From: a virus
Virus record (IMG/VR): IMGVR_UViG_3300028840_002857
Direction: 5' to 3' (one strand)
Length of the DNA stretch: 44,514 nt
The position numbers were made by a program, and so were the translations under genes. A model generated the notes under the pieces. It was not told the origin of the DNA. It made no database searches and saw only the letters and a program-made list of their open reading frames with translations. Below are positions 1 through 44,514 of the stretch, piece by piece (the first letter of the stretch is position 1; each line of letters begins with the position of its first letter).

Positions 1-144
1 CTAAAAAATGCCACAGTTAGCTTATAATCAAGAAATGTCCGAAGCGTTCGCCGGCCTTTTGAGCGATTCCCGATTCCATGAAATCGAATCGAAAATCGCG
101 CTTGAAGCTATTAGCTTCGGATTCGGTCTTTGCGCGACTCAGGC
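1..144. repeat. Terminal direct repeat, copy 1 (identical to 44371..44514); circular-closure overlap
   Basis: Hand comparison shows 144/144 identical bases at both window ends. The repeat boundary cuts through the ORF that starts at 8 (= 44378). Confidence 0.9.
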
Positions 145-781
145 AAATCCGGCGAACGGCGTAAAGTTACCGGATACAAATAACGTCGTTATCACAGACG
201 ACGCCGGAACCTATACAGCGGGCGATATCGTCGTAACCGTCAACGGGACAGACGTAACCGAATCGTTCGATACGGACAAAAATACAACCATGACCGCGCT
301 TGCCGCGTCGATTCAGGCGCTTGCCACGGTATCGACAGCCGCATACGTCGCCGGATCGCATACAATCACAATTGTTGCGGCCAATGACGTTGATTTGACC
401 GTAACCGTCGACGTTTCAGGGATTACCGGGACCATGACGATATCTTCGATCGTCGGAACTTGTCTTGACTTGGTTCGGGGAATCGCGGTTCATTCCCATA
501 TTGCAAATAACACATTGCCGACAATCGGCGCTTCGACTTTTGAAGCCGCCGGATACGTCGCCAATGACGCCGTTTCCGTACTTCGCAAGGGTCAAGTTTG
601 GGTTGAGGTCGCCGACGCGGTCGTAATAGATACGCCCGTTTATCTTATCACAGCCGGCGCCAACAAGGGGAAATTAACGGACAGTTCTTCAAGTCCGAAT
701 ATCCTTGTTCCAAGCGCGGTTTTCCGTTCAGCCACAAGCGCCGCGGGGATCGCCAAGGTTGACATTAATTTACCAGTATAA
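8..781 (+). CDS. Capsid cement/decoration protein (jelly-roll, DUF2190 / BPP-1 gp24-like) with an inserted module
   Basis: 257-aa ORF between the DUF2213-like gene (across the junction) and the major capsid gene. The N-terminal segment (aa 1-57) and the C-terminal segment (RGIAVHS...VLRKGQVWVEV...AKVDINLP) resemble cement proteins found in this gene order. Residues 58-150 are an insertion shared with 42116..42922. Confidence 0.6.
   Translation: MPQLAYNQEMSEAFAGLLSDSRFHEIESKIALEAISFGFGLCATQANPANGVKLPDTNNVVITDDAGTYTAGDIVVTVNGTDVTESFDTDKNTTMTALAASIQALATVSTAAYVAGSHTITIVAANDVDLTVTVDVSGITGTMTISSIVGTCLDLVRGIAVHSHIANNTLPTIGASTFEAAGYVANDAVSVLRKGQVWVEVADAVVIDTPVYLITAGANKGKLTDSSSSPNILVPSAVFRSATSAAGIAKVDINLPV
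221..323 (+). repeat. 103-nt block identical to 42425..42527
   Basis: Base-by-base comparison. The identity starts at ggcgatatcg and ends at gcgcttg, and the flanks diverge on both sides. Confidence 0.9.
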
Positions 782-812
782 TAACCAATTAACCTAAAAA
801 GGAGTATGGAAA

Positions 813-1793
813 ATGCCAGAAGTAATAAACAGTACAATCCTTGACGCGAACGAATCCGCATTTTTCGCCCGCGAATTGGAGCATATCAAAGCGCGTTCTT
901 ATGATATCCAATATCCCGAATACAAAGCCACGCGCTTGATTCCCGTATCAAACGAAGCCGGTTCCGGCGCCGATACGATCACGTATCAACAGTTCGACAG
1001 CGTCGGAATTATGAAAATCATTGCCAATTATGCGGACGATTTACCACGGTCCGACATTAAAGGGAAGGAATTTACATCCCCGGTCAAAGGTCTTGGCGGA
1101 TCGTATGGATACAATCGACAGGAAATCAGGGCCGCGACAATGGCCGGCAAACCGCTACAGCAAAGAAAAGCGAATTCCGCGCGTCGCGCTTATGATCAGG
1201 CCGTCGAACGTATCGCATTCTTGGCCCGGACAGACGACGGCGTCAACGGCGGTCTTTGCGGATTGATCTATAATGCGAATACGACCAAAGCCGGCGCCGC
1301 AACAGGCGCGTCTTCCGGTCAAACGCTTTGGATCAATACAACAACACCGGCAAATGTAAAAACCCCGGCCGAAATCGTAAAGGAAATGTCCGATCTTTGC
1401 GTCGACGTTGATACGTTGACTTTGGGCGTCGAAATGATTACAAAGATTTTGCTCCCCCGTCCTCATTACGGGTTAATTTCAAATACCCGAATGGCAACAG
1501 GGACCGATACGACAATCCTTCAATTTTTCCTTCGGAACAATCCGGGCGTATCCGTCGAAGCCGTCAACCAGTTACGGAACCTTGATCCGAAACCTTCCGG
1601 CGGCGCCGGTCCGTCAAATGCAATGTTAGGATACAATCCGAATCCGGATAAACTAACATTAGAAATTCCAATGCCTTTCGAGCAGTTACCAGTTCAAGAA
1701 CGCGGGCTTGAATTTGTGGTAAATACCGAAGCGCGTATCGGCGGAGTTATCATTTATTACCCGCTTTCCGTATCAATTATCGAAGACATTTAA
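813..1793 (+). CDS. Major capsid protein (DUF2184-like, HK97-fold class)
   Basis: 326 aa with an AAAAAGGAG RBS. The N-terminal FFARELEHIKARSYDIQYPEYKATRLIPV pattern is typical of the DUF2184 capsid family. It follows the scaffold and cement genes. Confidence 0.8.
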   Translation: MPEVINSTILDANESAFFARELEHIKARSYDIQYPEYKATRLIPVSNEAGSGADTITYQQFDSVGIMKIIANYADDLPRSDIKGKEFTSPVKGLGGSYGYNRQEIRAATMAGKPLQQRKANSARRAYDQAVERIAFLARTDDGVNGGLCGLIYNANTTKAGAATGASSGQTLWINTTTPANVKTPAEIVKEMSDLCVDVDTLTLGVEMITKILLPRPHYGLISNTRMATGTDTTILQFFLRNNPGVSVEAVNQLRNLDPKPSGGAGPSNAMLGYNPNPDKLTLEIPMPFEQLPVQERGLEFVVNTEARIGGVIIYYPLSVSIIEDI

Positions 1794-1814
1794 TTCGATA
1801 ATAATTTGAAAACT

Positions 1815-1844
1815 ATACCCCGGGTCCGAAATGGCCCGGGGTAT
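1815..1844 (+). terminator. Perfect 10-bp stem-loop after the capsid gene (possible attenuator or RNA stabiliser)
   Basis: ataccccggg (1815-1824) pairs with cccggggtat (1835-1844) around a 10-nt loop. Only a short T run follows, so it is weak as an intrinsic terminator. Confidence 0.4.
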
Positions 1845-1865
1845 TTCCAAAGGAAGGGTAATAAT

Positions 1866-2297
1866 ATGATTCTCAAATGGAATAAAGCTTCCGTTACAAA
1901 AATCGCTGGACAATTTATTTATCCCGGAGTAAACAATCTTCCGGACGATAAAAGGGACGAAATTTTAAAAAGTCCTTGGGTTAAGGAAAAAATGGAAATG
2001 TCCCCGCCGATTATTGAAATCATTGAAAAGACAAAAGAAAAGCCTGCGGTTCCAGTCCAAGGGTCCGGAACAAACGTCGTCGAAGAACCGACAAAAGAAT
2101 CCGTTGACGACGAAGTAACCGACGACATTACGGAAATGAGCGTCAAAGACGCTATTTCCGTCGTTAAAGAAACGCTTATTTTGGCGGACCTTGAAGAAAT
2201 GAAAAAAAAGGAAACCCGGAAAAGCGTTTCAAAAGTTATCGACAAGCAGATCGAAATTTTAGAATCGGAACCGGAAAGCGAAAAGGAAGGGGAATAA
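1866..2297 (+). CDS. Hypothetical acidic protein
   Basis: ATG 1866 follows AGGAAGGG. The ORF-track start at 1806 lies inside the hairpin. The C-terminus is rich in Glu/Lys. Confidence 0.55.
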   Translation: MILKWNKASVTKIAGQFIYPGVNNLPDDKRDEILKSPWVKEKMEMSPPIIEIIEKTKEKPAVPVQGSGTNVVEEPTKESVDDEVTDDITEMSVKDAISVVKETLILADLEEMKKKETRKSVSKVIDKQIEILESEPESEKEGE

Positions 2298-2300
2298 ACC

Positions 2301-2651
2301 TTGTCAGTTTCAACCGTTGCGGATATTATCGTCGTTCGCAATCCGAACGTTACCGTTGACGCCCGCGTAACCGATTTAATTACGTTGGCGACCCAAGATA
2401 TAGGATCCGTCTTCGGGTCCAAGACAAATGACGCAATTGCTTTATTGGTCCTTCATTGGATAGCATTAGACGCCCGCGCCGGCGGATTCGCGCCCGGAGC
2501 AATCAAAAGCGAAAAAGAGGGCGATTTAGCGCGGTCCTTCGGCGGGTCAGGATCCAAGACATTAACCGATCTTGATTCAACGTCTTGGGGTTTACAATTA
2601 AAAAGATTACGGAATGCGCTTATCTTTTCCGCAAGGGACCGGACAATTTGA
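2301..2651 (+). CDS. Head-tail adaptor (DUF4054-like)
   Basis: TTG start behind AAGGAAGGGG. LLVLHWIALDARAGG...GAIKSEKEGDLARSF matches the adaptor pattern (lahlltl...tsek.GdlS.sf). Confidence 0.6.
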   Translation: MSVSTVADIIVVRNPNVTVDARVTDLITLATQDIGSVFGSKTNDAIALLVLHWIALDARAGGFAPGAIKSEKEGDLARSFGGSGSKTLTDLDSTSWGLQLKRLRNALIFSARDRTI

Positions 2652-2652
2652 A

Positions 2653-3156
2653 ATGCCCGCAACAATTAAACAAAAAATTATCGATCGCGGATGGAATCGA
2701 ATAATTAGAGAAGTACGGAAGGCCGACAATTCATATACGAAAGTCGGTCTTCCACAGGAAGGCGAAGTAAAAGAAGGAACGAAAACAGGAAGCGGAAACG
2801 AACCAATTATTCAAATGTCCGAACTTGTAACCGTTGGCGCGGTTCAAGAATTCGGGGCGCCGAAAAAAAATATTCCGGCGCGGCCGTTTATTCGGACAAC
2901 ATACGACGAAAATAGAGAAAAAATAAATAACCTTGTACTGAATGAATATGAAAAAATTGTCGATGGCAGTTCTAATGTTAAACGATCTTTGGGGTTAATA
3001 GGCGAATGGCTTAAAGCAAAGACACAAGCCAAAATACGCGCCATACGGACCCCGCCGAACGCGCCGACAACAATAGCAAAAAAAGGTTCGTCAAACCCGC
3101 TCATTGATACTGGACAAATGGTTCAATCAATTCAACACGTCGAGGTTATACCATGA
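2653..3156 (+). CDS. Head-tail joining protein, HK97 gp10-like
   Basis: ATG 2653 lies just after the previous stop. The NIPARPFIR motif is typical of the HK97 gp10 family. Confidence 0.6.
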   Translation: MPATIKQKIIDRGWNRIIREVRKADNSYTKVGLPQEGEVKEGTKTGSGNEPIIQMSELVTVGAVQEFGAPKKNIPARPFIRTTYDENREKINNLVLNEYEKIVDGSSNVKRSLGLIGEWLKAKTQAKIRAIRTPPNAPTTIAKKGSSNPLIDTGQMVQSIQHVEVIP

Positions 3157-3485
3157 GTTTTAGACAGGCCGTTACAATAAAAAGAGTTGACGCCGCCCCG
3201 GTAGCAACCGACGGAATATACGCCCCGGCCGCCACGTCTAATTTTACTATTAAAGCAAGTATCCAACCTTTAAAGCCCAATGAAATGCAATTATTAGAAG
3301 AAGGGCGCCGGGATTCCGAAGCGTTCCGGCTTTATACAGATACGCAATTATTAACAGCCAAGACAAGCACGAAAAAAAACGCGGATATTGCAGTATTTTA
3401 TGGAAATGAATATGAAGTTTTGTCATGCGCGACATGGCAAAATAATGTAATAAATCATTATAAAGCGATTGTAGTTAAATTATGA
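3153..3485 (+). CDS. Neck / head-closure protein (hypothetical)
   Basis: 110 aa with a start overlapping the previous stop (ATGA). The call rests on position in the neck module and a weak resemblance to head-closure proteins. Confidence 0.45.
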   Translation: MSFRQAVTIKRVDAAPVATDGIYAPAATSNFTIKASIQPLKPNEMQLLEEGRRDSEAFRLYTDTQLLTAKTSTKKNADIAVFYGNEYEVLSCATWQNNVINHYKAIVVKL

Positions 3486-3817
3486 GTAGCGAAGGAATAT
3501 TAAATATGAATATCGATCCGTTGTCGGAAACATTGGGACAGCTTGTTCAAAATCAAAAAAATATGTCAGGTATTTTAAATAAAATTGATAATAAAGTCGA
3601 TGTTTTAAAAGAATTTCAGAGCGCAACCGAAACAAGATTAAAGCATGGCGCCGACCATTTTAATAAATTAGATAAAGCCGATGTTGAACACAAAAAGGAT
3701 TTATCGACAATCGAAAAAAAAATACCGTCTAAAAAGTTTTTATATTCAACCGTATATCTTTGGCTTCTTGCTATGTCAGTCGTATTAATTTTAGTATCCA
3801 TTACATTAGGAAAATAA
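3482..3817 (+). CDS. Hypothetical coiled-coil protein with a C-terminal transmembrane anchor
   Basis: 111 aa. A hydrophobic tail, FLYSTVYLWLLAMSVVLILVSITLGK, follows a Lys/Asp-rich helical segment. Both ends are translationally coupled. Confidence 0.55.
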   Translation: MSSEGILNMNIDPLSETLGQLVQNQKNMSGILNKIDNKVDVLKEFQSATETRLKHGADHFNKLDKADVEHKKDLSTIEKKIPSKKFLYSTVYLWLLAMSVVLILVSITLGK

Positions 3818-4359
3818 TGTCATATTTTAGTGTAAAAAAACAGGCGTTGTATAATCTGGTTTATGGTTCGACTTCAATAGAAACTATTTGGGCGGACCAA
3901 GATTTCCCGCAACCGGATAAAACATATATCGTATTGCGTATGGAATCTTTCGTCCCGGTTGGAAGTGATTATCAAGGACGGCCGGACGACGACGGCGACA
4001 ATAGAATAACAGGAAACCGGGAATTCACGTTGAACGTTCAAGTGTTAAGCGCCAATTTATTCGACGATGCCTTCGAAGCGCTGGAAACTTTACGCATGGC
4101 ATTAAATACAAATACTTATTTGGATCCGTTACGCGTCGCCGGCATTGCGTTTGTCGACTCATTCCCAATTCAAAATTTAACAGGAATACAGGATACAAAA
4201 TTCCTTCCGCGCGGATCCATGGACCTATTATTCCGGACGACACGCGAAAGCCAGCCCGGAACCGGTTTTATTGGAATTGTTAAAGATATGGAAGGAAAAT
4301 ATTATAAAGACGATGTATTGGTTAAAACAGAAGAAATTACGATCGATACAATTAATTAA
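3817..4359 (+). CDS. Tail terminator / neck protein-like
   Basis: The ATG overlaps the previous stop (TAATG). IWADQDFPQPDKTYIVLRMES resembles the w.qn.prP..pyi.l pattern of tail-terminator-type proteins. It lies immediately upstream of the sheath gene. Confidence 0.5.
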   Translation: MSYFSVKKQALYNLVYGSTSIETIWADQDFPQPDKTYIVLRMESFVPVGSDYQGRPDDDGDNRITGNREFTLNVQVLSANLFDDAFEALETLRMALNTNTYLDPLRVAGIAFVDSFPIQNLTGIQDTKFLPRGSMDLLFRTTRESQPGTGFIGIVKDMEGKYYKDDVLVKTEEITIDTIN

Positions 4360-4381
4360 ACTTTTTACAAAGGGGGCTTAA

Positions 4382-5686
4382 ATGCCGTTATCCGATATTG
4401 TCAATGTTTCCATTACCCGGCAGACCGCGGCAGTTTCGCGCTTGGGATTTGGAACACTTCTTGTTGTTGGAGCGCATAAGCGTTTCACAGAAAGAATAAA
4501 ATTTTATTCAACATTAACCGCCATGGCCGAAGATTTCGAAGCAACCGACGCGGAATATGTCGCCGCGACCGATTGGTTTGGTCAGAATCCGACACCGACA
4601 AGAATAGCGGTTGGCCGTCGGAAGATTGACGATCCGGTCGGCGTTGCTGTTTCCGATGTACAGAACGATACGGATTATGATATTTATATCAATGGTACAA
4701 AATTTTCTTTTACTTCCGATGCAACAGCGACAGCAATAGAAATTGCCGCGGGTCTTGTTGCGGCCGTTAATGCCGGCGCCGAACCAGTTACAGCAACAGA
4801 CGACACCGACGGAACATTTACACTTTCCGCCGACGTTGCCGATACCGCATATACATTATTAATCGATACAAAATGTACTCAGGAAGCATTTACAATTACC
4901 GAAACAATAGGCGATACAATGGACGCTATTGTAAAAGCTTCCGACGATTTTTACGGGATTGTATTAACAGACAGAACCCAAGCAACAGTCGAATTAATGG
5001 CGGCATGGGTAGAAGCCAAGATAAAGATTTTCGGTACCGCTTCGGCCGATGCCGATATCCCGGATACTACAGACGCCGCGGATGCGACCACAATAGCCGC
5101 AACGTTAAAAGCCGCGAGTTATGCGCGTTCTTTTGTTTTTTATTCAGCAAGCGCCGCGACAGAATATATCGACGCCGCTTTACTTGGAAAGATATTAACG
5201 CAGGATCCCGGATCCTATACTGCAAAGTTTAAGACTTTGGCTTCTGTAACAGTTGACACCCTAACCGATACACAGGTTACAAACATTTTGGCAAAGAATG
5301 CAAATTGTTATACAGAGGTCGGCGGCGTTAATATAACCCAAAACGGTACAGTATCCGAACCGGAATATATAGACGTTATTGTCTTTGTGGATTGGTTACA
5401 GTCCGACATGACGTCAAATATATATTCGAAGCTTGTAAATCTTCCGAAGGTTCCTTTTACCGATCCCGGAATTGGCGTTGTGGAAGCAGAAGTCAAGGCT
5501 TCATTACAGCGGGGGATTGACCGGGGCGGTTTGGCCGCGGATCCGGCGCCCACGACAACGGTTCCATTGGCCGCCGACGTTTCAAGCGTCGACAAAGCGG
5601 CGCGGACATTGCCGGACGTAAAATTTACGGCGACACTTGCCGGCGCGATTCATTCGGTTACAGTAACCGGAACAGTGGTATTATAA
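4382..5686 (+). CDS. Tail sheath protein (DUF3383-like) with an inserted module
   Basis: 434 aa with a CAAAGGGGG RBS. The N-terminus, MPLSDIVNVSITRQTAAVSRLGFGTLLVVG, is typical of DUF3383. The tube gene follows. Confidence 0.75.
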   Translation: MPLSDIVNVSITRQTAAVSRLGFGTLLVVGAHKRFTERIKFYSTLTAMAEDFEATDAEYVAATDWFGQNPTPTRIAVGRRKIDDPVGVAVSDVQNDTDYDIYINGTKFSFTSDATATAIEIAAGLVAAVNAGAEPVTATDDTDGTFTLSADVADTAYTLLIDTKCTQEAFTITETIGDTMDAIVKASDDFYGIVLTDRTQATVELMAAWVEAKIKIFGTASADADIPDTTDAADATTIAATLKAASYARSFVFYSASAATEYIDAALLGKILTQDPGSYTAKFKTLASVTVDTLTDTQVTNILAKNANCYTEVGGVNITQNGTVSEPEYIDVIVFVDWLQSDMTSNIYSKLVNLPKVPFTDPGIGVVEAEVKASLQRGIDRGGLAADPAPTTTVPLAADVSSVDKAARTLPDVKFTATLAGAIHSVTVTGTVVL

Positions 5687-5720
5687 CGGAATATTAATAA
5701 TTTAAAATAGGAGAAAAACA

Positions 5721-6164
5721 ATGTCAGTAAGAACATACGACCCAGCAAGCGTAAGCGTTTTGATTGGCGGCGTCCCAATTTCCGGATTTGCGGACGGAAC
5801 CTTTATTTCGGTAGAACGGAATAACCCAAAATTCCAAATGGTATCCGGAGCCGACGGTATAGTATCGCGTTCAAAATCGAACGATAAAACCGGAACAATG
5901 ACTTTAACATTGGCACAAACAAGCCCATCAAATGACGTCTTGGAAGGAATTGCCGCGCTGGATGAATTATCCAGTACCGGCATTGTTCCCGTCATGGTTA
6001 AAGACAATTCCGGAAGATCGGTTCATTTTGCTGGTAATGCTTGGATTCAACAGGATCCGACGGCAGAATTTGGAAAAGAATTATCAAATCGGGAATGGAC
6101 GTTTGACCTTGCCGATTATGTACCATTTAACGGCGGGAATGCCGAATTTGAACCGGCGACCTAA
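5721..6164 (+). CDS. Tail tube protein (DUF3277-like)
   Basis: 147 aa with an AGGAGAAA RBS. TYDPASVSVLIGGVPISGFADGTFISVE matches the DUF3277 pattern. It sits after the sheath gene. Confidence 0.7.
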   Translation: MSVRTYDPASVSVLIGGVPISGFADGTFISVERNNPKFQMVSGADGIVSRSKSNDKTGTMTLTLAQTSPSNDVLEGIAALDELSSTGIVPVMVKDNSGRSVHFAGNAWIQQDPTAEFGKELSNREWTFDLADYVPFNGGNAEFEPAT

Positions 6165-6189
6165 GAATCGCCAAAACGCGGAGGTTTGA

Positions 6190-6684
6190 ATGAGCAACGA
6201 TAACATATTAAGGACGGAAAAAAAGGTAATTGATAATGATTCTGTTGAATGTACAATATTTCCCGGGCTTCATGGTTTACGACTAAAGGGCCGGCTTTTA
6301 AAAATAGTCGGTCCCGCAGTCGGAAAAGCTTTTTCGGGAATTAAAACCGGTACCGGCAAATCAGTAATGGACACCGATATAAATTTAGAAGTTGTCGGCC
6401 AAGCAATTGAAGGATTAACGGAATCGTTGGATAATGAAAACACGATTAATTTAATTCTTGATCTTTTAACGCAAACCCGAATCAATGGCGAATCGATAAC
6501 CAAGAATACAATAAATTTAAAATTCGCCGGCGAATATTCCAAATTATATAAAGTCCTTTTATTTGTTATCGAAGCAAACCGTTTTTTCGGAAAATGGAGT
6601 ATTGGAAAACTGTTCGAACGGATAGAAAATCCGACGATCCCAATAACTCCAACAGAATCGACGAAGAAGTCAATAAACGATTAG
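6190..6684 (+). CDS. Tail assembly chaperone (G-like, in-frame product)
   Basis: 164 aa between the tube and tape measure genes, with a GCGGAGG RBS. Confidence 0.7.
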   Translation: MSNDNILRTEKKVIDNDSVECTIFPGLHGLRLKGRLLKIVGPAVGKAFSGIKTGTGKSVMDTDINLEVVGQAIEGLTESLDNENTINLILDLLTQTRINGESITKNTINLKFAGEYSKLYKVLLFVIEANRFFGKWSIGKLFERIENPTIPITPTESTKKSIND

Positions 6685-6866
6685 CGCCGGAAATTCAAGA
6701 CGAATTCCCGGTTTGGCGTTTAATAACGGAACGCGTCGCAACATTAAAGGAATTATCGACAATATATAGTTATGAAGATATTGTCAAAATGAATGCGGTT
6801 TTAGATATGCGAAATTTTATTGATGAAAAACAGGCGGAAAATGTAAAGACAAAAGGTAATAAATGA
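6190..6866 (+). CDS. Tail assembly chaperone, -1 frameshift fusion product (GT-like)
   Basis: The -1 frame is open from 6582 through 6866 and overlaps the end of the G-like ORF. The slippery heptamer is at 6582..6588. The fusion would be about 225 aa. Confidence 0.6.
6582..6588 (+). promoter_or_regulatory. Candidate -1 programmed frameshift site T TTT TTC
   Basis: In the zero frame the codons are cgt ttt ttc gga (R F F G). T_TTT_TTC fits X_XXY_YYZ. After the slip the next codon is cgg at 6588. Confidence 0.6.
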
Positions 6867-8527
6867 TTGTTCGTGAATTAATTAATTTGATTGGATTTAA
6901 AGTCGACAATAAAGACTTGGAAGTTGCCGAACGGAAATTTCGGGATATGTCCAATCGAATGCAGGACGCCGGTAAAAAATTGACGCTATTTGTTACAGCG
7001 CCGATTCTTGGCGTTGCCGGGGCGTCCCTTAAAGCCGCGTCAGACGTTGAACAATTAGACGTTGCCATGACAACCATGTTGGGAAGCGCCGAAGCCGCGG
7101 GCCAGCTTATAAAAGAACTTTACGCATTCGCCGCCAAGACTCCGTTTGAAATTCAGAATATTGGACAAACCACAAAACAATTATTAGCTGTTGGAATTGA
7201 AGGAAAAAATATTATCCCGACATTAAAGGCACTTGGCGACGTTTCCGCCGGCTTATCCGTTCCCCTTGAACGTCTGGTCCTCAATTACGGTCAGGTCCGC
7301 GCACAACAGAAATTAACCGGCCGCGAATTGCGCGATTTCACATTGGCCGGCGTTCCAATCCTTGACCAATTAGGAAAGCAATTCGGTAAAACAACGGCGG
7401 AAATCCGGGACATGGTATCGGCCGGGAAAATTGGATTTAAAGATGTCAAGCAAGCGTTTGTCGCCATGTCTTCGGAAGGCGGCCGTTTTGAGGATTTAAT
7501 GACCAAACAATCAAAGACTTTGGGCGGTTTATGGTCAAATTTTCTTGACGTTTTATTCCTTGCCCGGGCGGAATTCGGGCGGCTTATCGTTGAAACATTC
7601 GATTTAAAACGTCGGTTTGAAATTTTAATCGAAGGGGTTGGAAAAGCGGTTCAATGGTTTAAGAATCTTTCGGACGGTACCAAACGTTTAATATTGTTGT
7701 CGGTCGGTCTTGTCGCCGCAATTGGACCGGTTCTTTTAATTTTGGGTACACTTGGAAAATTATATTTCTTTATGGCCGGCGGTTTAAAAACATTGGTCGG
7801 ATTGTGGACGCTTTTTATAAAAGCGGGTGGTCCGCTTATCGCAATGTTAAAAGGGATTACTTTAGCGGTCGCCGCCAAGATTGCGGCAATCGTCGCATTG
7901 ATAGCGTTTATCGGTCTTCTTATAGAAGATATTTGGGTTTGGGTCCATGGCGGCCAATCAGCAATCGGCGATTTTTTAGGGACATGGGAAAATTTCAAAG
8001 AACGCGTAATGTTGATATTTAAAATATTACGGGAAGATTTAAGACAGTTTATTGAAATTGCGAAAAAATTAATTATGTCTTTTATTCCGGATCCTGTCAT
8101 TGACGCATGGAATCGATTTAAAGATATAATGGTCGATATTTTCAGTATAATAAAAACAAAATTCAAGGAAATGTTGAGCGCGACAATCGAAAAAGTATCG
8201 AACCTTTTTAATCGTGCCAAGGGATTTGTAAAAGAAAAAGGAAAACAATTTATTGAAGGCGGCGGCTTGATTGGCTCCGGAGTTGAAAATCGTTTTAACC
8301 CGACGCCGGCGTTTGCTGGTTCCGGAATCGGAGCAACAAGAAAAGGAGGCAGCCGGTCAGTTAACCAGAATTTTAATTCCAATACAAATTTAACATTAAC
8401 AGTCCCGGCGGCAATGAGCGAAGCACAAACCCAAGATATTAAAAAGGTAGTTAAACAGGCGGTTGACGAATCAAACGCGGAAATGGTCCGAAATCTTGAA
8501 ACCAATAATTCACAGGTTGAAAAATAA
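6863..8527 (+). CDS. Tape measure protein
   Basis: 554 aa directly after the chaperone frameshift pair. It has a long central hydrophobic stretch (LILLSVGLVAAIGPVLLILGTLGKLYFFMAGG...). Confidence 0.8.
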   Translation: MIVRELINLIGFKVDNKDLEVAERKFRDMSNRMQDAGKKLTLFVTAPILGVAGASLKAASDVEQLDVAMTTMLGSAEAAGQLIKELYAFAAKTPFEIQNIGQTTKQLLAVGIEGKNIIPTLKALGDVSAGLSVPLERLVLNYGQVRAQQKLTGRELRDFTLAGVPILDQLGKQFGKTTAEIRDMVSAGKIGFKDVKQAFVAMSSEGGRFEDLMTKQSKTLGGLWSNFLDVLFLARAEFGRLIVETFDLKRRFEILIEGVGKAVQWFKNLSDGTKRLILLSVGLVAAIGPVLLILGTLGKLYFFMAGGLKTLVGLWTLFIKAGGPLIAMLKGITLAVAAKIAAIVALIAFIGLLIEDIWVWVHGGQSAIGDFLGTWENFKERVMLIFKILREDLRQFIEIAKKLIMSFIPDPVIDAWNRFKDIMVDIFSIIKTKFKEMLSATIEKVSNLFNRAKGFVKEKGKQFIEGGGLIGSGVENRFNPTPAFAGSGIGATRKGGSRSVNQNFNSNTNLTLTVPAAMSEAQTQDIKKVVKQAVDESNAEMVRNLETNNSQVEK

Positions 8528-8529
8528 AC

Positions 8530-9156
8530 ATGCCGATTACGTCTTTATTATTTGGATTTAAAAAACCGGGTCAAATCGGGGAAATTGTTTTGGACGCGAC
8601 CATATCGGAAAACCATAATTACGAAAATATTGTAACAAATCATCCTCTTGAAGACGGGTCCGAAATTGCCGACCATATTATCAGTCGTCCGGAACGTTTA
8701 ACAATGACCGGTTTTATTACCAATTCCCCGGTTAATTTTTTGGGCGTCGCTTCGAATCTTATTCGGGGAATCGGACGGAATCGAACCGAAGTCGCCTTCG
8801 ACGAATTGTTGGCAATATCCCAAGGGAAGCTTGATCCGATTACGGGCGTCCGCGAACGAGAATTGATAACGATCGTATCGACATTGAAGGTTTATACCGA
8901 AATGGTCATGTTATCGATTACGTTTCCAAGGGACCGGACGTCCGGGGATTCTTTACGCTTCACGGCCGAATTTCAGAAATTAACGAAGGTAACTTCCGAA
9001 ACCGTCGTCGTCCCGAATTTAAAAGCGCCGGCTGCCAACAAGGGCGTTCCGACACAATCGAACGGAAAGCAAACAGTGAAGACGCCGACGTCCGAAACAC
9101 AATCGACAAGTACGTCATTATTGAAACGAGCTAAAAATATTTTAACGGGGTCTTAA
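8530..9156 (+). CDS. Tail-tip / baseplate protein (hypothetical)
   Basis: 208 aa, first gene after the tape measure. IVTNHPLEDGSEIADHIISRPERLTMTG resembles the vT.hPvE.G..i.Dh motif of distal-tail or DNA-circulation-type proteins. Confidence 0.4.
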   Translation: MPITSLLFGFKKPGQIGEIVLDATISENHNYENIVTNHPLEDGSEIADHIISRPERLTMTGFITNSPVNFLGVASNLIRGIGRNRTEVAFDELLAISQGKLDPITGVRERELITIVSTLKVYTEMVMLSITFPRDRTSGDSLRFTAEFQKLTKVTSETVVVPNLKAPAANKGVPTQSNGKQTVKTPTSETQSTSTSLLKRAKNILTGS

Positions 9157-9157
9157 T

Positions 9158-9502
9158 ATGGTAACTATTCCATTTATCGAATATCCTTCCTTTACCGAAG
9201 ACGTTATTTTGGACGGGGTCCCGTACCGGTTTTCGTTCAATTGGAATGACAACGGGGAATTTTGGTCAATGATAATATCCGATTCAAACGATAATGTTTT
9301 GGTCGCCGGAATAAAAATCGTTATCGATTACGAATTAATCGCCAATTTTCCGGGCCGAAGTTTGCCGCCCGGGGAAATGGTCGCCGTCGATCCAAGCGGG
9401 ACCGTTCAGCGGATAAGTCAAGACGATTTCACAGACGAAAACGTCTTTTTGGTTTATGTAACCGAAGACGAAGTCGAACAAATCGAAGCGGGGACTTTGT
9501 AA
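9158..9502 (+). CDS. Hypothetical baseplate-module protein
   Basis: 114-aa ORF tightly packed between baseplate genes. Confidence 0.45.
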   Translation: MVTIPFIEYPSFTEDVILDGVPYRFSFNWNDNGEFWSMIISDSNDNVLVAGIKIVIDYELIANFPGRSLPPGEMVAVDPSGTVQRISQDDFTDENVFLVYVTEDEVEQIEAGTL

Positions 9503-9503
9503 A

Positions 9504-10355
9504 ATGGCGTTATTTAATCGTCAAATATCGTTGACCGTCGGTCCGGAAGGGTCCGAACAAGGAATCGGAATCCGCGGCCTTCGGGTAAACTTCAAAGTAA
9601 AGAAAAGCGAAAAGCCGGAAACGAATAACGCATTAATCGACATTTATAATTTAAGCAAGGACACCCGGGAAAAGTTAATAAATATTGACGATCTTGTTAT
9701 TTTGAACGCCGGATATTTTGAAAACGTCGGCGTTGAAAACGTATTTATTGGGAATATTACCAATATTAACCATATCAAACAGGGCGCCGATATTATTACA
9801 AAATTGGAATGCGACGACGGCGCGAAGGTTATTCGAAATACGAAAGTAAATCTTTCATATAAGGAAGGTTCAAGCGCCAAGGAAATATTGAACGACGTAA
9901 TTAATTTAATTCCTTTGGCTTCTCAATTTGTCGATACGACCGATATTGAGGACGTACAGTTCGTTAATGGATTTTCATTCCTTGGCCCGTTTAAGTTCGT
10001 TTTGGAAAAGCTTTCTTCGACTTTAAATCTTGAATGGTCCATACAAGATAATGAATTGCAGATTATCAGAATCGGCGGGACCAATAAAAAACAGGCGATA
10101 CATTTATCGCCACGGACCGGTTTAATCGGGACCCCGGAACGCGTCCAAGACCTATCAAAGCAAAAAAACACGGAACGCCCGGGTTGGCGGATCAATTCGC
10201 TTTTATTTCCGAAAATATCGATTGGCGGCCTTGTATCCGTCGAAAGTCAGTTAATAAAAAAAGGAACGTTTTTCCGGGTTATCAATGTTGAGCATAACGG
10301 CGACACTTGGGGGAACGAATGGAATACGGCGTCCGAAGTAGAGGAACGAAAATAA
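9504..10355 (+). CDS. Baseplate hub-like protein
   Basis: 283 aa. GLRVNFKVKKSEKPETNNALIDIYNLSKDT resembles hub-type proteins of the XkdQ / late-control-D class. It sits before the spike gene. Confidence 0.5.
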   Translation: MALFNRQISLTVGPEGSEQGIGIRGLRVNFKVKKSEKPETNNALIDIYNLSKDTREKLINIDDLVILNAGYFENVGVENVFIGNITNINHIKQGADIITKLECDDGAKVIRNTKVNLSYKEGSSAKEILNDVINLIPLASQFVDTTDIEDVQFVNGFSFLGPFKFVLEKLSSTLNLEWSIQDNELQIIRIGGTNKKQAIHLSPRTGLIGTPERVQDLSKQKNTERPGWRINSLLFPKISIGGLVSVESQLIKKGTFFRVINVEHNGDTWGNEWNTASEVEERK

Positions 10356-10356
10356 T

Positions 10357-10992
10357 ATGAACGCGCCTTCATTAGCGACCGCGGTAAAAAAAGCGATAAC
10401 GTTTTCGTTGACAGACGTTAATACTTGTCTTCCCGGTCGGATCGAAAAATATGATTACGCCAAACAAAAAGCCGACGTCAAACCGCTTATTAAAAAATTG
10501 TACGTCGATGGAACAACGGAAGCGTTACCGGTAATCGTAAACGTCCCGGTCGTATGGCCGCGGGGCGGCGGCGGATCCTTGACATTTCCATTAGAAAAAG
10601 GCGACGGCGTATTATTGGTTTTTTCTCAAAGATCCTTAGATACGTGGTTATCCAAGGGCGGCGATACGGGACCCGGGGACCCGCGTAAATTCGACTTATC
10701 CGACGCGATTGCGATTCCCGGGCTTTTCCCTTTTTCTGAAACAGGCGACGCCGTAGATAATACAAATTGTCGATTAACATTCAAGGGCGGAACGCTTAAA
10801 ATTGATAATACCGGGAAAATTGCTTTTGGTAATACCAGTCAAGAATTGCTTGATTTATTCGATCAATTAATCGACGCTCTGGTTATCACGACCACGGCGA
10901 CGGCATTAGGACCGCAATTATTAAGTAAATCGATAGATACGACCTTTACGCAGATTAAAACAAAACTTGCGGCAATTAAGGGGAGTTTATAA
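10357..10992 (+). CDS. Baseplate central spike (Gp138 N-terminal / Mu gp45-like)
   Basis: LPGRIEKYDYAKQKADVKP...VNVPVVWPRGGGGSLTFPLEKGDGVLLVFSQRSLD...DLSDAIAIPG matches the gp138-type OB-fold spike pattern. Confidence 0.65.
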   Translation: MNAPSLATAVKKAITFSLTDVNTCLPGRIEKYDYAKQKADVKPLIKKLYVDGTTEALPVIVNVPVVWPRGGGGSLTFPLEKGDGVLLVFSQRSLDTWLSKGGDTGPGDPRKFDLSDAIAIPGLFPFSETGDAVDNTNCRLTFKGGTLKIDNTGKIAFGNTSQELLDLFDQLIDALVITTTATALGPQLLSKSIDTTFTQIKTKLAAIKGSL

Positions 10993-10993
10993 A

Positions 10994-11335
10994 ATGGCAT
11001 TATTAGCGGGCGACGCCCAATCAGGTACGGGTTTAGCTGGTCTTATGAAAACAAAATTATTGGCTGGACAACCTATTACAAAAAATGAACAAATGACTTG
11101 GGATACGCTGGACGCATTGGCCGCGGCTATTGTTGAACACATTGTCGCAAATCTTGAAATAAAAGGCGTAAATGTAAATATAGATACCGGCGGCATTTTA
11201 TCGGCGGCGTTTACGGCTTCGCCTGTAACACCAACAGACGGCGGCGCGACATTAAAAACAAGTATGGCGGCCGCAGTTCCGGCCAATTATGCGACCGGTT
11301 TACAAAATAATGACGGAACGGGGTTAGTTGCATGA
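10994..11335 (+). CDS. Hypothetical baseplate-module protein
   Basis: ATG 10994 follows GGGAG by 6 nt. 113 aa, rich in Ala/Gly/Thr. Confidence 0.45.
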   Translation: MALLAGDAQSGTGLAGLMKTKLLAGQPITKNEQMTWDTLDALAAAIVEHIVANLEIKGVNVNIDTGGILSAAFTASPVTPTDGGATLKTSMAAAVPANYATGLQNNDGTGLVA

Positions 11336-11694
11336 GTGATATTTTATTGGATACCACAACACATGATATTGAAATAGAAAACTACGATTTCGAATTAGTA
11401 ACCGGAATCGACAAAGTCGTCCAGCAAATTAAAATTCGGTTATTGTTTTTTAAAGGCGAATGGTTCTTGGATACATTACAGGGCCTTCCGTTTTATGACG
11501 ATATTTTTGTAAAAAATCCAAACATTCCAAATATTGATAATATTATAAAATCTGAAATTGTTAATACGCCGAACGTCAAAGAATTATTAAGTTACGAAAG
11601 CGATTACGATAATACAAATAGATCATTAACTATAACGTTTGAGGTTGACACGCTTTACGGGTCGACCGGTACAATAACGGAGTCAATATCATGA
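11332..11694 (+). CDS. Baseplate wedge protein (gp25/W clan, DUF2634-like)
   Basis: 120 aa. VVQQIKIRLLFFKGEWFLDTLQGLPFY resembles the l.qai..rL.t..GE...d...G pattern. It lies immediately upstream of the J-like gene. Confidence 0.55.
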   Translation: MSDILLDTTTHDIEIENYDFELVTGIDKVVQQIKIRLLFFKGEWFLDTLQGLPFYDDIFVKNPNIPNIDNIIKSEIVNTPNVKELLSYESDYDNTNRSLTITFEVDTLYGSTGTITESIS

Positions 11695-13334
11695 GCGGTT
11701 TAACAAGTGACGGTTTTGAAATTAAAAGATTGCCGGAAATTCAAGCGGATCTTGAAGAAGCATTCCGGGCGAAATTCCCCGGGATATCTGTAACCCCGGA
11801 TTCAGTTGTCGGACAAATTATTGGTTTAATGGCGAACCCGCTTTCCGATCTTTGGGAAATATTGGAAGCGGTTTATTTATCACAGTATCCCGCAAGCGCC
11901 GAAGGGTTTTCGCTTGACAATGTCGCACAAATGACCGGTATTGTCCGGCTTGCCGCGACACAATCACAGGTCGAAGCAATTATCGAAGGTACCGAAGGAA
12001 CAATCGTCCCGGACGATAACCAAGCGTCCGTCGCCGTTACCGGGGACATTTTCGAACAGGTCGGCCCCGTAACAATAACAAAATTATCCGTCCTTCGTAC
12101 AAAAATCGGAGTTGGAAACGTTTTAAATAATCAACTATATACGGTTACTTTGGATTCTATTGGATATGATTTTACTTCGGATGCCGACGCGACAGCTATA
12201 GAAATCGCCGCCGGCTTAACGTCGTCTATTAATGTCGGACAGGCTTATTTAACAGCCGTTGACAATAACGACGGAACATTAACAATTACGGTTGACGATA
12301 AAGATACGCCGTTTTCGGTTGACGTCGATGTAAATTTAACGCTTGATGAGATTTGGAGTCCAGCGCTTTACGAATCAAAAGAAACGGGCGCCATTGTCGC
12401 AAATACCGGAACACTAACAACAATCGAAACGCCGGTATCGGGTTTTGATGCTATTGACAATTTAAACGACGCCGACTTGGGACGCGATTTAGAAACGGAC
12501 CCGGAATTAAGATTACGCCGTATTCAAAGTTTAGCAATTGCCGCGGCCGGAACAGTCGAAGCAATTAAGGCCCGACTATTACAACAAGTCGATTCTGTTT
12601 TATCTGTAAAGATATTTGAAAACCGGACGGATGTAACCGACGGGGGCGGACGTCCGCCGCATTCATTCGAAGCCGTCGTCCAAGGCGGAACGAATCAAGA
12701 TATTGGTGATAAAATATGGGAAGTAAAGCCGGCCGGTATTGCGACACACGGGAATGTTTCCGTTAATGTTACCGATACCGAAGGCGATACGCAAGTAATG
12801 AAATTCAGTCGGCCGACGTCGCGGTACGCTTGGGTTGACGTTACAATAACATTAAATCCGGAAGAAGATTTCCCGGTTGATGGTCTGACGTTAATAAGAC
12901 AAAAAATATATGATTTTGGTATAGCAAATTATGACGTCGGCGATGATTTTATTTTACAGAAATTGTATACGCCGGTGTTCGAAGTTCAAGGAATAGCAAC
13001 GGCAACAATTCAGATTTCGACGACTCCCGGCCCGACGGCGGTAACTGGTACCAACTCGAATGTATCTGCTAATAAGCTTGTTGATACGTCGGCCGAGCAA
13101 TTTCTTGATGGAGGGGTCGAGGCTGGAATGACTTGTAAAAACGTAACTGATGCAACGGAAACAACTGTAAATGGTATCGATTCAGCCGTACAATTAGACC
13201 TTGCCGCAGATATTTTTTTGGCGACTGGTAAATCGTATTCAGTAGAGAAGACATGGTCAAGTTCAAATATAGTAATCGGCGAAGTTTCAATACTTCTGTG
13301 GGATATGGACCGGATTACAGCACAAACAGCATAA
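11691..13334 (+). CDS. Baseplate J-like protein with an inserted module
   Basis: 547 aa. The N-terminus, GFEIKRLPEIQADLEEAFRAKFPGISVTPDSVVGQIIG, and its position after the gp25-like gene are typical of the Baseplate_J family. Confidence 0.7.
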   Translation: MSGLTSDGFEIKRLPEIQADLEEAFRAKFPGISVTPDSVVGQIIGLMANPLSDLWEILEAVYLSQYPASAEGFSLDNVAQMTGIVRLAATQSQVEAIIEGTEGTIVPDDNQASVAVTGDIFEQVGPVTITKLSVLRTKIGVGNVLNNQLYTVTLDSIGYDFTSDADATAIEIAAGLTSSINVGQAYLTAVDNNDGTLTITVDDKDTPFSVDVDVNLTLDEIWSPALYESKETGAIVANTGTLTTIETPVSGFDAIDNLNDADLGRDLETDPELRLRRIQSLAIAAAGTVEAIKARLLQQVDSVLSVKIFENRTDVTDGGGRPPHSFEAVVQGGTNQDIGDKIWEVKPAGIATHGNVSVNVTDTEGDTQVMKFSRPTSRYAWVDVTITLNPEEDFPVDGLTLIRQKIYDFGIANYDVGDDFILQKLYTPVFEVQGIATATIQISTTPGPTAVTGTNSNVSANKLVDTSAEQFLDGGVEAGMTCKNVTDATETTVNGIDSAVQLDLAADIFLATGKSYSVEKTWSSSNIVIGEVSILLWDMDRITAQTA

Positions 13335-13345
13335 AGGGGGTTTTA

Positions 13346-13753
13346 ATGTGTGAATTTTTAATCAAAGCAATAGACGCACACTATACGGCGATGCCCGGAT
13401 CAACAGAAACAGAGGCAGAAATAATGGCGAAGGACTTGGCTGGATGCTACAAAGAAGACGATATAATATCTGTAAAGCCTGACGGGAGTAATTGGGGAAA
13501 AAATGAATGTCTGCCGAAATTTTTAGTTGTCAGCATTCCAGAAATGACTGTTGACGATGGACGTAAATATTGTGATAAGGTAATGTCTGCCGTTGATCCT
13601 ATAACTGGAAGGGCTGACATATTAATACGGCGTAAATACAAGTTTGATTATAAAAAGCATTTGACACCGGCAAAGCTGGCGTCAATAAAAGCGAATCCGT
13701 GGTATGTTGAACCAATCGAAGAAAGTAAAATCGAAGATAAAACACAGGAATAA
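13346..13753 (+). CDS. Hypothetical protein
   Basis: ATG 13346 follows AAAGGGGG. 135 aa. Confidence 0.5.
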   Translation: MCEFLIKAIDAHYTAMPGSTETEAEIMAKDLAGCYKEDDIISVKPDGSNWGKNECLPKFLVVSIPEMTVDDGRKYCDKVMSAVDPITGRADILIRRKYKFDYKKHLTPAKLASIKANPWYVEPIEESKIEDKTQE

Positions 13754-13759
13754 TTGATT

Positions 13760-16700
13760 ATGGCAACGAAATACATTACAACTGTTGACGATAGCGGCGG
13801 TAATTATACCAGTTTACAGAATGCTGAGACTGCTTGTCAATGCAATCTTACGGTGGCGACTACAAAGGTTTTTGCACATGGAGGAATTACCGGTACACTT
13901 TCCGACGGCGATTCGGTAACCGGCGAGAATTCAAGCGCGACAGGGACAATAGTATCAATCACAGATTCACAGGTTTTAATACAGAGCATATCCGGAACGT
14001 TTCAGGCAGAAAAAATATACGAAACTGGAACACCGGCAAATTATGTGACGTCTTCCGACGCCGGAGATTCCGCAATCGTCGAAATACAATGTAATTCAAT
14101 GCTTGATACGACAGCCGTTTCCGTAAATGGATGGACTCTTGACGCTACAAATAAATTGATTTTAACCAGTTCGTCAGAAGGACGGAATTTAAGTAAAGTA
14201 TGGGACGATACTAAATACAGGCTTGAGACTACTGGCAACAATAGCGGAATAACTTTATACGAAAGTAATGTTGAGATTAGCTGGCTTCAAATACGGCCGA
14301 GCAGTTCGTCGGCGGATGAGTATGCGATCAATAATTTAGAACATACTAATATCGATGTTCATCATTGTATTTTAGATGGTCAGGAAAATTCACATCTTGG
14401 CGGTATCAGATATACGTATTCAGTTACCAATCCGACCGGAAATATCTATCGTAATATTATTTATGGTTTTGGATTTTCGTATACCGGTGGAATGAGAATC
14501 GATGGTTTTGGTGTTGTCAACGTAATAAGTAATTCAGTTTACGGGTGTTGGTGCGGTATTCGATGTTCGAGCACTAATCATCTTGTGCAGGATAATATTG
14601 CAATGGGAAGCACGACAGATGAGGATTTTTACGCAGGCACATATTCGTCAAGTTCAGATTATAATCTGGATTCTGACGGTTCAACAGATTCGAATGTCGG
14701 AGGTAGTTACAATCAGGCAAGTAAAGCGGCGGCAAATATTTTTGTAGATTATAGTTCTGATGATTTCAGAATCCAAAGGACAGGCGAAGCTTTCGAAAAT
14801 GGTACTAATTCCGGAGCAACGTATAATATTGGTATTGGCGGAAACGATGTCGGTTCTAATTGGGACATTGGGGCGGATCAAATATTAGAATTATATTACG
14901 ACATAAATACAATAGACGCAGATTATACAACACTTTCAGGATTTAACGCAGGAGAACAAGAAGCACTTGCGACGACAAAGCGTCGAAAATTTGCTTTATG
15001 TCATGCGTTCGAAGATACTACCCCATTTGATTTAAACGGATGGACCACTGCGGAAGGTTATGATATTAATATTGAAGCAAAAACAGGACAGACACATCCC
15101 GGTTATTGGTCTACAGATTGCTATCGATTAGTTGCCAGTAGTCCAGGAAATATTTATATATACGAAGATTATGTCAATATTAAAGGAATTCAAATTGAAT
15201 GTTCGACGTCGTCTTTTGATTATAGATATTGCATTCGTGGAGGAACGGCGGATTTTCATTGGAATTTTGAAAAATTAATATTAAAAGGTAGTACATCATC
15301 AACCGGACAAAATCACATGGGTATTTATATGGGTATTACTCCGAACTCAGGATCATATGTAAATTACATGAACTGTATTATGTATGATTTCCCGGTAACG
15401 AACGGTCGCGCTATCGACTCTAATTCAGGAGCAAATGGAACATATAACGTGTACAATTGTACTGTATATAATTGCGACGACGCAATCGTCCGTGATGGTG
15501 GAACTTTCAATGTATATGACTCGGCAGTATTTGGAAATAATGATGATTTTGTCGGAACATTCAATACTATCATGAATTGTGCAAGCAATGATGGTGACGG
15601 GACGAACCCGGTCACTCCGTCAAATTGGAACGATGTATTCGAAGATGTTTCGACAAGAGATTTTCGATTAAAAGCAACTGATACAGATTTACAATTCGCT
15701 GGTGCTATCGATCCATCTTCTGGATTATACAGCGACGACGCGGCCGGAGTATCACGTGGTACCAGTCCTACGCAATGGGATATTGGAGCATTACACGCAT
15801 ATACTGTTCTGCGTACCGTGAAAGATTCAGGCGGCAACTATACCGGTGTCGTTAATGCAGAAGCCGATTTACAGTCAGATATCGGAAATCTTGTAGCAAA
15901 TAATCGAAAACTCGAAATTGAATGTTATGCGCTGGCTTCTGGAGATACAGGAGAATTGAATATATTATCATGGACTGACGGACCGGCCAATTATATTAAA
16001 ATCTACACTCCATTATCAGAAAGACACGCCGGATATTGGGATTCATCGAAATATTATATAACATTTGCCTGTTCTGCTTATTCATATACAATAAATATCG
16101 GTTCCGGTGGATCATACACAAGACTTGAAGGTTTGCAGGTTACATTAACCGGTACAACTGCATACGAGGCATTTGGAATCTTGGCACAATCGGGATCAAA
16201 TGGCGATATGAGAATAAGTCATTGTATAGTTTGGAATCAGGCTTCCGCGACAGGATCTTATGGGAATCATGGTATTGTAGCAACTTATAACGTAAAAATA
16301 TGGAATAATATAATTTATGATTGGAATGACGGGCCGAGTGCCTATGGTATCGATATGACTGGCTGGAATAGCGCGACGAGTTATTGCTATAATAATACTG
16401 TACATAATTGCGATGTCGGAATAAAAAGAGGTTCGGGAAATACGGTTTATGCTAAAAACAATATTGTTCAAGACTGTCTTACATATTGCTATGATGGTAC
16501 TTTCGACACGGCAAATAATAATTGTTCTGACGATGGAACAGAACCCGGAACGAGTGGCAGAAATGGAGAAGTATCTTTTGTAAATGAAGGCGCAGATAAT
16601 TTCTTGTTATCTGACTTGGATACAATCGCAAGAGGATACGGAGCGGACCTTTCGAGCGATACATACTTACCGTTTGACGATGATATTTTGAGCGAAGCAC

Positions 16701-16807
16701 GGCCCGAAACGTGGGATATCGGAGCAAGTAACGCGCAACAAGTAGTTTTTTTCGCCAACAATCCCGAATATTTATTAGAACATTTGATCGAATTAAAAGT
16801 AAATTAA
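13760..16807 (+). CDS. Tail fibre / tailspike-like protein built from three tandem right-handed beta-helix modules
   Basis: 1015 aa from ATG 13760. There are three colinear modules, each ending DFR[IL]...WDIGA (tgg at 14861, 15776 and 16712). Asn/Gly/Cys-rich turns recur in each (NIIYG, YNCTVYNC, YNNTVHNC). Confidence 0.6.
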   Translation: MATKYITTVDDSGGNYTSLQNAETACQCNLTVATTKVFAHGGITGTLSDGDSVTGENSSATGTIVSITDSQVLIQSISGTFQAEKIYETGTPANYVTSSDAGDSAIVEIQCNSMLDTTAVSVNGWTLDATNKLILTSSSEGRNLSKVWDDTKYRLETTGNNSGITLYESNVEISWLQIRPSSSSADEYAINNLEHTNIDVHHCILDGQENSHLGGIRYTYSVTNPTGNIYRNIIYGFGFSYTGGMRIDGFGVVNVISNSVYGCWCGIRCSSTNHLVQDNIAMGSTTDEDFYAGTYSSSSDYNLDSDGSTDSNVGGSYNQASKAAANIFVDYSSDDFRIQRTGEAFENGTNSGATYNIGIGGNDVGSNWDIGADQILELYYDINTIDADYTTLSGFNAGEQEALATTKRRKFALCHAFEDTTPFDLNGWTTAEGYDINIEAKTGQTHPGYWSTDCYRLVASSPGNIYIYEDYVNIKGIQIECSTSSFDYRYCIRGGTADFHWNFEKLILKGSTSSTGQNHMGIYMGITPNSGSYVNYMNCIMYDFPVTNGRAIDSNSGANGTYNVYNCTVYNCDDAIVRDGGTFNVYDSAVFGNNDDFVGTFNTIMNCASNDGDGTNPVTPSNWNDVFEDVSTRDFRLKATDTDLQFAGAIDPSSGLYSDDAAGVSRGTSPTQWDIGALHAYTVLRTVKDSGGNYTGVVNAEADLQSDIGNLVANNRKLEIECYALASGDTGELNILSWTDGPANYIKIYTPLSERHAGYWDSSKYYITFACSAYSYTINIGSGGSYTRLEGLQVTLTGTTAYEAFGILAQSGSNGDMRISHCIVWNQASATGSYGNHGIVATYNVKIWNNIIYDWNDGPSAYGIDMTGWNSATSYCYNNTVHNCDVGIKRGSGNTVYAKNNIVQDCLTYCYDGTFDTANNNCSDDGTEPGTSGRNGEVSFVNEGADNFLLSDLDTIARGYGADLSSDTYLPFDDDILSEARPETWDIGASNAQQVVFFANNPEYLLEHLIELKVN

Positions 16808-16825
16808 AAATAAGGAGCGTATAAA

Positions 16826-19078
16826 ATGTTATTCGGAAAAAAAGGCTTTGATAAATGGTTCCCTGTTTTATTGCTTGACGACGCAGATATGAAGACACCG
16901 GAAACCGGGAAGGTATACGGAGACGTCACAGTAAAATATGAATATGAAGCGGCAACGAGTCAGACAACATATACAGTAACGACTGACGACTGGAAGGAAG
17001 CGGGAAACGGTGAATACTGGTTAAGAATCGGACAAGGCGAATTTTCACTTGCCGGCAAATATTTTGTATCTGTCGCATGTAGCGGTTGTCTAACGTATAG
17101 ATTCGCAGTAGAGGCGACGACACGTTATATCGAGGATGCTTTTACACAAATATACGCGAATGGTTCCGATATAAGTACGGTAATGTCACGTATTCCGCAA
17201 TCGATACCATTTTCCGGTAATGGATATGTACAATGTGACATTCAAGAAATTTCAGGGGATACCGGGGCCCCGGGAAATTTAGAAGCTGATTACGACGGTA
17301 CAGGATACAATAAGTCGAATTCAACAATTGGAACCTGTACAGCAAATACAGATATGCGGGGAACCGATAACGCATTACTTGCCGCGTCCGCGCCTACGAA
17401 TTTCGGGGATCTTGCAATAACTTCGACAACCGGTAAAGTAACAGTCGGAACGAATGACGACAAAACGGGATATACTTTAACGTCCGGCGAACAGGACGCG
17501 ATTGTTGATAAGGTTTGGGATGAATTACAGTCAGGACATACAACGGGCGGATCCTTTGGAAAGCGGCTTGACGCCGATATGACAACGCGGTCAGATTTTG
17601 ACCATACTTCGGATAGCGTAATTGTCGGAACGTGTAACGATAAAACAGGTTATGCACTTTCGACAGCTTCGGAAGATTCCGTCGTTGATAAGGTTTGGGA
17701 CGAATTACGTGCAAGTCATACTACGGCCGGGACATTCGGTCAAGGCGCCGCAAGCGTACAGGGTAATGTAACCGGTTCGGTTGGAAGTGTAACCGGGGCG
17801 GTCGGTAGTGTAACGGCCGGCGTAACGGTAACAACTAATAATGATAAAACGGGTTACGCGCTTTCAACAGCTTCCCGGGACGCGGTCGCGGATGCTGTTT
17901 GGGATGAATTAAGGTCAGGCCATACAAGCGCCGGTTCTTTTGGTCAAGGTGTTGCGTCTGTACAGGGAAGTGTAACGGGTAATGTTGACGGAAATGTCGG
18001 CGGCAATGTGACGGGTTCGGTCGGTTCTGTAATTGGTGCCGTTGGATCCGTAACGGCAGGCGTAACCGTAACAACCAATAATGATAAAACAGGATATACT
18101 TTAACTTCGGCCGACCAAGACGCGATTGTTGACAAGGTTTGGGACGAACTCAGATCGGCACACGTAACCGCCGGCACATTCGGCCAAGGCGTCGCGAGTG
18201 TTCAAGGAAATGTAACCGGATCCGTCGCAAGTGTCACGGCCGGGGTAACAGTAACCACGAATAACGATAAAACAGGCTATGCACTTTCGAGCGCTTCGCG
18301 CGACGCAATCGTTGACGACGTTTGGGACGAATTACAGTCCGGACATACGACAGCCGGTACCTTCGGAAAATATCTTGACGTCGAAGTTTCAACAGGTTCC
18401 GGAACGGGGATAACTTCTCAACAGGTCCGGGACGCTATGAAATTAGCGCCTACAGGCGGAGCGCCGGCGGCTGGTTCTGTTGACGAACACTTGGACGATA
18501 TTTATACAGATACCCAAGTCGTTGACGGGAAATTACCGACAAATGATATTATGGGTTCTTCTGATAAGGCCGACAACGATACGGTTATCGATGCCATAAA
18601 AGCCGTAACGGATGCCTTACCGAATTCCGGAGCATTAACCGATATCGATACAGGCATTAATAATATAGAAGCAAAACTCCCGACCAAGGCTAAGATTGCC
18701 GGTTCCGATAATGCGGACGGCGATATCGAGTTGGACGACGCAACCGGCGCGTTTGCGGCCGGCGCGTTTGCAAATCTTCCGGACGTAACAGTCGAAGACT
18801 TTACGACAGCGGCCAAGGCATTGATTAACGCCGAAGTTGTCGACGTGATTTTTGTTGATACACCGGCGGAAATCGCACAGGGTACACCGCCGACAGTTGA
18901 ATCAATAGCGGCAATGATAACACGGCTTCGCATGGCTCATGTATTCCGGGGAACACAGACCAAGGGCGGATCCGCTTCAAAAGATTTTTATAATTCTTCC
19001 GGAACGAAGATTTATAAAAAGAATGTTTCCGACGACGACACAACATATATTGAAGAAAAAGCGATTACAGGAGCGTAA
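16826..19078 (+). CDS. Tail fibre protein with five internal repeats
   Basis: 750 aa with an AAGGAG RBS. It contains NDKTGY...VWDEL...H...G[ST]FG repeats and GNVTGSVGSV tracts. Confidence 0.65.
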   Translation: MLFGKKGFDKWFPVLLLDDADMKTPETGKVYGDVTVKYEYEAATSQTTYTVTTDDWKEAGNGEYWLRIGQGEFSLAGKYFVSVACSGCLTYRFAVEATTRYIEDAFTQIYANGSDISTVMSRIPQSIPFSGNGYVQCDIQEISGDTGAPGNLEADYDGTGYNKSNSTIGTCTANTDMRGTDNALLAASAPTNFGDLAITSTTGKVTVGTNDDKTGYTLTSGEQDAIVDKVWDELQSGHTTGGSFGKRLDADMTTRSDFDHTSDSVIVGTCNDKTGYALSTASEDSVVDKVWDELRASHTTAGTFGQGAASVQGNVTGSVGSVTGAVGSVTAGVTVTTNNDKTGYALSTASRDAVADAVWDELRSGHTSAGSFGQGVASVQGSVTGNVDGNVGGNVTGSVGSVIGAVGSVTAGVTVTTNNDKTGYTLTSADQDAIVDKVWDELRSAHVTAGTFGQGVASVQGNVTGSVASVTAGVTVTTNNDKTGYALSSASRDAIVDDVWDELQSGHTTAGTFGKYLDVEVSTGSGTGITSQQVRDAMKLAPTGGAPAAGSVDEHLDDIYTDTQVVDGKLPTNDIMGSSDKADNDTVIDAIKAVTDALPNSGALTDIDTGINNIEAKLPTKAKIAGSDNADGDIELDDATGAFAAGAFANLPDVTVEDFTTAAKALINAEVVDVIFVDTPAEIAQGTPPTVESIAAMITRLRMAHVFRGTQTKGGSASKDFYNSSGTKIYKKNVSDDDTTYIEEKAITGA
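17453..18376 (+). repeat. Five tandem coding repeats (units start at 17453, 17633, 17837, 18077, 18260)
   Basis: Protein-level repeats: N[DN]DKTGY[TA]L[ST]..[SE].D[AS][IV]VD.VWDEL[QR]S.H[TV][TS][AG]G[ST]FG. The nucleotide copies differ at many synonymous sites. Confidence 0.85.
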
Positions 19079-19081
19079 AAC

Positions 19082-19825
19082 ATGGCTTTTGATACCGATA
19101 GAAAACGACAACGATCTTGGTTTTTCCCGATGCCTTGGGGGTCCTTCCCTTTTCCGGTCGGGGAAATTGACGACGAACAGCGGGCGGCGATTTGGTCAAC
19201 ATATTTTCCGCCGGGATCCGCCGGACATTCTCCGTATTATATCGCAGACATAACAGGCGATACGCTTAGTTTAATGATTGAACAGTTTAAGCGGTCGGAT
19301 AATTTAAAAGGTGTTATTGAAGTTTTTACGGAGCAATTAGAAGAAACAAACGACCAAGCTGATTTTTTAATAATGAAAAGATTAATTTCGACGGCCGAAG
19401 GCGTCCAACTTGACGGCATTGGCGAAATTGTCGGGGAAGATCGGCAGGGACGAAGCGACGACGATTACCGGGTCGCTATTGAGTTCAAGGTATTTATTAA
19501 TGTTTCCAGCGGCCAACCGGACGTTGTTATGACGGTATTAAAAACAGTTACGCAAGCGACACAAGTTCGATTAATTGAATTTTTCCCGGCACATATTTAT
19601 TTATATACAAACGGGTCAGATATTCTCGGCGACTTACTGGTCACAATGCGAAAAGTAATTCCGGCCGGCGTCGGGTTGTCAATCGTTGCCGGGTACGGCG
19701 TTGTACCTTTTGAGTTCGACACGGAAGGCGGTATCCCATACGCCGAAGGCGACGGCTTTTCCGAATATAATTATACAGAAGGCGGACAGCCAATCGGCGG
19801 ACAAATGGTTGAATTAATTTCTTAA
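19082..19825 (+). CDS. DUF2612-like fibre/baseplate-associated protein
   Basis: 247 aa. AEGVQLDGIGEIVGEDRQGRSDDDYRVAIEFKVFINVSSG matches the a.G.qLD.iG.ivG..R....d..yr pattern of DUF2612. Confidence 0.55.
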   Translation: MAFDTDRKRQRSWFFPMPWGSFPFPVGEIDDEQRAAIWSTYFPPGSAGHSPYYIADITGDTLSLMIEQFKRSDNLKGVIEVFTEQLEETNDQADFLIMKRLISTAEGVQLDGIGEIVGEDRQGRSDDDYRVAIEFKVFINVSSGQPDVVMTVLKTVTQATQVRLIEFFPAHIYLYTNGSDILGDLLVTMRKVIPAGVGLSIVAGYGVVPFEFDTEGGIPYAEGDGFSEYNYTEGGQPIGGQMVELIS

Positions 19826-19840
19826 AGGGGTAAATATATT

Positions 19841-20815
19841 ATGGCTACAAAACCAACAAAAATTCCGGAATGGGCGGTAAACGACGTCGTCGATCCGACG
19901 TCCGGACAAAACAATGTTGTCGAACCGGCCGGAGCTATTAAGCTTTTAGGTTGGGATTTCAAAGAGAAACCGCCGCGTCAATATTTTAACTGGCTTGCAA
20001 GATATACATATTTATGGTGCCAATATCTTGATGATTCAATCGATCAAGAATTAAATACCGACAGCGACGTCATACACCAATCGGTAAAATGTAATGGCGT
20101 AACCGGGTCCGCCGCTTTGTCTATATTCAATGATTTAGGTAAAAGGGTTGTTTATGGTTATGTAGACGGCACAGCTAAAGACGGCGTTTTTAGAGTCGAA
20201 GACAATACCGGAGCAAATACAATGTGTCAATTAAGCGGGGAAGTCGCCGTATCAAGTTATGTGAAAACAGATTTCGAAATCAAAGACGGTAAAGACTTAA
20301 TTATAAATACCGATAAATTCACGGTTGACGGTGCAAGCGGAAATACAACGATTGCGGGAAGTTTAGATATTGGAAGTTCCGCGTTTACAGTCAGCGCTTT
20401 GGGTGCCGTTACGACAACAAATTCAATAACAGTCGGAACAAACGTAATCGAAATTAATGTTACTCCCGGGAATATTAGGGTAGCGGATACAATACTTGCC
20501 GGCGGTATTTCCGGACCTTCGGCGGTAAATGGTTTTATTGAATGCCGGGATTCATCAAACAACTTATTAGTTGAAATGAAATCGAACGCGAGTTCGGTTT
20601 ATAAATCGTCAAGTGTTAACGGTTTATACGATTTGTCAGTCGTTGGGGTCGGACGTTTTGGTAATGTTTCAACGCAAAAGGTTTTAATTGACGGAAGCAA
20701 CGGAAAAATTGATATGAATTCGCAAACATTACAGACAGTCACAACCGAAACAGTATCGAATTATTTTATAATGCAGGTCGCGGGCGTTGATGTAAAAGTC
20801 GCGGTCGTAACATAA
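19841..20815 (+). CDS. Tail fibre protein
   Basis: 324 aa. The N-terminus, PEWAVNDVVDPTSGQNNVVEPAGAIKLLGWDFKEKPPRQYFNWL, is a common tail-fibre N-terminal motif. Confidence 0.6.
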   Translation: MATKPTKIPEWAVNDVVDPTSGQNNVVEPAGAIKLLGWDFKEKPPRQYFNWLARYTYLWCQYLDDSIDQELNTDSDVIHQSVKCNGVTGSAALSIFNDLGKRVVYGYVDGTAKDGVFRVEDNTGANTMCQLSGEVAVSSYVKTDFEIKDGKDLIINTDKFTVDGASGNTTIAGSLDIGSSAFTVSALGAVTTTNSITVGTNVIEINVTPGNIRVADTILAGGISGPSAVNGFIECRDSSNNLLVEMKSNASSVYKSSSVNGLYDLSVVGVGRFGNVSTQKVLIDGSNGKIDMNSQTLQTVTTETVSNYFIMQVAGVDVKVAVVT

Positions 20816-20843
20816 TTTTAATTTCAAAACGCGGGGGTTTTTT

Positions 20844-21116
20844 ATGGATCAACAAATGCCAACATTAGCAGAAATTGTGGAGCAACATTCGATTGCTTCC
20901 AGTAAAGCAACGTCAATTGTTCACACCATGGCCGAACAATGCCGGGCATTTCAGGCACAATTAAATAATGCGATTATTATCATTAACGAAAAAGACAAAA
21001 TAATTGAACTCTACAATGAAAAATACGGCATTATTGAACGTCCAAGCGATAAGGACGCGGCAGGAAAAACCGTCCCGTTTAAAAAAGGCGGCGAAAATGA
21101 CAAAAAGACAAATTGA
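20844..21116 (+). CDS. Hypothetical protein
   Basis: 90-aa ORF with a GCGGGGG RBS, upstream of the endolysin. Confidence 0.45.
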   Translation: MDQQMPTLAEIVEQHSIASSKATSIVHTMAEQCRAFQAQLNNAIIIINEKDKIIELYNEKYGIIERPSDKDAAGKTVPFKKGGENDKKTN

Positions 21117-21522
21117 TTTATTCCCTAATTTTTCGCATGGCGAAATAATCAAAGCCGGAGGGAAGCTTTCCGGAATCGATTTCCGGGCGTTCGCAAAATT
21201 ACAAAATTTCAGGACGGCCATAAATCGCCGGGTAAAATTCCAAAAGAACGGTATTAATTCCGGAAAACATAATTCCAAAGAACACGACGACGGAAAGGCG
21301 TTCGATATTCGTTTCGACAAGAGGGACGGCGTCGTTAAATTTACGGACGTAAACGGATACGTTAAAGCGGCCTTGACGGTTGGATTTAAAGGAATCGGAG
21401 TTTATTGGAATGGGACCGAATATTCAATGCACTTGGACGACGGAAAGACGCTTGATTGGTGGTCCGCCCATAAGATAAATCGGAAATGGGCGTATCTTGC
21501 ATTTTTACAGGACCCAAGGTAA
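21097..21522 (+). CDS. Endolysin, zinc peptidase M15-like
   Basis: ATG 21097. SGKHNSKEHDDGKAFDI ... SMHLDD fits the H-x-x-G-x-A-x-D ... H-x-D zinc-ligand layout of M15 cell-wall peptidases. Confidence 0.65.
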   Translation: MTKRQIDLFPNFSHGEIIKAGGKLSGIDFRAFAKLQNFRTAINRRVKFQKNGINSGKHNSKEHDDGKAFDIRFDKRDGVVKFTDVNGYVKAALTVGFKGIGVYWNGTEYSMHLDDGKTLDWWSAHKINRKWAYLAFLQDPR

Positions 21523-21534
21523 AAAGGGGGAATT

Positions 21535-21915
21535 ATGAATCCGAAACAAACCGACGAATTCGCCGCGGTAAAAAGACAATTAAACAGTATCGCCCGGGCC
21601 GAACCAGTCCAAGCTTTAAAAGACGACGTCGTAGAAGATATTATCAAATTCGCCCATAAAGTACCAAAAATGTATGATAGTAAAATTTCGGTAAAAAAAG
21701 GACAGGAAGATACGAAAAAGGGCGCTTTAACGGCCGCCGTCGCTGCGGTTGTCTTTTCTGTCATAAAATCGAAGCTTGGGCCGGCCGTTGATTTGGACCC
21801 GCAAATCGAAGCGTCGTTAATGGTTTTGATTACGGCCGCAATTACCGGAATTTTCCATGGTTTACAATCTTGGCTTTGGAATTGGCAAAAACATAGAATT
21901 TACAAAGTCCAGTAA
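21535..21915 (+). CDS. Holin-like membrane protein
   Basis: 126 aa with an AAAAGGGGG RBS. Two hydrophobic segments (ALTAAVAAVVFSVI and LMVLITAAITGIFHGLQSWLW). Adjacent to the endolysin. Confidence 0.4.
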   Translation: MNPKQTDEFAAVKRQLNSIARAEPVQALKDDVVEDIIKFAHKVPKMYDSKISVKKGQEDTKKGALTAAVAAVVFSVIKSKLGPAVDLDPQIEASLMVLITAAITGIFHGLQSWLWNWQKHRIYKVQ

Positions 21916-21965
21916 TACCCGGACCGCATATTCGGGAGCCGGTTCCCGCAAGGGACCGGGGGCAT

Positions 21966-21995
21966 GGCCGGCGTACCCGCGCGTCGGCCTTTTTT
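21966..21995 (+). terminator. Rho-independent terminator closing the late operon
   Basis: ggccg (21966-21970) pairs with cggcc (21985-21989), with further inner pairs, followed by TTTTTT (21990-21995). Confidence 0.55.
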
Positions 21996-22184
21996 ACGTC
22001 AACGCTATTTCCTTTAAATCCATAGGACCACGTACAGGAAACGGGGCGCCACGCCACGAACCCGGGCCGGTCCAAGAGTTATGACAGCCGGCCGGCCGCG
22101 GCCCGTACAGGGCTTTAAAATCGGTCGGCGTTAAATTCGTTAAATAGGCAATTTTTACCCGTCGAAAATAGCTTAATTAATTAT

Positions 22185-22213
22185 TTGCATTAACGCAATT
22201 AATTAACTATATT
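22185..22213 (+). promoter_or_regulatory. Sigma70-like promoter TTGCAT-17-TATATT
   Basis: -35 at 22185-22190, a 17-nt spacer, -10 at 22208-22213. It lies upstream of the first early ORF. Confidence 0.45.
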
Positions 22214-22238
22214 GTAGGTATAGGAAAAAGGGGGTTTT

Positions 22239-22406
22239 ATGTTAAGATTTTTTATTGAGTACATAAGTAAAAACAATCGGATCGAATACGACTTCGAAAA
22301 CGTCGAAGCGTCAACGATTGAAAGCGCGAAAAAAGACATTGTCCGGCGTAGGGGGGCCGCCGGCGAAACGGTTACATTTATTGAACTTCAAAAAGAATAC
22401 AGATAA
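22239..22406 (+). CDS. Hypothetical small early protein (55 aa)
   Basis: ATG 22239 follows AAAAAGGGGG. Hand translation gives MLRFFIEYISKNNRIEYDFENVEAS...ELQKEYR. It is below the ORF-track size cut-off. Confidence 0.45.
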   Translation: MLRFFIEYISKNNRIEYDFENVEASTIESAKKDIVRRRGAAGETVTFIELQKEYR

Positions 22407-22422
22407 AAAAAGGGGTTAAGGT

Positions 22423-23061
22423 ATGTCAAATATTAATATTGAAACACGGACGGAAAATAAACGCGGTTGCGGATACCGCAAAGGCGGCGGTAAGTATATG
22501 GTAAGTTTCGGGATTCCCCGGGGTTGCGGGAAACTTCCGATTGAATTAACGCGTTGTCCTTGTTGCGACGCCGGGATTAAGCCGTCCCGGGGTTGGACAT
22601 GGATTGACGGCGACGCGATTATCGGGTCAAAGGAATGTCGATTCCACAAGGACCCGGGCGCTCGGATCGATTGTTCCGATTGTCCGTTAAGCCGGACGGT
22701 CGGTCGCGTCGGTCTTCTATGGATCGGCGAAAAATTTTATCCGACGCCGGCGGATTGGACCCGGGAAGCTTTACAAATGGGAGTATCCCGCCGCGTATCC
22801 GCAATTCCGAAAGACTTCAAAGTCGGCGAAACAATAGTATTCGTCGCTCACAGAAAAGCGATTCAAAAGTCGCTTGTTGTCGGCGAAGAACCCGAATTTA
22901 TCCCCGGAATCTTTCACGTATTCACGCCGACGGCCATTGAATATGTTGTTAAAGGGGACGAAACCGATGAAGAATTAGAGCGATTGACGGACCGGGGGTT
23001 CAAGCTTATAAAGGTAATTCCGAACGAAGAACAGACGGAACCTTTAGACCAAGGGGCTTAA
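22423..23061 (+). CDS. Conserved Cys-rich hypothetical protein
   Basis: 212 aa with an AAAAGGGGTTAAG leader. RGCGYRKGGGKYMV...CPCCDAGIKPSRGWTWIDGD...LLWIGEKFYPTPADWTREALQMGVSRRV resembles a recurring uncharacterised phage/bacterial family. Confidence 0.6.
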   Translation: MSNINIETRTENKRGCGYRKGGGKYMVSFGIPRGCGKLPIELTRCPCCDAGIKPSRGWTWIDGDAIIGSKECRFHKDPGARIDCSDCPLSRTVGRVGLLWIGEKFYPTPADWTREALQMGVSRRVSAIPKDFKVGETIVFVAHRKAIQKSLVVGEEPEFIPGIFHVFTPTAIEYVVKGDETDEELERLTDRGFKLIKVIPNEEQTEPLDQGA

Positions 23062-23062
23062 T

Positions 23063-23260
23063 ATGTGGGTCCTTGAAAAGACAGAAAAAAGCGGACAGAA
23101 GTTTTATTTTCATAATTTGGTTTTCCCTTGTTGGTCGAATTCCGGGGGCCTTGGTCTTGTTAAATTCAAGACGCGCAATGACGCGATATTATTTAAATCA
23201 AAAATGGGTTTACCAAAAAATAGTTGTAAAATTGTGAAATTTGAAAAGGGGGACGAATGA
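23063..23260 (+). CDS. Hypothetical protein
   Basis: 65-aa ORF tightly packed against its neighbours. Confidence 0.45.
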   Translation: MWVLEKTEKSGQKFYFHNLVFPCWSNSGGLGLVKFKTRNDAILFKSKMGLPKNSCKIVKFEKGDE

Positions 23261-23715
23261 TTATCCGTCTTGACGATCGGGAAAAAACATTAGTAATATC
23301 CGCGCTTTTTGACAAAAAGCGTCGACTTGCGAATTTAAAAAAGATTCATAAAGAACCGGAAGTATTGGACGTCGATATCGCCATAATTGAAGGATTGGTC
23401 GGCCGAATATTTGAACAATCAAAAATTCAGGCCGCGCCGAATGTCCATTTTAAACACGAAGGAAAAAATTATATTGCAATTCTTGAACACGTCGGCGAAG
23501 AAATCCGGGCGATTTTGGTTAATACCGATAATGATAAAATGGACGGGAAGGAATTGTCGGTGATCGGCCGGGATCGGGTCGAAGCCGTCTCCGCGCTTGG
23601 ATTGCAGATTGAAAAATTTTTATTGGAAAAAGACAAAGGCGCCGGGTTAGCTTTTCCCGGCGCCTTGCTTTTGAGGATTAACAGCCGAAGAAAGCTATTA
23701 ACCATACAGGGTTAA
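23257..23715 (+). CDS. Hypothetical protein
   Basis: 152-aa ORF with an ATGA overlap on the previous gene. Confidence 0.5.
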   Translation: MIIRLDDREKTLVISALFDKKRRLANLKKIHKEPEVLDVDIAIIEGLVGRIFEQSKIQAAPNVHFKHEGKNYIAILEHVGEEIRAILVNTDNDKMDGKELSVIGRDRVEAVSALGLQIEKFLLEKDKGAGLAFPGALLLRINSRRKLLTIQG

Positions 23716-23762
23716 GGTATGCTTTCAATATAAACGAAACGGCTTTCCCTGTCAATCCCGGC

Positions 23763-23791
23763 TTGACAATTAAATAATTGAATTATATATT
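23763..23791 (+). promoter_or_regulatory. Sigma70-like promoter TTGACA-17-TATATT
   Basis: A perfect -35 at 23763-23768, a 17-nt spacer, -10 at 23786-23791. It sits in a 123-nt AT-rich gap. Confidence 0.6.
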
Positions 23792-23838
23792 TAAATAAAG
23801 CAATCAATTAACTTAATTAACGCAAAGGGGGTGAAAAT

Positions 23839-24027
23839 ATGAATTGTCCGACTTGCGGGTCAAAGGCGGCCGAAATCGGTTCCGACAATGGGAAGCGGCG
23901 CGGGTTTTGTCCGCAATGTCAACAGACTATTTTGATCGACGATCCCAAGGAACCTATTAAAAAAAATCCGAATGATAACCGTACATATACAGGGGGTGAA
24001 TCTATCCTATGGCCGAACCACAATTAA
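23839..24027 (+). CDS. Zinc-ribbon mini-protein
   Basis: 62 aa with CPTC...CPQC. The RBS is AAAGGGGGTG. Confidence 0.5.
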   Translation: MNCPTCGSKAAEIGSDNGKRRGFCPQCQQTILIDDPKEPIKKNPNDNRTYTGGESILWPNHN

Positions 24028-24188
24028 ATTATCCGATTTCCGCTTTCCAGTTGCGCGGATCCGACGCAAAAGAAGTTTTCGACGGCTTCCATAAAATCGC
24101 CGACGAAGAATTCAAGGGGCGGAAGGTTGACGCATTTAAAACGATTGTTAAGGAAGCGACCGCCAAGCGGAACGGTAAAAAGAAATGA
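24009..24188 (+). CDS. Hypothetical protein (59 aa, hand-called)
   Basis: Hand translation gives MAEPQLNYPISAFQLRGSDAKEVFDGFHKIADEEF...NGKKK. Its stop overlaps the next start (ATGA). The minus-strand ORF 24029..24229 is its shadow. Confidence 0.4.
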   Translation: MAEPQLNYPISAFQLRGSDAKEVFDGFHKIADEEFKGRKVDAFKTIVKEATAKRNGKKK

Positions 24189-24436
24189 GGAAAGAAACAA
24201 AAATCCAAATGACCGTCGCGGTTATCCATTGTCGGCGTTGTCGCCGGAAGATGTCAACGGCCCAAGGTTCGATAATGGGATGCGACAAAGAGTTTCAAAA
24301 GCTTTACGATATTTGTAAACATTGTATACGTCCCGAAGAAATGGCCGAAATAAATAAAGCCATGGACGCCGCAATCCATAAACAGAAAATGGCAAAAAAA
24401 AAGGGGTTAAGAAATGGAAACGTCAAAGGAACTTAA
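24185..24436 (+). CDS. Zinc-ribbon mini-protein
   Basis: 83 aa with CRRC...CKHC. Confidence 0.5.
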   Translation: MRKETKIQMTVAVIHCRRCRRKMSTAQGSIMGCDKEFQKLYDICKHCIRPEEMAEINKAMDAAIHKQKMAKKKGLRNGNVKGT

Positions 24437-25283
24437 AAATATAGCGGCCGCCTTGTCCAAGGCACAAGCCGAATTCCCGATCTTCAAAAAAGAAAAAACT
24501 GTCAATGTAACGACCAAGTCGGGCGCGACATATTCGTATAATTATACAGATTTAGGCGCCATGTTCCAAGGTGTTATTCCTATTTTGTCGGCGAACAATC
24601 TTTGTTTTTCGCAGTCCGTTGACCATGCAGACGACGATATTATAATCGTTTCCTTGTTATTACATTCGTCCGGGGAATTTCTTAAATCGACGCTTCGCCT
24701 TCCGGTCGTCGACGATACAAAGAATATTGTCCAGTCGATCGGTTCGTCGATTACATACGGGCGCCGATACGCGGCCGGGGCTTTGCTTGGCGTTGCTTCC
24801 GAAGCCGACGACGACGCGACCGGGGCCGGGAACGGCGGACCAGCGGCAAAGTCGAACGGCGGTAAAAAGAAATTTCCGGATTGTCCGAAATGTAATCAAC
24901 AGAAATATGTTATCATATCCAAACAGGACCCGACGAAATATTATTGTCTTAAAGGAAAAGGCGGTTGCGGCGCGACTTGGGATATCGAACCAAAGACGAC
25001 AGAGAATAAAGGTAATAAGATAGAATCGCCTCAGACCGTCCGGGACCTTCAATTAAAAAGTATTTTCAATGTATTTACGACCACGCCGGCGGCCGCCAAT
25101 ATTCCAGAAAACAGCCGCGCCGACGCGCTTTACGCCTATGTATCAAAAGTTTTAGGAAAACAAATAATCGATTCCGCCGTTTTAACAGCGGAACAAATCC
25201 AATATGTTATTAAGGAAATGGCCCGGAATCCGAAGGAAATTGAAAAATCAATATCAATGTTTATTGACAATTTAAACAAATAA
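24414..25283 (+). CDS. erf: ERF-family single-strand annealing protein with a C-terminal zinc ribbon
   Basis: LSKAQAEFPIFKKEKTV...YSYNYTDLGAMFQGVIPIL and GSSITYGRRYAAGALLGVASEADDDA match the ERF pattern. The C-terminus has CPKC...C..GKGGC. Confidence 0.65.
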   Translation: METSKELKNIAAALSKAQAEFPIFKKEKTVNVTTKSGATYSYNYTDLGAMFQGVIPILSANNLCFSQSVDHADDDIIIVSLLLHSSGEFLKSTLRLPVVDDTKNIVQSIGSSITYGRRYAAGALLGVASEADDDATGAGNGGPAAKSNGGKKKFPDCPKCNQQKYVIISKQDPTKYYCLKGKGGCGATWDIEPKTTENKGNKIESPQTVRDLQLKSIFNVFTTTPAAANIPENSRADALYAYVSKVLGKQIIDSAVLTAEQIQYVIKEMARNPKEIEKSISMFIDNLNK

Positions 25284-25295
25284 AAAGGGGTTAAG

Positions 25296-25754
25296 ATGCA
25301 CAAGGAACTTGAACCATATACCAAATATGAAATGTCCGAAACGCTGGACGAACTTTTCGAATGGCGTTGCAAAATTGAGGACGCAATGGCCCAATTGCGG
25401 GAAGTCCGGGCAAATGCAGACGAAGAATTAATCCGACGCATGAAGGAAAAAAATCTTGTTCAATTCAAAACTCAGTACATGGGCGGCGAATCGGTCGTTA
25501 AATATGGGAAAAAGAAAAAAACAAAAGTCGACACGCGATTAATGAAAAAATTTTTATTTGGCGGAAAGGGAAGTTCGCAAGATATGGCCCGCGACGCATT
25601 GGCCGGCGGTCAGTCGGCATGGAAGGCGGCCAAGGTTCAATTAATGGCCGATACCTTGGCGATTCCTAAATTGATTGAAACGACACACGAAGACAAAATC
25701 GTCGTCGAAATAATCCAAACAGAAAAATTAAAACAAATGGGTATAATCGAATAA
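25296..25754 (+). CDS. Hypothetical protein
   Basis: 152-aa ORF with an AAAAGGGGTTAAG leader. Confidence 0.5.
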   Translation: MHKELEPYTKYEMSETLDELFEWRCKIEDAMAQLREVRANADEELIRRMKEKNLVQFKTQYMGGESVVKYGKKKKTKVDTRLMKKFLFGGKGSSQDMARDALAGGQSAWKAAKVQLMADTLAIPKLIETTHEDKIVVEIIQTEKLKQMGIIE

Positions 25755-25773
25755 CGCTGGAGTACATAAAATT

Positions 25774-26559
25774 ATGGAATTAACACAAGAAACAAAACAG
25801 GCGTTCGACGTATCTTTGTCGGTCGCCGCCAACATGCAAAAGTTACAGATTACAGACGATAAAGGTTATTTAATGGTCGCCGAAGGAATAAAGACAATTA
25901 AGCGGGAATATAAAAAACAAGAAGGAATCCGGGTCGCGCTGGTTAAGCCGCTTAACGATCATGTAAAATTTATCAACAATCAATTTAAACCGGTAATGGG
26001 CGAATTGTCCCGGGCCGAAGACGTTTTAAAAAACAAGGTCGCGGCATATAACGCCGAATTGGAAAAGAAACGGAAGGAAGCGGAACGTATAGCCCGGGAA
26101 AAGGCCGACGCCGAACGCCGGAAAAAAGAAGAAGCCGCCCGGATCCAAAGGGAAAAAGAAGAAAAGGAACGCAAGGCGGCCGAAGAATTAAAGCGGAAGG
26201 CCGAAGCCGAAGCCGACGCCAAGAAAAAAGCCGATCTTTTAAAACAGTCGAAGCGGGAAGAAATAAAGGCCGACAACGCCGGAAATCAGGCGCTTGTTTA
26301 CGAATCTATGGCGGAACAAATTAAAGAGCCTATAATAAAACAGGAACCGGCCGCCAAGGGCGTATCGTTCGTTACAACGTATTCCGCAGTCGTCGAAGAC
26401 AAGGCGGCGTTTATACGGCAATGTGTAGAACGCGGCCAGTTCGAATATTTGGAAATAAAGATCGCATTATTAACCAAGGAAGCAAACCAAACGAAGGGCG
26501 CCCGGTCTTGGGCCGGCGTCAAAGTTGTTTCCGGAACGTCAACGAAAGTGAGGGTATAA
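25774..26559 (+). CDS. Hypothetical coiled-coil protein (DUF1351-like?)
   Basis: 261 aa with a central Lys/Glu/Arg/Ala coiled coil (KKRKEAERIAREKADAERRKKEEAARIQREKEEKERKAAEELKRKAEAEA). Confidence 0.5.
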   Translation: MELTQETKQAFDVSLSVAANMQKLQITDDKGYLMVAEGIKTIKREYKKQEGIRVALVKPLNDHVKFINNQFKPVMGELSRAEDVLKNKVAAYNAELEKKRKEAERIAREKADAERRKKEEAARIQREKEEKERKAAEELKRKAEAEADAKKKADLLKQSKREEIKADNAGNQALVYESMAEQIKEPIIKQEPAAKGVSFVTTYSAVVEDKAAFIRQCVERGQFEYLEIKIALLTKEANQTKGARSWAGVKVVSGTSTKVRV

Positions 26560-26560
26560 A

Positions 26561-27136
26561 ATGAAAGTTTTATGGTTCGACACGGAAACGACCGGCCTTG
26601 ATCCGGTTAAAAACGATATCGTCCAAATCGCCGGAATTATAGAAATAGACGGCGAAGTAAAAAAGGAATTTAATTTTACTTGCCGACCGGCGAACCCGGA
26701 TAATATCGAACCGGAAGCATTGGAAACGATCGGAAAGACCAAAGACGAAATAATGTCTTGGCCGGACCCGAAGTCGGTATATCTGGAATTAATCCAGTTA
26801 TTCGATAAATATATCAATAAATACGACAAAGAAGATAAGTTCTTCCCGGCCGGACATAATGTTCTTTTCGACGTTCGTATGTTAATGGAGTTCGCAAAGC
26901 GACACGGCGACAAGTACGGTTTTGGTTCATACATGACTTGGCAACCTATCGATACAATGTATATTGCAGTTATTATGAAACAATTTCCGACATTTCAACC
27001 GGTAAATTTAAAATTATCAACAATTTGCGAAGCCGTCGGAATTAAGCTTGATGCACACGACGCGCTTTCCGACGTCCGGGCGTCCCGGGATTTCGGAACT
27101 TGTTTTCTTGGAACTATTAAAAATTGTTTTCGGTAA
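26561..27136 (+). CDS. DnaQ-like DEDDh 3'-5' exonuclease
   Basis: WFDTETTGLDP (Exo I), GHNVLFDVRML (Exo II) and AHDALSDVRA (Exo III, H-x4-D). Confidence 0.75.
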   Translation: MKVLWFDTETTGLDPVKNDIVQIAGIIEIDGEVKKEFNFTCRPANPDNIEPEALETIGKTKDEIMSWPDPKSVYLELIQLFDKYINKYDKEDKFFPAGHNVLFDVRMLMEFAKRHGDKYGFGSYMTWQPIDTMYIAVIMKQFPTFQPVNLKLSTICEAVGIKLDAHDALSDVRASRDFGTCFLGTIKNCFR

Positions 27137-27143
27137 TTGGACG

Positions 27144-27172
27144 CGGGCGGCCGGCAACGCCCGTATTTTTTT
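27144..27172 (+). terminator. Rho-independent terminator
   Basis: cgggcg (27144-27149) pairs with cgcccg (27158-27163) around an 8-nt loop, followed by TTTTTTT (27166-27172). Confidence 0.6.
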
Positions 27173-27380
27173 CTTGACTTTTTGTAATACGCTTTTTAGT
27201 TTATAACTATGAAATAATTTTTTGTTGATATCATAGGGTTGGAAGCCCGGAACATTCAAAAAGGTTGGTAATTATCCAAAGAAAAACTTTTAACAGGGGA
27301 CCCGAAGACGGAATACGATTTCGGACGCGCCAATCCGTCCGTTGTCTTTCCACCCGTCCCGGGTCCCCGCTTTTTATTAT

Positions 27381-28136
27381 ATGAGCGCGAAAACTTGGTT
27401 TCAGCATGACATGAATTGCCGTAAAAAAGACGGTCTTTCATTACTTTTAAAGGCCGGCGGCAAGGAAGGATACGGCGCCTTTTGGATTATCCAAGAATTA
27501 TATATGGAAATGCAAATTCACAAGGACGAACCCGTAAATTTTTTCATTATTAATGAAGCAACTTTATTAAAAGAATTGCAAATCAATTGCAGAAGTTTCC
27601 CGAAACTTATTGAATTGTTTTCGGAAACAATTGGAATACTTTTCGAAAAGATTCCGAAAACAATTGGAAATGTTTCGTATATGAATTGGAAAATTACCTT
27701 ACCTAAATCATTGATTTTTACCAAAGTCCGAAATAAAAAAATCGACAATAAGAATAAGAATAAGAATAAGAATAAGATAGAAATAGAAAAAGAAAAAGGA
27801 AATAAAGATACTAAAAAAGTACGTACTTGGCGGACGGATTTTTGGACGTATTTAAAATCTGAAATTTTAGCATATAAAGAAATAACAGCCGATCAAGAAT
27901 TCATAAAAGAACAATCCGAATTAAACCCAAATGTCGATATTTTATTATCCTTAAAAAAGGCCCATTTAAATTTTTGGGGAAAGCCGGCCGGTTGGAATTA
28001 TAAGAAAAATAAAAAAGCCGCGACGATTAATTGGCGCCTTACTTTCACGAACGCAATCGATATAAATAAAGTTTATAAGCCGCGGCAGTCCGGCGGCGGG
28101 GGGGTATCGTCTTGGTCTTCAAAACATTCAAATTAG
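27381..28136 (+). CDS. Replication-associated protein, DUF4373 (Lin1244/Lin1753-like) N-terminal domain
   Basis: ATG 27381. WFQHDMNCRKKDGLSLLLKAGGKEGYGAFWIIQELY matches the yf.hd.na..d.k...L....G..GyG.yw.ile pattern. Confidence 0.6.
   Translation: MSAKTWFQHDMNCRKKDGLSLLLKAGGKEGYGAFWIIQELYMEMQIHKDEPVNFFIINEATLLKELQINCRSFPKLIELFSETIGILFEKIPKTIGNVSYMNWKITLPKSLIFTKVRNKKIDNKNKNKNKNKIEIEKEKGNKDTKKVRTWRTDFWTYLKSEILAYKEITADQEFIKEQSELNPNVDILLSLKKAHLNFWGKPAGWNYKKNKKAATINWRLTFTNAIDINKVYKPRQSGGGGVSSWSSKHSN
27747..27776 (+). repeat. (AATAAG)5 in-frame hexanucleotide microsatellite
   Basis: Five perfect tandem copies counted by hand. They encode (NK)5 within the DUF4373-like protein. Confidence 0.9.
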
Positions 28137-28138
28137 AA

Positions 28139-28816
28139 ATGCAACGGATTGAAGTAATAACCGGTCGCCGGTTCAACGAAGCCGACGGCGAAGTTATTTT
28201 CAAATCATTAAACGGAATTGGGACGACGGATTCAGAATTTAAATACGCAGTCGATATGCTCGAATCAATCGACATTCCGAAACGGGACCTTAATTTATTG
28301 TCGTTCTTTAAAAGCCGGGTCCTTGAAATCCGCCGACAGTTAAAAGAACAAAACGCGGCGCCGGTCGATCCGGCCATAAAGGTAACACCGGAACAATCAA
28401 AATTTTACGGTTTAACGGTCGCCGCCGCCGGTAAAAAATTAATGCAATTATCGAAGGAAGATTATTACCGTTGGCGGGATTGGTTTAATAAAAAATGGTT
28501 TGCATTGTCCGGGGACGACTTAACGGAATTTTTAAAAATGCAATATAAATCTTTTAACGAATTCGCGGTTTCACATGAAACAACCCCGGGCCTTCGGGAA
28601 AAGTACGGGTTATCTATGCGGCCGCGGGTTTCCGGATTTCCAGAAGATGAATACAATAAGCTTATTCTTGAACAAGAATCCGTCGCGCAATATTTAGAAG
28701 ATCACCCGGAAGAATCCGAAAAATGGAATTCTGAAAAAATAGACACGAAAGAATATTACCGGATAATTCACGCAGTCAGACGGCAAAAATTAACCGAACT
28801 TCAAAAGGATTGGTAA
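28139..28816 (+). CDS. Hypothetical replication-module protein
   Basis: ATG 28139 lies 3 nt after the previous stop. 225 aa. Confidence 0.5.
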   Translation: MQRIEVITGRRFNEADGEVIFKSLNGIGTTDSEFKYAVDMLESIDIPKRDLNLLSFFKSRVLEIRRQLKEQNAAPVDPAIKVTPEQSKFYGLTVAAAGKKLMQLSKEDYYRWRDWFNKKWFALSGDDLTEFLKMQYKSFNEFAVSHETTPGLREKYGLSMRPRVSGFPEDEYNKLILEQESVAQYLEDHPEESEKWNSEKIDTKEYYRIIHAVRRQKLTELQKDW

Positions 28817-28817
28817 T

Positions 28818-29852
28818 TTGTACGCTTTAAGCATAAAACAGCCTTGGGCTTGGTTAATCGCCAATGGCTTTAAAGATATTGAAAATCGAACTTGGCCGAC
28901 GAATTATCGCGGCCCTGTTTTAATCCACGCGGGAAAGTCGGTTGACCGCGGCGCGTATGATTGGATCGCTTCGACGATCCCGGACGCGGCCGCCGCCCGG
29001 ATACCCGTAATCTCAACATTACCAAAAGGGGGTATTGTAGGATATGCAGAAATAATTGATTGCGTCGCCAATTCGCAAAGTAAATGGTTCGCGGGTCCTT
29101 GGGGGTTCGTAATTAAAAACGGCCGCCCGCTTCCATTTATTTCAATAAAAGGACAATTAAAATTTTTTCAAATACCATATAAATTAAACAAAAGCGGGGT
29201 ACTTATGGCCGATGAAATGGAAATCACGAAACGGGAAGATACTTTATCGCTTCCGGTCGCGCTTGGGAAAGACGAACTTATATCCGTAATGGACGATATT
29301 TCCCAAAAGATAAAAGCTTTTGAGGATTTAGAGGAAGAACTATCCGACATTAAAAAGGATTACGGTAAATCAATGAAAAAATTGGACGCCGAAATCCGGA
29401 CGCTTGCAAAAAATTATCGCGAAAAAACCAAGGTTGAAGAAATCGAATGTATTATCGAATTCAATTGGACCAAGGGAATTAAACACATTATCCGGAAATC
29501 ATCCGGTGAAGTTCTACAAGAAAAGCCGATAACGGACGAAGACAGGCAGGAAAAGCTTGATCTTGAAGACCACGGAAAACCGCTTGACGGATCGATCCCA
29601 GAAGAATCAGGGGAATCGGAAGACGCGACCGACGGCAAGGTCCTTGAAATAGTCGACAACGAACCCGGAACCGACGTCGAAGTTAAGAACGGCGAAAAAT
29701 GGGTCGAAATTCCATTCGCCGGATTAAAGGAAGGACAGACCTTCCGAATGGTAAAGGAAGGGGAAATACAGAATTACGAAGGAAAAGAAACATTCAAAGC
29801 AATTGGGGACCCGGAACAAGAAGACGGGTTTTGGAAAATTGCGGTTGTTTAA
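28818..29852 (+). CDS. ASCH-domain protein with a long acidic C-terminal region
   Basis: TTG start. The N-terminus, ALSIKQPWAWLIANGFKDIENRTWPTNYRGPVLIHAGK, matches the ASCH/PUA-like pattern. The C-terminal ~220 aa are rich in Glu/Asp/Lys. Confidence 0.6.
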   Translation: MYALSIKQPWAWLIANGFKDIENRTWPTNYRGPVLIHAGKSVDRGAYDWIASTIPDAAAARIPVISTLPKGGIVGYAEIIDCVANSQSKWFAGPWGFVIKNGRPLPFISIKGQLKFFQIPYKLNKSGVLMADEMEITKREDTLSLPVALGKDELISVMDDISQKIKAFEDLEEELSDIKKDYGKSMKKLDAEIRTLAKNYREKTKVEEIECIIEFNWTKGIKHIIRKSSGEVLQEKPITDEDRQEKLDLEDHGKPLDGSIPEESGESEDATDGKVLEIVDNEPGTDVEVKNGEKWVEIPFAGLKEGQTFRMVKEGEIQNYEGKETFKAIGDPEQEDGFWKIAVV

Positions 29853-29864
29853 TTAAATTATAAT

Positions 29865-30254
29865 ATGGAATCAAAAAAATTTGTAATCCATGGAAATCCG
29901 GTCGCCAAGCCGCGGCAATCACAGCGCGACCGCTGGAAAGAACGTCCATGCGTTATGAAATATCGTATTTGGGCGGATTCGGCAAGATTGCAAGCGGGGC
30001 GCCTTCCGGTCCGTCCGACCGGTATTTTTTTGGAAATATATATCCAAGTTCCGAAGTCATGGTCAGAAAAGAAAAAAGCGGCAATGGCCGGGCGATATCA
30101 TCAAAGCGTGCCGGATAGCGATAATATTTTAAAGGCGGTCAAAGATGCGTTATTCAAAGACGATAGATCGATCGCTTTTGATAAAGCCGTAAAATTTTGG
30201 ACCTTGGAAAATCCGCGAATCGTTGTTGAAGTATGGCGGCCCGATGGCTATTAA
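29865..30254 (+). CDS. rusA: RusA-like Holliday junction resolvase
   Basis: 129 aa. IHGNPVAKPRQ and PDSDNILKAVKDALFKDDRSI match the RusA motifs. Confidence 0.6.
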   Translation: MESKKFVIHGNPVAKPRQSQRDRWKERPCVMKYRIWADSARLQAGRLPVRPTGIFLEIYIQVPKSWSEKKKAAMAGRYHQSVPDSDNILKAVKDALFKDDRSIAFDKAVKFWTLENPRIVVEVWRPDGY

Positions 30255-31074
30255 AGAATTGTCTTTATTTTCAGGAGCCGGAGGCGGTTTGCTTGGAACT
30301 AAACTTTTAGGTTGGGAGTGTATAGGATATGTCGAATTCAATAAATATTGCCAAAAAATTATTAGACGAAGAATTGAAGACGGAATCTTCGATAATGCTC
30401 CAATATTCGGCGATATCCGAAAATTCATTAATGAAGGGTACGCCGACGCATATTCGGGAATGGTTGACGTCATTACAGCGGGATTCCCTTGTCAACCATT
30501 TAGTGTCGCGGGTAAAGGAAAAGCGGAAAAAGATGATAGAAATATGTGGCCCGAAACAATTGACGTTATTCGAAGAATCAAGCCAATCTTTGTCTTTCTT
30601 GAAAACGTTCCCGGTTTATTGTCTCACGAATACACCATTACAATATTCAACCAATTATCTGAAAACGGATACGAAGCGTTACCAGCGATTAAATATGGGG
30701 CTAATAACGTTGGAGCCTTCCATAGACGGAAAAGAATATGGATATTGGCTGTCTCCAAAAGCGTCGGAATACAAGGAACCGAACAATTTACGGGATCAAA
30801 TAGCAGTCCGGGAAGGTTTGAGAATTTGGCCGACCCCGAGAGCGAGCGCAAGCGGTCCGGATTATTCCAGAGTGAACAGGAAAAAGTCAGGTGGGGACGA
30901 TCTTGTTACAGCAGTAGCGAAAACAGAAAAAGAAAAGACTGGTTCCCTGAATCCGGATTGGGTCGAATGGCTTATGGGATGGCCAATCGAGTGGAGCGCC
31001 TTAAAGCAATTGGAAACGGACAAGTTCCGCAAGTGGTTAGAGTGGTATGGGAATTATTGACAAATGAAGAATAA
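30244..31074 (+). CDS. dcm: DNA (cytosine-5)-methyltransferase
   Basis: FSGAGGG (30268-30288), GFPCQPFS (30481-30504), ENVPGLL (30601-30621), GAFHRRKRIWILA and RLKAIGNGQVPQV (31009-31035). Confidence 0.8.
   Translation: MAIKELSLFSGAGGGLLGTKLLGWECIGYVEFNKYCQKIIRRRIEDGIFDNAPIFGDIRKFINEGYADAYSGMVDVITAGFPCQPFSVAGKGKAEKDDRNMWPETIDVIRRIKPIFVFLENVPGLLSHEYTITIFNQLSENGYEALPAIKYGANNVGAFHRRKRIWILAVSKSVGIQGTEQFTGSNSSPGRFENLADPESERKRSGLFQSEQEKVRWGRSCYSSSENRKRKDWFPESGLGRMAYGMANRVERLKAIGNGQVPQVVRVVWELLTNEE
30329..31060 (+). CDS. Nested +1-frame ORF with WPTP and EWLMGWP motifs (possible overprinted gene; the start may be 30533)
   Basis: 243 stop-free codons lie wholly inside the methyltransferase gene. 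They encode WPTPRASASG (30827-) and LNPDWVEWLMGWPIEWSALKQLETDKFRKW (30947-). Confidence 0.35.
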   Translation: MSNSINIAKKLLDEELKTESSIMLQYSAISENSLMKGTPTHIREWLTSLQRDSLVNHLVSRVKEKRKKMIEICGPKQLTLFEESSQSLSFLKTFPVYCLTNTPLQYSTNYLKTDTKRYQRLNMGLITLEPSIDGKEYGYWLSPKASEYKEPNNLRDQIAVREGLRIWPTPRASASGPDYSRVNRKKSGGDDLVTAVAKTEKEKTGSLNPDWVEWLMGWPIEWSALKQLETDKFRKWLEWYGNY

Positions 31075-31240
31075 CGAAATGCCAATAATGACTTGTCCGA
31101 AATGCGGCGCGGAATACGAAGACTTCGACGGCTTCGGAGTTCTGTATTGTGAAAAATGCGGATATTGTATTCATGCTTCAATATCGGATGGTCATTGCGA
31201 TTATTGCGGAATAAAGGAAGAATTAATAAAAGGGGGTTAA
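31064..31240 (+). CDS. Zinc-ribbon mini-protein
   Basis: Hand translation gives (MKNNE)MPIMTCPKCGAEYEDFDGFGVLYCEKCGYCIHASISDGHCDYCG. An alternative start is at 31079. Confidence 0.45.
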   Translation: MKNNEMPIMTCPKCGAEYEDFDGFGVLYCEKCGYCIHASISDGHCDYCGIKEELIKGG

Positions 31241-31242
31241 GG

Positions 31243-31845
31243 TTGAAAAATGATTTTAATGGTTATAGTACAATAAATAGCTATGAAGCTGACACTCAAA
31301 GTGATTTTACGAAAACAAAAAATCCCGAACAATTGGACCTTTTTAATTATCGGCCAATTGAAAAAGAAGATTACGGAATCCCGAACGATTGGATTCGAGA
31401 ACAAGCGGCCGGCGACGGTTGTAAATGCTTCGCTTGTGGACGTTGGACAAAAATATATCACAGGACAATAACTTCATCAATGGCCAGGGCGTTAATTCTT
31501 ATTCATAAATATTATTTCAAATACGATCACAACGTATTGAAGTCAATGCACATCGAGGGATTTTTGAAGCGGTGTAGAACATCATCAGCGACGCGCGGTG
31601 ACGTCGCAAAACTTCGATTTTGGGGATTAATTAGAAAGAATGAAAATAAATCTGGACATTATTATTATACGGCCGAAGGCGCCAGATTTGTTAAAAACGA
31701 ATTAATGGTACCAAGGTACGCAGTCGTTTATGATAATCATTTTTTCGGATTGGAAGGTGAGTCGTTTATGATAGTCGAAGCTTTTAAAAATTATTTTGAT
31801 TACGAAGAGTTAATGTCTTCGAAAATCGAATATTTGGGGAAATAA
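31243..31845 (+). CDS. Hypothetical DNA-binding-like protein
   Basis: TTG 31243 follows AAAAGGGGGTTAAGG. 200 aa. It contains CKCFACGRWTKIYHRTITSSMARALILIHKY and RGDVAKLRFWGLIRK (zinc-ribbon plus winged-helix flavour). Confidence 0.5.
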   Translation: MKNDFNGYSTINSYEADTQSDFTKTKNPEQLDLFNYRPIEKEDYGIPNDWIREQAAGDGCKCFACGRWTKIYHRTITSSMARALILIHKYYFKYDHNVLKSMHIEGFLKRCRTSSATRGDVAKLRFWGLIRKNENKSGHYYYTAEGARFVKNELMVPRYAVVYDNHFFGLEGESFMIVEAFKNYFDYEELMSSKIEYLGK

Positions 31846-31991
31846 TGAAAAAAGCAAGATATAAGACTAAATGTTTTTACTGTTCCTGTGCTATTAAAAA
31901 AGGTGAATGTTACTGGATTATTGGCGGTGTTAAGGCTTGTGCAAAATGCGCGAAAGTTGAATACGAAAAGCAGAACGAGAAAAAAGAATGA
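31845..31991 (+). CDS. Zinc-ribbon mini-protein (48 aa)
   Basis: TAATG coupling to the previous gene. Hand translation gives MKKARYKTKCFYCSCAIKKGECYWIIGGVKACAKCAKVEYEKQNEKKE. Confidence 0.4.
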   Translation: MKKARYKTKCFYCSCAIKKGECYWIIGGVKACAKCAKVEYEKQNEKKE

Positions 31992-32095
31992 TGTTCGAAT
32001 TGACCATAAAAATCATATTGGCAGTTCCGATAATTTTAACTATCTCGTTTTTAATATACATAATTTTTGTTCGACCGTTTTTAAATTTCAAATAG
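31988..32095 (+). CDS. Small hydrophobic protein (35 aa)
   Basis: ATGA coupling to the previous gene. Hand translation gives MMFELTIKIILAVPIILTISFLIYIIFVRPFLNFK, consistent with a single transmembrane helix. Confidence 0.35.
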   Translation: MMFELTIKIILAVPIILTISFLIYIIFVRPFLNFK

Positions 32096-32104
32096 TGGGG
32101 TACC

Positions 32105-32257
32105 ATGCCAAAAATTTTAAATGACTGTTCTGACTGTAAAAAACCAACAAGAAATCTCATGATTAACGTCGAATTCTACGGGAAGATATACGATCTATGT
32201 TATTCCTGTTATAAGGCGCGGGTTAAAGCAATGGTAAAAAAGGAATTGAAAAGGTGA
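32105..32257 (+). CDS. Zinc-ribbon mini-protein (50 aa)
   Basis: Hand translation gives MPKILNDCSDCKKPTRNLMINVEFYGKIYDLCYSCYKARVKAMVKKELKR. Its stop overlaps the next GTG start. Confidence 0.4.
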   Translation: MPKILNDCSDCKKPTRNLMINVEFYGKIYDLCYSCYKARVKAMVKKELKR

Positions 32258-32586
32258 CTTTACAAAAAAATAAACCTATTCGTGATAGGGAATATTTAAA
32301 ATTACTTGATGATGAACCGTGTTGTTGCTGTTATCAGTGGGTTACTGTAGACAATCGCGCAGTTCCGAGATATCCAGCCGGCGGGATACATCACCATTAC
32401 GGAAAACGAGGAAAAGGCGTCGGTCAGAAATGTGACGATCGGGAATGCGTACCAATATGTTTGAAACATCACAATGAAATACACGCAAAAGGACCATTCG
32501 AAATTGAGAAGAAATATTGTATTGACTTATATGAAGTCGGTTTGTATTATAGAAATAAACACGGAAGGAAATTTGAATATGAGTAA
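32254..32586 (+). CDS. HNH-motif protein (Ref / DUF968-like)
   Basis: 110 aa. CCCCYQW...GGIHHHYGKRGKGVGQKCDDRECVPICLKHHNEIH resembles hH...g.g.K.sD...iPLC..HH. Confidence 0.45.
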   Translation: MTLQKNKPIRDREYLKLLDDEPCCCCYQWVTVDNRAVPRYPAGGIHHHYGKRGKGVGQKCDDRECVPICLKHHNEIHAKGPFEIEKKYCIDLYEVGLYYRNKHGRKFEYE

Positions 32587-32761
32587 ACATATATTTTTTA
32601 AACGCCGGCGGTCCGCGCTCAGTTATGTATTTCGATATTTTAAATGCCTTTGGTGCGTTTGGACGACGCCGTTTTATTTTAGAAGGAATGTTATACTTGC
32701 CATATTAAGTTTTTTATTATCGCCATTATTGGCTTTTTTATATTGGCGGGATTTTGAATAA
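32579..32761 (+). CDS. Small membrane protein (60 aa)
   Basis: ATG 32579 overlaps the end of the previous gene. The C-terminal hydrophobic stretch is VILAILSFLLSPLLAFLYW. Confidence 0.35.
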   Translation: MSKHIFFKRRRSALSYVFRYFKCLWCVWTTPFYFRRNVILAILSFLLSPLLAFLYWRDFE

Positions 32762-32768
32762 ATTAGAT

Positions 32769-32966
32769 ATGGATTCGGTCGACACTCTTATTTTAAAGGA
32801 TTTGTATAGAAGATACAAAATACACGGGGGCGATTATGGTAAATGGATCAATTTGCAAAACAGATTATTTGGAGTTAACGGAAGCGGTCCGGCGAATGCT
32901 TCGTCATGCTCAATTCATGCCGGGGGGCGATTACAGGATAAAAACGGAATTCATAAAGGAACTTGA
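32769..32966 (+). CDS. Hypothetical ORF (frame uncertain)
   Basis: The first half, MDSVDTLILKDLYRRYKIHGGDYGKW, looks protein-like. The second half looks like an out-of-frame read of 32836..32997. Confidence 0.3.
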   Translation: MDSVDTLILKDLYRRYKIHGGDYGKWINLQNRLFGVNGSGPANASSCSIHAGGRLQDKNGIHKGT

Positions 32967-32997
32967 AATTTTAACCAAAGACAAAAGGGGCGATTAA
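32836..32997 (+). CDS. Hypothetical protein (53 aa, hand-called alternative frame)
   Basis: The ATG sits 5 nt after GGGGG. Hand translation gives MVNGSICKTDYLELTEAVRRMLRHAQFMPGGDYRIKTEFIKELEILTKDKRGD, ending in TAATG. Confidence 0.35.
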   Translation: MVNGSICKTDYLELTEAVRRMLRHAQFMPGGDYRIKTEFIKELEILTKDKRGD

Positions 32998-33063
32998 TGG
33001 AAGGTCGAATAAATGAATTAGGATATTTATATATTGTACACAATCGCAAAATTAGGAGGTTTT

Positions 33064-33264
33064 ATGATAGGTAAAATTTTTACATTATTAAATATTGATG
33101 GTTCGATATTAACTATGTTCATTATCAATTTCCATAAACGTATAATAGAACATGCCGTACATCATAACGACGGATCATATTCTCCAGAACGTTATTATGA
33201 TTTAGTATCGGAAAACGGTTCTGGTTGGTATAGAGTTTATAAAAATTTTACAAAAGTGGAGTAA
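33064..33264 (+). CDS. Hypothetical protein (66 aa)
   Basis: ATG 33064 lies 4 nt after AGGAGG (33054-33059). Confidence 0.45.
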   Translation: MIGKIFTLLNIDGSILTMFIINFHKRIIEHAVHHNDGSYSPERYYDLVSENGSGWYRVYKNFTKVE

Positions 33265-33372
33265 TTTTGCGACAGCGTACAACAGCGAAAGGGCAAAATT
33301 AAAACTTCGCCCGTTTCGCAGACGTTAATGGAAATCGAGCCTATGTATAATAATCCAACAAGCGAGGGCATA

Positions 33373-44514: not shown

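What the first reader, a model, noticed from the sequence alone, without database searches (positions are those of the whole stretch)
30329..31060. A 243-codon ORF nested in the +1 frame of the C5-methyltransferase gene, with methyltransferase-family motifs in both frames
Frame A (30244-31074) reads as a complete small phage-type C5-MTase. It has FSGAGGG, GFPCQPFS, ENVPGLL and GAFHRRKRIWILA, then DWFPESGLGRMAYGMANRVERLKAIGNGQVPQV (motif X at 31009-31035).
Entirely inside it, the +1 frame is open for 243 codons. The next-longest same-strand alternative-frame ORF in this window is 119 codons. The second frame is not featureless. It encodes LTLFEESSQSLSFLKTFP, YWLSPKA, WPTPRASASG (30827-) and LNPDWVEWLMGWPIEWSALKQLETDKFRKW (30947-).
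From memory, WPTP and LNP-x-[FW]-x-E-W-L-M-G-x-P-x-x-W, a motif-IX-like element, characterise the C-terminal part of another group of phage/plasmid C5-MTase-like proteins. So the same ~730 nt appear to encode two different family-like C-termini.
Possible explanations:
1. A genuine overprinted gene. An internal ATG at 30533 would give a 175-aa product starting MIEICGPKQLTLFEE.
2. Isoforms made by frameshifting. A shift back to frame A around CTTAAAGC (31000-31007) would read ...EWLMGWPIEWSALK/AIGNGQVPQV, which is the canonical motif IX then motif X order.
3. A relic of frame switching during evolution.
4. Chance.
Basis: partly seen in the sequence, partly recalled or inferred. Interest (0 to 1): 0.75.

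Follow-up and report, generated by a model that had tools for sequence, protein, structure and literature searches.

The report
Two-frame phage cytosine methyltransferase gene
One 730-base stretch of this phage genome is read in two frames to make what look like the two halves of a DNA cytosine methyltransferase, and the same double coding is kept in most sampled phage relatives, so it is a real, very long overlapping gene pair.

Summary
Frame A (30244-31074) is a C5-methyltransferase gene. A 243-codon +1 ORF (30329-31060) lies wholly inside it. Chance gives this about once in 10,000 synonymous recodings.

It is not a one-off:
- In 80 viral loci picked by frame A alone (32-73% identity), 91% of the 77 loci scored keep a +1 frame open over more than 70% of the gene. 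Only 6% of 80 loci from bacterial genomes, mostly ordinary C5-methyltransferases, do so.
- Frame B amino acids are conserved above a synonymous-permutation null along the whole overlap.
- Between motifs VIII and X, frame B is the conserved frame. Frame A there is sequence-free but always open.
- A profile of frame-B proteins finds 49,098 protein clusters, with no Pfam or NCBIfam model.

Best reading: a two-subunit enzyme.
- Alpha (frame A) carries motifs I-VIII, a disordered spacer and motif X.
- Beta (frame B) carries the WPTP recognition modules and motif IX.
- Each is probably started separately; beta most likely starts at ATG 30329.

The only precedent I found is M.EcoHK31I, but there beta is 61 aa and carries motif IX only. 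Frameshifting, relic and chance are not supported. Translation and assembly of beta are inferred, not shown.

The parts
30244..31074 (+). Alpha gene (frame A), 276 aa. It holds C5-methyltransferase motifs I-VIII, a spacer and motif X. Its ATG overlaps the stop of the RusA-like ORF 29865-30254 by 11 nt. An alternative TTG start lies at 30223.
   Evidence: Pfam PF00145 E 6e-38. Profile against PDB matches M.HhaI 15-181 at E 3e-20. AF2 gives residues 1-176 mostly at pLDDT above 80. Foldseek matches M.HhaI and M.HaeIII at E 4e-12 over about 180 columns.
30268..30288 (+). Alpha motif I, FSGAGGG (AdoMet binding).
   Evidence: Read from the sequence. Invariant columns in alignment A1.
30481..30504 (+). 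Alpha motif IV, GFPCQPFS (catalytic Cys). In frame B the same bases read DSLVNHLV; relatives read DSPAS there.
30601..30621 (+). Alpha motif VI, ENVPGLL.
30721..30750 (+). Alpha motif VIII, HRRKRIWILA. This is the last part of alpha that aligns to solved C5-methyltransferases.
30751..30936 (+). Alpha spacer (frame A reading of beta's recognition region). It has no sequence conservation, is G/R/S/E-rich and is predicted disordered, yet it is always stop-free.
   Evidence: A-frame column identity 0.136 against a null of 0.117. Hypervariable with indels in A1. Length is 24-208 codons in relatives. Frame A is open from motif IV to motif X in 57 of 57 loci, where about 23% would be expected. AF2 pLDDT is below 50 for residues 177-256.
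30937..31035 (+). Alpha pre-X segment and motif X, DWFPESGLGRMAYGMANRVERLKAIGNGQVPQV. GNGQVP sits at 31012-31029.
   Evidence: Conserved in A1 as W.TEP.VGRVA.GVA.RVDRLKAIGNGQVP. From 30997 onward frame A is better conserved than frame B. AF2 helix 260-273 has pLDDT about 85.
30314..30318 (+). Shine-Dalgarno-like GGGAG, 10 nt upstream of beta's ATG.
   Evidence: An SD-like 4-mer lies at -18..-5 in 16 of 32 relatives that have the ATG in this column, against a null of 10.3 +/- 1.75 (maximum 15 in 500).
30329..31060 (+). Beta gene (frame B, +1), 243 aa, nested entirely inside alpha.
   Evidence: P = 1e-4 by recoding. Homologues. The frame is open in 53 of 56 and 54 of 56 relatives over its first two thirds, against a null of 0.20 and 0.13. 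Its amino acids are conserved above null, z = 12.7 to 52 after dereplication. Its stop codon falls in the same column in 44 of 56 loci.
30533..30535 (+). Internal ATG of frame B, a possible 175-aa isoform starting MIEICGPKQLTLF. It matches the start of BLOOM_57 (MESSQGIEQLTLF).
   Evidence: Only 10 of 56 relatives have Met in this column.
30746..30757 (+). Beta WLSP, a degenerate first WPTP module. Relatives read WPTPxAxD here.
   Evidence: B column identity 0.43-0.93 against 0.22-0.67 for frame A.
30827..30922 (+). Beta WPTPRASASGPDYSRVNRKKSGGDDLVTAVAK, the candidate target-recognition module. It is homologous to a single-frame part of Mycobacterium phage Zimmer gene 80 (LLPTPEAKSSTAGPDFARANRPGSGGDDLVTTVAK).
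30947..30994 (+). Beta motif IX candidate, LNPDWVEWLMGWPIEW. It shares its bases with alpha's pre-X segment.
   Evidence: Nearly invariant in A2. B column identity is 0.5-0.86 against a null of about 0.2. EWLMGWP starts exactly 44 nt before the frame-0 [LIVM]GNGQV match to motif X in about 32 of the 80 viral loci. hhalign places it on M.HhaI 265-289 (E 0.24) and on motif IX of 66 ordinary C5-methyltransferases (E 0.1). The position is right but the scores are not significant.
30995..31060 (+). Beta conserved tail, SALKQLETDKFRKWLEWYGNY plus stop. It overlaps alpha motif X.
   Evidence: Consensus is LKPLExDKFxxWLxxHG. Columns L, P, L, W and L are conserved above null, and the stop column is shared by 44 of 56 loci.

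Best explanation
The 30244-31074 locus encodes a two-subunit DNA cytosine-5 methyltransferase from two almost fully overlapping same-strand genes.

Alpha (frame A)
- Ribosomes starting at ATG 30244, probably coupled to the end of the upstream RusA-like gene, make alpha (276 aa).
- Alpha is the AdoMet-binding and catalytic large domain (motifs I-VIII), then a disordered spacer of about 60-80 aa, then the motif X helix that completes the large domain.
- The spacer has no sequence constraint. It only has to stay free of stops.

Beta (frame B)
- Other ribosomes start in the +1 frame, most likely at ATG 30329, which has GGGAG 10 nt upstream. They make beta (243 aa).
- The N-terminal part of beta is read over alpha's motifs I-VIII. 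It is weakly constrained and predicted unstructured.
- The C-terminal 100-170 aa carry the WPTP modules (candidate target-recognition domain), motif IX (LNPDWVEWLMGWPIEW) and a conserved tail.

Assembly and role
- Beta supplies the small, DNA-recognising domain that alpha lacks.
- The heterodimer methylates an unknown target sequence, presumably to protect phage DNA from host restriction.

Shown: both ORFs, their homologies, and purifying selection on both frames across more than 50 diverged loci.
Inferred: independent initiation of beta, alpha-beta assembly, and activity.
For: 1. The nested ORF is not chance: P = 1e-4.

2. Family-wide conservation.
- 80 viral loci were chosen by frame A alone. 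The median +1 open overlap is 252 codons, and 91% of the 77 loci scored are open over more than 70% of frame A.
- In the same loci the +2 frame has a median of 60 codons and none exceeds 70%.
- In 80 loci from bacterial genomes, most of them ordinary C5-methyltransferases, the +1 median is 61 codons and 6% exceed 70%.

3. Frame B amino acids are conserved above a synonymous-permutation null in every part of the overlap.
- All 56 loci: z = 21.6, 35 and 76.
- After dereplication to 34 loci: z = 12.7, 21 and 52.
- The baseline upstream of the ATG is z = 3.6.

4. Division of labour along the DNA.
- 30329-30760: frame A is dominant.
- 30761-30939: frame B identity is 0.242, while frame A is 0.136, about its null of 0.117.
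- 30940-31056: both frames are constrained.

5. Frame A stays open through the unconstrained spacer in 57 of 57 loci that have motif X in frame 0. About 23% would be expected, so full-length alpha is selected for.

6. Beta's start is conserved: ATG in the same column in 32 of 56 loci, +1 stops clustered just upstream of it, and SD-like motifs enriched. In 12 of 56 loci beta's ATG lies 4 nt after alpha's ATG.

7. The WPTP...SGGDDLVTAVAK segment of frame B is homologous to a part of Mycobacterium phage Zimmer gene 80 that is not overlapped.

8. Alpha folds as an M.HhaI-like large domain, a disordered linker and a C-terminal helix. It has no small domain.

9. [quoted passage not shown]

10. Paenibacillus phage Bloom is annotated with exactly such a nested pair, BLOOM_56 and BLOOM_57.
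Against: - There is no direct evidence that beta is translated or binds alpha.
- AF2 gives no confident fold for beta alone: mean pLDDT 57, pTM 0.26.
- The motif IX assignment is not statistically significant by profile comparison (E 0.24 and 0.1). Pfam sees nothing in B-type proteins, even those that also carry motif X.
- The reason for keeping frame B open over alpha's motifs I-IV is unexplained. Firmicute-phage relatives do without it.
- Only half of the relatives with the conserved ATG have an SD-like motif.
- The window's beta is a divergent subtype that lacks the common TWPKxGMM motif.
Confidence: 0.7

Rival explanations
1. Programmed ribosomal frameshifting makes one canonical polypeptide. 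Ribosomes would shift +1 from frame A to frame B after motif VIII. They would then shift -1 from frame B back to frame A near CTTAAAG (31000-31006), giving motifs I-VIII, TRD, IX and X in one chain.
For: - The motif order I-VIII (A), TRD and IX (B), X (A) would be canonical.
- TTA AAG in frame B contains an A_AAG lysine slip motif (from general knowledge of -1 slippage in E. coli).
- Staggered relatives would need only one +1 shift.
Against: - Frame B is kept stop-free and conserved from near alpha's start, hundreds of nt upstream of any useful shift site. It has a conserved ATG and enriched SD-like motifs.
- Frame A is kept open through the whole spacer, which frameshifting would not require.
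- The ends of frame A in 11 staggered loci share no slippery or stop context.
- The shifted junction ...EWSALK/AIGNG would leave only about 16 residues between motifs IX and X and would drop the conserved pre-X segment. Staggered relatives keep both the tail and the pre-X segment.
- Two shifts in opposite directions within one gene would be needed.
Confidence: 0.08
2. Frame B is a real translated gene, but its product is not a methyltransferase subunit. It could be, for example, a regulator, an anti-restriction factor or another phage protein that happens to be overprinted on the methyltransferase gene.
For: - Beta alone has no confident fold and matches no curated family.
- The motif IX assignment is statistically weak.
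Against: - Alpha lacks any small domain or TRD, so it would be incomplete on its own.
- In staggered relatives the same B-type sequence is covalently followed by motif X.
- B-type ORFs were only ever seen overlapping this methyltransferase subfamily.
- LNPxWVEWLMGWP matches the motif IX pattern L.P......MG[WYF]P at the right distance from motif X.
Confidence: 0.12
3. Frame B is not translated. It would be an evolutionary relic of frame switching, or a by-product of frame A's amino-acid and codon composition.
For: Some frame-B conservation is a shadow of frame A's motifs. For example, ENV reads as K/R-T/M in +1, and W reads as G.
Against: - The synonymous-permutation null already accounts for that shadow and is exceeded everywhere.
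- Between motifs VIII and X, frame B is better conserved than frame A.
- Ordinary C5-methyltransferases with the same motifs have no long +1 ORF.
- The frame survives in loci with only 32-50% frame-A identity, from hosts in at least five phyla.
Confidence: 0.03

Closest known systems
M.EcoHK31I (E. coli HK31; Lee, Kam and Shaw 1995, cited via PMC2836561 and PMC3404938)
   Same: It is a C5-methyltransferase made of two polypeptides. Alpha has motifs I-VIII and X. Beta has motif IX and is encoded entirely inside the alpha gene in a different reading frame.
   Different: - Its beta is only 61 aa, carries motif IX alone, and the TRD is in alpha. Here beta is 243 aa, spans 88% of alpha's gene and appears to carry the recognition modules as well.
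- M.EcoHK31I is part of a cellular restriction-modification system. This gene is a phage gene with no visible endonuclease partner.
M.AquI (Agmenellum quadruplicatum; Karreman and de Waard 1990, cited via PMC3404938)
   Same: It is a two-subunit C5-methyltransferase split within the variable region. The staggered relatives of this locus (L013, L029, L033, L060, L081, P0001, P0003, P0008 and Mycobacterium phage Zimmer genes 81/80) have the same split: alpha with motifs I-VIII, beta with TRD, IX and X.
   Different: In the window motif X stays with alpha. In the staggered relatives beta's ORF still runs back over most of alpha's coding sequence.
Classical phage overlapping genes (phiX174 A/B and D/E, lambda Rz/Rz1); from general knowledge
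   Same: A same-strand out-of-frame gene lies nested within another gene, and both are translated from their own starts.
   Different: - Those overlaps are about 180-360 nt and pair functionally unrelated proteins.
- Here the overlap is 732 nt, and about 1,190 nt (about 399 codons) in relative L056.
- The two products appear to be subunits of one enzyme, and a 60-nt stretch encodes a conserved motif in each frame.
Out-of-frame HNH endonuclease inside an actinophage DNA methylase insertion (ShiLan domain, PMC11855218)
   Same: It is a phage methylase gene whose own frame stays open across a segment whose real coding content is in another frame. The in-frame reading is thought to form a harmless loop.
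   Different: There the out-of-frame gene is a selfish homing endonuclease within an insertion. Here it is part of the enzyme itself and covers nearly the whole gene.

Membership tests
DNA (cytosine-5) methyltransferase, Pfam PF00145 (alpha, frame A) | Motifs I-VIII, including the catalytic PCQ, in canonical order | tested here: met
   PF00145 E 6e-38 over aa 4-254. TIGR00675 E 7e-28, just below its cut-off. M.HhaI 15-181 at E 3e-20. Foldseek to M.HhaI and M.HaeIII at E 4e-12.
DNA (cytosine-5) methyltransferase, Pfam PF00145 (alpha, frame A) | Motif X (GN.V.P helix) at the C-terminus | tested here: met
   RLKAIGNGQVPQV; G257 N258 G259 Q260 V261 are invariant in A1. AF2 helix 260-273 has pLDDT about 85. 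The assignment is by pattern and position; neither the Pfam nor the PDB alignment reached it.
DNA (cytosine-5) methyltransferase, Pfam PF00145 (alpha, frame A) | Target-recognition domain and motif IX between motifs VIII and X in the same polypeptide | tested here: not met
   Frame A between motifs VIII and X is hypervariable and G/R/S/E-rich, with pLDDT below 50 and no conservation above null. Motif IX-like sequence is found only in frame B.
M.EcoHK31I-type heterodimeric C5-methyltransferase | Beta chain encoded entirely within the alpha gene in another reading frame | tested here: met
   ORF 30329-31060 (+1) lies inside 30244-31074. The arrangement is conserved in 57 of the 67 viral loci where motif X could be located.
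M.EcoHK31I-type heterodimeric C5-methyltransferase | Alpha carries motifs I-VIII and X | tested here: met
M.EcoHK31I-type heterodimeric C5-methyltransferase | Beta carries motif IX | tested here: inconclusive
   LNPDWVEWLMGWPIEW fits L.P......MG[WYF]P...[WYF]. It is the top hhalign placement on M.HhaI 265-289 (E 0.24) and on motif IX of 66 ordinary C5-methyltransferases (E 0.1). In staggered relatives it lies about 35-50 aa before motif X in the same chain. The scores are not significant.
M.EcoHK31I-type heterodimeric C5-methyltransferase | TRD resides in alpha; beta is a short (61 aa) motif-IX peptide | tested here: not met
   Alpha has no conserved region between motifs VIII and X. The conserved WPTP modules are in beta, which is 243 aa.
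M.EcoHK31I-type heterodimeric C5-methyltransferase | Both polypeptides are required for methylation in vitro | not testable with these tools
   Needs expression and a methylation assay.
M.AquI-type split C5-methyltransferase | Alpha has motifs I-VIII; beta has distal TRD plus motifs IX and X | tested here: not met
   In the window motif X is in frame A. The feature is met in 10 staggered relatives, where motif X is in the +1 frame and that frame is uninterrupted in 10 of 10.
Programmed ribosomal frameshift gene | A conserved slippery site, with or without a stimulator, at the frame junction; the downstream frame is not needed upstream of it | tested here: not met
   The ends of frame A in 11 staggered loci share no context. 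Frame B is open and conserved from near alpha's start. RNA stimulators were not searched for.

The most novel reading that the evidence does not exclude
This locus represents a very large, so far undescribed class of phage cytosine methyltransferases.
- A profile of frame-B proteins finds at least 49,098 clusters at 50% identity, with no Pfam or NCBIfam model.
- The class would consist of obligate alpha/beta enzymes encoded by almost completely overlapping same-strand genes. That would be the longest and most widely conserved dual-coding arrangement known in bacteriophages.
- The recognition subunit would be read in the +1 frame across the catalytic subunit's gene.
- One 60-nt stretch would specify a conserved motif in each frame: motif IX in beta and the pre-X segment in alpha.
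- Nested and staggered architectures would interconvert during evolution.
Probability: 0.5. Interest if true: 0.85.

Novelty: new variant of a known kind. Interest (0 to 1): 0.75.

Why it matters
- It would be a clear, testable case of a gene-length same-strand overlap under purifying selection in both frames. Such overlaps are thought to be almost absent in prokaryotes and short in phages.
- Standard gene callers cannot annotate both genes. In public catalogues tens of thousands of frame-B ORFs are unnamed or listed as hypothetical proteins, or only one of the two frames is annotated.
- Phage methylomes and predictions of anti-restriction capacity may be misread if the recognition subunit is ignored.
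- Beta carries a variable number of WPTP modules, which could make it a swappable specificity subunit.
- The 60 nt that encode two conserved motifs give a natural system for studying how two proteins can be optimised on one sequence.

Tried and rejected
- Close relatives for a classical synonymous-rate scan were not found. Apart from the window's own protein (P0121, on 4 contigs), the best frame-A homologue is about 55% identical. A single-protein scan of IMG/VR gave one locus at 43%. I replaced that analysis with a family-wide codon-permutation test.
- The PDB sequence search with the frame-B profile gave nothing meaningful. Neither did the search with Zimmer gene 80.
- Pfam and NCBIfam found no model for B-type proteins, even the staggered ones that carry motif X.
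- AF2 of beta alone gave a low-confidence model, so I did not use it for a fold search.
- hhalign of the frame-B profile against M.HhaI and against 66 ordinary C5-methyltransferases found the right place but without significance.
- I looked for single-frame fused relatives among the longer frame-A homologues (P0141, P0150, P0183, P0187, P0201, P0209, P0135, P0153). All are nested types with longer junk linkers.
- The original M.EcoHK31I paper (PMC306636) is not held. Full-text searches found no description of this family-wide arrangement.
Full report
**What is there**

The window is a tailed-phage contig. It has a tape-measure protein, head morphogenesis genes and a RusA-like resolvase, and no tRNA genes.

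Directly after the RusA-like ORF (29865-30254) lies frame A, 30244-31074, 276 aa. Entirely inside it, in the +1 frame, lies a 243-codon ORF, 30329-31060. That includes the statement that the next-longest same-strand nested ORF in the window has 119 codons (4873-5232).

**Chance**

I kept frame A's protein fixed and resampled its synonymous codons from the window's codon usage 20,000 times.
- The longest +1 open stretch averaged 79 codons.
- It reached 243 codons in a fraction 1e-4 of trials.
- Permuting the gene's own synonymous codons never reached 243 (maximum 238).
- The +2 frame of the same gene is open for only 25 codons.

**Both frames have homologues**

Frame A is a C5-methyltransferase.
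- Pfam PF00145 gives E 6e-38.
- A profile of frame A and 29 homologues aligns to M.HhaI residues 15-181, that is motifs I-VIII only, at E 3e-20.

Frame B matches no Pfam or NCBIfam model, but it does have homologues.
- It matches PHROG phrog_1008, labelled 'DNA methyltransferase', at E 3e-17.
- It matches 361 called proteins from metagenomes, up to 43% identical over 90-100% of its length.
- A profile of 67 such proteins finds 49,098 clusters at 50% identity with E <= 1e-3, and 9,987 with E <= 1e-30.

In GenBank phages the frame-B translation hits the same loci as frame A.
- Paenibacillus phage Bloom is annotated with BLOOM_57 nested in the +1 frame of BLOOM_56. Both are called cytosine methyltransferase.
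- Stenotrophomonas phage SOVA965 has a 210-codon nested ORF.
- Mycobacterium phage Zimmer has two overlapping 'DNA methylase' genes, 81 and 80, offset by +1.

**An unbiased family survey**

I took 80 IMG/VR loci selected only through frame-A peptides (32-73% identity).
- 77 of the 80 loci could be scored.
- The +1 frame is open over a median of 252 codons of the methyltransferase ORF.
- It is open over more than 70% of the ORF in 91% of scored loci.
- The +2 frame has a median of 60 codons and never exceeds 70%.

As a control I used 80 loci from bacterial genomes found with the same query. Most are ordinary C5-methyltransferases with 28-37% identity over motifs I-VIII.
- Their +1 median is 61 codons, and only 6% exceed 70%.
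- Most of the control loci that do have a long +1 ORF are the closest relatives. They come from a gammaproteobacterial MAG, Chitinophaga, Vicinamibacteria, Paenibacillus alvei and Phocaeicola (L085-L089), so the arrangement spans several phyla.
- One Leptospira plasmid also has it.

**Selection on both frames**

I aligned 56 nested-type loci by frame A and compared against a null that permutes synonymous codons within each gene.

| Region | Frame-B column identity | Null | z (56 loci) | z (34 loci, <62% nt identity) |
|---|---|---|---|---|
| Upstream of beta's ATG (baseline) | 0.240 | 0.221 | 4.8 | 3.6 |
| 30329-30532 | 0.290 | 0.231 | 21.6 | 12.7 |
| 30533-30760 | 0.300 | 0.218 | 35 | 21 |
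| 30940-31060 | 0.470 | 0.229 | 76 | 52 |

Stop codons in the +1 frame tell the same story.
- 30329-30532 has none in 53 of 56 genes, where the null fraction is 0.20.
- 30533-30760 has none in 54 of 56 genes, where the null fraction is 0.13.

The frame-B stop codon falls in the same alignment column in 44 of 56 loci.

In the reciprocal test I aligned by frame B and permuted frame B's synonymous codons.
- Frame A is strongly constrained over 30329-30760 (about 0.52 against 0.20).
- Frame A is strongly constrained over 30940-31056 (0.50 against 0.28).
- In 30761-30939 frame A is at its null (0.136 against 0.117), while frame B is conserved (0.242).

In the frame-A alignment that stretch is hypervariable, full of indels and G/R/S/E-rich. 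It is 24-208 codons long in relatives. Yet frame A is uninterrupted from motif IV to motif X in all 57 loci whose motif X lies in frame 0. About 23% would be expected by chance.

**Anatomy**

Alpha (frame A) has these parts.
- Motif I, FSGAGGG
- Motif IV, GFPCQPFS
- Motif VI, ENVPGLL
- Motif VIII, HRRKRIWILA
- A spacer
- The conserved pre-X segment and motif X, W.TEP.VGRVA.GVA.RVDRLKAIGNGQVP

AF2 folds alpha residues 1-176 as a large domain like those of M.HhaI and M.HaeIII. Residues 177-256 have pLDDT below 50, and there is a confident C-terminal helix at 260-273. Alpha therefore has no small domain.

Beta (frame B) has these parts.
- A poorly conserved, S/T/P-rich N-terminal part read over alpha's motifs.
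- One to five or more WPTPxAxD modules. In the window these are a degenerate WLSP at 30746 and WPTPRASASG at 30827.
- A nearly invariant G.LNP.WVEWLMGWP.GW.
- A conserved tail, LKPLE.DKF..WL..HG.

Two observations bear on what beta's segments are.
- The window's WPTP...SGGDDLVTAVAK segment is homologous to a part of Zimmer gene 80 that is not overlapped by any other gene.
- LNPDWVEWLMGWPIEW fits the motif IX pattern. It is the single best hhalign placement on M.HhaI 265-289 (RKLHPRECARVMGYPDSY) and on motif IX of 66 ordinary C5-methyltransferases. The scores (E 0.24 and 0.1) are not significant.

AF2 gives no confident fold for beta alone: pLDDT 57, with only the motif IX helix and the tail helix reaching 70-86.

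**Two architectures**

- Nested type: 57 of the 67 viral loci where motif X could be located. Motif X is in frame A, and EWLMGWP in +1 starts exactly 44 nt before the frame-0 [LIVM]GNGQV match to motif X in about 32 of the 80 viral loci.
- Staggered type: 10 of 67 loci, plus P0001, P0003, P0008 and Zimmer. Frame A stops somewhere after motif VIII. The +1 ORF carries TRD, IX, the tail, the pre-X segment and X one after another. It is still open back over alpha's motifs.
- Motif X is never orphaned.
- The few exceptions look like decay or indel errors, for example L073 and L032.

**How beta is made**

- The +1 ATG at 30329 comes from alpha's invariant Tyr-Val (TAT GTC).
- An ATG is in that column in 32 of 56 loci and is the first ATG in 21.
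- +1 stops cluster just upstream of it.
- SD-like 4-mers lie 5-18 nt upstream in 16 of 32 loci, against 10.3 +/- 1.75 expected (maximum 15 in 500). The window has GGGAG at 30314-30318.
- In 12 of 56 loci beta's ATG lies 4 nt after alpha's ATG (ATGAATGA), so both would share one ribosome-binding site.
It is, however, the start used in Firmicute-phage relatives.

**Frameshifting is disfavoured**

- Frame B is open and conserved far upstream of any useful shift site.
- Frame A is open through its unconstrained spacer.
- The ends of frame A in 11 staggered loci share no slippery or stop context.

**Interpretation**

The best-supported reading is a two-subunit C5-methyltransferase.
- Alpha is the complete large domain (motifs I-VIII plus X), joined by a passive spacer.
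- Beta is the small, DNA-recognising domain (TRD modules plus motif IX).
- The two are translated independently from the same DNA.

This mirrors the domain structure of M.HhaI as I recall it from the published structure, where motifs I-VIII and X form the large domain and the TRD and motif IX form the small one. It has one documented precedent. The M.EcoHK31I beta chain (motif IX) is encoded entirely in another frame inside the alpha gene (motifs I-VIII, X and TRD), and both chains are needed for activity (PMC2836561; PMC3404938). The staggered relatives correspond to the M.AquI split.

The differences from M.EcoHK31I are large.
- Beta here is 243 aa rather than 61.
- Beta overlaps 88% of alpha's gene.
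- Beta seems to carry the recognition modules.
- The arrangement is a family trait found in most sampled phage relatives and mirrored by tens of thousands of protein clusters, not a single case.

I found no description of it in the searchable literature. The Paenibacillus phage papers list two methyltransferase genes without comment. A conceptually related but different case is the out-of-frame HNH endonuclease inside an actinophage methylase insertion (PMC11855218).

**What remains open**

- Translation of beta, alpha-beta assembly, the target sequence and the role of beta's first 70-130 residues are all inferred or unknown.
- It is also unexplained how motif IX and the pre-X segment came to share the same 60 nt, given that staggered relatives encode them one after the other.

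Noticed in passing
window 7654-8544, minus strand: A 297-codon stop-free stretch lies antisense to the tape-measure gene (6863-8524). It is the longest open stretch on the minus strand of a contig whose genes all appear to be on the plus strand.
   Followed up: no
window 31064-31240 and 31156-31845: A 58-aa ORF with three CxxC pairs, zinc-ribbon-like, lies directly after the methyltransferase. It overlaps the next ORF by 85 nt. The PHROG match of that next ORF begins only at aa 77, so its true start is probably further downstream.
   Followed up: partly
window 30244-30254: Alpha's ATG overlaps the end of the RusA-like resolvase ORF (29865-30254) by 11 nt, which suggests translational coupling. 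No good Shine-Dalgarno motif is visible before 30244.
   Followed up: no
L073 (IMGVR_UViG_3300033182_000858), locus 1419-2421: One ORF joins motifs I-IV in frame to B-type sequence (TRD, IX, X). Motifs V-VIII are left in the third frame. This is a 1-nt indel, either an assembly error or a dead gene. P0096 looks the same, with its Pfam hit limited to aa 42-155.
   Followed up: partly
B-type proteins P0004, P0008, P0019; alpha homologues P0141, P0201, P0135: The number of WPTPxAxD modules in beta varies from one to five or more. Alpha's junk spacer lengthens with it, from 24 to 208 codons. This is reminiscent of the tandem recognition domains of multispecific phage methyltransferases, a comparison made from memory.
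   Followed up: partly
12 of 56 related loci, e.g. L007, L012, L016, L025: Alpha begins Met-Asn-Glu (ATG AAT GAA), so beta's ATG lies 4 nt after alpha's ATG (ATGAATGA). The two overlapping genes would then start under one ribosome-binding site.
   Followed up: partly
L001 (Stenotrophomonas phage SOVA965), locus 1618-2118: The record's only 'DNA-cytosine methyltransferase' CDS is the frame-B ORF from an internal Met. The catalytic frame-A ORF (1416-2141) is not annotated at all.
   Followed up: yes
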